64,000 nt of DNA, taken from an uncultured Bacteroidota bacterium (GTDB lineage Bacteria; Bacteroidota; Rhodothermia; Rhodothermales; DATKEJ01). Below are positions 1 through 64,000 of this stretch, one piece after another. The number at the start of each line of letters is the position of its first letter. Within the stretch, counting starts at the first letter, position 1. The stretch lies in the NCBI GenBank assembly GCA_963768715.1, contig CAVYJC010000010.1:85199-149198 (forward strand). The letters are read 5' to 3'. The position numbers and the translations under genes were made by a program. Under the pieces are notes generated by a model, which searched no databases, had not been told where the DNA came from, and was given only the letters and a program-made list of their open reading frames with translations.

Positions 1-630
1 ACCTCGGCCTCAGACGCGTCGGCCTCGGTATCAGAGGCCACCGTACCGATGGGCCAGGCGATTTCCGGAGGCTTCTCAGCTTCTGCGACTTCCTCCGTCT
101 CGTCGGATAATGGCATGTCATGCAGATCGTCGATGAGCATTTCCGATGACACGACCTTTACATGCGTCACCTCATCATCATGATCGGCTGATGCAGTTGA
201 TGCATCGCGGGCATTGTCCGTCGACGTTTCCTCGCCGACCGCGGCGTCAGGCGGCTTGGCCAAACGTTGCGCACGTTCTTTCTCTTCCTTTTTCGCCCAA
301 CGGGACTCATCCGGACTTTTGAGTCTCCAGGTACTCCCTTGCCAACGAACCGTCGTAGGCTCCGTCCAGGCTTTGATTGAGCGCTTTCAGTGCCGTTGCC
401 GGGTCCAACCCAATTGCATCGGCGTAGTGCTTGACAAAGGAGCGTCGGTGGATGTCAGAACTCAAGGTGGGAGTTGCCGCAAAGCCGAACTCTTCCACCT
501 GGGCAAGCACCTCCGGTCGGATGTGCACCCGGTTGAAGACGTCTTCTCGCGTAAGCCCCTTCGCCTCCCTGATCAAGCGCAGGTCGGACTCGAGCGACTT
601 ACCCGGTGTAAGGCTGCTCGATTCTGACAT
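1..630 (-). pseudogene. RodZ-like helix-turn-helix protein, broken by a +1 frameshift near 325 and running off the left edge
   Basis: ORF 307..630 has an XRE/HTH_25-like N-terminus (DLRLIREAKGLTREDV...RSFVKHYADAIGLD). After ...CTG GAG ACT the next frame stays open to position 1 as an acidic linker (LKSPDESRWAKKEEKERAQR...DTEADASEAE). This may be a sequencing error rather than a true pseudogene. Confidence 0.6.
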
Positions 631-690
631 GGTAACCTATCATTCGTTTAGCCCAAGTACCCTCGGTGTCAAGGCACGTTGCTGTTCTGC

Positions 691-1686
691 TCACAAGCTG
701 GTCTGCACCGTCAGATGGTGAATCCCCCCCAACGATGACCAGTCATTATAAGCGTAGTCAAAGCGAAATCGGTTCAAAGCAATTCCGAATCCAATCCCCA
801 CTCCCGCCAGATCCAGCCGGGAGTCTGTCTTGAGATCCTGGTGCCGCCGGTGGTTGTACCCCAGGCGCGCGCGAAGGGAGGGGCCGAGAATGAACTCTGC
901 CCCTATCGCCACGTGCTCAAGGACGTCATCGGCAAAGGAGCCGCCGCTTCCTTCAAAGTTATGGAGATTGTATCCCATAACCGTTAGATGAAGCGGCAAA
1001 TGTGATAATCGTTTACTGGCGCCAATCCTCAGATCCACCGGCAAATCGTCTTTTGTCTCCCCGAACGAGTTGAGCGTCACGCCGATATTGTGAACGGAGA
1101 GGCTCAAACCCAGTTGCTCACCGGGCATATAGTAGTAGACACCGGCGTCTGCCGCAAATGCACCAGCTCCAGCGTCATCAATTCGCGAAGTAACCCAATG
1201 CAGGCTTGCACCATAGTGGAGGCGCTCGTTGTACTCCCGCCCGAGGCCAACTGTTAGAACGGCGTCATACGCTCCGAATGTGGTCCCGTCACGAAGCCCA
1301 TTGGCATCCGCTCGCTGGAACGTGCCGTAGGTCAGGTAGCGAACACCACCCATTAGGGTTCCGAAACGCCCCGCACTGGTCGCATACGACACGAAACCAG
1401 CCTTCACGTCGGTCAAATGATTGAGATAGGACACCGACAGCATCCCCTCCATACTGCTTCCAACAAGGGCAGGATTCTGAAATGCGGTACTGACGTCGGA
1501 TGGATCGAGGGCGCCGGCCGCTCCGGCAAGAGCCGCTACGCGTCCCGACGGCTCCATCCGCAGCAACGTAAACGCGGTCACGTCGCCGGGCTGCGCCCGT
1601 ACTGCCGCCGCAGCGAGCAACAGGATCGCAAAAAAGCCTAGAAGTCGATGAACCACGAGCACCCCCAGTCCAGGTACGATGGACAA
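691..1686 (-). CDS. porQ: Type IX secretion system PorQ/PorV-family outer-membrane beta-barrel protein
   Basis: Signal peptide, LLRMEPSGRVAALAG and FQNPAL motifs, amphipathic beta-strands and a C-terminal FRFDYAY...HHLTV strand. The exact start is uncertain. Confidence 0.7.
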   Translation of the reverse strand: MSIVPGLGVLVVHRLLGFFAILLLAAAAVRAQPGDVTAFTLLRMEPSGRVAALAGAAGALDPSDVSTAFQNPALVGSSMEGMLSVSYLNHLTDVKAGFVSYATSAGRFGTLMGGVRYLTYGTFQRADANGLRDGTTFGAYDAVLTVGLGREYNERLHYGASLHWVTSRIDDAGAGAFAADAGVYYYMPGEQLGLSLSVHNIGVTLNSFGETKDDLPVDLRIGASKRLSHLPLHLTVMGYNLHNFEGSGGSFADDVLEHVAIGAEFILGPSLRARLGYNHRRHQDLKTDSRLDLAGVGIGFGIALNRFRFDYAYNDWSSLGGIHHLTVQTSL

Positions 1687-1927
1687 AACTCACGATCCAC
1701 TAAAATTCCGTACCTCTCCGTTCGTTCCGACCGATCAGACAGACAAGTGCCCCGGCGCATCCGGCCGCTGCCGGTGTCGACCCGGAATGCAAGCGATGTT
1801 CACGCCCTTTCTGGGAACGGATCGCCATAATCAGCGTGACAGAGACCGCCTGACTGAGAACGCCGTCGGCCACCATATCGAGTGCTAGAATACCAGGCTG
1901 CGGAGTCCTCCACAGCCTTTTGAAGTT

Positions 1928-4900
1928 ATGCTGAAAGCGATACAATCATTTCTCGGTGGGTCCAGAAACGAACGCGAGTTGAAGCGGATCTGGCCCATCG
2001 TCGATCAGATAAACGAAATCGCGGAGTCACTGAAAGAACTCAGCGACGACGAGCTTCGGGGAAAAACCGCATCGTTTAAGGAGACGCTGCGTGAAGCCGT
2101 GGCAGAGATCGAGTCTGAGCTGGTGGACGTCAAGGCTGAATTGCGGGGCGCGCGAGAGGAGGAAGAAGAGACCTCGGATGACCACCAGGAGTTGTCGATC
2201 GCCGAGCGGCACGACGTGTACGCCCAGCTTGACAACCTCGAAAAGGAGTGGCTTGACGTGACCGAGGCCACGCTCGACGAAATCCTTCCTGAAGCCTTCG
2301 CAGTTATCAAGGAGACCTGCCGTCGGATGGTCGGTAAAGAGTGGGAAGCGGGCGGCTCCGTCATAACGTGGGACATGGTGCCCTACGACGTCCAACTCCT
2401 GGGCAGCGTTGTCTTGCACAAGGGGCGTATCGCCGAAATGAAGACCGGGGAAGGCAAGACGCTCGTCGCCGTTGCCTCGATATACCTGAATGCCCTGGTC
2501 GGTCGCGGTGTCCACGTCGTCACCGTCAACCCGTACCTCGCCAAGAGGGACGCCGAATGGATGGGCCCGATCTACGAGTTCCACGGTCTCAAGGTGGACT
2601 GTGTCGACGCCTACGAGCCGCATTCGACGGCAAGGCGAAACGCTTACCTCGCAGACGTGACCTACGGGACCAACAACGAGTTTGGGTTCGATTATTTGCG
2701 TGACAACTCCTTCGTCAGCGACCCGGAGCAGCTCGTTCAGCGACCCCATCATTTTGCCATCGTCGACGAGGTGGACTCGGTTCTGATCGACGAGGCGCGG
2801 ACGCCACTGATCATTTCGGGTCCCGTCCCTCAAGCCGATTCGGGCCCATACGAAGAGCTTAAGCCCTTCGTCGAGAAGCTCGTTTTCGCGCAGCAGAAGC
2901 TCGTTGCGCAGTACGTCAGCCAGGCGGAGAAACTGCTCAATGAAAAGGCCGAGGGCGGAGACACGCTGGATAGAAAGCGACTGTCGGAGCTCGACGAGGA
3001 GGCGGGTCTCGCTCTGCTTCGTGCACAGCGAGGATACCCCAGGAACAAGAAGCTCATTAAGCTGAAGTCCGAAACAGGCGTCGAGCAGCTGCTGCGAAAG
3101 ACGGAGTATTACTACCTGCAGGACAACGCACGCAATATGCCGTTCGTGGACGAAGAGCTCCACTTCGCCCTCGATGAAAAGCAGCACTCCATCGAGATGA
3201 CCGAGAAGGGTCGCGCGTTTATCGCGAACTCCACCGGGAAGGACCCCGACTTCTTCATCATTCCGGATCTCGGCGAAGAGATCGCCAAATTCGAAGACGA
3301 GCTCGAAACTCGCATCGTTGAGCTACAAAAAGATCTCGACGCACAGGAAGGCCTTACCGACGAGAAGCGACAGAACAAATTCGACAACGATCGAAGGGTC
3401 CTTCGCAACGAGATGGACGATCGCAGACGCGCCTTGTATTCGCTTTATTCCGAGCGATCGGAGCGGATCCATTCCGTCAACCAGCTCCTGCGCGCCTACA
3501 CCCTGTTCGAAAAGGACGTCGAATACATCGTTCAGGAAGGTAAGGTGATGATCGTCGACGTCCACACCGGACGCGTCCTTTCCGGCAGGCGCTATTCCGA
3601 TGGCCTGCACGAGGCGATCGAGGCAAAGGAAGACGTCAAGGTCGAAACGGCAACGCAGACCTATGCCACGATCACGCTCCAGAATTACTTCCGGCTGTAT
3701 TCGAAGCTCGCCGGAATGACCGGTACGGCTGAGACAGAAGCCTCCGAGTTCTACGAAATCTATAAGCTCGACGTCAACGTCATTCCAACCAATGAGCCGA
3801 TTGCCAGAGACGATCTCGAAGATCTAGTCTTCCGCTCCAAGCGCGAGAAGTACAACGCGGCGATCGACAAGATTCGCGAATACCACGAAAAAGGTCAGCC
3901 CGTACTCGTCGGAACGACCTCGGTAGAAGTGTCCGAGACCCTGAGCCGCATGCTTAAGCGCAGCGGCATCCAGCACAACGTGCTCAACGCGAAACGCGAT
4001 CGGGCCAAATCGGAGGCACTCATCGTCGCCGAAGCGGGACGAAAGAGCGCCGTCACGATTGCGACCAACATGGCCGGGCGTGGAACCGACATCAAGCTGG
4101 GCCCGGGCGTCACCGATTTGGGCGGACTTGCCATTCTGGGCACGGAACGTCACGAAAGCAGGCGAATCGACCTCCAGCTCAGGGGGAGATCGGGTCGGCA
4201 GGGAGATCCGGGCGAGTCGCAATTTTACGTCTCTCTAGAAGATGACCTCATGCGTCTGTTCGGTTCCGACCGAACGGCGCGCATTATGGACCGAATGGGG
4301 CTCCAGGAAGGCGAGGTCATTACCCATCGGATGGTCACGAAGAGCATCGAGCGGGCACAGGCCAAAGTCGAGCAGAACAACTTTGCCATTAGAAAGCGCC
4401 AACTCGAATACGACGACGTCCTCAACGCCCAGCGGGAAGTCATCTACAGCCGCCGCATGCACGCATTGAAGGGAGATCGCCTTCATGCCGACATTCTCGA
4501 CATGCTTCAAGACGTCGTGGCTGGAATTGTCGAGAAATACTATGGCGCAGGCGATATCGACGGTTTGCGTGATGAGCTCTTGCGGATTCTCGCATTCGAT
4601 TTCGCCATCGATCGTGAGACCTTCGTGCAGCTAGGCGAGGACGGCGTGATCGACCGCGTTTACGAGGCCGTCACCGACTTCTACCGTGCCAAGCGCCGCG
4701 CCCTCGCGCGCCCCTTTTACACTGGGGTCAAGCAAATCATGGAGAGTGACCTGGAAACCAAGCCGGAGAAGCTCCACGTTCAGTTTACAGACGGACGCAA
4801 ACTTCTACGTGCCGTGTGCGACGTGCAGGCAGCGCTCGAAACGGACGGACATGAAGTGAACGACGCGCTCGAGCGCGTTGCCGTCATGGCCACCATCGAC

Positions 4901-5353
4901 GAAAAGTGGACTGATCACTTGCGGGAGCTCGACGAGCTGAAGTCAGGAATCGGTCTGCGAGCATTCGGCCAAAAGGATCCTCTGCTCGAGTACAAGATGG
5001 AGGCGTTCAAGCTTTTCCAGCAGATGATCGAAGACCTGAATCAGGATTCGATCTCGCTCGTGATGCGGGCTGGGCCGCTCGCACACGACGACCGGTCCTC
5101 TCGCGACCGTCCGCCGGCAGCAGCTCGAGCGCAGCGTCCGGCATCCCGACTGGATCAGCGACGAGCAACGGAGTCACACGAGACATCCCAGGGATACGGC
5201 GTAAAGATGGGCAACGTGACCTCTGAAGGCGGTGGCCGCCGCGACCCCACGACGAAGGCACAGCCGGTCGTGACGGCGGAGCGCGTTGGAAGAAACGACC
5301 CGTGCCCTTGTGGATCAGGAAAGAAATACAAACATTGCCACGGTCGCGCCTAA
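1928..5353 (+). CDS. secA: Preprotein translocase subunit SecA
   Basis: EMKTGEGKT Walker A, IVDEVDSVLIDEARTPLIISG, ATNMAGRGTDI and C-terminal SEC-C CPCGSGKKYKHCH. At 1141 aa it carries FCB-type insertions. Confidence 0.99.
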   Translation: MLKAIQSFLGGSRNERELKRIWPIVDQINEIAESLKELSDDELRGKTASFKETLREAVAEIESELVDVKAELRGAREEEEETSDDHQELSIAERHDVYAQLDNLEKEWLDVTEATLDEILPEAFAVIKETCRRMVGKEWEAGGSVITWDMVPYDVQLLGSVVLHKGRIAEMKTGEGKTLVAVASIYLNALVGRGVHVVTVNPYLAKRDAEWMGPIYEFHGLKVDCVDAYEPHSTARRNAYLADVTYGTNNEFGFDYLRDNSFVSDPEQLVQRPHHFAIVDEVDSVLIDEARTPLIISGPVPQADSGPYEELKPFVEKLVFAQQKLVAQYVSQAEKLLNEKAEGGDTLDRKRLSELDEEAGLALLRAQRGYPRNKKLIKLKSETGVEQLLRKTEYYYLQDNARNMPFVDEELHFALDEKQHSIEMTEKGRAFIANSTGKDPDFFIIPDLGEEIAKFEDELETRIVELQKDLDAQEGLTDEKRQNKFDNDRRVLRNEMDDRRRALYSLYSERSERIHSVNQLLRAYTLFEKDVEYIVQEGKVMIVDVHTGRVLSGRRYSDGLHEAIEAKEDVKVETATQTYATITLQNYFRLYSKLAGMTGTAETEASEFYEIYKLDVNVIPTNEPIARDDLEDLVFRSKREKYNAAIDKIREYHEKGQPVLVGTTSVEVSETLSRMLKRSGIQHNVLNAKRDRAKSEALIVAEAGRKSAVTIATNMAGRGTDIKLGPGVTDLGGLAILGTERHESRRIDLQLRGRSGRQGDPGESQFYVSLEDDLMRLFGSDRTARIMDRMGLQEGEVITHRMVTKSIERAQAKVEQNNFAIRKRQLEYDDVLNAQREVIYSRRMHALKGDRLHADILDMLQDVVAGIVEKYYGAGDIDGLRDELLRILAFDFAIDRETFVQLGEDGVIDRVYEAVTDFYRAKRRALARPFYTGVKQIMESDLETKPEKLHVQFTDGRKLLRAVCDVQAALETDGHEVNDALERVAVMATIDEKWTDHLRELDELKSGIGLRAFGQKDPLLEYKMEAFKLFQQMIEDLNQDSISLVMRAGPLAHDDRSSRDRPPAAARAQRPASRLDQRRATESHETSQGYGVKMGNVTSEGGGRRDPTTKAQPVVTAERVGRNDPCPCGSGKKYKHCHGRA

Positions 5354-5396
5354 CCGTTCACGCATTTCTCCCGGTCCATCGGGGTGAGCAGCCGAA

Positions 5397-7106
5397 ATGC
5401 TTCGCTCCCTGTATATCAAGAATTTCGCCCTGATCGACGAATTGGAGGTCCAGTTCGACGAGGGGCTAAACATCCTCACCGGCGAAACCGGTGCGGGAAA
5501 ATCGATCCTTATCGGAGCCCTTCAACTTATCCTCGGGGCACGCGCTTCCACAGACTCCGTTCGTACCGGCTCGCAGAAGGCGACCGTCGAGGTCATCTTC
5601 GAAGTACCGCCTGAAGGCGACGTCAACCTGCTCTTGAAGGAAAATGGACTCGAGACCACCCCCCGCATGATCGTGCGGCGAGAAGTCACGCTGGATGCGA
5701 GCCGGGCCTTTGTGAACGACTCGCCGGTCACGCTCCAGTTCGTTCGTGAGGTGACATCAGGCCTGGTCGACCTCCATGGTCAGCACGATCATCAATCTCT
5801 CTTGAGAGAGGAGACTCATCTGGAACTGCTCGACAGCCTCGCACGGACCGAGGAAGAGCTCGAGACTTACCGCACGGCATATCAGAATGTCGTCGATCTG
5901 CGAGCCCGCATTGCGGAATTGAGCGCACGCAGAAATGAGCTCGAGCGCAGTCGGGAACTCGCGAGCTTCCAAATCGAAGAAATCGACCGGGTGAGTCCGC
6001 AGCCGGGCGAAGAAGAACGGCTCGAGAACGAGCTGAGCATTCTCGACAATGCGGAGCAGCTTATCAGTGGAGCCACCGAGGCAGAGCAGACTCTCTACAC
6101 CGACGACCCTGCGATTTACGATCGTCTTGCCGCCGTGATCAGACGTCTCGAGCAGCTTTCGCAGATCGAACCCCGTTTCGAACCTAATCTTCGAGATCTA
6201 CAGAGTGCTTTGACCGGGATCGATGAGGTGGCCTCCTTCATGCGTGATTATGCAGCGAGTCTGGAGTTCGATCCGGAGCGAATCGAAGAAGTGCGAGACC
6301 GCCTCGGCTCGTTCGAATTCTTAAAGAGGAAGTACGGCGGCACCATTGATGCCGTACTGGAGCACCGAGCACGTATCGGCGAGGACTTCCGACTCGGATC
6401 ATCGCTCGACGAAACCCTGGACGAGCTGCGCAGGCAGCAGCGTGATGCGTACGCAAAACTCGGCCGCGCCGGTCTGGATCTCTCGGCCAAGAGAAAGTCC
6501 GCCGGACCATCCGTCGAGAAAGACGTCGTGCGCGAACTCGAAGGCCTGGGTATGCCTGATGCCGTCTTCGAGGTTCGGATCGAGCAACAGCGCGATCCGG
6601 AGGGATGGGCAATGACTCCCGGCGGTGAGCGCTTCGAGGCACGCACAGATGGCATCGACGCCTGCTCGTTTCACATAAGCACCAACCGAGGCGAACCGCC
6701 AAAACCGCTTGTGCGCGTGGCTTCGGGTGGAGAGGTCTCCCGAATCATGCTCGCCCTGAAAAAGGTGCTGGCCCGTGGGGATCGAGTACCCACGTTGATC
6801 TTCGACGAAATCGATACCGGTATTTCCGGCGCCGTGGCACAGAAGGTGGGATACGCCATGCGGCAGCTCGCCTCCCAACACCAGATCATCGCCATCACGC
6901 ACCTCCCTCAGATCGCAGCCATGGCGCGCACCCACTATCGCGTCAGGAAGAACGATCAGGGCGGCAGGAACGTTACAACTATCGATCGGCTCTCAGATGT
7001 GGACCGTACCCGCGAGATAGCGGGACTGCTCTCGGGAGCCGAAATCTCGCCTGCCGCCATGAAGAGTGCGCAAGAGTTAATTTCCCTTGCCGAACAAACG
7101 GGCTAG
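5397..7106 (+). CDS. recN: DNA repair protein RecN
   Basis: TGETGAGKS Walker A, coiled-coil middle, ASGGEVSR signature, LIFDEID Walker B and ITHLPQIAA. Confidence 0.98.
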   Translation: MLRSLYIKNFALIDELEVQFDEGLNILTGETGAGKSILIGALQLILGARASTDSVRTGSQKATVEVIFEVPPEGDVNLLLKENGLETTPRMIVRREVTLDASRAFVNDSPVTLQFVREVTSGLVDLHGQHDHQSLLREETHLELLDSLARTEEELETYRTAYQNVVDLRARIAELSARRNELERSRELASFQIEEIDRVSPQPGEEERLENELSILDNAEQLISGATEAEQTLYTDDPAIYDRLAAVIRRLEQLSQIEPRFEPNLRDLQSALTGIDEVASFMRDYAASLEFDPERIEEVRDRLGSFEFLKRKYGGTIDAVLEHRARIGEDFRLGSSLDETLDELRRQQRDAYAKLGRAGLDLSAKRKSAGPSVEKDVVRELEGLGMPDAVFEVRIEQQRDPEGWAMTPGGERFEARTDGIDACSFHISTNRGEPPKPLVRVASGGEVSRIMLALKKVLARGDRVPTLIFDEIDTGISGAVAQKVGYAMRQLASQHQIIAITHLPQIAAMARTHYRVRKNDQGGRNVTTIDRLSDVDRTREIAGLLSGAEISPAAMKSAQELISLAEQTG

Positions 7107-7194
7107 AGGACTCCGAACGCATCTCCGCGCGGAACGCCTCGATCACAGGCCCACAGTTGATGCATTGACCACTAGAAACACATAATCCTTTGAA

Positions 7195-8616
7195 ATGACT
7201 GAAGTAACCGACATAAAATTTGGGACCGACGGATGGCGTGCAATCATCGGCGACACCTATACGTTCGCCAATGTCGAGCGCGTCGCGGCCGCCACGGCCG
7301 TCTGGCTTGGGCGAAACGGGCAGAATGAACCGAAGGTCGTCGTCGGCTACGACACTCGATTCGAAGGAGGCGCCTTCGCTCTCACGGCGGCTCGTGTACT
7401 GGCGAGCATGGGCGTCCACGTCTATCTGTCCGATGCCTTCACCACGACCCCGGCCGTGAGCTGGGCGACGAATGCGCTCGGCTGTGATGCCGGTATCGTT
7501 GTGACAGCCAGTCACAATCCGCCGGCATACAGCGGTTACAAGTTGAAAGCGTCCTTCGGAGGTCCTGCCACACCCGATCAGATCGCGGCCGTCGAGAAAG
7601 AGATCAGGCCGGATCGACCGACCGGCGTGGAGTCGGCGGAATCGCTCCTCGCGGCGGGACGCATAGAGAAGATCGACCTGAACAGTCGCTATCTCGGCGC
7701 CATCGCAAAGCTCATTGATATTGACGCCATTCGTTCGTCGGGGCTGCGCATTGCCTACGACGCAATGTTTGGTTCGGGACAGGGAATGATCACCCAACTG
7801 TTGTCCAGCGATCAAGTCGCAACGCTGCATCATGACCACAATCCAGGATTTCATGGACAGGCGCCCGAGCCGATCGAGCGGAATCTCGAGGAATTGTCCC
7901 GCTACGTAAAGGAGAATGGATGTGACATTGGTCTTGCCACCGACGGGGACGCCGATCGCATCGGCCTGTACGACGAACATGGCACATTCGTCGACGCCCA
8001 TCGGATCATGGCCCTGCTATTCAAGTTTCTCGTCGAAGAGCGAAAACTCCGCGGCTCCGTGGTCAAATCGTTCGCGGCAACCGATCTGCTCGACAAAATG
8101 GGAGCTGCCTACGGCCTGAATGTGGAGACCACAAAGATCGGTTTCAAGTACATCGCCTCCCGCATGGTCGAGGGTAACGTCCTTGTAGGCGGGGAGGAGT
8201 CAGGTGGAATTGCGGTAACCGGACATATCCCGGAGCGGGATGGCATCTATGCGGGTCTACTCATGGTCGAAATGATCGTCAAGACCGGCAAGTCGCTTTC
8301 TACGCATGTTGACGAAATCATGGATACGTTCGGCCAGCATCACGCCTACCGGCGCGACCTGCGACTGTCACAGGAGGTCAAAGACCGATTTATGCTGCGC
8401 CTGGAAAATGAGGGTCTTGACCGCGTGGCCGGGCAGGAAATCACATCGGTCGACGACCTCGACGGGCTGAAATTCAGAACCGAAGCCGGAGGATGGGTGA
8501 TGATTCGCCCTTCCGGCACGGAGCCGGTTCTCCGCGTCTACTCCGAGGCTGACTCAATGGAAGGGGCGGAGGCGCTCGTCAACGACGTGGCGGCTATGGT
8601 CGGCGCAGGGAGCTAG
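7195..8616 (+). CDS. Phosphoglucomutase/phosphomannomutase family protein
   Basis: FGTDGWR, TASHNP phosphoserine loop, DGDADR metal loop, GEESGG and RPSGTEP. Confidence 0.96.
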   Translation: MTEVTDIKFGTDGWRAIIGDTYTFANVERVAAATAVWLGRNGQNEPKVVVGYDTRFEGGAFALTAARVLASMGVHVYLSDAFTTTPAVSWATNALGCDAGIVVTASHNPPAYSGYKLKASFGGPATPDQIAAVEKEIRPDRPTGVESAESLLAAGRIEKIDLNSRYLGAIAKLIDIDAIRSSGLRIAYDAMFGSGQGMITQLLSSDQVATLHHDHNPGFHGQAPEPIERNLEELSRYVKENGCDIGLATDGDADRIGLYDEHGTFVDAHRIMALLFKFLVEERKLRGSVVKSFAATDLLDKMGAAYGLNVETTKIGFKYIASRMVEGNVLVGGEESGGIAVTGHIPERDGIYAGLLMVEMIVKTGKSLSTHVDEIMDTFGQHHAYRRDLRLSQEVKDRFMLRLENEGLDRVAGQEITSVDDLDGLKFRTEAGGWVMIRPSGTEPVLRVYSEADSMEGAEALVNDVAAMVGAGS

Positions 8617-8631
8617 GAAAAACTGTCGCGC

Positions 8632-10939
8632 TCAAGTTCGAACGAGGTACTGGACCTTGAAGAAGAATTGACGATCCGTCTTCGCGAACCCGCGCCCGTC
8701 ATGTGCAAAATCGGTGTAGTCGTGGGTTGACCCGAGATAGAAGGCCGTGAACGGATTGATCTGGTACGTCACAAGAGGATCGATCTCCAGCCGATCGTCG
8801 AACTCGTTGTACTGCGTTACGAGTCTGAAGAGCAGGCGTCTTGTGAACTGGTAGTTGAACCGGGTTCTGAGAATGTACCCGTTGAATATGGTTTCACGTG
8901 TGTCCTGATTCACGAGACGGGCGAAACTCAGCTGCGGCTCGGCTTTGAATCGGTCGGTCGGCTTGATCTCGCCCCATACCGACACGTCGAGACCGTTACC
9001 CAGCACAGGCACGTCCTCTCCCCTGGCTATCGACTCACCGACAACGACCTCCGACCCCAATTTCAAAGGCTCGCTGAATCTCGAATCGATCCAAACGTCC
9101 AGCCGCTGGATCCCTCGAAAATCCCCACCCTTGAATCGCTCATTGCTGACCAGACGAGTATGTTGAGGCCGGCGTTGGTCTGCATCTTGAAGCTTCCGTC
9201 GAAACCCACCCACAGGAATTCGTCCTTGCGCACACGATCGAAATTCCAGAGATAGCCACTCTGCACCCAGGGCGTGATCATGTCAACAAGGTTCCAGATG
9301 GGGGCGGAAGTCGAAGCTGTGTGAATGCCACCAGCTCCTGCGTGCTGTTTTGAAAAACGAAGCCGGCATCAGCCCGAAACGCCGGGCTCGTTGCGCGATA
9401 ATCGAGATCGAAATTCCAGAATCTCGAGTCCCGTTCCAGACTGACGTACGTCGCGTATCCGGAAAATGACTCACCGTCGAAGGCCGCTGTGTGCTTGCCG
9501 CCGTCGAACGTGAGGTTCTGGATATCTTCGGCCTCCTCGGTTATGGTGGTGTCATTCGGCTCGTCCGTGTGGCTCGCCACGAACTGCCACTCCAAATGGT
9601 AGTTCTTCAGAAATCGAAGTGAGCCGTCGACGCCGGCCGTCGTGCCCGATCCTCCACTGTCGTAACGACGATCGGTTACCAAACCACCTAAGAACGATCC
9701 ATCGCCAAAGGTTCGTTTGTAGCGGCCGATGTTCGAGTAACTCCTGCCCGCATCGACGATCTCGCTCTGTTCTTCGAACGGAAGAATCACCGGTGTATCG
9801 GCATCGGAAGCGCCGAGATAAGCAAGGTTGGTCTTGTTGAACCTGCCGGTCAGCTTTGCCGCAACGGTGGGATTGTTGATCGTGCGCGTATACACCGTCT
9901 GGACATACGTGTTGTAGAGCTCGGCTCCCTCCTGGAAGAACGGACGCCTTTCAGGGAAGAACAGGGCGAAGGTCGTGTTGATGTCGACTTGAGCGGCATC
10001 GGCTTCGACCTGGCTGAAATCCGGATTAACGGTGGCGTCACCGATCAGATTGGAGTTGAATGCGTATTTCAAACCCAGAGATGGCTCGAGCTTCACCCGC
10101 TCGTTGTCGAATCTGCTCGACGGATCGTCCTCGTCGACGAGGGCACCCGCCTGCGCAGCCACAAGCGAGGGCAGCAGTTCAACCCCTTTTCGTTGATAAA
10201 TGCCTTCGATTCCCTTTGCCCGGCCAAACTGACACTGCCAGCAGGGGTCGTCGCGGTCGATTGCCGCCCACGAGTAAGTTCGCCGGCTGTCGCGCGGATG
10301 GGTGATCCAGAAATTTACGCTCCAAGTCTGGACATCCTTCGCCGGAAATCGCAGGCTCCGAAAAGGAATGATCATTTCGACAGAATATCCGTCATCGTTC
10401 AAATGGCCCTCCGATTGAAAGACGACGTCGAAACCTATGTCCTCGTCGCCACCGTTCACGATCCGGGTATCACCCTGAATGCCGATGGGGTTGGCGGCGA
10501 TGAAGTAGCTCCAGGCATTCTCTGCGTATGGATCCAGCAGCAGACCCACATAATCGTCCTGCCAGATGTTGTCTCGATCGCACAGCGAGCTCCGGATGGC
10601 CGCCGGATCGTCCTTGATCAGAAAGGCGACATAGAGGTTATGCTCATCGTAAGCCATGCGTGCCTCAATGCCGATCGGTGGCTTCGTCTGATCCCCCGGG
10701 AACGTTTCCGAAAAATTTGCCGCCGTGGCCGCCTGCTGCCAGAGCGCGTCATCGACGATTCCGTCGAGTTTGATTCCGCCGTCGATGCGAGGTACGACGA
10801 GCCTCGGACGAACGTTGGGTTCGAAGGCATGCTCGATGGGCCGTCCCGCCTGTTCCCTTGTCGCCGCGGTCAACTGAGGCTGGCCGTATGCCACGGTTCC
10901 GATCAGCAGCATCAACTGCGCCAGCAGACTTTTCTTCAT
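8632..10939 (-). pseudogene. CBM9-like/DUF5916-type secreted or outer-membrane protein, frameshifted at about 9160-9320
   Basis: Signal peptide MKKSLLAQ..., IKLDGIVDDALW CBM9-like domain, NPDFSQVEAD and FFPERRPFF motifs. The C-terminal barrel ending FFFKVQYLVRT lies in ORF 8632..9213. The intervening sequence reads through frames 9283..9474 and 9063..9281. Confidence 0.8.
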
Positions 10940-11120
10940 TAGAACCATCGATCCGATTGATTGGCACACGGTGGGGGCGCCCGAGACGGATCGTGCTTGT
11001 TGTCACACCTCCGTTTTTGAAGCCACGCGGATTGTGTTAGCTTCCGAACAGTGGTGTCCCAAACAACCGATTCATTTGAGCGATACGTCATGCATACCTT
11101 CGTGTTGCGAATTTTTTAGC

Positions 11121-12126
11121 ATGTTCGGAAGATTTGTTGTCAGGTCCGACGGCCCGAGTCCTGGGTTGAAGCCTCGCTCTCTCCCGCGTGTAGCAATTTG
11201 CATGATCCTGGTGTCGCTCGGGCTCGTTGCGTGCAAGGATCGGGTGGGCAGTAATCCCCGTATCGAATGGACACCGGTTGATACGCTCAATGCGCACCTC
11301 CCTACGTCCGTAAGGGTCTATTCGGGTGTAGACAGGCGCTGGCCGCTCCGCGCCTGGTACGTATCCGCCGATCTTTCCTCACCGACCGTTTCGGCCGGGG
11401 TAGTCATGTCGGATGACGATGACGCCCGCGAGACGACCACCTCGTTCGCCCACGATCTCGGCGCCTGCGTTGTCGTAAACGGAGGTTACTTCCGGACAGA
11501 TCTCGATCCGGCAAAAGCAATCGGCCTCCTTATGGTCGACAGTGTCGTGGTGAGCAAGCCGACACCATCTGTTCTTCGGGACAAGGTTCGATATACCGTC
11601 ACGCGGGCAGCCCTCGGATTCGATTCGAAGGGACATCCTGACATCGGCTGGATTTCCATGCTGGACTCTTCGCTGGTCCAATGGCCTTATCCGACTCCGA
11701 ACCGACCCATCGATGCCGGCAGACACACTCTCACACGACCTCGCCCACGCGTGGCCGGTCGTTGATGCCGTGGCGGCTGGGCCCGGTCTCATTTCCGACG
11801 GGAAGATCCATGTAACGGACGACGATGAAGTATTCTTCGGATCGGCGATCCCTAAGGTTCACCCACGGACCGCTGCGGGAATTACGAGGGACGGTGTGCT
11901 TCTCCTGCTTGTAGTCGACGGCCGGCAGATGGAGAGCTCGGGAGTCGACTTGGAGGACCTCGCGTCGATCTTGCTTGATTTGGGAGCCTACGAAGCGATG
12001 AACCTGGACGGAGGGGGGTCGTCTACTATCGCGGTCAACGGTGTGCTACTGAACGTGCCTGCGGGATCTGAAAGCGAGCGCGAAGTCATGTCGGCCGTGG
12101 CGCTGACCTGCTCGCAGGCGCCCTGA
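11121..12126 (+). pseudogene. Phosphodiester glycosidase (NAGPA/DUF2233) family lipoprotein, +1 frameshift near 11709
   Basis: Lipobox LVAC and VNGGYF in the first frame; AGPGL, HPRTAAG, VVDGRQ and NLDGGGSS in the second frame (11713..12126). The start is uncertain (11121 or 11202). Confidence 0.8.
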
Positions 12127-12214
12127 TCTTAGGCGAAATTTCCGCCCGGCGGGTTCTCACATCTCGTATCATCTCCGCTGCCGGCGTCGGTATTGAAAGA
12201 CCACGAAAGCGTCC

Positions 12215-12385
12215 ATGGAATCGAAACGAAAACGCTCCAAATGGAACCGGATGTTCGTCGTCTTATTCTTCCTGACGGCGATTATCCTCGCCGTCTGGGG
12301 CTCGATTGTTTTCAAGCACATGATCGACGATAAGGCGCTGCAGGAAAAGCTGGACGAAGTCAGACCGTCGAACCGTACACCGTAG
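12215..12385 (+). CDS. Small 56-aa single-pass membrane protein (not in the ORF track)
   Basis: Translates as MESKRKRSKWNRMFVVLFFLTAIILAVWGSIVFKHMIDDKALQEKLDEVRPSNRTP*: basic N-terminus, one TM helix and a polar tail. It ends 11 nt before the next gene. Confidence 0.65.
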   Translation: MESKRKRSKWNRMFVVLFFLTAIILAVWGSIVFKHMIDDKALQEKLDEVRPSNRTP

Positions 12386-12396
12386 CCGCCAAACGC

Positions 12397-13341
12397 ATGG
12401 CGTCCATGATTCTTTCGTTCTGCTTCCTCGTCGCCGGGGTTCTGCTCCTATGGGTCGGTTCAGAAGGGCTCGTCAGAAGCAGCGAGACGCTTGCGCTGCG
12501 AAGCGGGGTTTCTCCTCTGGTGACCGGACTGACGGTCGTGGCGTTTGGGACGAGTGCGCCTGAGCTGGTTGCATCCGTTGTCGCCGCCCTTACCAATAGT
12601 CCCGACATGGCCTTGGGCAATGTCATCGGATCAAATATCGGTAACATCGGCCTGGTTCTGGGGATTGCGGCCGTAGTCACGCCGATCGTCGTGCATCGTC
12701 ATGCGGTTCGCGTGGACGCCCCAATTGCGCTATTGTGCACCGTCGTCCTCATCATCCTGCTGCTCATGGGTGATCTCGGTCGGCTGGAGGGAATCGTCCT
12801 CGTTGTCGGCATCCTGATCTATACGGTGGTTCGGATCCGCAATTCTAGGAGCCTGGATACCGTTCTGAGCGAAGAAGTGAAGGAACACACGCTGGATGTG
12901 CCCAATCCCACACTCTACGCCATTCTCATCGGGAGTCTGATCGGATTGACGGGCGGGGCGTTCTTGTTCGTTCAGGGAGCCAAGGCCCTCGCGGAGCACA
13001 TGGGTGTCTCCGAAGCGGTGATCGGGTTGACGATCATGGCGGTGGGAACGAGCCTGCCTGAGATTGCGACGGTGATTGCTGCGGCCAGAAAGGGTTTGTC
13101 GGACCTCGTCATCGGCAACGTTATCGGATCCAACATATTCAACATTCTCTCCGTGCTCGGGGTGACCTCAGTGATCGTACCGCTGCATCGTCAGGATGTC
13201 CACAACGTGGATCTATTCGTCTTCGGCGGATCGGCGGTCATACTTCTCGGCATGATGATGCGACCCAAGATCGGCCGGCTCATGGGCGCGCTACTGATCG
13301 CCGGCTACGTCGCCTACGTCGTGTACCTGTACGTACAGTAA
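12397..13341 (+). CDS. Calcium/sodium (CaCA, YrbG-like) antiporter
   Basis: Two alpha repeats, GTSAPE...GNVIGSNIGN and GTSLPE...GNVIGSNIFN, and about 10 TM segments. Confidence 0.95.
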   Translation: MASMILSFCFLVAGVLLLWVGSEGLVRSSETLALRSGVSPLVTGLTVVAFGTSAPELVASVVAALTNSPDMALGNVIGSNIGNIGLVLGIAAVVTPIVVHRHAVRVDAPIALLCTVVLIILLLMGDLGRLEGIVLVVGILIYTVVRIRNSRSLDTVLSEEVKEHTLDVPNPTLYAILIGSLIGLTGGAFLFVQGAKALAEHMGVSEAVIGLTIMAVGTSLPEIATVIAAARKGLSDLVIGNVIGSNIFNILSVLGVTSVIVPLHRQDVHNVDLFVFGGSAVILLGMMMRPKIGRLMGALLIAGYVAYVVYLYVQ

Positions 13342-13350
13342 GACGTCGCC

Positions 13351-14250
13351 TCACACACCGATAGGGTGCCAGGCCGTCTTGATCTCGATGAACGGAAGAA
13401 TCCTATAGAGGCTCTCCATGTCGCCGCCGCGCCAATCCTTGGGGGGAGGATCCTCCTCGAAATGCACCCGCTTCACATTGTCGGCGGCCATTTCCTGTAT
13501 GGCACGGCGTTCGTCCACGTCACTGCCGAACGATGCGATGGCATTCACGTCCATGTGCTCGGCTGCAAACGGGAGAATCTCCGCCCTGCGACCGGTGAGG
13601 ATGTTGACTGTACCGGCCGGCAGATCGCTGGTCGCGAGCACCTCGGCCAGATCGATCGACAGCGTGGGCGCTTCGTTCTCGACGACGACGATCACCGTAT
13701 TGCCTGACAGAATGACGGGAGCGATCGCCGAAACGATTCCAACCAGCGGTGACTTTCGCGAGGCGAGCACGGTCACGACGCCCGTCGGCTCGGGCATTGA
13801 GAAGTTGAAGTACGGCGCGCCGATCGGGTTGACGCTGCTCAGAATCTGGCCGTACTTGTCGGCCCATCCTGCATAGTACATGAACCGATCGACCGCGGCA
13901 TCCACTTCCTTCCTGGCCTCATGAGGCTTGAAGGCCACCAGTTCAGTCAAGTGCTTTTCGAATACGTCGCGACGATCCTCGAGCATCTCGGCAGCCCGGT
14001 ATAGAATCTGACTCCGGTTGAAGGCGCTTCGCTTCGACCAACCCGCGTAAGCCTTTCGGGCGGCAACAACGGCATCACGAAAGTCCTTGCGAGAAGCCCA
14101 GGAATAGTTGGCTACGAAATCACCGTTGGCGTCCATTTGCTTCAGATATCTCCCGCGTTCCGATCGAACGAAGGCGCCGTTGACGTACAGCTTGTAAGTT
14201 TTGCGGACCCGGAGACGGTCTTTTCCGGCTGGTTGCTTGTTCGCGGGCAT
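13351..14250 (-). CDS. Truncated aldehyde dehydrogenase family protein (NAD-binding domain only)
   Basis: ALDH-like N-terminal fold (KLYVNGAF, YYAGWADK, EPTGVV, SGNTVI, PAGTVNILTG) but no ELGGK and no catalytic Cys domain. Its start overlaps the upstream stop (TAATG). Confidence 0.88.
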   Translation of the reverse strand: MPANKQPAGKDRLRVRKTYKLYVNGAFVRSERGRYLKQMDANGDFVANYSWASRKDFRDAVVAARKAYAGWSKRSAFNRSQILYRAAEMLEDRRDVFEKHLTELVAFKPHEARKEVDAAVDRFMYYAGWADKYGQILSSVNPIGAPYFNFSMPEPTGVVTVLASRKSPLVGIVSAIAPVILSGNTVIVVVENEAPTLSIDLAEVLATSDLPAGTVNILTGRRAEILPFAAEHMDVNAIASFGSDVDERRAIQEMAADNVKRVHFEEDPPPKDWRGGDMESLYRILPFIEIKTAWHPIGV

Positions 14251-15791
14251 TAACGAACCTCCAGGTACGGAAGCAGTCCGTGCAGGCCCCCTTCTCGCCC
14301 GAAACCACTCTCCTTGTAACCTCCGAACGGACTACCGGGATCGAACTTGTTGAACGTGTTGCCCCAGATGACTCCAGCCCGAAGAGCGCCGGCAATCGAG
14401 AAGAGTTTTGAGCCCTTGTCACTCCAAATACCGGCAGAAAGACCGTATCTGGAGTTGTTCGCGCGTTCGACAGCCTCTTCGGGCGTCCTGAACGTGAGAA
14501 TCGAGAGAACAGGGCCGAAGATCTCGTCCCTGGCAATCCGATGCGACTGCGAGACATTCGTAAAGAACGAGGGACGACAGAAGTACCCCGACTGGGGCAG
14601 GTCGCAGGTGGACTCGTAATAGTCGGCTCCCTCGTCTATCCCCGACTGTACGAGCGAGCGAATCTTATCCAGTTGCGCCTTCGAATTGATGGCGCCGACA
14701 TCGGTATTCTTGTCCAGCGGGTTGCCGACTCTGAGCGACGCCATTCGGTTCTTGAGCCGATAAACGACCTCGTCGAGAATCGATTCCTGAACCAGCAGGC
14801 GGGAGCCCGCACAGCACACGTGCCCCTGGTTGAAGTAGATGCCGTTGATCACACCTTCGATGGCCTGCTCGATCGGGGCGTCCTCAAAGATGATGTTGGC
14901 TCCCTTGCCGCCAAGCTCGAGCGTCAGGTGTTTCTTCGAGCCGGCAATGGAACGCTGGATCAGCTTACCGACCTCGGTTGATCCCGTAAACGCAATCTTG
15001 TCAACGTCTGGATGCGCCACGAGTGCGGCGCCGGTCGAACCGGGCCCGTTGATGAAATTCACGACTCCGGGTGGCAGGTCGACCTCCTGAAACACCTCAG
15101 CCAGCTTCATGGCAGTCAGTGGCGTGGTCTCGGCCGGCTTCAGGACGACCGTATTGCCGGCCGCCAGGGCCGGTGCGATCTTCCAGGCCGCCATCAAGAG
15201 GGGGAAATTCCAAGGAATAATCTGCCCAGCTACACCCAGGGGCGAGACACGTGCTCCGGGGAACGCATAGTCGAGCTTGTCACTCCATCCGGCATAGTAC
15301 AAAAAGTGAGCGGCGGCGAGGGGGATGTCGATGTCGCGGCTCTCCTTGATGGGCTTGCCGTTGTCCATCGTCTCCAGGATGGCAAATTCACGTGCCTTTT
15401 CCTGGAGGGTCCTACCGATATGGTAGATATACTTGCCGCGTTCACGTGCCGAGAGGCGGCGCCAGTACTTCTCGTACGCCGTCCGCGCCGCCTTCACGGC
15501 CCTGTCGACGACTTTGGCGTCGGCAGTGGCCACCTCGCAGAGGAGTTCTTCAGTCGCCGGATTAATAGTCGGGAAGTAATTCTTGCCCTCGACGAACTCT
15601 CCCCCGATAAAGTGTCCGTATCGCGATTCAAAGCGAACGTGATCGGGCGTCTCCGGGGCGGGCGCATAGTCCCAGAGGTCGCCAAACAGGAGTCCTCGAA
15701 CATCGCCATAGTGACCGTCGGCCGGGACGACGGTCGGTGCTCCGTCTCCGCTTTCGAGGGTCGGTCCGGTTACAGTCTTCTTCTCTGCCAT
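14250..15791 (-). CDS. Aldehyde dehydrogenase
   Basis: IIPWNFP, KPAE, FTGSTEVG, LELGGK (catalytic Glu), GHVCCAGSR (catalytic Cys), EIFGPV and PFGGYKESG. Confidence 0.97.
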   Translation of the reverse strand: MAEKKTVTGPTLESGDGAPTVVPADGHYGDVRGLLFGDLWDYAPAPETPDHVRFESRYGHFIGGEFVEGKNYFPTINPATEELLCEVATADAKVVDRAVKAARTAYEKYWRRLSARERGKYIYHIGRTLQEKAREFAILETMDNGKPIKESRDIDIPLAAAHFLYYAGWSDKLDYAFPGARVSPLGVAGQIIPWNFPLLMAAWKIAPALAAGNTVVLKPAETTPLTAMKLAEVFQEVDLPPGVVNFINGPGSTGAALVAHPDVDKIAFTGSTEVGKLIQRSIAGSKKHLTLELGGKGANIIFEDAPIEQAIEGVINGIYFNQGHVCCAGSRLLVQESILDEVVYRLKNRMASLRVGNPLDKNTDVGAINSKAQLDKIRSLVQSGIDEGADYYESTCDLPQSGYFCRPSFFTNVSQSHRIARDEIFGPVLSILTFRTPEEAVERANNSRYGLSAGIWSDKGSKLFSIAGALRAGVIWGNTFNKFDPGSPFGGYKESGFGREGGLHGLLPYLEVR

Positions 15792-15803
15792 TGCACCTCT
15801 CCG

Positions 15804-16703
15804 TCAATCCAAGCTGTAATATACACTCGACTGGTAATGACCGGTCTCGATGCGATCCCACTGCATGAGCACGTCATTCAGCAGCGACGAGGCTCCGAAC
15901 CGAAACCAGTCGGGAGAAAGCCACTGATCACCGACTGTTTCCTTGACCATCACCAGATAATGCCACGCCTGTTTCGCCGACCTGATTCCTCCGGCCGGTT
16001 TGAAACCAACTTGACGTCCGGTCTTCAGGTAAAAAGATCTGATGGCCTCGAGCATTACGAGAGAAACGGGCATCGTGGCGGCAGGCGAGACTTTCCCCGT
16101 GGAGGTCTTAATGAAGTCGGCGCCGGCATCCATCGCGAGATGAGACGCCTTAGCTACTTGGTCATACGCTCCGAGTTCACCCGTTTCGAGGATCACCTTG
16201 AGGTGGGCGGAGCCGCAAGCCGCTTTGGTCGCATGTATTTCGTCGAAGACGCGCTGGTAGTCGCCTGAAAGAAACGCATTTCGGTTGATTACCATGTCGA
16301 CCTCATCGGCCCCGTCGGCGACGACGTGCTCCACTTCATGAAGGCGTTCTTCGAAGTATGTCTGGCCACTTGGAAAGCTCGTGGCCACGGAGGCCACCTT
16401 GACCGTGGAGCCGGTCAGAGCGTCCTTTGCGACCTTGACGAGGCTTGGATAGACGCAGACGGCTGCAACGGGGGGAACGGATCGGTCTACAAGCGGCTGA
16501 CGTGCTTTTCGACAAAGCATGCGAACCTTACCCGGCGTGTCCATCCCTTCGAGCGTCGTCAGATCGATCATCCGGACGATCATCTCGAGGGCCTGTCTCT
16601 TCGCCGACTTCTTGATGCTTCTCTTCGTGAAGGAAGCAGCGCGAGCTTCCACGGCGATCTGGTCGACGGTGGGGATATACCCCGGCGAATAGTCGCCCAT
16701 CAT
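15804..16703 (-). CDS. deoC: Deoxyribose-phosphate aldolase
   Basis: IDLTTLEG, AAVCVYP, GADEVDMV, LKVILETGEL, GADFIKTSTGK, FKPAGGI and RFGASSLL, with a GGGAGG SD. Confidence 0.96.
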   Translation of the reverse strand: MMGDYSPGYIPTVDQIAVEARAASFTKRSIKKSAKRQALEMIVRMIDLTTLEGMDTPGKVRMLCRKARQPLVDRSVPPVAAVCVYPSLVKVAKDALTGSTVKVASVATSFPSGQTYFEERLHEVEHVVADGADEVDMVINRNAFLSGDYQRVFDEIHATKAACGSAHLKVILETGELGAYDQVAKASHLAMDAGADFIKTSTGKVSPAATMPVSLVMLEAIRSFYLKTGRQVGFKPAGGIRSAKQAWHYLVMVKETVGDQWLSPDWFRFGASSLLNDVLMQWDRIETGHYQSSVYYSLD

Positions 16704-16730
16704 GACCTCCCGATCTTTGGGGAAAGAACG

Positions 16731-16760
16731 AAGGGGTGGCGCGAATCCGCGTCACCCCTT
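16731..16760 (-). terminator. Probable intrinsic terminator after rpoC
   Basis: Minus-strand stem AAGGGGTG-ACGCG/CGCGC-CACCCCTT followed by CGTTCTTT, starting 7 nt after the rpoC stop. Confidence 0.65.
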
Positions 16761-16767
16761 CCTTTGC

Positions 16768-21069
<4,302 letters not shown>

Positions 21070-21123
21070 GTTTGTGATCAGTTAAAAAGGTGTAGAGGTT
21101 CAGATCGGTTCTTGCACATCGCG

Positions 21124-24100
21124 CTATTCGATCTTGACCTCCAGCCCGAGGCCCTGCAGTTCGCGGACCAACACGTTAAAGCTCTCGGGTATGTTTGGCT
21201 CGGGCAGGTTCTCGCCCTTCACGATGGATTCGTAGACCTTCGATCGTCCCTGGACGTCGTCGGACTTGACTGTCAGCATCTCCTGAAGCGTATGCGCTGC
21301 GCCATATGCTTCGAGAGCCCAGACTTCCATCTCTCCGAATCGCTGACCGCCGAACTGGGCCTTCCCACCGAGTGGCTGCTGCGTGATCAGGCTGTACGGG
21401 CCGATGCTCCGTGCGTGAATCTTGTCCTCGACGAGGTGACTCAACTTGAGCATATACATGTAGCCGACCGTCGTGAGCTGATCGAACACCTGTCCGGTCA
21501 TCCCGTCATACAACTGGACCCGACCGTCTTCCGGAAGCTTCGCGTCCATGAGCGCCTTTCGGATGTCCTCCTCGGTAGAACCGTCAAAGACCGGCGTTGC
21601 GAAACGCACGCCGAGTGCTTTTCCAGCCCACCCGAGCAGCGTCTCGAAAATCTGGCCGAGGTTCATCCGACTCGGGACGCCCAACGGGTTCAACACGATA
21701 TCGACCGGCGTTCCGTCTTCCAGATACGGCATATCCTGCAGCGGAACGATCCTTGCCACGACACCTTTATTGCCGTGACGGCCGGCCATTTTGTCGCCGA
21801 CCTGAAGCTTGCGCTTACGGGCGACATAGACCTTGGCCAGCTGCAGAATGCCCGGGGGAAGCTCGTCACCCATCTGGATGAGGTGCTTGTCCCTTTTCTG
21901 CTCGGCTTCGAACGTGCGGTACCTCGCGTTGTAATTCAGGACGAGGCGCGAGACGAGTTCGTTCGTGCTCTTGCTCGAAGTGGCCCCCGAAGTCAGGTTG
22001 AGTTCGAGCGGAGAAACGCCTTTGAACGCCGTCTTGGCGATCTTGGCGCCTTTTGCAACGAGGGTTTTCCCTTCCTTGGTCTCGATTCCGTTCGACGTCT
22101 TGCCGACGACGATCTTGAAGAACCGATCGAGGAATTGCTCATTGAGCCCTGCGAGGCGCTCTTCGAACGTGTCGTCGATCTCCTTAAGCTGCTGCTGGTC
22201 CTTCTTCCGCGATGCGGGATCCGATTTGCGGCGGCTATAGAGCTTGGTGTCGATGACGACGCCTTTCATGCCCGGAGGCGCCTTCAGCGACGCATCCTTG
22301 ACGTCGCCGGCCTTGTCGCCAAAGATGGCACGAAGCAGCTTTTCCTCGGGGGTTGGATCCGTTTCGCCCTTGGGCGTGATCTTCCCGACGATGATGTCGC
22401 CCGCGTTCACTTCGGCGCCCATACGGATGATGCCGCGCTCGTCGAGATCCTTCGTCGCTTCTTCTGAGACGTTCGGGATCTCACGCGTCAACTCCTCTTC
22501 GCCACGCTTCGTGTCACGAACCTGCAGCTCGAACTGTTCGATGTGAATCGAGGTGTAGACGTCTTCGGTGACCACGCGCTCGGAGATGACGATCGCATCC
22601 TCGAAGTTGTAACCGCGCCACGGCATGAACGCCACGAGAAGGTTCTTGCCGAGTGCGACCTCTCCTTTCTCGGTGGCGCAGCCATCGGCAAGGAGGGTCC
22701 CCTCCTCGACGCGCTGCCCGATCTTAACGACGGGCTTCTGGTTCACCGACGTGTCCTGGTTCGTCCGTCTGAACTTGATCAGCTCATAACGTTTGACGGA
22801 GTCTTCGAAGGAGACCAGCTCCGATTTCGCATCGCGATCGTAGGTTATCTCAACCGACGTGGCATCAACGTAAGAAACGACGCCCGGTCCTTCCGCCAAG
22901 ACGAGGGCGCGGGAATCACGGGCGACCCGCCCTTCAAGGCCGGTGCCAACAATCGGCGCCTCGGGACGAAGCAGGGGGACAGCCTGGCGCTGCATGTTTG
23001 ATCCCATGAGAGCACGGTTTGCATCATCGTGCTCGAGGAACGGAATCAAGCTGGCGGCGGGAGACACGATCTGGTTGGGCGAAATGTCCATGAACTGCAC
23101 GACGTCGGGTCCTTCCACGACGAAATCGCCGTGATGCCGGCATTTCACGTACTCGTTCACGAACCGGCCGCGTTTGTCGATCGGCGCGTTTGCCTGAGCC
23201 ACGATCGCGTTGTCCTCTTCCTCGGCAGACAGGTAGCGAATCTCGTCGGTCACCTTGCCTTTGGTCACCACGCGGTAGGGCGTTTCGATGAAACCGAACG
23301 CATTCACGCGGCCGTGTACGCAGAGAGAGGAAATCAGACCGATGTTGGGTCCTTCCGGCGTCTCGATCGGGCAGAGTCTGCCGTAGTGCGTGTAGTGCAC
23401 GTCACGAACCTCGAAGCCTGCACGCTCCCGCGTCAGACCGCCGGGCCCGAGCGCCGACATGCGCCGCTTGTGCGTAAGCTCGGCCAGCGGGTTCGTCTGG
23501 TCCATGAACTGGCTAAGCTGATTCGTTCCGAAAAACGTATTGATGACACTCGAAATGGTCCGAGCGTTGACCAGGTCCTGCGGCGTCAGCTTTTCGGCAT
23601 CCCGCAGGTTCATACGTTCCTTAATCGTCCGGGCCATTCGAGCCAGCCCGAGTGAGAACTGAGCGGAAAGCTGCTCTCCGACCGTGCGAACGCGGCGGTT
23701 GCCGAGGTGGTCGATGTCGTCCACGGACGATTTGCCGTTCTGGAGATTAACCAGCTCGCTGATGATCGATACGATATCGTCACGATCGAGCGTGAGTCGA
23801 TCAGGATCGCCGTCGATACCAAGACGCTTGTTGAGACGGTAGCGTCCGACTTCGCCGAGATCATAGCGTTTCTCGCTGAAAAAGAGCCGCTCGAGCATAC
23901 CGCGCGCGGTTTCGGCATCGGGCGGTTCGGCTCCGCGTAGCTGCGTATAGAGGTAGGCGAGTGCTTCTTCCTGGGAGTGCGCGGGATCCTTCTTGAGCGT
24001 GTTTACCAGGGTGCTCCTGTCGAAATCCTCCTGAGCATCATCCTTCAGTAGGAAGATCTTCTTGATCTCGTGATCCTTGAGCTTGTCGAAACTCGCTTCG

Positions 24101-24954
24101 TTGAGCTCGTGCTCGGCCGGAAGCACGATGTCGTGCTCCTGTACTTCATGAAGCACCTCACCCGTATCCTCGTCAACGACCTCGTGCGTACGAACGACGG
24201 AAACGTTCGCGGCCAGTTTCCGGCCGAAGTAGGATTTGATATTCGTCTTGGCCTTGAGCTCAACGGTCTCCGAAAGCTGGAAAAGCTGGAGAATGTCTTC
24301 GTCTGAAGAATAACCCAGCGCTCTGAGCAGCGTGGTTACCGGTAGTTTCTTCTTACGATCGATGTAGGCCCACATCACGTTCCCGACGTCCGTCGAGAAT
24401 TCGATCCAGGAGCCGCGCAGGGGAATGACGCGCGCAGAGTAGAGCACGGTGCCATTCGGGTGGACCGATTGGCCGAAGAATACACCCGGGCTCCGATGAA
24501 GCTGGGAGACAACAACGCGTTCGGCGCCGTTGATGACGAACGAGCCGCGCTCCGTCATGAACGGGAGATTTCCGAGGTAGACATCCTGCTCAACTGCCTC
24601 TTCCGGCTCATCCTCATCCTCGTCGTCTCTCGATGAGAGGCGGAGGCGGGCTTTGAGGGGCACGGAGAAAGAGAGACCCTGCGCAATACACTCGGCTACG
24701 GAGTGTTTCGGCGCCTCGATGCTGTAGTTGACGAACTCCAGCATGTATCGCTCGCGACTGTCCTGTATCGGAAAGTGCTCCGTGAAGACAGCCTGAAGGC
24801 CTTTGAGCTCACGCTCTTCGGGTGCGACCCGATCTTGCACGAAGTCTTCGAACGAACCAATCTGGACACCCAGAAAATCGGGGTAGTCTTGAACCGGTTC
24901 GATACGCGCAAAGGAAATACGACCATTGGTCGACAATCCGTTGGATTTGGACAT
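21124..24954 (-). CDS. rpoB: DNA-directed RNA polymerase subunit beta
   Basis: [18 protein letters not shown] (RRDR), [12 protein letters not shown] and GGQRFGEME. Confidence 0.99.
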
Positions 24955-25072
24955 AAGTTGTCTCGCGGATTAATGTTCGCGTCGGAGGCACACCGCCGGC
25001 CTCAACGCACTATCTGGTAGTGGCTCTGATTCGACAGCCCCGCCCTGGCCCGGGGCGGCACAGAACGAATGT

Positions 25073-25208
25073 CCACCATGCCGATCGGTCCCGAAGGAGC
25101 AGGATCGGATGGCGGCAATATCATTACTTGTTCGATGCGGGATGGCGACTCTCCAAACCTGGTCGAACGTGCACGAACGGGATCCGCGCCGACGGCACGG
25201 ATCCCGTT
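25073..25208 (-). promoter_or_regulatory. Structured rplL-rpoB intercistronic RNA
   Basis: Perfect 11-bp inverted repeat AACGGGATCCG/CGGATCCCGTT (25176-25208) and a second stem capped by C(UUCG)G (25073-25115). Confidence 0.5.
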
Positions 25209-25227
25209 GCGAGCACATTAAAAAACG

Positions 25228-25608
25228 TTACTGGAGCTCGACTTCTGCGCCGGCTTCTTCCAGTTTCTGCTTCATTTCCTCGGCTTGCGCTTTCGCAACG
25301 CCTTCCTGGATGGTGCCGGGAGCATTGTCTACGAGCTCCTTGGCCTCCTTCAGACCGAGTCCGGTGATGGTGCGGACCTCTTTGATCACCGCGATTTTGT
25401 TGCTTCCAAAGCTCTTCAGAAGCACGTTGAACTCGGTTTTTTCCTCCACTGCAGCAGCGGCGCCGTCGCCACCGGCCGGACCGGCAACTGCGACCGCCGC
25501 GGCGGCCGGTTTGATGCCATACTCCTCTTCGAGAAGATTGGCCAGTTCGTTGGCCTCAGAGATGGTGAGCCCAACGAGTTGTTCAGCGAGTTTTTTGATG
25601 TCAGCCAT
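25228..25608 (-). CDS. rplL: 50S ribosomal protein L7/L12
   Basis: [32 protein letters not shown] and LEEAGAEVE. Confidence 0.99.
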
Positions 25609-25709
25609 CGTATTTGTGTTTTATCCTGCAGAGGTCTCTGTCTCGATCTGATCGAGGCTGCTCTGCTGTTTACGGATTGTGGTTTATTGTTTTCGTCGTC
25701 AGTGTGCGC

Positions 25710-26231
25710 TCAGGCACCTCTTTCTGCAATGGTCTTGATGGCGCCTACGAGGTTCGCACCCGGGGCTTGAAGCGCCCCGATCGTATTCGACATCGGCGAA
25801 AGCAGGAGGCCGATGATGTCACCGACGATTTCCCCTCTCGACTTGAGCGCTAGAAGCATCTCAAGCGCGTCCGATCCGAAGTAGCTTCCCTCGATAATGG
25901 CGGCCTTCAGCGCCGGTTTCCCGACGTCGACCTTTCCGGAAAAATCTTTGATGATCCGAGCCGGTGCGGCGGGATCGGTGGTCACGGCAATCGCCGTCGG
26001 TCCTTCCAGGTGCGGCAGCACGGCATCGAAACCTCCGAGACGCTCCATGGCGAGACGCACGAAAGTATTCTTGGCGACCGTGAAATCGACACCGGCTTCC
26101 CGAAACTGCCGGCGGAGCTTATTGGATTGCTCGACGGTGAGCCCCGAATAGTCCGTCAAATACACTGCGACGGCGCCTTCCATGTGTTTGGCCAGCGCGT
26201 CGACAGCGGCAACTTTTTGATCTTTGTTCAT
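25710..26231 (-). CDS. rplJ: 50S ribosomal protein L10
   Basis: DYSGLTV, VAKNTF and LEGPTAI motifs; canonical position in the cluster. Confidence 0.97.
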   Translation of the reverse strand: MNKDQKVAAVDALAKHMEGAVAVYLTDYSGLTVEQSNKLRRQFREAGVDFTVAKNTFVRLAMERLGGFDAVLPHLEGPTAIAVTTDPAAPARIIKDFSGKVDVGKPALKAAIIEGSYFGSDALEMLLALKSRGEIVGDIIGLLLSPMSNTIGALQAPGANLVGAIKTIAERGA

Positions 26232-26238
26232 AGTTCTG

Positions 26239-26946
26239 CTACCTCAATGACATGACGGTTCCGAGCGGATCAACGGCCACACCGGGCCCCATCGTCGGAG
26301 TCAGCGTAATCGAGCGAACGTAGGTCCCCTTGGAGGCCGACGGCCGCAGGCGGACAATCTCCTTGAGGAACGCGCGCGCGTTGTCCGTCAGCTGTTCCGT
26401 GGAAAAGGATGCCCGGCCAATCGAGGCATGGATAATTCCATAGCGGTCGACCCTGAAATCGATCTTGCCCGCACGAACGGCGTGTACCGCCTCGGTCACG
26501 TCGCGCGTGACAGTGCCCGTCTTCGGGTTCGGCATCAGACCGCGGGGGCCCAGAATGCGTCCCAACTGGCCGACCTGGGCCATAACGTCGGGCGTGGCGA
26601 TGACGACGTCGACATCGGTCCATCCACCTTTAATCTTCTCTACGTAATCATCGAGCCCTACGTGCTCGGCGCCGGCGTCTCGGGCCTCCTGCTGCTGTCC
26701 TTCGTTGGTCAGCACGAGCACGCGGACGGTCCGACCCGTCCCGTGCGGCAGTGACACCGAGCCTCTGACCATCTGGTCAGCGTGGCGCGGATCGACACCA
26801 AGCCGAACATCGATGTCGATCGATTCGTCAAATTTTGCTGTCGCGACCTTCTTGACGAGGTCGCTGGCGACTTCCAACGCTGCAGGAAGCTCAGCCTCAG
26901 CGAGCAACTCCGCATGCTGTTTGGAGCGCTTTCCTTTCTTTGCCAT
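26239..26946 (-). CDS. rplA: 50S ribosomal protein L1
   Basis: [37 protein letters not shown] and TMGPG. Confidence 0.99.
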
Positions 26947-26961
26947 CAGGAAAGTTGTTGT

Positions 26962-26997
26962 GCGGTGCGTGCGCCCAACTCCGGTGCGGGCTCCCGC
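26962..26997 (-). promoter_or_regulatory. Probable L1 autoregulatory binding site between rplK and rplA
   Basis: The mRNA reads GCGG-GA-GCCC...GGGC-GCACGCA-CCGC. This is the asymmetric-loop two-stem layout with the GGGAG motif typical of L1-binding mRNA sites, ending 15 nt before the rplA ATG. Confidence 0.65.
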
Positions 26998-27016
26998 GGT
27001 GAACAGATCGAACCGG

Positions 27017-27460
27017 CTATTGACCGGAGACGGGTCGACCAGTAACTGTTATCCCCATCGACCTGGCCGTACCGGCAACCATGGACGCCGCCGCATCCAG
27101 ATCCGTAGCGTTCAGGTCTTCCAATTTGGTCTGCGCGATCTCGCGACACTGGTCCCACGACACCGACGCAACCTTCTGTCGCCGAGAGTCGGGACTCCCC
27201 TTCTCGATTGCCGCCGCCTTCAACAGAAGGATGGCCGCAGGAGGACTCTTCACGATGAACGTGAAAGACTTGTCGGCGAAAACCGTAATTACAACAGGAA
27301 GCACCAACCCCATGCGATCCTGCGTCGCAGCATTGAACTGCTTGCAGAATTCCATGATATTGACGCCGCGCTGACCCAGCGCAGGCCCGATCGGTGGAGC
27401 AGGACTCGCCTGACCGGCCTTTATTTGAAGCTTGATGTAGCCTTCTACCTTCTTTGCCAT
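27017..27460 (-). CDS. rplK: 50S ribosomal protein L11
   Basis: [28 protein letters not shown] and GTARSMG. Start taken at MAKK (27460). Confidence 0.98.
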
Positions 27461-27560
27461 TCTCGAAATCAGATTCCGGACATCACCCACTGCAAAATAG
27501 CCATCAACCGGCTAAGCGCAGACGAGCTATTACCGTTGGAGTTTTTGTAGGTTCCCGAAC

Positions 27561-28103
27561 TTAATGCTCACGTTCGACCTGGAGATAATCCAGTTCGAGC
27601 GGGGTCTTTCTTCCGAAGATGGAGACCATGACCTTGACCTTCATCTTGTCTGGAAACACCTCGTCGATTGTGCCCGTGAAGTTATTGAAGGGTCCATCGA
27701 CGACCTTGACCGGATCTCCCACATTGAAGGGCATTTCGGGTTGCTCTCCGGCCTCTCGGGCTTCGTCCATGCGCCCAAGAATGCGATTTACTTCGTCCTC
27801 GCGAAGCGCCACCGGCTGGTTTCCGGATGCCAGGAAGCCCACGACGGACGGAAGTCCATTGATCAGGTGGGTCATTTCGTTGTCGAGCTCGGCCTCTACG
27901 AGTACGTAACCCGGGAAGAACGTCTTCTGGCGCGTGCGCTTTTTCCCTTTGCGCATTTCGAACACCGTCTCGGTCGGGATCAGCACCTGATGGAGCTTCT
28001 TTTCCATGCCCAGCCGTTCTATCTCGCTCATCAGGTACTCACGCACCTTCTTCTCGTGTCCGGAAAGCGTGCGGAGCACGAACCATTTTACGGTGTTACC
28101 CAT
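27561..28103 (-). CDS. nusG: Transcription termination/antitermination factor NusG
   Basis: WFVLRTLSGHEKKV, FFPGYVLV, KOW GPFNNFTG and IFGRKTPLEL. Start taken at MGNT (28103). Confidence 0.98.
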   Translation of the reverse strand: MGNTVKWFVLRTLSGHEKKVREYLMSEIERLGMEKKLHQVLIPTETVFEMRKGKKRTRQKTFFPGYVLVEAELDNEMTHLINGLPSVVGFLASGNQPVALREDEVNRILGRMDEAREAGEQPEMPFNVGDPVKVVDGPFNNFTGTIDEVFPDKMKVKVMVSIFGRKTPLELDYLQVEREH

Positions 28104-28125
28104 GGGATAATTTCCTGATTCTGTT

Positions 28126-28305
28126 CTAGCTGTAGATGAACTGCAGCACACGGCTGATCACCTGATCCTGCCCGAAGATGAGGACGGCGATCAGCAACGA
28201 GGATATGAGCGTGAGGATAGTGTTGCTTATGAGCTCCTGCCGAGAAGGCCAGCTCACCTTGTGCACCTCCTTCATAACCTCGTTCATGTAAGTGACGATC
28301 TTCAT
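28126..28305 (-). CDS. secE: Preprotein translocase subunit SecE (59 aa, not in the ORF track)
   Basis: Translates as MKIVTYMNEVMKEVHKVSWPSRQELISNTILTLISSLLIAVLIFGQDQVISRVLQFIYS*: KVSWP motif plus one TM helix, lying between tRNA-Trp and nusG. Confidence 0.95.
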   Translation of the reverse strand: MKIVTYMNEVMKEVHKVSWPSRQELISNTILTLISSLLIAVLIFGQDQVISRVLQFIYS

Positions 28306-28321
28306 GTCCTATTGTCCTATT

Positions 28322-28363
28322 TGTCCAAAGTCTAACAACTGGTGACTAATAACCAATGACTAA
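28322..28363. repeat. Degenerate heptamer tandem array (6 units, consensus TGACYAA)
   Basis: tgtccaa agtctaa caactgg tgactaa taaccaa tgactaa. Confidence 0.8.
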
Positions 28364-28367
28364 GTTG

Positions 28368-28440
<73 letters not shown>

Positions 28441-28444
28441 TCGA

Positions 28445-28531
28445 TCAGTCATACGTCACTGGACACTAGTCATTAGAACCTGACCCTCAAGGGAGCGCCA
28501 GCGACTAATGACTGATATGATTAATGACTAA
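28445..28531. repeat. Inverted heptamer arrays (hairpin) between tuf and tRNA-Trp
   Basis: tcagtca tacgtca ctggaca ctagtca ttag ... cgactaa tgactga ta tgattaa tgactaa. The last unit overlaps the tuf TAG. Confidence 0.8.
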
Positions 28532-29718
28532 TCCAGGATTTTGGTGACGACGCCGGCGCCGACGGTACGACCGCCTTCGCGGATAGCGAAGCGCAGGCCG
28601 TCTTCCATGGCGATCGGCTGGATCAGCTTCACCGTGAACTGCGTGTTGTCGCCCGGCATGACCATCTCCACTCCCGCCGGCAGATCAATGTCGCCCGTTA
28701 CGTCCGTCGTACGGAAGTAAAACTGCGGCCGGTATCCCTTGAAAAACGGCGTGTGGCGGCCTCCCTCATCCTTCGAAAGCACGTACACCTCCGACTCAAA
28801 TTCCTTGTGCGGCGTCACCGATCCCGGCTTCGCAACCACCATCCCGCGCTCTACCGCCTCCTTGTCGATCCCGCGAAGCAGTAGCCCCACGTTGTCGCCC
28901 GCCTCACCGCGGTCCAAAAGCTTGCGGAACATCTCTACCCCCGTCACCACCGAAGACTGCTTCGCATCGTGGATCCCAAGAATGTCGACCGTCTCACCCA
29001 CCTTGATCACGCCCCGCTCGATCCGACCCGTCACCACCGTCCCGCGACCCGTGATCGAAAACACGTCCTCGATCGGCATCAAAAACGGCTTGTCCACGTC
29101 GCGCTCCGGCGTCGGAATGTAGCTGTCAACCGCTTCCATCAACTCCAGCACCGACTTCTCCCCGTCTTCCTCCCCGTTGAGCGCACGCAGCGCGCTTCCG
29201 CGGATCACAGGAATGTCATCGCCAGGAAACTCGTACTGGTTCAATAGATCGCGAATCTCCATCTCCACCAACTCCAACAACTCCTCGTCGTCGACCAGGT
29301 CCACCTTGTTCATGTACACGATCAGGTACGGAACTCCCACCTGACGCGCCAGCAAAATGTGCTCGCGCGTCTGCGGCATCGGCCCGTCCGTCGCCGCCAC
29401 CACCAGTATCGCCCCGTCCATCTGCGCCGCACCCGTAACCATGTTCTTTACATAGTCCGCGTGGCCCGGACAATCCACGTGCGCATAGTGACGATGCTCC
29501 GTCTCGTACTCCACGTGTGCCGTCGCGATCGTGATACCACGCTCTCGCTCCTCCGGCGCATTGTCAATCGAGTCAAACGAACGAATCGTCACCCCCGTTA
29601 CGTGCTTCGCAAGCACCATCGTGATCGCTGCCGTCAACGTCGTCTTACCATGATCAACGTGACCAATCGTACCCACGTTAACGTGAGGCTTCGTGCGCTG
29701 AAACGTCTCCTTTGCCAT
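28528..29718 (-). CDS. tuf: Elongation factor Tu
   Basis: [18 protein letters not shown] and [11 protein letters not shown], with an AAGGAG SD. Confidence 0.99.
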
Positions 29719-29825
29719 AACTCCTTGTTGTCAATTGTCACATGTAAACATGACAAAAACGAGCCGCCTGAACGGCCAAACCCGGCAAGCTGTTTCCTCG
29801 CCGGCCGATTCTTGTCACTTCTTCG

Positions 29826-29897
<72 letters not shown>

Positions 29898-29900
29898 TGC

Positions 29901-29982
29901 TCAGCCATTGGTCACCAGACATTGGTTCTTGGCCCAGCCATGGCTCGAGCCTAATGACTAATGGCCAATGGCTAGTGACTAA
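29901..29982. repeat. Inverted heptamer arrays (5+5 units) between tRNA-Gly and tRNA-Thr
   Basis: tcagcca ttggtca ccagaca ttggttc ttggccc [agccatggct cg] agcctaa tgactaa tggccaa tggctag tgactaa. Confidence 0.85.
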
Positions 29983-29988
29983 CATCAG

Positions 29989-30061
29989 AGCGGGAGACGA
30001 GACTCGAACTCGCGACCCTCAGCTTGGAAGGCTGATGCTCTACCAACTGAGCTACTCCCGC
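29989..30061 (-). tRNA. tRNA-Gly (TCC)
   Basis: GCGGGAG acceptor stem and anticodon arm TCAGC-CTTCCAA-GCTGA. Confidence 0.97.
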
Positions 30062-30064
30062 GGG

Positions 30065-30224
30065 CTGGTTGTTGGACACTAGACATAGTCACTGGTATTC
30101 ACAGTTAGTGGCTGACCAAAGCTGTGAGACCCGATCATGCCAAGACCGAACGTCAAAATACAAAAGAACAACTCATACCTGGTCATTACTCACCAGTGAC
30201 CAATGTCCCGTGTCCAATGACTAA
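30065..30224. repeat. Inverted heptamer arrays enclosing about 95 nt between tRNA-Tyr and tRNA-Gly
   Basis: ctggttg ttggaca ctagaca tagtca ctggt ... accag tgaccaa tgtcccg tgtccaa tgactaa. Perfect 9-bp (GTCACTGGT/ACCAGTGAC) and 8-bp (TTGGACAC/GTGTCCAA) pairings. Confidence 0.8.
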
Positions 30225-30227
30225 TCG

Positions 30228-30309
30228 TGGGCAGGGGAGGATTCGAACCTCCGAAGGCTAAGCCAGCAGATTTACAGTCTGCCCCGTTTGACCGCTTCGG
30301 TACCTACCC
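30228..30309 (-). tRNA. tRNA-Tyr (GTA)
   Basis: GGGTAGG acceptor stem, anticodon arm GCAGA-CTGTAAA-TCTGC and a long variable arm. Confidence 0.97.
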
Positions 30310-30330
30310 GGTTTCCAATTATCTCGGAAG

Positions 30331-30403
30331 AGCTGGCGAAGGGACTCGAACCCCCGACCTGCTGATTACAAATCAGCTGCTCTACCAACTGAGCTACGCC
30401 AGC
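30331..30403 (-). tRNA. tRNA-Thr (TGT)
   Basis: GCTGGCG acceptor stem and anticodon arm GCTGA-TTTGTAA-TCAGC. Confidence 0.97.
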
Positions 30404-30544
30404 ATGTCTCATCTAACTCTACGAAGAACTGAACCACGAGAAGATCTGCGCCGACACCAGCCCACTCCGTACACGAGACCTCACCCGGCAACGCAATTCC
30501 GCCAGATAGAAAAGCTAGGAAACGTGCAGTGAAGACAGAATTAA

Positions 30545-30574
30545 AAGGTACGACCCGCGTTCTTTTCTTGTCAA
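30545..30574 (-). promoter_or_regulatory. Putative sigma70-type promoter of the tRNA-tuf operon
   Basis: Minus strand TTGACA-N18-TACCTT, about 140 nt upstream of tRNA-Thr(TGT). Confidence 0.6.
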
Positions 30575-30692
30575 TAAATCGAGGTGGGCTGTTTTGTCGG
30601 TTTATCGTGAATCCGGTCTGTGACTGCACTGAGCAGACTGAAGGGGCGTCCTTGCTTAACAAAGAAGTCACGTTTCGCCCGCGCGCTCCAGC

Positions 30693-30722
30693 TTGGTATG
30701 TTCTGACCGCTGGTGGTATATT
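30693..30722 (+). promoter_or_regulatory. Putative promoter of tRNA-Gln-prs-rplY-pth
   Basis: TTGGTA-N18-TATATT, 34 nt upstream of the tRNA. Confidence 0.45.
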
Positions 30723-30756
30723 TAATGTTTCTCGAAAATCGCCGTTTTGGCGAGCT

Positions 30757-30827
30757 TGCCCGGTCGTCTAATGGCAGGACAGCGGCCTTTGGAGCCGTAC
30801 GTGGAGGTTCGAATCCTCCCCGGGCAG
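30757..30827 (+). tRNA. tRNA-Gln (TTG)
   Basis: TGCCCGG/CCGGGCA acceptor stem, anticodon arm GCGGC-CTTTGGA-GCCGT and GTTCGAATC. Confidence 0.96.
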
Positions 30828-30897
30828 CGATAATAATCCAACCGATCGTGGCCGCCAAATGGTGTCGCGCCGTCGATCGCCCGTTTCTTCGAAACTG

Positions 30898-31857
30898 ATG
30901 TCTTTGTCTGTTTTCAATTCCAACGAACCGCGTCCCGTCGTTCTTTGCGCCGGGAGATCGAATCCTGCGCTTGCAAGCGGGATCGCGGACGCGTTTGGGG
31001 TGGAGTTGGGAGATCTGACGATTCGGAATTTTTCCGACGGCGAAGTTTACGTCAAGTTCGAACAGTCGATTCGGGGAACGGACCTTTTCATAATTCAGGG
31101 TACGCAGCCTCCCGCCGAAAATTTGATCGAGCTTCTGCTCCTCGTGGATGCCGCAAAGCGCGCTTCTGCGTCCAGGATCACGGCGGTAATACCCTACTTC
31201 GGATATGCCCGCCAGGACAGAAAGGATCGGCCTCGCGTATCGATTGCAGCGAAGCTCGTTGCCGACATGCTTTCCACTGCTGGCGTGAATCGCATCTTGA
31301 CGATGGATTTGCATGCGCCACAGATCCAGGGTTTCTTCGACATCCCCGTCGATCATTTGTACGGTTCAGCGCTCTTTATCGAGCACGTGAAACAGATCGA
31401 CATACCGAATCTGGTCGTCGTCGCACCCGACGTCGGCGCATCGAAGAGAGCACGGGCATATGCCTCCCGATTGAACTGTGATCTGGCCATGATCGACAAG
31501 CGTCGTCCACGACCGAACGAAGCCGAAGTCGTCAACATCATCGGTTCCGTAGCAGGAAAGAACGTCCTGCTGATTGACGATATGGTGGATACGGGCGGAA
31601 CGCTCGTCAATGGCGCAGCCGCACTCAAGAAGTCGGGCGCGCTCGAGATTTGGGCGGCCGGAACACACGGCCTTCTTTCTGGTCCGGCCTACGATCGCAT
31701 CGAGGCCTCCGAGATCAGTAAACTGCTTGTAACTGACACAATACCACTAACGCGGCAGTCGGATAGAATCGAGGTCCTTGGCGTCGCCACATATTTCGCG
31801 GATGCCATCCGGCGAATTTGCGTCGACGACTCGGTCTCCACACTGTTCGTCGAGTAA
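30898..31857 (+). CDS. prs: Ribose-phosphate pyrophosphokinase
   Basis: FSDGEVYV, PYFGYARQDRK, DLHAPQIQGFF and LIDDMVDTGGT PRPP loop. Start taken at 30898. Confidence 0.97.
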   Translation: MSLSVFNSNEPRPVVLCAGRSNPALASGIADAFGVELGDLTIRNFSDGEVYVKFEQSIRGTDLFIIQGTQPPAENLIELLLLVDAAKRASASRITAVIPYFGYARQDRKDRPRVSIAAKLVADMLSTAGVNRILTMDLHAPQIQGFFDIPVDHLYGSALFIEHVKQIDIPNLVVVAPDVGASKRARAYASRLNCDLAMIDKRRPRPNEAEVVNIIGSVAGKNVLLIDDMVDTGGTLVNGAAALKKSGALEIWAAGTHGLLSGPAYDRIEASEISKLLVTDTIPLTRQSDRIEVLGVATYFADAIRRICVDDSVSTLFVE

Positions 31858-31897
31858 ATCGACGGACAAGCCGCTCATACAACGAAGAACCACTGAG

Positions 31898-32551
31898 ATG
31901 GAATCCCTAGTACTGGAAGTATCCTCGCGCGACGTCGGTAAGAAGGCGGCCAAGGCGGTTCGCAATCGTGGGAACGTACCGTGCGTACTGTATGGCCGCG
32001 GGGTGACCCCGGTCCACTTCGAAGTGCCCGAGCTAAGCCTGCGGCCGCTCATCTACACTTCCGAGACCCATACCGTCGACGTCAAAATAGACAAAGACTC
32101 CTGGTCGTGTATCCTGCGCGCCATCGACTTTAACCCGATGACCGATGCACCCTCGCACGCCGACTTTCAAGTCCTGCAGCAGGGTGAAATGATCCGGATC
32201 ACCGTACCGATTCAGTTCCACGGGACACCCGCGGGCCAGCTCGAGGGCGGTGTTACCCAGGTCGTTCTGACCGAGCTTGAAATCGAGTGCTTCCCGAAAG
32301 ACATCCCGGGTCACATCGACGTTGACATCGCAGGGTTGCTCATCGGCGACACGCTGCACGTTTCGGATCTCGACCTGGGCAATGTCTCTGTGCTCACCAG
32401 CCCCGGACAGACCATGGTCACGGTTGCCGGTGCAGCTCCCGAGATCGAGGAAGAGGTCGAGGAACTCGAGGAAGGCGAAGGCCTCGAAGAAGGAGCAGAA
32501 GGAGCGGACGAGCTCGAAGGCGAGGAGTCCGAAGAAGAGGACGAGGACTGA
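31898..32551 (+). CDS. rplY: 50S ribosomal protein L25/Ctc
   Basis: GNVPCVLYG, HADF and GDTLHVSDL motifs with an acidic tail; lies between prs and pth. Confidence 0.96.
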   Translation: MESLVLEVSSRDVGKKAAKAVRNRGNVPCVLYGRGVTPVHFEVPELSLRPLIYTSETHTVDVKIDKDSWSCILRAIDFNPMTDAPSHADFQVLQQGEMIRITVPIQFHGTPAGQLEGGVTQVVLTELEIECFPKDIPGHIDVDIAGLLIGDTLHVSDLDLGNVSVLTSPGQTMVTVAGAAPEIEEEVEELEEGEGLEEGAEGADELEGEESEEEDED

Positions 32552-32587
32552 TCGACCGATCCCGAACTGGTGTGATTATTCGACTCA

Positions 32588-33208
32588 ATGGCCGGTACAC
32601 GCCTTATCGTGGGTCTTGGAAATCCTGGTCCGAAATACGCGGGTTCGCGTCATAACGTGGGCTTCGACACGATCGACAGGATCGCCGACAAGATCGGACT
32701 GCCGATGGATGAGAGCGCTCTCCTGCGCGCTGTCCATCGGCTGACCGGGTCCGGGCTCTACCACGCAGCGACAGGCAAACATCGAGGGCGATCGATCGTG
32801 CTCGCGAAACCGACAGCGTTCATGAACAGAAGTGGAGCAGCCGTCAAGAAGATGAAGGGCCGCTATGGCGTCGACGACCGGGACATCCTGGTCGTCGTCG
32901 ACGACATCTATCTTGACATTGGAACGCTCCGAATCCGACCCTCCGGAGGTTCAGGTGGACATAACGGCGTTCAGGACATAATCGACGAATTAGATTCGGA
33001 CAATTTTCCCAGAATCCGCATCGGCGTGGGCGGTAGTTTTCGCCGCGGTCGTCAAGCAGAGTACGTGCTCGAATCCTTTTCTGACGATGAACGACCTCTA
33101 GTCGATGAAATAATTGATCAAGCCGCTGAAGCGGCACTGACGTTCGTCACCGAAGGCGTCGTTACCGCAATGAATCGCTTCAATCAGCGAAAAGGAGGGT
33201 CTTCCTGA
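32588..33208 (+). CDS. pth: Peptidyl-tRNA hydrolase
   Basis: LIVGLGNPG, RHNVGF, KPTAFMNRSG, GGHNG and RIRIGVG. Confidence 0.97.
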   Translation: MAGTRLIVGLGNPGPKYAGSRHNVGFDTIDRIADKIGLPMDESALLRAVHRLTGSGLYHAATGKHRGRSIVLAKPTAFMNRSGAAVKKMKGRYGVDDRDILVVVDDIYLDIGTLRIRPSGGSGGHNGVQDIIDELDSDNFPRIRIGVGGSFRRGRQAEYVLESFSDDERPLVDEIIDQAAEAALTFVTEGVVTAMNRFNQRKGGSS

Positions 33209-33346
33209 ATGAACCCGAATTCTGGGAAAGACCCCCGGGAACCAATCGGAAGCAGAGATGGGGACATGCCCTTTCGGCCGGTCGCCCATCCATTCGCCGC
33301 CGCCACGTCTGCGGCACATGATAGCACTTAACACAAGGTATAAGGA

Positions 33347-35443
33347 ATGGATGCCACTACGTATATGATCGCCGTGCCCGTGGCCGGTCTTATCGCACTG
33401 TTTTACGCGTTCCTGCGTGCGCGATGGGTTGGCCGACAGGACCCCGGAACAGACGACATGCAGGAGATTGCAGCGGCTATCGCCGATGGGGCCCGCGCCT
33501 TCCTGCGACGTGAATACCGCATCCTGGGCATCTTCGTTGTCTGCGTTGCCGCACTGCTGGTCTTCGCCAACTGGGGAAGTGACACTTCGTCGCCTCTGGT
33601 CGCTCTCTCATTCCTGGTCGGCGCCCTTTGCTCCGGACTCGCCGGTTTTATCGGGATGACCGTCGCCACCAAGGCAAACGTGAGAACCACGAATGCCGCC
33701 ATAAAAGGCCTCGGACCGGCACTGAACGTGGCCTTCTCTGGCGGCCTTGTCATGGGTCTCTCAGTCGTTGGATTGGGCGTCCTGGGACTCGGATCGCTGT
33801 TCCTCGTCTATTCTCAGACGCTCGTATATGGCGACGTTGCGTGGAATTTTGCGCGCGTAATCAATGTCATCTCGGGCTTTTCACTCGGCGCCTCATCGAT
33901 TGCGCTGTTCGCCAGGGTCGGTGGAGGCATTTACACGAAAGCAGCCGACGTAGGCGCCGACCTGGCTGGGAAGGTGTATGAGGGCATACCGGAAGACGAT
34001 CCCCGTAACCCTGCCACCATTGCCGACAACGTTGGAGACAACGTCGGCGACGTCGCGGGAATGGGCGCCGACCTTTTTGAAAGCTATGTGGGATCCATCA
34101 TCGGAACGATGGTCCTTGGCGCGGCCTTCCTCGAGACATTTGCCGCCTCAGGTGTAGAGTCGCTCGCGGCCGTTCTGCTTCCGCTTGCCCTGGCGGCAGT
34201 AGGAATCATCGTGTCGATTCTCGGTTCGTTCTTCGTTCGTGTTAAAGAAGGCGGCAGCCCGCAGCATGCACTCAACATTGGTGAGTTCGGTGCTTCCTTC
34301 ATCATGGCGGCCCTCTCCTTCTTTATTATTCGCTTCATGCTTCCGACTGAGTGGGTGCTCGATGGTACCACCTACTCATCACTCGGCGTCTTCTATGCCG
34401 TCCTCATCGGACTGGCCAGCGGCGTGGCCATCGGGTTGATCACGGAGTATTACACATCGACCAGCAACAAACCGACGCTCGGCATTGCCACGCAGAGCAT
34501 AACCGGGGCTGCGACAAACATCATTGAGGGACTCGGGGTCGGGATGCGATCGACGGGATTACCTGCCGTAATTCTCGCCGTCGCTATTATAGGCGCCGCC
34601 CACTTCGCCGCCCTCTACGGCATTGCCATCGCAGCAGTAGGCATGCTATCAGTAACGGGTATTCAGCTTGCTGTCGACGCATACGGTCCGGTCAGCGACA
34701 ATGCTGGAGGAATTGCAGAGATGGCGCATCTTCCCCCGGAAGTCCGCGAGCGAACCGATATGCTCGATGCCGTTGGCAACACCACTGCGGCCATCGGGAA
34801 AGGATTCGCAATCGGATCCGCTGCTCTGACGGCGCTCGCGCTTTTCGCTGCATTCATGCAGCAGGCCGATGTCCCGACCATCGATGTCGCAAAGCCGACT
34901 ATTCTCGCCGGCGTTCTCATCGGAGGCGTCCTTCCATTTGTCTTCAGCGCCCTCGCAATGGGCGCTGTCGGACGCGCGGCGGGCGACATGATTGTAGAGG
35001 TGGGACGCCAGTTCCGGGAGATCCCCGGCCTTCGTGAGGGCACTGCCAAGGCGGAATACGCCAAGTGCGTCGACATTTCGACTGCTGCTGCACTCAAAGA
35101 AATGGTCATCCCAGGCCTCCTCGCTATCATCGTCCCGGTGACGATCGGGTTCATAGATAAGAACATGCTCGGCGGACTTCTCGTTGGCGTTACGGTTTCG
35201 GGCGTCTTGCTGGCGATCTTTCAGGCAAATGCCGGCGGCGCGTGGGACAATGCCAAGAAGCGGATTGAAAGCGGCATTACGATTGACGGGGTCTTGTATC
35301 AAAAGGGCAGCGATGCCCACAAGGCCGCCATCGTCGGTGACACGGTGGGTGATCCACTCAAGGACACCAGCGGGCCCAGCCTGAACATCTTGATCAAGCT
35401 GATTGCCGTCGTGGCGCTGGTGATCGCTCCGCTGATCAAGTGA
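33347..35443 (+). CDS. hppA: Membrane-bound K+-dependent (probably Na+-translocating) pyrophosphatase
   Basis: [30 protein letters not shown] and GNTTAA (Ala, not Lys, at the K+-dependence site), [10 protein letters not shown]. Confidence 0.96.
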
Positions 35444-35547
35444 TCGATCTGCCGTATTCCTTTCTTTACGGGAAGGAATGTATATTAATCTTCTCTTGCA
35501 ATAACGGCCCTCGAAGGCACCGGGCTGAATAGACGATGCGCTAAGGC

Positions 35548-37281
35548 ATGGCGAAAGTTGACGTCATAATGCCCAAGATGGGCGAAAGTGTCATGGAAGG
35601 CACTGTCCTGACGTGGCACAAGAAGCCCGGAGATGCTATCGAGGCCGACGAAACGTTGCTCGAAATCGGCACCGACAAGGTGGACTCTGAGATTCCCTCG
35701 CCGTCTGCCGGCACGGTCACCGAAATCAAGGTGCCCGAAGGGGAAACCGTCGCCGTCGGTACGGTCGTGGCCGTGATCGAGACCGAGGCCGATGCAGCCA
35801 TCGTCGAGACGGACCAAAGCCCGTCCCCTGAGGCCCAAGCCGAGGAAGCACCCGCCGAGCAGCCTCCCGTCGAAGCGGAATCCAATCCGCAGGAGACACC
35901 GGCAAGTTCTTCAGACACCTCCATCATCGAAGTGGTGATGCCCAAGATGGGTGAGAGTGTAATGGAGGGGACGGTACTGACCTGGCACAAGAAGGCCGGC
36001 GACCGAATCGAGACGGATGAGTCGTTACTCGAAATCGGCACCGACAAGGTCGATTCCGAAATCCCCTCTCCTGGAGCCGGCATTGTTCAGGAAATCAAAG
36101 TGGCCGAAGGTGAAACGGTCGAAGTGGGCACGCTGTTGGCCACGATTGCGGCCGAAGGAGCCGTGCCGTCACAGAGAACGACCACCGCTGTGCCAGCTCC
36201 CGACACTGCCAGGGCTCCCGAGCCCTCTGCGCCTGCCCCCTCAACCCCATTTCCGGCGATTACTCCGGCTGGAGGCGACGGCATGCCGTCGACCGAAACG
36301 GCACGGCGGGGAAGCGACGGGCGTTTCTACTCTCCCCTCGTACGCTCGATCGCAAAAACCGAAGGGGTAAGCGCCAGCGAACTGCAGGCGATCTCCGGAT
36401 CAGGGCGCGAAGGGCGCGTGACAAAGGATGATATTCTTTCGTACATCGAGCACCGGAGATCGTCAGGCGGCGTAATGACGGCCGTACCCACGCAAACCGT
36501 CGAGGCACCCAAAGCGCCGAACGTCGCAACGCCCGCATCGCCGATCGTCCAAGCGCCCGCATCCGACGGGCGGGTCGAAGTCATCGAGATGGACCGCATG
36601 AGGCAGGTCATCGCCCAGCACATGACGCGTTCGCTTGCGACGTCCGCACACGTCACATCGTTCGCAGAAGCTGACGTGACCAACTTGGTCAGACTGAGGG
36701 AATCGAGGAAAGAGACTTTCGAGGCGCGAGAGGGCGTGCGCCTCACCTATACGCCGTTCTTCGTCAAGGCGGCCGTCGAAGCACTGAGAGAACACCCCAT
36801 TCTCAACGCATCTGTAGAAGAGAATCGGATACTAATTAAGAAGGACTTTCACATCGGAATAGCCGTTGCGATTGACAAAACCGGGCTCGTCGTGCCCGTG
36901 ATTCGCAACGCCGGCGGAATGAACGTTTCGGGCCTGACCCACGCAGCGTCCGACCTTGCCCGCCGCGCTCGAAGCAAGCAACTCCAACCCGACGAACTGC
37001 AGGGCGGTACGTTCACCGTTACCAATGTAGGCTCGCTCGGATCACTCATGGGAACACCAATCATCAATCAACCGCAGGTCGCTATCCTGGCTATGGGGGC
37101 AATAACCAAGCGCCCGGTCGTCAAGGAACACCCCGACCTCGGAGATGTGATTGCCGTCAGACATATGGTGTACCTGTCATTGAGCTACGATCACCGGATT
37201 ATCGACGGGGCAATGGGGGCATCGTTCTTGCGCCACCTCGTCAGCAATCTCGAAGCGATCGGGCTCGACTATCCGCTCTGA
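35548..37281 (+). CDS. 2-oxoacid dehydrogenase E2 (dihydrolipoamide acyltransferase) with two lipoyl domains
   Basis: Two near-identical lipoyl domains (EIGTDKVDSEIPSP), E3-binding SPLVRSIA...GSGREGRVTKDD and catalytic DHRIIDG. Substrate (sucB versus branched-chain) cannot be determined here. Confidence 0.94.
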   Translation: MAKVDVIMPKMGESVMEGTVLTWHKKPGDAIEADETLLEIGTDKVDSEIPSPSAGTVTEIKVPEGETVAVGTVVAVIETEADAAIVETDQSPSPEAQAEEAPAEQPPVEAESNPQETPASSSDTSIIEVVMPKMGESVMEGTVLTWHKKAGDRIETDESLLEIGTDKVDSEIPSPGAGIVQEIKVAEGETVEVGTLLATIAAEGAVPSQRTTTAVPAPDTARAPEPSAPAPSTPFPAITPAGGDGMPSTETARRGSDGRFYSPLVRSIAKTEGVSASELQAISGSGREGRVTKDDILSYIEHRRSSGGVMTAVPTQTVEAPKAPNVATPASPIVQAPASDGRVEVIEMDRMRQVIAQHMTRSLATSAHVTSFAEADVTNLVRLRESRKETFEAREGVRLTYTPFFVKAAVEALREHPILNASVEENRILIKKDFHIGIAVAIDKTGLVVPVIRNAGGMNVSGLTHAASDLARRARSKQLQPDELQGGTFTVTNVGSLGSLMGTPIINQPQVAILAMGAITKRPVVKEHPDLGDVIAVRHMVYLSLSYDHRIIDGAMGASFLRHLVSNLEAIGLDYPL

Positions 37282-37385
37282 GTTAAATAGTTACCGCTAA
37301 ATAGAAACTCCGGCCCAACGACTGGGCTCGCCTGAGGGACTCGGACGACAGTTCGTCCGCAAATCGGGTTACATGTCGACAAGCC

Positions 37386-38309
37386 ATGCCGGGACCACCC
37401 CTAAAACTGTCCGTTGCCGAGCTCGACCAGAGACTCGAGGAATTCGCTGGTTCATACCTGCGTAGCAAGAGTCCCGAAACCGTCGGCACATATCGAAGGG
37501 CCTTGAACGAATTCCAGAGATGGTTCGCCGTTCAGCGACCTAAATTCCTCTTCAGGGTAGACGACATCGAGTCATACAAGGAGTACTTGATGAAGACACG
37601 CGGACTCCATCAGGTTTCGGTTTCAACCTACCTGACCGCTCTCCGGCGATTTGCGCAATATCTTGTGGATGTCGGTCTTCTGGACGAGAATCCGGCCCGG
37701 GCCGTAAAGGGCAATCGTCGGCCAAGCACGCATTCGCGAGCAGTACTTACCGAGGACGAGATCGATCGCTTATTCAGGGCCGTCGACACCTCATCACCGA
37801 TAGGACTTCGGGATGAAGCGATCATATTCTCGATGCTTTACGCCGGATTGAGCGAAATTGAGATCGTGCGTGCGAATGTAGAGGACCTCGAGCAGACTCT
37901 GCTTGGCTGGTATCTCCGCGTGCAGGGGAAAGGCCACCAGGTAAAGGATCAGCAGGTCGTTCTTGATCCCCCCGTCATGAGCAAGATCAGAACGTACCTT
38001 GATACGAGGACGGGGCTAAAACCGGCCGATGCCCTGTTCGTTTCTCACGGCCATCGATCCGAGGGAGAGCGATTGAACACACGGTCGGTAAGGAGCCGCA
38101 TTCGGCACCATCTGATGATCGCGAAAATAAAGCGTCCGGGCGTCACGCCTCACAGCCTGACACACACCGCGGCGCTTATCTGGTTGAACGACGGGTTGAG
38201 CGTGGAAGAGGTGAAAGAGCGCATGCGTCACGGAACGCTCGACACAACAATGATCTACCTCAGAAAAAAGGGACTGCTCAAGCGCCGAGCCGCCGAAAGC
38301 GGGGCGTGA
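37386..38309 (+). CDS. XerC/D-like tyrosine recombinase family protein with both catalytic Arg substituted
   Basis: SAM-like core-binding domain (SPETVGTYRR, STYLTALRRF, NPA), RDEAII..YAGLS, VQGKG, ALFVS, TPHSLTHT and MRHGTLDTTMIY. Confidence 0.9.
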   Translation: MPGPPLKLSVAELDQRLEEFAGSYLRSKSPETVGTYRRALNEFQRWFAVQRPKFLFRVDDIESYKEYLMKTRGLHQVSVSTYLTALRRFAQYLVDVGLLDENPARAVKGNRRPSTHSRAVLTEDEIDRLFRAVDTSSPIGLRDEAIIFSMLYAGLSEIEIVRANVEDLEQTLLGWYLRVQGKGHQVKDQQVVLDPPVMSKIRTYLDTRTGLKPADALFVSHGHRSEGERLNTRSVRSRIRHHLMIAKIKRPGVTPHSLTHTAALIWLNDGLSVEEVKERMRHGTLDTTMIYLRKKGLLKRRAAESGA

Positions 38310-38345
38310 CCGGTACGAAGGCAGGCACTTCTCAAAGTCGTCTCT

Positions 38346-38654
38346 ATGTTGTCTCCAAGAAAGACATCGGGAAGGGAGGTTCACTTGAAAGCTGGCAAGT
38401 GGACCACCGTTGCGGTCAACAAGGGCCTTCGACCAAAGCATCTCTATGTCGAGGTCTGGGCTCCTCGAACAGCCTCCTGGCGCCGGATCGGGATTTTGCC
38501 CGGTTTCGGACGTTTCAGGCAGTTCCTTTCGACCTTGCTGCCCCTGGGAATTGTTCAGGTAAAGATCCGTGAGAATCGGACCTGCAACGTGACCATCGGC
38601 CATTCAGCTGAAATTGTACAGCCTGAACCGCGGCCGGAAAACGACGATCTCTGA
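38346..38654 (+). CDS. Hypothetical small basic beta-rich protein
   Basis: Fills the gap between the recombinase and the convergent protease, with 8 nt between the stops. An alternative TTG start at 38385 follows GGAGGT. No motif recognised. Confidence 0.45.
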   Translation: MLSPRKTSGREVHLKAGKWTTVAVNKGLRPKHLYVEVWAPRTASWRRIGILPGFGRFRQFLSTLLPLGIVQVKIRENRTCNVTIGHSAEIVQPEPRPENDDL

Positions 38655-38662
38655 CGAACCGG

Positions 38663-42745
<4,083 letters not shown>

Positions 42746-42755
42746 ACTGAAACTG

Positions 42756-43175
42756 ATGGCTACCGGATTACTTGTAGAGGTCGTCGCACCTGACCGTTCC
42801 GTCTTCAAAGGCGAGGCGATCCGGTTTCGAGCACCGGGCGTAAAAGGCTCATTCGAAGTGCTGAGGAACCACGCTCCGCTGCTGGCTGCCACGGGTATCG
42901 GTCCGGTCTACATCACGACGCAGTCTGGCGAAAAATGCGTGCTGGCATCCAGCGGCGGTTTCGTGCAAGTCGTCAACAATCGTGTGATCATGATTGTCGA
43001 AGCGGCAGAGCCGGCTTCGGAGATCGACATCAACAGGGCGCGGGCCGCCGAGGACCGGGCTAAGGAACAGCTCGAGCACCCGAACCCGGGTGATCGCGAG
43101 CAGTGGGAACTGGCGCTTGCGCGGGCCAGAAATCGCTTGCGGGTTGCCATGGGAGCCGTCGGTACCCGCTCTTAG
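42756..43175 (+). CDS. atpC: F0F1 ATP synthase subunit epsilon
   Basis: VEVVAPD, GSFEVLRNHAPL, SGGFVQV and a C-terminal helical hairpin ending RARNRL. Confidence 0.96.
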   Translation: MATGLLVEVVAPDRSVFKGEAIRFRAPGVKGSFEVLRNHAPLLAATGIGPVYITTQSGEKCVLASSGGFVQVVNNRVIMIVEAAEPASEIDINRARAAEDRAKEQLEHPNPGDREQWELALARARNRLRVAMGAVGTRS

Positions 43176-43232
43176 ATCGCCACGAACTGGCGCCGCCGCT
43201 TACGGCCGAAGCGTTCACATCGGGAGACGATC

Positions 43233-44408
43233 ATGTTCATCCATGACCTGCCTACACCCTGCGTACTGATTGAGCAGACGCGGCTCGAGAGCAACATCGC
43301 AGGTATGGCGGCCAGGGCCGGCGATAACCAGGTAATACTCCGGCCGCACGTCAAGACACACAAGTCAATCGCCCTGGCGAGACGTCAGATCGGATCGGGG
43401 GCCAAAGGAATTACCGTTGCCAAGCCGAGCGAGGCCGCCGTATTTGCCCACGCAGGATTTTCAGACATCCGCATCGCTTATGCCACGGCCACCCAACACC
43501 ACTTCGAAAGCATTGCCGACCTGATGGATCGCAGCAGGATCTCCTTTTGCGTGGATACCATGGATGGCGCAAACGCCGCATCCGAATTCTTCCACGCACG
43601 AGGGATGACGGCCGGAATTCTTGTCGAGGTCGACTGCGGATATGGACGATGCGGCGTGGCATGGGACGACCCGGACGCGCTCGACTTCGTTCGCGTCGTT
43701 TCAGCCCTTCCCGGACTAGATCTATTGGGGATTCTGACGCATGCCGGACACGCCTATGGCGCACCGGGAGAAAACGATGCATCGCCTCGCGCCGCCGTCG
43801 CTCGGATTGCCGCCGAAGAACGAGACAGGATGCTCACGTTTGCCTCACACCTTTTCGCTGCCGGCGCTGTGGAGATGGACCGGGAGCACTTTGAGATCAG
43901 CATCGGCTCTACGCCAACGATGTCAGCCTTCAAAAACGAGTCGAGAGACGGTTTGCAGATTACAGAGATACGTCCGGGCAATTACATCTTTAACGATGCG
44001 ATCCAGGTAGCGCTCGGCGTTGCGCCTCTGCGCGACTGCGCCTTGACGGTATTGGCGAGTGTCATCAGCAAACATCGCGATCGCCATGGGTCGCACGAAC
44101 GACTCTTCCTCGACGCCGGCCGGAAGATCCTGACTTCGGATACCGGATTCGGGACGGACGGCTTCGGCACGATACTGCACAGTGCCACGACGATGAATCC
44201 GCTTCCGCACGCGCGCATCAACAAACTGTCGGAGGAGCACGGTTGGGTCGACGTTCCGGGCGGCTCGACGTTTTCGGTAGGTGACAGAGTCCGTATCGTT
44301 CCCAACCACGCTTGCGTGGTCGTCAACACACAGCACGCGCTCCACATCGTCGACGGCGAGACGCGGGTAATGCAAATTGCTGTAGATGCACAGGGTTGCG
44401 TAACCTGA
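43233..44408 (+). CDS. Fold-type III PLP enzyme (D-threonine aldolase/D-serine dehydratase DSD1 family)
   Basis: LPTP, RPHVKTHK (PLP Lys), RCGV, HAGH, EIRPGNY, SEEHG and PNHAC. Confidence 0.9.
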   Translation: MFIHDLPTPCVLIEQTRLESNIAGMAARAGDNQVILRPHVKTHKSIALARRQIGSGAKGITVAKPSEAAVFAHAGFSDIRIAYATATQHHFESIADLMDRSRISFCVDTMDGANAASEFFHARGMTAGILVEVDCGYGRCGVAWDDPDALDFVRVVSALPGLDLLGILTHAGHAYGAPGENDASPRAAVARIAAEERDRMLTFASHLFAAGAVEMDREHFEISIGSTPTMSAFKNESRDGLQITEIRPGNYIFNDAIQVALGVAPLRDCALTVLASVISKHRDRHGSHERLFLDAGRKILTSDTGFGTDGFGTILHSATTMNPLPHARINKLSEEHGWVDVPGGSTFSVGDRVRIVPNHACVVVNTQHALHIVDGETRVMQIAVDAQGCVT

Positions 44409-44638
44409 GGAGACTCGACCCGGTCTGTCAACCGATGGGTGATCGCCTTGTTGTCTATCCAAATGAGGAACTTTCACTCCGTATCGTGGAGTACTTAGAA
44501 AGTAATTCCGACCCGACCGGGGCGCTGTTTGATTTTGCCCGGTCGCCGCGCGCTTCCTGAAAGTTTTCCTCTGAGGGATGTGACGCCGGAGTCTCCGGCG
44601 GTTCGATGATTGAATCTAATTGACGTTGGTCTCTTCTT

Positions 44639-45385
44639 ATGTCAGGACATAGCAAATGGTCTAAGATCAAGCGAAAGAAAGGCGCCAACGACGCAAAGCG
44701 TTCGAAGGTATGGGCGCGCATCACGCGAGACCTGATGATTGCCGCCAGAGAGGGCGGTGGTAACCCGGATATGAACGCCCGGCTGGCTATGTCAGTCGAG
44801 AAGGCCAAGGCCGAGAACATGCCGAAGGACAACATCGATCGAGCGATCAAGCGTGGGACGGGCGAAATTGAAGGCGCCGATTACGTCGAGGTCGCCTATG
44901 AAGGGTACGGCCCACACGGCGTCGCCTTCTTCGTAGAGGTTCTGACGGACAACACGAATCGTTCGGTCGCCGACATTCGACATCTGTTCAGTAAAATGGG
45001 CGGCAATCTCGGTACGTCCGGCTCCGTTGCGTTCCAGTTCGATCGCAAGGGCCTGATTGAAGTACCGGCGGGCTCGCTCTCCGAATCGGATCTCTTCGAC
45101 CTCGTTGCAGACGCAGGCGCAGAGGACCTGGAACTGGATGACGACATGTTCACGATCACGACATCGGTCGAGGCATTCGGGCCCGTTGTCTCCGCGCTCA
45201 GTGATGCCGAGGTCGAACCCGAGTCGGCCAGTCTGGTCCGTATCCCGTCGACGACCACCGCGCTTACCCCGGATGAGGCTGGAAAAGTGATGCGCCTGAT
45301 GGAAATGCTCGAAGATCATCAGGACGTACAGGCCGTGTTCACGACGCTCGAACTGGACGATGCGGCGATCGCCGCGATGTCCTGA
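44639..45385 (+). CDS. yebC: YebC/PmpR family protein
   Basis: MSGHSKWSKIKRKKG, MPKDNIDRAIK, YEGYGPHG and TDNTNR. Confidence 0.97.
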   Translation: MSGHSKWSKIKRKKGANDAKRSKVWARITRDLMIAAREGGGNPDMNARLAMSVEKAKAENMPKDNIDRAIKRGTGEIEGADYVEVAYEGYGPHGVAFFVEVLTDNTNRSVADIRHLFSKMGGNLGTSGSVAFQFDRKGLIEVPAGSLSESDLFDLVADAGAEDLELDDDMFTITTSVEAFGPVVSALSDAEVEPESASLVRIPSTTTALTPDEAGKVMRLMEMLEDHQDVQAVFTTLELDDAAIAAMS

Positions 45386-45393
45386 GGCGCCAA

Positions 45394-45930
45394 ATGATCG
45401 TTCTGGGCATTGACCCGGGTTCGCGGATTACTGGATACGGCGTCATTGAGATCACCGCCGGTAAACAGAGAGTATTGGACTACGGGGCCGTGCGCCCGGA
45501 AGGAAAGGACCACGCTCTCCGTCTCGCTCAGATCCATGCCGCCGTCACGCAGGTTCTCGTAGACACGCAGCCGGATGCCTGCGCGATTGAAATGCCGGTC
45601 TATGCCCGAAATGCCCAGTCGATGCTCAAGCTTGGCCGAGCACAGGCCGCCGCCATGCTGGCAGCGCTGAATCGGCAGATACCCGTTGTCGAATACACTC
45701 CGAAAGAGGTCAAAAAGTCGGTGACGGGCAATGGAAACGCAACGAAGGCGCAGGTCTGGTACATGATTAAGAAGATGCTCGCGCTGGAGGAAGACCGAGG
45801 ACTCGACGCCGCCGACGCATTGGCAGTCGGACTGTGTCACGCACACCGACTGGGAAGCGGACATGCCGCCAAAGGTGGAAAGTCGTGGGCGTCGTTCGTG
45901 CGTGACAATCCAGATCGCGTACGACCGTAG
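45394..45930 (+). CDS. ruvC: Holliday junction resolvase RuvC
   Basis: LGIDPGSRITGYG, IE, VKKSVTGNGNATKAQV and DAADALAV. Confidence 0.97.
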   Translation: MIVLGIDPGSRITGYGVIEITAGKQRVLDYGAVRPEGKDHALRLAQIHAAVTQVLVDTQPDACAIEMPVYARNAQSMLKLGRAQAAAMLAALNRQIPVVEYTPKEVKKSVTGNGNATKAQVWYMIKKMLALEEDRGLDAADALAVGLCHAHRLGSGHAAKGGKSWASFVRDNPDRVRP

Positions 45931-45966
45931 TCGGCGATCTCCGTAGAATCTCGTAACGACGATCCG

Positions 45967-46248
45967 TTAATCGTAGTAGTATCCGCGCTCTTCGTCACGA
46001 ACGCGGACTACCTCCGCCACTTCATCCATGTCTAGACGCCCCTCACTCATCACATTGATTGAGTGAGCGATCTGACGATCTTTGTTGGGCGCCTGGTTCC
46101 ATTCAGGATGAGCATGCTCGATCACGCTGATCAGGATTCGGAGATATGGATACCTGGCCTCCTTATTCTCCATTTCCGAAACGGCACGTGCGAAAAGCTC
46201 GGAGTTACGACCGACTTGACGGTCGACGATTTTATTAAGCGCTTTCAT
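45967..46248 (-). CDS. Short DUF4290-like hypothetical protein
   Basis: The pattern GRN...E.KEAR...LISVI...HP...MS..RLD resembles the N-terminal half of Bacteroidota DUF4290 (from recall). A GAGGAG SD precedes the ATG. Confidence 0.65.
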   Translation of the reverse strand: MKALNKIVDRQVGRNSELFARAVSEMENKEARYPYLRILISVIEHAHPEWNQAPNKDRQIAHSINVMSEGRLDMDEVAEVVRVRDEERGYYYD

Positions 46249-46394
46249 GATAGTCTCCTCGGTGGAGCGGAAATGACTATCGAGGTCACTGACCGAATTG
46301 AATAATTGAATCGTTGAAACATGGTCAACAAATCATGAGTTCCCGTCACCATGGATCTAACTGAAATCTTGCATCTATGTATCTTACCGGATGC

Positions 46395-46676
46395 ATGAAG
46401 GAACGAATGTCGATTCTTGCGACACGATATCGTCTGGACCTGTTGCCGCCGATTTTTCCGTTTCACAGAAGGGCGCGACGAGGGCTGCTCGCAGAAGGCG
46501 AGTTGGTCTACTACGGCCCAATGCCGTCCTACTACGGAATCGGTGAAATTCTCCGTGTGAGCGATCGGTATATCGTAGTCGATTTTCGCGGAACCGGTCA
46601 GTTCGGCGTACACGAGGACACGCTCGCACCTGAATACCTCATCCCAATCCCCCCCTCAAGCCTGCAACTTCTTTAG
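46395..46676 (+). CDS. Hypothetical small protein, SH3/Tudor-like beta barrel
   Basis: GELVYY...YGIGEILRV...IVVDF pattern. The start is uncertain (46377, 46395 or 46407). Confidence 0.65.
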   Translation: MKERMSILATRYRLDLLPPIFPFHRRARRGLLAEGELVYYGPMPSYYGIGEILRVSDRYIVVDFRGTGQFGVHEDTLAPEYLIPIPPSSLQLL

Positions 46677-46921
46677 GGAGATCACACCGCGCAACCGTCC
46701 ATGGCCTGACGAGGGCACATCGGTATCCCTCAAAGGAACAGCCGACTCAACCCTTCGTAATCATCCGACGGTTGCTCGGGCGAAAATTCAGGCTGAACAT
46801 CCTTGTTGCTTTTCACGCCGCAGCGGCGGCTGATACAGCACCGAGATGGAGCCATCAACGTGTCTGCTGAGCAATCTGCTAGTTGTCGGATATGGGACCT
46901 GCCATGGGAAACAATCATCGT

Positions 46922-49900
46922 ATGATTCGGAGCCTCGCCTGGACGCTTACGCTGGCGGCCGTATTGCTATGGGCCCCCGAAAGCCTGCAGGCTCAGTACT
47001 TCCGGTTCGGCAAGAATAAAGTGCAGTACCAGTCGAAGGATTGGTTCTACGTCCAGTCAAAACACTTCGACGTTTATTACTACGAGCCCGGGGGGAAATA
47101 CCTCGCCGAATTCGCCGCGCGCGCGGCCGAAGACTCATACGTCGATATCTCGAAGGACTTCCAGCATGAGATCTCCGACCGGATCGCCATTCTCGTCTAC
47201 CAGAGCCACAACGACTTTGCTGTCAACAATGCCGCCCCGCTACCTGAATACGCCGAGGGAATCGGGGGCGTGACGGAGTTGTTCAAGAACCGAATCGCGA
47301 TTCCTTTCACAGGCGACTATCGCAGTTTCCAACGGGTGATTCACCACGAGCTGGTCCACGCCGTCATCAACGACATGTTTTACGGTGGTTCCATTCAGTC
47401 CATCATTCAGAACAACATCAGCCTGCGGATTCCCGCCTGGTTCAACGAGGGTCTGGCCGAATACGAGGCGCTCGGATGGGACACGCAGTCGGATATGTAT
47501 ATCCGTGACGCCATCCTCAACGACAACCTGGCGCCGATTCCCTACCTCTCGGGCTATTTCGCCTACCGAGGCGGACAGAGTGTGTGGGACTACGTGAGCG
47601 AGCAGTACGGGCGTGAGAAAATCGGCGAAATCATGCAGCGGCTTCGCCTGACCCGCTCGGTCGAGGCTAGTTTCCAGAGGGCGACAGGATTGACTTTGGA
47701 GGAGTTGTCGGAACGCTGGCAAAAGGCGCTGAAGAAAGTGCACTGGCCGGAAATGGCGGCCCGAGAAGATCTGGACGAGATTGCCAAACCGATCGTTACG
47801 CGGGAGAAGGGATACTACAATACGAGCGCCGCCATTTCGCCGCAGGGCGATCGGATCGCCTACATCTCCACGAAAGATGGGCTGTTCGACGTCTACATCA
47901 CGAACGCGAATGACGGCAGGAAAATTGAAAAACTCATCGACGGACAGGATAACACGGAGTTCGAAAGCCTGAAGATCCTTACCCCGGGTATCAGTTGGAG
48001 TCCGAACGGACGTCAGATCGCCATCGCCGTCAAGAGCGGCTCGAGCGACGCCATCACCGTCGTCGACGTTCGAACAAAGAAGTCGACTCAGTATCGCATT
48101 CCCGGAATCGACGCAATCATATCCGTCGCCTGGAGTCCTGACGGAGGAAGGATTGCGTTCTCCGGCTCCATGGATGCCCAGACGGACATCTTCGTGCTCG
48201 ACATGGCGAGCCAGGAGACCGTAAATATTACGAACGACATCTTCTCCGACCACGAGCCGTCGTGGAATCCGGATGGAACGGCCATCGTGTTCCACAGCGA
48301 CCGGGGTGATTACACGCAGCTGGGGCGGTTCCGACCCGACAATTTTGAGATGATCGACCACGACTACAGTCAGTTCGACATCTATCGCGTCGTGCTGGGT
48401 TCTGCGGAAGCTGAACGATTGACGTTCGACGAGACGTGGGACGATCGCAGCGCCAAGTTCGGTGACGACCCGAACAAGCTCCTCTTCATCTCGGATCGGA
48501 ATGGTATCTACAACCTCTATGAGAAGGACCTGATCACGGGTCGTGAGCGCCCGTTGACGGACGTGCTCGTTGGAATCATGCAGGTGTCGCTCTCGCGAGA
48601 CGCCAACAAGGCGGCGATCGTAAGCCTTAAGGAGGGCACGCCTTCGATCTTCATGTTGAAGACGCCCTTCGATCGCCAAATCAAGGGAGACAGACTTGTG
48701 CCCAACGTCTGGGCTGAGCGCGTGATGCAGGACAGCGAGGGACCGAAGGCCCCGGCGATCACGCTGGCTTCGGAGGCCACGCTGCAGCGAAACCCGCTCC
48801 TCCGCGACGCCTCCGACGGTGTTCCTTTCGTGAAAACATTGGAGCGGCATCCCTCAGGGGCTTTGGCGTCCCGATCGACTACGACAGGAATGGGGACCGA
48901 CGGCGAGAACACGGGCGAAAAGGCGGCGCCCAAAGACACGAGTCAGGCCTTGACGAGTCTCGACAAGATCGATTTCCGCAATTACGTCTTTTCTGATGCC
49001 TTCGACGCACCGAAGGAGGACAGCGAAGTCGACGAGGAGTACATCAATCCCTTTGAGCCTGAAGACAACGTTACCAAGGACGGCCATCTGAAGCAGAAGA
49101 AGTACAAGCTGACCTTCTCTCCCGACATCATTTACGGCACGGCCGGCTACGACGCGCTGTATGGGGGCGTTCAGGGACTGACGCAGATGATGTTCAGCGA
49201 CGTGCTCGGTAATCACCAGATATATGCCGCGACGAATCTGCTCATCGATCTTCGGAACTCCGACTACCTGATTGCCTACAGTTACCTGCCCAAGCGGATC
49301 GACTACACGCTGAGTGTTTTCCATTCCGCGCGCATCCTTACGGCGAACGGGGGATTCTCATACTTCCGCTATCGCTACTACGGCGGGGGCGGCAGCATGA
49401 GCCTGCCTCTCGACAAGTTCCGACGGCTTGACTTCAGCTTGTCGCTGATGGACGTCAGCCAGACCGACATCAACAACGTGACCGTGCCCTCTGAGTCGAA
49501 AGCGTTCCTTTACCCCTCGTTATCGTACACAAAGGATGTCACGATTCCAGGCTATATCGCCCCTGCCAGCGGCTACCGTTACGCCGTGAGCCTGTCAGGG
49601 ACACCGGGAGGGATTTCCAACATTCGCTTCGGGACCCTGCTCGGTGATTTCCGATTCTATCAGTCGCTCGGCTATGGTTACACGATTGCATTCCGTGGCT
49701 CTGCCGCGAAATCGTTCGGTCCGAACGCCCAGCGCTTCTATTCGACAGGCGTAGCGAACTGGATCAACAACTCGTTCGACAACTACAACGGCTTCCCGAT
49801 TACAGAAGTCTCGGACTTCGTGTTCGCGACACCCGTTATGCCGATTCGAGGCGCCGAAATCAACACGCAGAACGGGACCTATTTCGGCTTGGCCAACGCC

Positions 49901-50203
49901 GAGTTTCGATTCCCCCTCTTTGCGGCGCTGCTTCCAGGTCCGATACCCCTCTTCCCGCTTTACAACCTCCAGGGCGTCGGTTTCATCGATACGGGAACGA
50001 TACGCGGGGGAGTGAAGGATGAGGCGACCGAGGATTTACTCGATCAATTCAGATTCTTCGGCCACAAAGACCTCATGGTTGGCATGGGCTTCGGATTGCG
50101 AACGATCATGCTCGGGTACCCCGTCCGCCTCGACTGGGCATGGCCATACAATGGCGATTTCGGCAAGCGCCGGGTATACTTCTCAATCGGGTTCGATTTC
50201 TAA
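46922..50203 (+). CDS. Omp85/BamA-superfamily protein with gluzincin-like peptidase and PD40 beta-propeller domains
   Basis: Signal peptide, FGKNKVQY, HHELVH plus WFNEGLAEY, several WSPDG-type PD40 repeats, NAEFRFP and C-terminal YFSIGFDF. Confidence 0.9.
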   Translation: MIRSLAWTLTLAAVLLWAPESLQAQYFRFGKNKVQYQSKDWFYVQSKHFDVYYYEPGGKYLAEFAARAAEDSYVDISKDFQHEISDRIAILVYQSHNDFAVNNAAPLPEYAEGIGGVTELFKNRIAIPFTGDYRSFQRVIHHELVHAVINDMFYGGSIQSIIQNNISLRIPAWFNEGLAEYEALGWDTQSDMYIRDAILNDNLAPIPYLSGYFAYRGGQSVWDYVSEQYGREKIGEIMQRLRLTRSVEASFQRATGLTLEELSERWQKALKKVHWPEMAAREDLDEIAKPIVTREKGYYNTSAAISPQGDRIAYISTKDGLFDVYITNANDGRKIEKLIDGQDNTEFESLKILTPGISWSPNGRQIAIAVKSGSSDAITVVDVRTKKSTQYRIPGIDAIISVAWSPDGGRIAFSGSMDAQTDIFVLDMASQETVNITNDIFSDHEPSWNPDGTAIVFHSDRGDYTQLGRFRPDNFEMIDHDYSQFDIYRVVLGSAEAERLTFDETWDDRSAKFGDDPNKLLFISDRNGIYNLYEKDLITGRERPLTDVLVGIMQVSLSRDANKAAIVSLKEGTPSIFMLKTPFDRQIKGDRLVPNVWAERVMQDSEGPKAPAITLASEATLQRNPLLRDASDGVPFVKTLERHPSGALASRSTTTGMGTDGENTGEKAAPKDTSQALTSLDKIDFRNYVFSDAFDAPKEDSEVDEEYINPFEPEDNVTKDGHLKQKKYKLTFSPDIIYGTAGYDALYGGVQGLTQMMFSDVLGNHQIYAATNLLIDLRNSDYLIAYSYLPKRIDYTLSVFHSARILTANGGFSYFRYRYYGGGGSMSLPLDKFRRLDFSLSLMDVSQTDINNVTVPSESKAFLYPSLSYTKDVTIPGYIAPASGYRYAVSLSGTPGGISNIRFGTLLGDFRFYQSLGYGYTIAFRGSAAKSFGPNAQRFYSTGVANWINNSFDNYNGFPITEVSDFVFATPVMPIRGAEINTQNGTYFGLANAEFRFPLFAALLPGPIPLFPLYNLQGVGFIDTGTIRGGVKDEATEDLLDQFRFFGHKDLMVGMGFGLRTIMLGYPVRLDWAWPYNGDFGKRRVYFSIGFDF

Positions 50204-50222
50204 GAGACATCACGTAGCGCGA

Positions 50223-50251
50223 TTGTCACCCCTGCACTCGGGGCGTATATT
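50223..50251 (+). promoter_or_regulatory. Putative promoter of tig-clpP
   Basis: TTGTCA-N17-TATATT. Confidence 0.55.
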
Positions 50252-50263
50252 TCGCAATTAGCT

Positions 50264-50302
50264 GAGACGCGAGTCGGTTTCGATTCGCGTCTTCCTTTTT
50301 TT
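50264..50302 (+). terminator. Intrinsic terminator-like hairpin upstream of tig
   Basis: GAGACGCGAGTCG-GTTT-CGATTCGCGTCTT followed by CC and T7. Confidence 0.7.
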
Positions 50303-50341
50303 AGCCCGAACTCCGGCGGAGCAAATCGAAGCCCCCCTCTG

Positions 50342-51628
50342 ATGGAAACAACGATCACACAAGTATCACCTGTCGAATTCGAGCTCGAGATTCGGGCGCC
50401 GAAAGAGGTCCTCGAACCGAAAATCGACCAAGCGGTTCGGGAACGACGGCACCACGTAACGCTCAAGGGATTTCGGCCGGGACGCGTGCCACTGTCGCTC
50501 GTCAGAAAACTGCATGGCCGAGCGATTTCGTACGAGGTCGTCGATAACCTCATTCAGGAAACGTATAAGGGAGAGGTCCTGGAATCGGCCGCGCACGATG
50601 TTCTTGGCTCACCGACGATCACGAAACTTGAATACGAGCCCGAGGGAGATCTGCTCGCCTCGGTCCAGTTCGGCGTACGTCCGACTTTTGAGCTCAACGA
50701 TCTTTCCGCCGAAAAACTCACGCGGTATGCCCATGAAGTCTCCGACGAAGAGATCGAAGACGAGTTAACGCGTCTTAGAACCAGCCGTGCGACATTCACT
50801 CCGCGGGAGGAACCGGCTGAAGAAGAGGACTTCGTGCGCGTCGACCTTCAGCGGCTCGATGCAGAAACTGATGCGCCGTTGATCGGCGAGCGTCAGGAAG
50901 GCGTCACCTTCTTCCTGGGCGGCGAGCTGGATGCTGAAGCAAAACAGGCCCTTCTTGGAACGACGAAAGGCAGCACGGTTCGTTTCTCCCTGCCGATGCC
51001 TGACTCCGACGAACGCAATCGGTATCAGGCCGAGGTTACGGAGGTCCAACGCCGGGATTTGCCCGACCTCACAGACGAATTTGCCTCCTCGGTTTCAGAA
51101 GGGGAAGTCGAAACGGCCGAAGCACTCCGTTCGGGTGTCGCCGATCGACTCCGCAAACAATGGGACCAGGCCCTTCGTGACCGCCTCGAAAGCGAGGCAA
51201 TAAAGAAGCTCATTGAGCTCCATCCGTTCGAGGTGCCGCACGCCGTTATCGATCTGTATATCGATTCGATGATCGAGGATATAAAGCGTCGCAACAAGGG
51301 CGCTCTTCCCAAAGGATTCGACGGGCATGCCTTTCACCACGAGCGCCACGAGGAGGCCGAGGAAATGGCCCGGTGGATGCTGATCCGGGACAAGATCGTC
51401 GAGGAGAACAAGATTTTAGTCGAAGAATCGGACCTCGATGAGGCCTTTGCTGGAATGGGCCAAGCGGATGATCAATCTGGCGACTCGGTCAGGAAGATGT
51501 TCGAAAAGTACTATCCCGATATCGTGGATCAGATGAGCCGCCGCATTGAGAACAGAAAAGTCTTCGATTGGATACTCGACCAATTCGACCTCTCGGAGAA
51601 AGAGTGGCAAGACGATCGAGAAGCATAG
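50342..51628 (+). CDS. tig: Trigger factor
   Basis: LKGFRPGRVP ribosome-binding motif, 428 aa, upstream of clpP. Confidence 0.95.
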   Translation: METTITQVSPVEFELEIRAPKEVLEPKIDQAVRERRHHVTLKGFRPGRVPLSLVRKLHGRAISYEVVDNLIQETYKGEVLESAAHDVLGSPTITKLEYEPEGDLLASVQFGVRPTFELNDLSAEKLTRYAHEVSDEEIEDELTRLRTSRATFTPREEPAEEEDFVRVDLQRLDAETDAPLIGERQEGVTFFLGGELDAEAKQALLGTTKGSTVRFSLPMPDSDERNRYQAEVTEVQRRDLPDLTDEFASSVSEGEVETAEALRSGVADRLRKQWDQALRDRLESEAIKKLIELHPFEVPHAVIDLYIDSMIEDIKRRNKGALPKGFDGHAFHHERHEEAEEMARWMLIRDKIVEENKILVEESDLDEAFAGMGQADDQSGDSVRKMFEKYYPDIVDQMSRRIENRKVFDWILDQFDLSEKEWQDDREA

Positions 51629-51708
51629 GTGGTATCGCCACCGGGCCGCGGAACCACCGTGCACCTGCACGGTTGCAACGCGGGTAGTTTCAGACTGTCA
51701 GGAGCACC

Positions 51709-52398
51709 ATGGTTGACGATTTTATAAAGTTCAGTAAAGGCATCACCTCGCTTCCGAGCGAGATATATAGCGGACCCTTCCGCGACCAGTCGATAAGCGG
51801 ACTCGTGCCCGTCGTCGTCGAGCAGACGACGCGAGGAGAACGCGCATATGACATCTTTTCGCGACTCTTGAAAGAGCGCATCGTGATCCTCGGAACACCG
51901 ATCAACGATCAGATCGCAAACCTGATCGTCGCCCAGCTGCTATTTCTCGCGTCTGAAGACAACGACAGGGACATCAACCTGTACATAAACTCCCCCGGTG
52001 GGGTGGTGTACAGCGGACTCGGCATATACGACACGATGCAGTACATCAGTCCGGGGATTGCAACAATCTGTGTAGGCCTGGCCGCATCGATGGGCGCCGT
52101 TCTTCTTGCCGCCGGCGAGAAGGGCAAACGCGCGGCCCTGCCGAACTCCCGAATCATGATCCATCAGCCACTCGGAGGAGCCGAAGGTCAAGCGTCGGAT
52201 ATAGAAATTCAGGCTCGCGAGATTCTCTGGATGAAGCACCGACTGACAGAAATCATTGCGGTGCACACCGGCAGGAAGGCAGAACAGGTGCAGGTCGATG
52301 CGGATAGGAACTACTGGCTCGGTGCAGAAGAGGCCAAAGAGTACGGCCTGATCGACAACGTGCTGGTCCCGCAGGTGCCGAAGCCCAAGACAGACTGA
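51709..52398 (+). CDS. clpP: ATP-dependent Clp protease proteolytic subunit
   Basis: [28 protein letters not shown] (Ser), MIHQP (His) and DRN. Confidence 0.98.
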
Positions 52399-52433
52399 TC
52401 GATCTTCAAAACGGATCGCTTACGATCTATCGA

Positions 52434-53471
52434 ATGAGATCCAGGATCGCCGCGCTCGTCGCCTACATCGCAATCGTTGGTCTTTTCAGCGCATGCCAAC
52501 GGGACGACCACGTCGAGTCCCTGGCCCCGCTTGAAGTGCCGTTCGACAGCTCGATTCACGATTCACTTATCGTTGCCACGGTAGAATACCATGGCGTCGT
52601 AGACACATTTTCCACGGGCGAATTCAATACGAACATGGGGCGTCTGAACACGCTCTTCCCCGAGGTGATGCAGGACGAGGCGCGTTCTCTTCCGATTCGC
52701 GAGGAAATGATGCGGCAGTATGTCCTGGAGAGACTGCTGCTCAGGGAAGCAGCGAGACGCGAACTGATGCCCGACTCTTCGGCAATCGAGGCGGAACTGG
52801 ATCGATTCAAGTCCAAGTTTGAGTCCACAGATGCGTACCGGCAGGAACTCGAGGACATTCATCAAACGGAGTCAGATCTTAGAGAGCAGTTCCGTGCGAC
52901 CATCGCTCGTGAGGCATTGGTTCGGTCGATCGAAGACTCACTTCCTGCTCCGACAGCCAGTGAGGTGGAGAGCTACCGGGAGGCTTTGTCCACCCGGCTG
53001 CGTGTTCAGCACATCCTGATCGGCGTTCCAGAAGACGCGTCGAAGGAATCGCTCAAGGCATCTCGTCAACAGGCTGAGGAGTTGCTCGACAGTCTCGATG
53101 CCGGTCGTTCTTTTGCAATGCTTGCACGCCGGTTCAGCGATGACGCCGGATCGAAAGTCTCGGGAGGCGAACTCCCGTGGTTTCGGAGAGGCGAGATGGT
53201 ACCCGAGTTCGAAAAAGCGGCCTTCCAGCTCAAGGAGAAAGGAGACTACACACACGATCCGGTCCGGACGCCATACGGGTACCACCTGATACGTCTCCTC
53301 GAGCGGCAGAAGGATGACGTCGTCACGGCCGATTCAGCGCGGGCCCTCCTACTCAGACAGCGGGTCAGGGCGGCCCATGAGGAGCTTCAGCGTCGCCTTG
53401 TGAGCGGAGCCGTCGTCCGAACGAATCCCGACTTTATTCCGGCTTCCGCTTCTCTCGTGTCCGGCGAATAA
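52434..53471 (+). CDS. Parvulin-type peptidyl-prolyl isomerase lipoprotein (SurA/PrsA-like)
   Basis: Lipobox FSAC, QHILI, FAMLARRFSDD, GGELPWF, MVPEFEKAAF and TPYGYHLI. Confidence 0.93.
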   Translation: MRSRIAALVAYIAIVGLFSACQRDDHVESLAPLEVPFDSSIHDSLIVATVEYHGVVDTFSTGEFNTNMGRLNTLFPEVMQDEARSLPIREEMMRQYVLERLLLREAARRELMPDSSAIEAELDRFKSKFESTDAYRQELEDIHQTESDLREQFRATIAREALVRSIEDSLPAPTASEVESYREALSTRLRVQHILIGVPEDASKESLKASRQQAEELLDSLDAGRSFAMLARRFSDDAGSKVSGGELPWFRRGEMVPEFEKAAFQLKEKGDYTHDPVRTPYGYHLIRLLERQKDDVVTADSARALLLRQRVRAAHEELQRRLVSGAVVRTNPDFIPASASLVSGE

Positions 53472-55431
53472 GGGTGACGCCCAGACGACCGATCGTCTCG
53501 TCGCTGCGAGCGGAAAGCACGATTCGGAACAGACGCGCTCCCCACTGCGCCCGCAAGTGCTCGTCGTCGAGGTCGATCGGCTCGATTTTGGCAACGGCAG
53601 CCGTCGAATCGAACACGACCAGGACGTCGTCGTAACCCTGCTGGCTGAGTCGGATACGACCTGAATCGATCTGTTCCGGTGGAAGCGCCGTAATCAAATT
53701 GACTCGCGGCGGCTCACGCAGGGTCGTTAGCGTGTACTCGTCGCTCACTTCGATCGCCCGCTCGTCGCGATTGAGGGCGATTGACCGCATCCAGCGCTCG
53801 ACGGCGGCTGAATCCGGGTAAGCGCCGGAGAGATCCATCCGAATCTCCGATCGTCGGGATGATGAATCGTACGTGACCTCGGATGCGGCGAACTCCCTCC
53901 CCTCCTTCTGCATCACGCCATTAATGGTAGGGTCGTTGTGATAGTCCGACTGGAAATTCCAGACCGTGTACCGATCAGAGGAAAATGTCGTACGGGTGTA
54001 CGTTCCCGGGCCAACATCGATCAGAACAGGCCGGCCGCTTTCGTACACGATGAAGCTTCCGACGTCGTTGTGGTTATGATTCTCTCCGTTGTGACCCGCT
54101 TTTGCAGCCAGATAGAATCCCTCGACTGAATCCTCCACCTCTCTGGCCGCCATCACCTGTGTATCCGAAAGCCAGACGTCTGCGATCAGCGGCTGAATCG
54201 GCGTAACGGCGCGGAGTTCATCGATTGCGAGCAACCTTCTGATCTGCCTCATGATGGATCCAAAACGATCCTTTGTCATCCCTTCGCCGAGCCGTTCAAC
54301 ACGGCTGAAATAGCCTGCGAAGCCCATAAGGCGATCGTCACCGATTCGCTTTCCGAAGAGGAGCATTACCGCCGGATCGGGAGAAACGCGCGGCGCGGCA
54401 TCCGCGAAATTGATGAAGTAGGATCCACCAACGTAGGTTCGATAGATGAACCGCCCCATGTTCTGCACGAGCGGTTCGTCGTAAATCGAGATGCGTCCGC
54501 CGGTCGCCGAATGGAGGATCTCGAGCGCGTCCAGCAGGGAACCGCCGGCCCGATTCCAGTAGTTCGGACCCTCATCGCAACCCCCGTCGTCGGGATAACT
54601 GTTCATGAAAAGATCGAGCGTCTGAAGGACCTTGTACACGCCGAAGGCTCGCGCGTGGGGATCGGTTTCGACAATCAGGAGTGATGCAAGCCAGTTTGAG
54701 CCTACCCAGGGAGTCCAGTTGTTGATGACGGTGGGATCGAAACCCATCCACCAGAAATCATCTCGGGTTCTAAGTGGCTCGAGTATCCTTCGCCGAACCT
54801 CCAGACTAATTCTCTTGGTGACAAGGGGCGAGACGTCGTCGAGACGATCTCCCATGAAATAGAGGGTCCACGAGAGCAGCGCTCCTGTTTCGGCGGCGAA
54901 GAGATCCACAACGGGCTCCTCAGGGTCGGGTAACCCGAATCCTGCCGTCTGGAGATCGAGGTGTGCCGGGACGCCCCAGAAGGTCTCTTCGCATATCAAC
55001 CAGACGCCGTCTGCGATATCATCGATGAAGCGTCCCTTGTTTTCCAACAGCTCGGCGATGACCATCGTGGCGAGTCGCTCGCGCCTTTTGAAGAAGATGC
55101 GCTGGTAGTTCGACCGGTTACCCGTTCGATCGAACTCCAGGAAAAGGCCGGCGGTGAGCGACTCCCAGGGTGAACCCATCAGGCTCTCGGCCGCGGCAAT
55201 ATGGGCCTCCCTGGCCTTCTGCGGGATGGCCTCCCAGGCTGCCCTTTCGTCAATCTTCGGAAGCGGGTGCCACTGGCCCGGGGCAACGAGAACATCGTAA
55301 ACGGTAGCCGGGTCGTATCGGGACGTAAGGAGATTCCTTTCGGTGAGATGCAGCTTCTGCGCCGCGGCATCGGTTCCGAACGCCGCCGCAAGCAGGATAG
55401 CAACCGCGATGCCTCGTACATAAACCCGCAT
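53434..55431 (-). CDS. Heparinase II/III-like family protein
   Basis: Signal peptide, NNWTPW, DGGCDEGPNYW, NFADA, GHNGENHNHNDVGSF and QSDYHN. Confidence 0.85.
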   Translation of the reverse strand: MRVYVRGIAVAILLAAAFGTDAAAQKLHLTERNLLTSRYDPATVYDVLVAPGQWHPLPKIDERAAWEAIPQKAREAHIAAAESLMGSPWESLTAGLFLEFDRTGNRSNYQRIFFKRRERLATMVIAELLENKGRFIDDIADGVWLICEETFWGVPAHLDLQTAGFGLPDPEEPVVDLFAAETGALLSWTLYFMGDRLDDVSPLVTKRISLEVRRRILEPLRTRDDFWWMGFDPTVINNWTPWVGSNWLASLLIVETDPHARAFGVYKVLQTLDLFMNSYPDDGGCDEGPNYWNRAGGSLLDALEILHSATGGRISIYDEPLVQNMGRFIYRTYVGGSYFINFADAAPRVSPDPAVMLLFGKRIGDDRLMGFAGYFSRVERLGEGMTKDRFGSIMRQIRRLLAIDELRAVTPIQPLIADVWLSDTQVMAAREVEDSVEGFYLAAKAGHNGENHNHNDVGSFIVYESGRPVLIDVGPGTYTRTTFSSDRYTVWNFQSDYHNDPTINGVMQKEGREFAASEVTYDSSSRRSEIRMDLSGAYPDSAAVERWMRSIALNRDERAIEVSDEYTLTTLREPPRVNLITALPPEQIDSGRIRLSQQGYDDVLVVFDSTAAVAKIEPIDLDDEHLRAQWGARLFRIVLSARSDETIGRLGVTLIRRTREKRKPE

Positions 55432-55440
55432 GGCCTTTCC

Positions 55441-56934
55441 TCAGCCAAGTTCGATCGTACACGCCAGGTACGAGAGCGGCGGCATCTCGAGAACTGCTCG
55501 CCCACGATCCACCTTGCCGCCCGAATAATCAGTTGCCGTAACCCTGTCGGGCGCCTCAAGAGTGTTTTCGGCCTTGGGGTCGTCTCCAGTCATCAGCTGC
55601 ATGCTCAGCAGTTTTTCGACGCTCCGATCGTCGACGGAAATCTCAGCGATCGCCTGCTTTTCCGAGCGGTTGACGATAGACAGGTGTACCCGATCAGCAT
55701 CATGAACCGCCGCTACGTCGAGACACGAGGCCAGACCGTATGAATCGGATACGTACGAGGGCCCTTCGGTGCCGACGACGAGCGAGACGCCGTTCCGTCG
55801 TGAGGCCATCATCGCCAGCGGCCAGTAAATGCTCTGGACGAGCAAACGGTCATCGAGTGTCAGCACCGGAGCTATAGCGTTCGCAATCTGCGCTAGATTC
55901 GCGACGTGAACGACGTCGGCATGACGAAGAAATGAGTTGATGAAACCGGCCACGACCAGCGCATCCTCGAGGTTGTAGCGCTCTTCAATCAGCGGCTGAG
56001 CGAATTTCCCGCCCCCATCCGAGAATTTCTTGAAGGCGGTACGGTACCACACATTCCACTCGTCGAAGCACAGAAATGCCCGCCGCCGGAATCGCCCTTT
56101 TTCTGCAACGAAGCGACACGTCGCGTCGACGGACTCGATCTGCCGATCGATATCGTTGGTAATTGCCAGGAAGTCGAGCGTGTCAGGCGTTTTCTTCCCT
56201 GCATACCGATGCAGACTGATGTAATCGACACCCGGCCCGATCCCTTGAAGGACCTCTCGATCCCATTCCAGCCACGTCGGCATCTCCGTGTTCGAACTGC
56301 CGCAGGCCACCACCTCGATATCCGGGCTAACGGTACGCAATTGCTCCATCGCCTGCCGTGCTCGCTCGGCATAAACACCTGCGGGCACATGTCCGATCTG
56401 CCAGGGACCGTCCATTTCGTTTCCCAGGCACCAGAGCCGCACGCCGTACGGCTCGCGACGACCGTTGTCAGCTCGGATGCGGCCCCATTCCGAGTCAGGG
56501 GCCCCGTTGCAGTAGGCAACCCAGGCCGCCGCCTCATCGGGCGTTCCGGTACCCAGGTTTACGGCAACCATTGGCTCCCAGCCCATCGTCTCGGCAAGCT
56601 GCAAGAACTCATCCGTGCCGACATGATTCGGCTCAAGCGAATTCCACGCCTCATCCAGACGAGCGGGCCGCTTGGAGCGCGGACCGATTCCGTCCTGCCA
56701 CCGGTATCCCGAAACGAAATTGCCGCCGGGATACCGCATCACCGTAAAATCCAGCTTTCTCAGGGCGGCCAGGACGTCGGTGCGCCATCCGGAATCATCC
56801 GCATGGCCACTGTCCGGATCGTACAGTCCTCCGTAGATCGCACGACCCAGGTGCTCGACGAACCCGCCGAACAACCGTCGATGCACTCTCCCGACCTGGT
56901 GCCGGGTGTGAAGAAATACCCGCGTTCTGTCCAT
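55441..56934 (-). CDS. Alpha-L-arabinofuranosidase (GH51)
   Basis: FVEHLGR, RYPGGNF, GNEMDG (acid/base), FDEWNVW (nucleophile) and ANLAQ. Confidence 0.95.
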   Translation of the reverse strand: MDRTRVFLHTRHQVGRVHRRLFGGFVEHLGRAIYGGLYDPDSGHADDSGWRTDVLAALRKLDFTVMRYPGGNFVSGYRWQDGIGPRSKRPARLDEAWNSLEPNHVGTDEFLQLAETMGWEPMVAVNLGTGTPDEAAAWVAYCNGAPDSEWGRIRADNGRREPYGVRLWCLGNEMDGPWQIGHVPAGVYAERARQAMEQLRTVSPDIEVVACGSSNTEMPTWLEWDREVLQGIGPGVDYISLHRYAGKKTPDTLDFLAITNDIDRQIESVDATCRFVAEKGRFRRRAFLCFDEWNVWYRTAFKKFSDGGGKFAQPLIEERYNLEDALVVAGFINSFLRHADVVHVANLAQIANAIAPVLTLDDRLLVQSIYWPLAMMASRRNGVSLVVGTEGPSYVSDSYGLASCLDVAAVHDADRVHLSIVNRSEKQAIAEISVDDRSVEKLLSMQLMTGDDPKAENTLEAPDRVTATDYSGGKVDRGRAVLEMPPLSYLACTIELG

Positions 56935-56949
56935 AAGCCGGCGAATGCC

Positions 56950-57513
56950 CTACCCGGCAATCTGGATATGGAAGGGCACGGCCGTCGTACCCCAGTGAAG
57001 AACGATCGTGGCCGAATTCTCGGTCACGTCTTCGAACGAATAGGTCAGCATCTCCTGGTGCGGAGCTTGTTTCGAGTCCACTTTTACGACCAGGGCGTCC
57101 TTCGCCGGATCATACTTGAACGCACCCCACTGCTTGGCCTGGCTGTTAAAAATCACGGACCATTCCTTCTCGCCGGGGATGGTCATAAGAGCGTATACAC
57201 CGGCGGCCAGCGGCTGACCTTCGACTGTAATATCTACGGGGATGACAATCGTCGTCGCCTCGTTGGCGCCCGAGCGCCAGACGTCGCCGAACGGCTGCAA
57301 CTCTCCGAAAACCTTTCGCCCTTTCACGAAGGGTCGGCTGTAAGAGATGCTGAATTGGGCCGTCCCGATCGTCTGTGCAACGAGTCCATTCGGACTAACT
57401 CTGACCTCGGAATTATCCCTTGGAGGGTGCTCGTACATCTGAGCGACGACGGGCGACGCCAGGAACGCGGCTGCGGCAACGATCAGAACGGATCGGGCAA
57501 GATGCATAAACAT
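56950..57513 (-). CDS. DUF2911 domain-containing secreted protein
   Basis: Signal peptide, RVSP, YSRPFVKGRKVFG and WRSGANEAT. GAGG SD before 57513. Confidence 0.88.
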   Translation of the reverse strand: MFMHLARSVLIVAAAAFLASPVVAQMYEHPPRDNSEVRVSPNGLVAQTIGTAQFSISYSRPFVKGRKVFGELQPFGDVWRSGANEATTIVIPVDITVEGQPLAAGVYALMTIPGEKEWSVIFNSQAKQWGAFKYDPAKDALVVKVDSKQAPHQEMLTYSFEDVTENSATIVLHWGTTAVPFHIQIAG

Positions 57514-57539
57514 GTCTTTCCTCTGGTTTTTTTGATGAA

Positions 57540-57941
57540 TCAGGGCGCAAATGTATAGCACCATGCCTCGCCCTGCAGGACGGTCTCGCCGTCCTGACGG
57601 ACCACTTTGACCTTCAACTGCGTAACGGGCTTCGTTTCATGTACGTGAACGACCTCGACTTCGGCGGTTATCGTATCACCGATGTAAACCGGGGCCGTGA
57701 ACTTCCAATCCTGGCTGAGAAAAACAGTGCCCGGCCCTGGGACGTCCATCGCTACAATGGCGTGAATCAAACCAGTCGTCAGTCCACCCTGAACAATCAG
57801 GGCCCCGAAGCGGGTCTTCTGGACAAACCCAAGGTCAAAGTGGATTGGATTGTGGTCCCCTGTCAACCGCGCATATGTTTCGACATGCTCGGGTGTCAAG
57901 GTCACCTTCCTCGAGGCCTTTCGTCCGACTCGGATCTTCAT
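57540..57941 (-). CDS. MaoC family (R-specific enoyl-CoA hydratase) hotdog protein
   Basis: LTGDHNPIH, IVQGG, PGPG and FTAPVYIGDT. Start taken at MKIRVG (57941). Confidence 0.92.
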   Translation of the reverse strand: MKIRVGRKASRKVTLTPEHVETYARLTGDHNPIHFDLGFVQKTRFGALIVQGGLTTGLIHAIVAMDVPGPGTVFLSQDWKFTAPVYIGDTITAEVEVVHVHETKPVTQLKVKVVRQDGETVLQGEAWCYTFAP

Positions 57942-58069
57942 GGCGATTCTGATAAGCTGATGAACGTTGATCAGAATATCAGCGTCGAAGTCACAACATC
58001 CAAGCATGGCGTGGGAACGTATCGAAGCCTTTGAACTATCATCTGACCAAGCATCATCGGGTGAGTAAT

Positions 58070-58582
58070 ATGGCAACACAAGAGCGAGCGATTTTCGCCT
58101 CAGGCTGCTTCTGGGGTACAGAGTACTACTTCCAGCGCGAGTCCGGCGTGCTCGAAACGCGGGTGGGTTACATCGGCGGACACAAGGAATCGCCCACGTA
58201 CCGTGAGGTTTGTTCGGGTACAACCGGCCACGCTGAGGCCGTTGAGGTCATCTTCGATCCGGAGAAGACGTCGTACGAGACGCTCGCGCGCCTCTTTTTC
58301 GAGACGCATGACCCAACGCAGGTAAACCGGCAGGGTCCCGATATTGGTGAGCAGTATCGCTCAGCAATCTTCTATTTGGACGATGAGCAGCGCGCCGTTG
58401 CCGAGAAGTTGATCAATCTTCTCAAAGAGGACGGATTCGACGTCGCAACCCGCGTGGAGCCGGCCACGACGTTCTGGCCGGCTGAGAATTACCACCAGCG
58501 ATACTACGAGCACACGGGGAAGACGCCTTATTGTCACTTCTACACGCCGCGATTTTCAGATCGTCCGGTTCGAACCGGCTGA
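58070..58582 (+). CDS. msrA: Peptide-methionine (S)-S-oxide reductase
   Basis: [40 protein letters not shown] and PYCH. Confidence 0.97.
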
Positions 58583-58648
58583 AGTGAGGCAATCGCGGAT
58601 CATGTCCCCTCGCCCTCCTAAGCGATTCCTGCACGTCCTGCTCGGGCG

Positions 58649-60025
58649 TTGCGCCAGTTGCTACTGCTGCTGCTGGGTGTTTCGCTGCTCGCGGCGCCGG
58701 ACTCCAAGGCGCAGGAAGCTCCGGCCGACAATGTAGTTCTCGTGTCTATTGACGGACTTCGTTCCGAGTTCTACCTCGATCGATCGTGGCCTGCACCTTT
58801 TCTCCAGCGAATGGCGGCTGAGGGGGCATTTGCAGAAACCGTCCGAGGCGTATTCCCGACCTTGACGTATCCGTCGCACACGTCGATGGTTACCGGTGCG
58901 TTGCCGATTCGGCACGGAGTCTTTTACAACACGCCCTTTGAGACGAATGGCCCGACGGGTCTTTGGTACTGGGCATACGATTCCATCCGTGTCGAGACGA
59001 TTTGGGATGCCGCTCGGTCCGCTGGGCTGACGACGGCAAGTATCCACTGGCCGGTAACGCTCGGGGCCCCGATCGATTTCAACGTGCCGGAGGCCTGGCC
59101 ACTGGATCCAAACATATCGAGACGCTCATTCTTGAGTCAGGTGGCCAACCCGCCCGGCCTGTATGAGGAATTGGAGCGGGAGGCTGTCGGCAAGCTCGTC
59201 GACTACAACGCTTCGGGCCCAACCGAGCGTTGGCGCTACCGCTTCTTGGACGCAGCTGCCACCAAAATGACCGCCTACCTTCTGGCCACGCGCCGACCCA
59301 ACTTACTCACACTTCATCTGCTGTCGCTCGACGATGCCGAGCATGAAGGCCTGGACACACCGGCGGTACGAGAGGCTTTGGCCGCTGTGGATGCACTGGT
59401 TGGATACATTTCGAACACGATCGAAACGCTCGGAATGTCAGACCGAACGACGCTGATCGTGGCGGGCGATCATGGATTCATCGGGATTGATACCCTGATC
59501 GCTCCCAACGTCTGGCTCGTAGAAAACGATTTGCTTGGTCCGGAGAAGAATCGTGGAGATTGGAAAGCGGCGTTTCACACGAAGGGTGGGGCCGCATTCC
59601 TTCATTTGCGGACACCGGGTGACCGGAGCACCCTTGACCGCGTCAGTGAGATCCTCAACGGGCTGCCCGAGACCACGCGCGCACGATTTGAGGTGCTAAC
59701 CAGGGAAGATCTTCTTTCGCTGGGCGCTGACACAACGGCGGCGCTCGCCCTTGCGGCACGGCCCGGCACCGGATTTTCAGGCGCCAACCGGCCACCCGAC
59801 GTGGTTGCGAGTTCCGGCGCAACGCATGGCTTCCTGCCCGACGCGGCCCGAAGCATCTATACGGGCCTGATCGCCAAAGGACCGGGGATTCGCCGGGGGG
59901 CGTTCGCGGCGCAGATCAATCTCGTCGACGTTGCACCTCTGATTGGAAATCTGCTCGGAATCGAATTCGAGACCCCCGACGGCCGATTGCCCGTTTCACT
60001 TATCGCTGCGGATCCAACTCGGTGA
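58649..60025 (+). CDS. Alkaline phosphatase superfamily nucleotide pyrophosphatase/phosphodiesterase
   Basis: Signal peptide, VSIDGLR, FPTLTYPSH (Thr nucleophile), DDAEH, GDHG and ATHG. Confidence 0.9.
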   Translation: MRQLLLLLLGVSLLAAPDSKAQEAPADNVVLVSIDGLRSEFYLDRSWPAPFLQRMAAEGAFAETVRGVFPTLTYPSHTSMVTGALPIRHGVFYNTPFETNGPTGLWYWAYDSIRVETIWDAARSAGLTTASIHWPVTLGAPIDFNVPEAWPLDPNISRRSFLSQVANPPGLYEELEREAVGKLVDYNASGPTERWRYRFLDAAATKMTAYLLATRRPNLLTLHLLSLDDAEHEGLDTPAVREALAAVDALVGYISNTIETLGMSDRTTLIVAGDHGFIGIDTLIAPNVWLVENDLLGPEKNRGDWKAAFHTKGGAAFLHLRTPGDRSTLDRVSEILNGLPETTRARFEVLTREDLLSLGADTTAALALAARPGTGFSGANRPPDVVASSGATHGFLPDAARSIYTGLIAKGPGIRRGAFAAQINLVDVAPLIGNLLGIEFETPDGRLPVSLIAADPTR

Positions 60026-60890
60026 TGACCTCCGTCTGCAGCCACTTCATCAAGGCCTGCGTCACCCCGACAGGCTGATCCTCCTGGAGATAATGAATCC
60101 CGGCGCCTACGTCCACGACTTCCAGATTTCGGATGTTCGCGCGTGCCCAGGAGACGTCTGCCGTCCTGACAAGGGCGCCCGGCGTTGCGTGGAGCAACAG
60201 TTTGGGCGTTTCGGATCGGCCCAACCAAACCGCCCACCGCTCTGCAGCGCCCGCCACGTCGGCAGGTCGACCGTCTATCGGCACGTCGTTCGGCATTTTC
60301 CATAGTGGCTTTCGACTGCTGTACGTTCGGAACGGCCGTTCATATTCAGCAAGCACAGCCGGGTCGAGAGGTACCACGACACCCATCGGGAGGACCCTCT
60401 TGACGAACAGATTTAGCCCCTGGATCATCAACTGTCCAATCCCCGGCAGCCTGAAAAGCTTGAAGGCGAGCTTCGCACCCGAAGGAAAGTCCGTCCAACT
60501 GAGCGGCTTCAGGATTGTCTCAAAAAAGGCGACCGCGCGAATGTTTCGTTCGTGATGCATCGCATAGTAGAACCCGAGGGCTCCCCCCCAGTCGTGCCCC
60601 ACGATTGTGATGTTTCGGAGCTTCAGCGCATGAACGAATTCCTCGAGATACTTTGCGTGATCGAAGAACCTGTAGTCGATTCTCGGCTTCTGCGATCGAC
60701 CCATTCCAATCAGATCCGGAGCGATGCATCTCCCGAGCGTAGAAAGTTCGGGGATGATGTTTCGCCAGATGAATGACGAGGTCGGATTTCCGTGCAGGAG
60801 GAGAATAGGGTCCCCCTCTCCTTCTTCGAGGTAGTGCATCGTCGAACCTTGCACGTCGACGTACCTCGATTCAATGGGCATACCCGGCAT
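60000..60890 (-). CDS. Haloalkane dehalogenase (HLD-II-like alpha/beta hydrolase)
   Basis: HGNPTSS, APDLIGMG, GHDWGG (Asp nucleophile plus Trp), FFE and GIHYLQED. Confidence 0.9.
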   Translation of the reverse strand: MPGMPIESRYVDVQGSTMHYLEEGEGDPILLLHGNPTSSFIWRNIIPELSTLGRCIAPDLIGMGRSQKPRIDYRFFDHAKYLEEFVHALKLRNITIVGHDWGGALGFYYAMHHERNIRAVAFFETILKPLSWTDFPSGAKLAFKLFRLPGIGQLMIQGLNLFVKRVLPMGVVVPLDPAVLAEYERPFRTYSSRKPLWKMPNDVPIDGRPADVAGAAERWAVWLGRSETPKLLLHATPGALVRTADVSWARANIRNLEVVDVGAGIHYLQEDQPVGVTQALMKWLQTEVITELDPQR

Positions 60891-61075
60891 TGAGGCTTAC
60901 CAGTTGCACGCACCCAGGTTTTGTCCGCGAAACAATCCCTGACGCGTTTTGCTTCCCTGATGATTCACTGGATCGCCCCGCGTTGACGATCCACGCCATC
61001 AGGTGGAAAATACTGGATTAGCTGCGAAAAAACGCACGGGGCACCGTTTCACCCCCATGTCTGCCTCGGCGACCG

Positions 61076-62605
61076 TCAATCCGGAACCATCAAAACCTTG
61101 CGCTGGCGGTCGAGATCTGCGTGCATCCTGGCAACTTCCGGCGCCAGCGCGGGATCGTCATAGCGGCTGGTCATTTCACGTGGATCTGTTGCCAGGTCGT
61201 AGAACTCCCACTCGCCGATCTCATAAAAGTGTATGAGCTTGTATCGACCGTCAAAAACGCCGTCGTGCTTGCGCACGCTGTGCCACCCGGGAAACTCGTA
61301 GTAGTGATAATAAAGGCTTTGTCGCCAATCGGGCGGGTCTTGTCCTCTGAGAAGCGGCACGATGCTCATTCCCTGCATATCGGCAGGAATCTTAGCGCCG
61401 GCAGCCTCCAGCAGCGTCTCGGCAAAGTCCAGATTTGCAACCAGGTGCTCATCGAAGCTGCCGGGAGCGACCACCCCCGGCCAACGTACAAGCAGCGGCG
61501 TCCTGAACGACTCTTCGTACATCCAGCGCTTGTCAAACCAACCGTGCTCTCCCAGATAGAAGCCCTGATCTGACGAATAGACCACGATCGTATTGTCCGA
61601 CAGTCCGTTCGCGTCGAGAAAATCGAGTATCTCCCCGATGCTGTCGTCGACCGATCGGATGCACCGCAAATAGTCCTTCAGATAGCGTTGGTACTTCCAG
61701 CGGATGAAGTCGCGTCCCTCGGGTCGATTCTTGAAGAACTCCTCGTTCTTGGGCCCGTACGCGGCTTCCCAGACAGCTCGCTGCTCGTCCGTCATCCGGG
61801 CCATCGCCGGTTTATACCATTCCGATTCCCATTCAGGAGAGGGGACCTTCAGATCCAGATCCATGAACATGTCCTTGTCGATCGTCATCTCCTGTTCGTG
61901 AGCAGCAGTTCCTCGTCCATCATAGTTGTCGAAGAGGGTCTCCGGCTCGGGGATATCGACATCGTCAAAGAGGTGGAGATATTTGAGAGCCGGCGACCAT
62001 TCACGGTGCGGCGCTTTGTGCTGCATCATCAGCATGAACGGTCGGTCGGGATCGCGATCCTTCAGCCACGCAAGCGCCTTATTCGTGATTATGTCTGTCA
62101 CATATCCATGAACGCGCGTCGTGTCGCCGTCGCGTATGAACCAGGGATTGTAGTAGTACCCCTGCTTCGGCATCCGGTCCGAATAGTCGAATCCGGTCGG
62201 GACAGATTTCAGGTGCCATTTGCCGATGAAGGCTGTCTGGTAGCCGGCTGCCTGGAGCAGCTTCGGAAACGTCTGCTGGCTACCGTCAAACGGGAGCGCA
62301 TTATCGACGACGCCATTGAGATGGCTGTACTTCCCTGTCAGTACCACTGCGCGTGACGGCGCGCAGATCGAATTCGTCACATAGGCGTGATCGAATCGCA
62401 TCCCTTCATTCGCAATCCGATCGATGTTCGGTGTCGGGGCGACTTCCGCCAGACGACCGCCATACGCACTAATCGCTTGAAACGCATGATCGTCTGAAAA
62501 GAGGAAGAGAATGTTCGGCCGATCCTGTGCGCGCGTTAAGATCGGCGCCCCCAAACAAAGGATGAGAACCACTGCGAGGCGGCGGGGTATCCAAAACGAG
62601 TTCAT
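61076..62605 (-). CDS. Cys-type S1 sulfatase
   Basis: Signal peptide, [32 protein letters not shown] and [16 protein letters not shown]. Confidence 0.95.
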
Positions 62606-62636
62606 CGCAAGTGTGCTGTTTTCGTGGTGGGCACGA

Positions 62637-63608
62637 TCATGGGTCCTTCTTCCCGGGGGTTCTCACCCACCTGTGTGATCGTAGGGCCGACATCAATTGT
62701 GGGGGAAGGGCCCCTTTGTCGCTCGCTCTGAGATTCTCCTCGACGTGACCGCGTTTGCGCATGCCGGGGATCGTCGTTGCCACGTCGGGATTACCCAGGA
62801 TGAATCGAATGGCCATCTCCGGCAGGGATGATCCAGAAGGAACGAGTGGCTTCAGCGCCTCGGCGCGTTTGACGGAGGGAATGAGGTTCTCCTTCTGGAA
62901 ATAGGCATTCCGGAAATCACCCTCCGGCCACGACGAATCCTCCCTCAGATTGCCGGTCAGCGACCCCTCGTCGAAAGGAACGCGAGCGATCACAGCCACT
63001 CCGTGCTCCCGGCAGGCCGGGAGAAGCTCATCTTCGGGATTCTGATCGAAAATGTTATAAACGACCTGAACCGAATCGACCAATCCGCTGCGAACCGTGC
63101 GAACTCCATTCCACGGTTCCCATCGATTGATGCTGATGCCGATGCCGTGGATCAACCCCTGCGAGCGGAGGTCGTCGAGTGCATGGAACCAGCGGAGGTC
63201 GTCGATCCAGTCGTCCTCCCAAACGTGAAACTGAATCAGGTCGAACGAATCGATCCCGGCGTGCTCGAGACTTCCCGCCACATGCGCTTCGATGTGATCA
63301 GGAGGAAACGTATCGTTGAGGGAGACGCCACGCCTGCTCGGCCACTGTCGATTCTTGGGCGGGACCTTCGTTGCCGTATAGAGTCGCTTGCCCGCGTTGC
63401 GCCGGACAAGCTTCCCGAGGAGAGACTCGCTGTGACCCTCTCCATATGCCCAGGCGGTATCGAAAAAATTGCACCCAAGATCGACGCCTACCTGAAGTGA
63501 GGCGAGCGACTCGTCGTCGTGCGATCCTGACCAACTCCCCATGCCCCACATGCCGTAACCGACGTCGCTGACCTGCCATCCGAGTCTGCCGAACGTTCGA
63601 TAATTCAT
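62637..63608 (-). CDS. Aldo/keto reductase
   Basis: [27 protein letters not shown] and IPG. Start taken at 63608. Confidence 0.92.
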
Positions 63609-63756
63609 AGCCGTGAGTTCCTGATTTGTCTTGCTGTCGGAAGGTAGTTGTAGCGGATGGCGGAGGCAAACCGTCACAGGCCTTGAACCATCAGCGCAGG
63701 AGAAACGTATAGGCCAAGTTTCTCGCCAGGCCGAAGGTACCGGCACCCTGTCTCAT

Positions 63757-64000
63757 ATGATCGAACAAATGCGAAACGTAATCTTGATTGTCCTTGCAGC
63801 GATCCTCTTTAGTGCGTGCAAGACCCGCGATGATGCAGCGAAAGAACCGAACGGTCTTGGTCTGAATGTCGCCTTGATGGACACCTCAGTGCGGCCACAG
63901 GATGATTTTTTCCGATACGCCAACGGTGCGTGGCTCAAGTCCGCCAAGATACCGGAGGATCGTGCCTATACCGCGAGTTTCGTCGAACTGCGCGATAGCG
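63757..64000 (+). CDS. M13 (neprilysin/PepO-like) metallopeptidase lipoprotein, 5' part
   Basis: Lipobox FSAC followed by MDTSVRPQDDFFRYANGAWL..IPED; open to the window end. Confidence 0.88.
   Translation, partial: MIEQMRNVILIVLAAILFSACKTRDDAAKEPNGLGLNVALMDTSVRPQDDFFRYANGAWLKSAKIPEDRAYTASFVELRDS

Follow-up and report, generated by a model that had tools for sequence, protein, structure and literature searches.

The window analyzed here is the whole stretch of 64,000 nucleotides from the genome of an uncultured Bacteroidota bacterium. On its plus strand it carries an open reading frame without interruption for a protein of 307 amino acids, P0001, together with an acyltransferase gene just upstream:

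35548..37281, plus strand: gene for the E2 dihydrolipoamide acyltransferase, conserved as the upstream neighbor (Pfam)
37386..38309, plus strand: Xer-like pseudo-recombinase gene encoding P0001, 307 amino acids (open reading frame, Pfam, AF2 model and Foldseek)
37413..37703, plus strand: core-binding (SAM-like) N-terminal domain, residues approximately 10–106, four long helices (Pfam PF02899/PF13495/PF13102 and model)
37743..38267, plus strand: C-terminal catalytic-fold domain, residues 120–294 (PF00589 match)

The neighboring genes were those of EF-Tu, prs, L25, pth, H+-PPase, the E2 acyltransferase and a Met-zincin, and the order pth-PPase-E2-P0001 gene was conserved among orthologous loci. 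The E2 gene preceded the P0001 gene in the same orientation in 20 of 29 loci of one set and in 56 of 76 of another, and it also lay upstream in the degenerate genus g12 described below; this neighbor marks vertical inheritance of the P0001 gene. A search for att-like repeats flanking the gene returned only short repeats at chance level, phage and defense genes were not found nearby, PADLOC gave no match for the gene and three neighbors, and a tRNA cluster at 28367–30828 was approximately 7 kb off and not adjacent. The neighbors and the repeat search thus bore out the original prediction of a housekeeping setting lacking att-like repeats, a tRNA target and phage genes. There was neither an Rfam match in positions 36500–39500 nor a sigma-70-type promoter in a scan around the gene, terminator-like matches were at chance level, and no RNA sequencing run containing the gene was found among the runs listed.

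P0001 matched PF00589 at residues 120–294 with 66.1 bits (cut-off 27.1) and the SAM-like N-domain PF02899 with 43 bits (cut-off 22.3), and it belongs by these matches to the tyrosine recombinase superfamily. The AF2 model (pLDDT 91.7, pTM 0.81) placed the helices of the N-domain at residues 10–27, 30–53, 58–71, and 76–95, and Foldseek matched it to XerA (E 4e-13), IntI, Cre, XerH, and lambda Int, with a TM of 0.69–0.71 against Cre-loxP. P0001 is accordingly modeled with the complete two-domain C-clamp fold of an Xer-type tyrosine recombinase. Its best sequence and fold matches were XerC, XerD, and XerA (1a0p, 5hxy, and 4a8e), which have the same size and the same two-domain fold and likewise lack an arm-binding domain; their genes, like that of P0001, are chromosomal, single-copy, and vertically inherited. 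Unlike Xer, P0001 scored only 124 and 114.3 bits against the XerC (TIGR02224) and XerD (TIGR02225) equivalogs, whose cut-offs are 335.15 and 329.6 bits, respectively. ESM Atlas matched it to generic XerC-family clusters only, PHROGs placed it among integrases, and annotation pipelines label proteins of this type "integrase/XerC/XerD". The protein is basic; a two-copy complex prediction, run without controls, scored 0.00. The core-binding domain contains the peptide that the family conserves best, VS[VI][SAG]TY[LM]TA[LVT]. It was picked automatically as the best conserved stretch of a 9-row alignment (A2), and no stretch of a 23-row alignment (A1) was conserved enough to serve as a search pattern. 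The best 80 loci of a search with the A2 pattern were all from Rhodothermales. A match to PDB 9i5v_14 ("RaiA"), which suggested ribosome hibernation, was dropped for the question of the replaced active site: the recombinase-like N-terminal part of that protein has the canonical GLR, HvLRH, and GH..Y, and, in the available text of its paper, only 34 residues of the 400-amino-acid protein are modeled (PMC12123416). The hpf gene of the same genome was on a different contig from the P0001 gene.

The active-site residues were located with a phmmer alignment to E. coli XerD (1a0p), in which Ser156 aligned with the Arg of GLR, Thr259 with the Arg of HxLRH, Lys182 with the Lys of GKG, His256 and His282 with the two His residues, and Tyr291 with the nucleophilic Tyr. 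The XerD counterparts are presumably those named R148, K172, H244, R247, H270, and Y279, the index of the 1a0p chain being offset by 2. The codons concerned were as follows:

37851–37853, plus strand: Ser156 codon AGC, Arg I (box I) position (alignment and direct codon reading)
37929..37931, plus strand: Lys182 codon, position of the catalytic Lys of the beta-hairpin (GKG), kept (alignment)
38160–38162, plus strand: Thr259 codon ACA, Arg II (box II, HxLRH) position (alignment and direct codon reading)
38256..38258, plus strand: Tyr291 codon, nucleophile position, kept here and repeatedly lost in orthologs (alignment)

The catalytic set of P0001 is therefore not that of the tyrosine recombinase enzymes, Arg I being Ser156 and Arg II being Thr259, with the Lys, both His residues, and the Tyr present. 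The alignment and the codons AGC and ACA confirmed that both catalytic arginines are replaced in an intact reading frame, and the same alignment confirmed the retention of K182, H282, and Y291, as had been predicted. R162 and R281, which had been regarded as new and possibly compensating, are both present in P0001, but they are not new: of 92 canonical sister recombinases with a full R-K-H-R-H-Y set, 89% had both.

The order is Rhodothermales, judged by the names of close homologs. Box I carried Ser156 in 119 of 120 close homologs and Ala in the remaining one, and Thr259 and Lys182 were found in all 120. Among 78 loci of the order, position 156 was encoded by AGC (52), AGT (10), TCN (9), and GCC (7), so that both Ser codon families were in use; position 259 was encoded by ACN (77) and TCC (1), and position 291 by TAY (73), TCG (3), and CAC (2). 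Arg codons were absent at positions 156 and 259. Across 95 ortholog rows, Arg was never found in box I, and it occurred in box II of one divergent row. A single strong match per genome was obtained in all 59 sampled genomes of the order. The family was also found in both genomes of group f15, and other families of the class yielded one weak match in 59 genomes. From a sample of the phylum, 65 of 401 genomes scored 225 bits or higher, and the next scores were clearly separated from these, at no more than 182 bits. A wider family without the box I Arg was present in other non-Bacteroidia classes of Bacteroidota, the named matches being Kapabacteria and Chlorobi-type MAGs. The active-site state differed by subfamily, one having F/I together with a retained Arg II and the other H/H with Thr. 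The dN/dS ratio was about 0.09–0.3, with a median of 0.098 (22 pairs, dS < 0.5) and a highest value over all bins of 0.52. A flag of one internal TGA in genome G108 was rejected as a sign of a pseudogene, the TGA being the natural stop of a shorter protein. These results showed that P0001 is encoded by a single-copy core gene of the order under purifying selection, and P0001 is a pseudoenzyme in that catalytic residues are lost, the fold is kept, and selection is purifying.

Each of the codons AGC and ACA is one base from an Arg codon, which together with the PHROGs integrase assignment might point to a sequencing error, recent decay, or the remnant of a dying mobile-element integrase. Against this, the substitutions are fixed throughout the order with both Ser codon families in use, and the gene occurs as one syntenic copy that evolves under purifying selection, with no att-like repeats, phage genes, or defense genes nearby. 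Independent metagenome contigs also agreed with the window: contigs from 4 runs in 3 studies covered the gene, and none of the 40 differences listed (11 more were unlisted) fell in codons 156 or 259. Fixation, single copy, dN/dS, and the independent contigs refute this explanation, to which we assign next to no probability. The original prediction had named orthologs with Arg, indicating error or recent decay, and neutral evolution as its alternatives; the first failed with no box I Arg in 95 rows, and the second with a dN/dS well below 1. What was upheld, by the fixed substitutions and the low dN/dS, was its proposal of a selected, long-standing pseudo-recombinase.

The nucleophile was lost repeatedly among orthologs. 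Tyr291 was absent in 19 of the 95 ortholog rows, corresponding to at least 7 changes on the tree, and seven of the 19 Tyr-less orthologs kept K, H, and H. The syntenic g12 genus was the most degenerate, with H256 changed to Q, H282 to P, and Y291 to D or N (one genome kept the Tyr), and with Lys182 variable, being E, R, or S in some members. Nevertheless, the dN/dS of g12 was 0.088–0.224 (24 pairs), the proteins had a pI of 9.7–9.9, and a g12 model (pLDDT 88.5, XerA match E 8e-13) had a confident recombinase fold. The fully degenerate forms nested within the Thr259-type clade with a support of 95. Conservation of K, H, and H does not require catalysis, because these residues stay fixed despite at least 7 losses of Tyr, and catalysis appears from these sequences to be dispensable in the P0001 family. 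The rewired active site that had been offered as another outcome is thus unlikely, given the repeated losses of Tyr and the g12 proteins that remain under purifying selection without Lys, both His residues, and Tyr.

The main clade (S-K-H-T-H-Y) deserves separate consideration, and it was asked whether it still cleaves and rejoins DNA with R178 and/or R279 replacing the lost arginines, as proposed for the CTnDOT integrase (IntDOT). In this clade E159, K182, H256, and H282 were conserved at 100% and Y291 at approximately 95%, and residual or altered chemistry would predict such near invariance. R178, located where beta-strand 1 ends, was conserved at 99% and only within the order clade, the sister subfamily and canonical relatives having Tyr or a different residue there; the R279 position was basic in 100% of the order and 95% of the Kapabacteria-type subfamily and not in canonical sisters. 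IntDOT provides a precedent from Bacteroidota in which the box I Arg is likewise replaced; the available part of the preprint proposes that another Arg, close to where beta-strand 1 ends, substitutes for Arg I, and R178 lies in that strand (bioRxiv 10.1101/542381). IntDOT is described there as an active integrase with an arm-binding domain that resides on a mobile element and retains all other residues of the pentad. P0001, in contrast, has also lost Arg II (Thr259 in 120/120), lacks the arm domain, belongs to a family that repeatedly lost the Tyr, and has housekeeping neighbors without flanking repeats instead of a mobile context. The loss of both arginines is also hard to reconcile with Cre, for which the available text of PMC2943603 states that Arg173 tolerates only His (Lys in vivo), that Arg292 tolerates only Lys, and that Tyr and Lys are strictly required; Ser and Thr are outside these substitutions. 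Furthermore, Tyr was lost repeatedly while K, H, and H stayed fixed, R178 was changed to Asp together with Tyr to Ser in genome G024, the R178 position is also Arg in XerD, and the active-site states differ by subfamily as given above. We therefore regard continued cleavage by the main clade as improbable. Its fullest form, in which main-clade proteins would be phosphoryl-transfer enzymes without the canonical arginines, R178 and R279 would give the charge, CCGTTATTGAC would be the target, and only g12 and the Tyr-less lineages would be purely structural, is similarly doubtful in our estimation; if true, the main clade would have a recombinase- or topoisomerase-like active site of an unprecedented kind.

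The genome containing the window (95.5% complete) had exactly two PF00589 genes, that of P0001 and one canonical Xer-like gene of 315 amino acids, and the complete genome G036 similarly had one canonical recombinase gene plus the P0001-type gene. A check for canonical xerC and xerD elsewhere, suggested at the outset, was thus answered in part: one canonical tyrosine recombinase was present, and no protein at the level of the XerC or XerD equivalogs was found in the genome. A catalytically intact recombinase was also present in every genome examined (G000, G036, G038, G024, and G076). A search of the genome with a dif-core consensus gave a single dif-like sequence, with 1 mismatch. P0001 might be a non-catalytic subunit or regulator of the Xer/dif system, binding half of a dif-like site or the canonical recombinase and controlling chromosome-dimer resolution in the manner of a silent partner of the XerC/XerD type. 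The pairing of one canonical recombinase with a P0001-type protein in these two genomes fits that possibility, as do the at least 3 strong canonical Xer-like genes in each complete genome of the sister order without the P0001 family, and a (K/R)xxGxL tail after the Tyr position that recurs across subfamilies (alignment A1, by eye). However, the canonical partner varies, with strong orthologs of the L001-type recombinase in only approximately 37 of 61 genomes of the order and unrelated canonical recombinases in the others, and genome G159 had both a-type and b-type canonical Xer alongside the P0001-type protein. The order yielded no definable conserved dif: the 19-mer of the dif-like sequence was not conserved across it, with about as many matches as the controls. 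The P0001 family also branched outside the a-type and b-type Xer groups and apart from the Xer-like groups of the sister order, in a phylogeny from which two rows with wrong frames and very long branches (G004_c304 and G235_c326) were disregarded; a single origin of the box I loss was weakly supported (SH-aLRT 35 in one tree and 65 in the other). A role as an Xer/dif subunit is thus unlikely, although it deserves some weight.

Upstream of the gene, 70 of the 78 loci of the order carried a near genome-unique motif, CCGTTATTGAC. The count is of loci with CCGTTAT in the 300 nt before the gene; the background frequency of CCGTTAT was 0.14 per kb-strand. The exact 12-mer was near-unique per genome and upstream of the gene in genomes G003 and G030, and it was upstream with 1 mismatch in G010 and G022. 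Of 6 loci from other classes, 5 had C[CT]GTTATTG, on one strand or the other, no more than 70 nt before the gene. The motif was absent upstream of the gene copy in the window, and it was present upstream in 0 of 12 loci of the g12 genus and its nearest relatives. The window had one match:

35499..35507, minus strand: family-associated motif CCGTTATTG (the minus strand reads GGCCGTTATTGCAAG), the sole occurrence in the window, between the PPase and E2 genes (motif scan)

This single match compares with 0.34 expected by chance and is a weak candidate when taken alone. A TTGATT-like block lay approximately 17 nt downstream of the motif, and the two together could perhaps be merely a conserved promoter. 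We consider the CCGTTATTGAC element a candidate binding site of P0001. The genes of XerS and XerH adjoin their own DNA sites, difSL and difH, respectively. P0001 resembles them in that a near-unique conserved motif adjoins the gene in most orthologous loci; it differs in that XerS and XerH are active enzymes at the terminus, the P0001 motif has an asymmetric core of 10–13 nt instead of a dif-like 11-6-11 arrangement, and the motif is absent upstream of the copy in the window.

Taken together, P0001 is probably an ancient, vertically inherited, domesticated pseudo-recombinase, maintained because it does something on DNA other than cleave it. The family most likely grips DNA without cutting it, because the catalytic arginines are lost and yet the order keeps a single-copy gene. 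The protein would no longer perform phosphoryl transfer, and would retain DNA binding, as its basic character and the core-binding helices being the best conserved segments suggest; K182, H256, and H282 might serve as phosphate contacts, which fits their persistence where the Tyr is gone. Site-specific recognition would be likely, with the CCGTTATTGAC element upstream of the gene as the candidate target, and a P0001 that binds it by its own gene would therefore be at least an autoregulator. Our best guess at the mechanism is that P0001 clamps specific DNA sequences without cutting them and has a regulatory or architectural role. B. subtilis XerD, in the available text of PMC12322038, which cites Karaboja et al. 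2021, is a sequence-specific SMC unloader at the terminus, and such a site-specific architectural job of a Xer protein resembles the role proposed here. It is a competent recombinase with a second job, whereas P0001 has discarded its catalytic capacity. The SMC-unloading role of B. subtilis XerD reportedly needs no catalysis.

A literature search found no description of the P0001-type family, and the words "inactive", "pseudo", and "degenerate" were absent from the text of the classification preprint (10.1101/542381), apart from its supplementary tables. When mobile elements or dimer-resolution systems are annotated, genes of this type should be left out of the counts of integrases and Xer. 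The family provides a natural series of active-site decay, with loss of Arg I, then Arg II or two His residues, then Tyr and Lys, and the candidate cognate DNA element adjoining the gene makes its function directly testable. Tyrosine recombinases are usually regarded as enzymes that serve mobile elements or resolve chromosome dimers. In the order and in related classes, however, a single-copy descendant without the chemistry persists under strong selection, which points to an unrecognized, probably DNA-site-specific housekeeping function of the recombinase clamp fold in deep-branching Bacteroidota.

The pseudo-recombinase gene was uninterrupted, and the codons at the positions of the two catalytic arginines were read directly.

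37386-38309, plus strand, pseudo-recombinase open reading frame, uninterrupted, 307 residues
37851-37853, plus strand, Ser156 codon AGC
38160-38162, plus strand, Thr259 codon ACA

In Pfam searches, the encoded protein scored 66.1 bits for the catalytic domain of tyrosine recombinases (PF00589) and 43 bits for the SAM-like core-binding domain (PF02899). The enzymes closest to it were Xer recombinases, and it scored 124 for XerC, 114 for XerD, and 113 for XerA, far under the respective NCBIfam cut-offs of 335, 330, and 220. When it was aligned by phmmer with Escherichia coli XerD (1a0p, the chain index of which is offset by 2 from the residue numbering of XerD), Ser156 of box I matched the Arg of GLR and Thr259 of box II the Arg of HxLRH, so that both catalytic arginines were lost. 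Lys182 was aligned with the Lys of GKG, His256 and His282 with the two histidines, and Tyr291 with the nucleophile. The AF2 model, based on a 23-row alignment (pLDDT 91.7, pTM 0.81), had a recombinase fold, with four long helices in the N-terminal part and a catalytic domain arranged in the expected order. In Foldseek searches with this model, XerA, IntI, and XerD gave the best E-values, and the top TM-scores (0.69–0.71) belonged to the DNA-bound clamps of Cre, XerH, and lambda Int.

The chance that these substitutions represent an error, decay, or a mobile-element remnant was judged negligible. Contigs of four metagenome runs from three studies covered the gene, and the AGC and ACA codons were untouched among the 40 differences listed, of 51, between these contigs and the gene. 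Among the 120 closest database homologues (at least 68% identity), position 156 was Ser in 119 and Ala in one, and position 259 was Thr in all; the named ones were Rhodothermia, Rhodothermales, and Rhodocaloribacter, and the name of the order, Rhodothermales, is based on the names of such close homologues. The original prediction would have been undermined by arginines in close orthologues, and none of the 78 gene copies (named genome records and the window) had an Arg codon at either position: position 156 was encoded by AGC (52), AGT (10), TCN (9), or GCC (7), and position 259 by ACN (77) or TCC (1). The use of both serine codon families indicated a long residence of Ser at position 156. The gene was a single-copy core gene of the order: a 120-genome sample of the class included 59 genomes of the order, each with exactly one strong match (37–74% identity). 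The gene was also present in both genomes of a second order (f15), and the other families gave one weak match among 59 genomes. Purifying selection was evident, as the original prediction had anticipated along with the fixation of GLS and HSLT; pairwise Nei-Gojobori dN/dS had a median of 0.098 where dS was below 0.5 (22 pairs) and a maximum of 0.52 across pairs, although estimates by this method are crude when GC content is high and dS is saturated. The loss of both arginines is neither an error nor a recent decay.

The housekeeping setting described in the original prediction was also observed. The tRNA-tuf cluster, prs, L25, pth, H+-PPase, and E2 acyltransferase genes lay upstream, and a convergent Met-zincin gene lay downstream; no meaningful flanking repeats were found around the gene, and a defence-system search at the locus gave no matches. 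A same-strand E2 gene directly preceded the pseudo-recombinase gene in 20 of 29 loci of one set and 56 of 76 of another, and was itself often preceded by PPase or pth. The minus strand at 28367-30828 carried tRNA-Thr, tRNA-Tyr, tRNA-Gly, tRNA-Thr, tuf, and tRNA-Trp, next to a plus-strand tRNA-Gln; after this group came prs, L25/Ctc, pth, H+-PPase, and E2. The 353-nt gap between the convergent genes (38310-38662) had no long ORF, no Rfam match, and no clear plus-strand terminator.

Further catalytic residues were lost repeatedly under continued selection. Among the 95 orthologue rows of the class, none had Arg at box I, and Tyr291 was replaced by Ser, His, Asp, Asn, or Phe in 19; a tree of these rows built without the catalytic columns required at least seven Tyr/non-Tyr changes. 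Seven Tyr-less rows kept Lys182, His256, and His282, indicating that conservation of these residues needs no catalysis. Decay of the active site was greatest in family f9, in which E2 was still upstream. In its extreme form, in the 11 genomes of genus g12, His256 was replaced by Gln or Leu and His282 by Pro; position 259 was Thr, Ser, or Val, position 182 Lys, Glu, Arg, or Ser, and position 291 Asp (nine genomes), Asn (one), or Tyr (one). The genes of this genus nevertheless had dN/dS of 0.088–0.224 (24 pairs with finite dS), and the proteins were basic (pI 9.7–9.9) with a confidently modeled recombinase fold (pLDDT 88.5; best Foldseek match XerA, E 8e-13). Fully degenerate representatives were placed inside the Thr259-type clade (support 95). 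Family f9 (L174, L203-L216) evolved much faster, with 37–57% identity to the window's protein against 60–74% elsewhere in the order, lost active-site residues in a graded fashion, and lacked the upstream motif described below. In Cre, Arg173 is described as tolerating only His (Lys in vivo) and Arg292 only Lys, Tyr and Lys being strictly required (PMC2943603). Catalysis is dispensable to the pseudo-recombinase family.

We considered whether the main clade might be a rewired enzyme. Arg162 and Arg281, proposed earlier as new arginines, were kept in all 120 closest homologues and were also present together in 89% of 92 canonical sister recombinases, and are therefore ancestral and not compensatory. 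Two other arginines were more specific: Arg178, which was 99% conserved in the order only and sits where beta-strand 1 ends, a position at which XerD also has Arg, and Arg279, a position that was basic in both subfamilies without box-I Arg but not among the canonical sisters. Arg I is also missing from IntDOT, the CTnDOT integrase, which is the nearest precedent; an Arg at the close of its first beta-strand has been proposed as the substitute (bioRxiv 10.1101/542381). However, a rewired site would need to replace both arginines, the repeated loss of Tyr is hard to reconcile with an enzyme, and in one genome (G024) Arg178 was changed to Asp together with Tyr to Ser; this reading is very unlikely.

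Nearly all of the nearest relatives (50%-identity representatives) lacked Arg at box I, having S, T, N, A, or Q instead; after length filtering, 38 representatives lacked it and 92 had the full R-K-H-R-H-Y set. In one large sister subfamily, box I carried Ser in 93%, His II was replaced by Phe in 91% and His III by Ile in 84%, and Arg II and Tyr were kept in 100%; its named members were Candidatus Kapabacteria, Chlorobi/Chlorobiota MAGs, and "bacterium HR21". Scores of the family HMM over 401 genomes of the phylum were bimodal, with 65 genomes at 225 bits or more (29/29 of the order, 2/2 of f15, and 34 from other classes) and the remainder at 182 bits or less; the largest families were essentially without the protein (f37 2/87, f33 0/21, f39 0/28). 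Box I was Ser or Ala in all eight loci checked outside the order. Neighbours there were also housekeeping genes (leuS in 3/6; also RecO, CorA, Sua5, and mnmA), with no partner gene common to all classes among those of the checked loci. Proteins without box-I Arg lay on one side of a tree branch, corresponding to one change, with weak SH-aLRT values of 35 in one tree and 65 in another; in the latter, 17 of 18 such rows formed a clade with 96% support. A single origin of the box-I loss is weakly supported by these trees.

The possibility that the protein serves the canonical Xer machinery as a non-catalytic partner or regulator was examined in the window's own genome (4.6 Mb, 95.5% complete), which had only two PF00589 genes. 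The expectation of canonical xerC/xerD elsewhere held in part: the second gene, on another contig (L001, C11:351609-352553), encoded a canonical 315-aa Xer-like recombinase (R..HxxR..H..Y), and neither protein reached an Xer equivalog cut-off. By eye, the translation of an ORF adjoining L001 resembled the C-terminal part of an RND/AcrB-type transporter. Of 61 genomes of the order, about 37 had a strong orthologue of L001 (at least 45% identity, range 45–79%); other genomes had different canonical recombinases, those checked having the R-K-H-R-H/W-Y set. In the sister order, complete genomes that lacked the pseudo-recombinase had at least three strong canonical Xer-like genes each, and G159 had two of these Xer groups plus the pseudo-recombinase. 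In the tree, the family branched outside the sister-order groups, beside canonical Xer-like P0130, P0145, and P0163; named relatives of P0130 were Thermodesulfobacteriota, Deltaproteobacteria, and Caldisericia. Because canonical recombinases vary among genomes and the family branches outside these groups, we do not favour a role as silent partner to a single fixed Xer recombinase, and a role in the Xer machinery in general is unlikely, if less so than a rewired enzyme.

A dif-like sequence, GATAACGTACATTATGTAC, was noticed outside the window, on another contig of the own genome, in an AT-rich setting without long ORFs (C7:299615-299633, L162/L149), with an inner ATAA-N6-TTAT and an XerD-arm-like right arm. 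Homology with a genome of the same genus (G146) began exactly at this site, the right flank aligning well and the left being unrelated, a pattern that would fit a recombination or integration hotspot; the 19-mer was not conserved across the order. Separately, in the 401-aa 'RaiA' chain of Porphyromonas gingivalis (PDB 9i5v, chain 14), the N-terminal ~280 residues aligned as a canonical XerC-like recombinase with the GLR, HvLRH, and GH..Y set. This chain, of which the associated paper describes a model of only 34 residues at the tRNA site (PMC12123416), may represent a Bacteroidia protein in which a recombinase is fused to HPF, or else the product of a merged gene model.

A candidate cis element was found upstream of the gene. 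Among the 78 order loci for which 300 nt or more of upstream sequence was available, 70 had CCGTTAT on the coding strand in the 300 nt before the gene, against a background of 0.14 per kb-strand, start positions being extrapolated from the protein alignment. The consensus was tt.At.tCCGTTATTGAcA, at a median distance of 148 nt from the start (60-270 nt in L042, L058, L065, and L077), with a second copy in 23 loci, mostly 43–44 or 64 nt apart, and the element was also present where E2 was absent upstream. Its exact 12-mer was nearly unique per genome: the sole match lay ~85–100 nt upstream of the orthologue in G003 and G030 and elsewhere in G046, and one-mismatch matches lay upstream in G010 and G022. 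The element was absent from all 12 loci of genus g12 and its nearest relatives, and from the upstream region of the window's own gene; the own genome had one exact 11-mer elsewhere, and the window a single copy, with 0.34 expected by chance and not significant alone.

35499-35507, minus strand, only window copy of the upstream element, ahead of E2

A TTGATT-like block ~17 nt downstream in many loci means that the element could be a conserved promoter. Of six loci from other classes, five had C[CT]GTTATTG no more than 70 nt upstream of the gene, on one strand or the other, and this occurrence on either strand favours a protein-binding site.

Literature searches found no description of the family, nor did a term search of bioRxiv 10.1101/542381, the supplementary tables of which, beyond that search, might list members within a subgroup. 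For a job other than recombination, the nearest precedent is Bacillus subtilis XerD, described as an SMC unloader (PMC12322038). Our reading is that the pseudo-recombinase is probably a stand-alone non-cutting DNA-binding protein; the small probability left over by this and the other readings above falls to different functions, such as the binding of RNA or protein. The SMC-unloader role of XerD is reported to be independent of catalysis, and domesticated Crypton-derived recombinase genes of vertebrates provide a eukaryotic parallel. As a DNA-binding protein, the pseudo-recombinase would grip DNA without cleavage, probably in a sequence-specific manner and probably at the upstream element, which, judged from sequence, is the best candidate for its own binding site and may serve as an autoregulatory operator.
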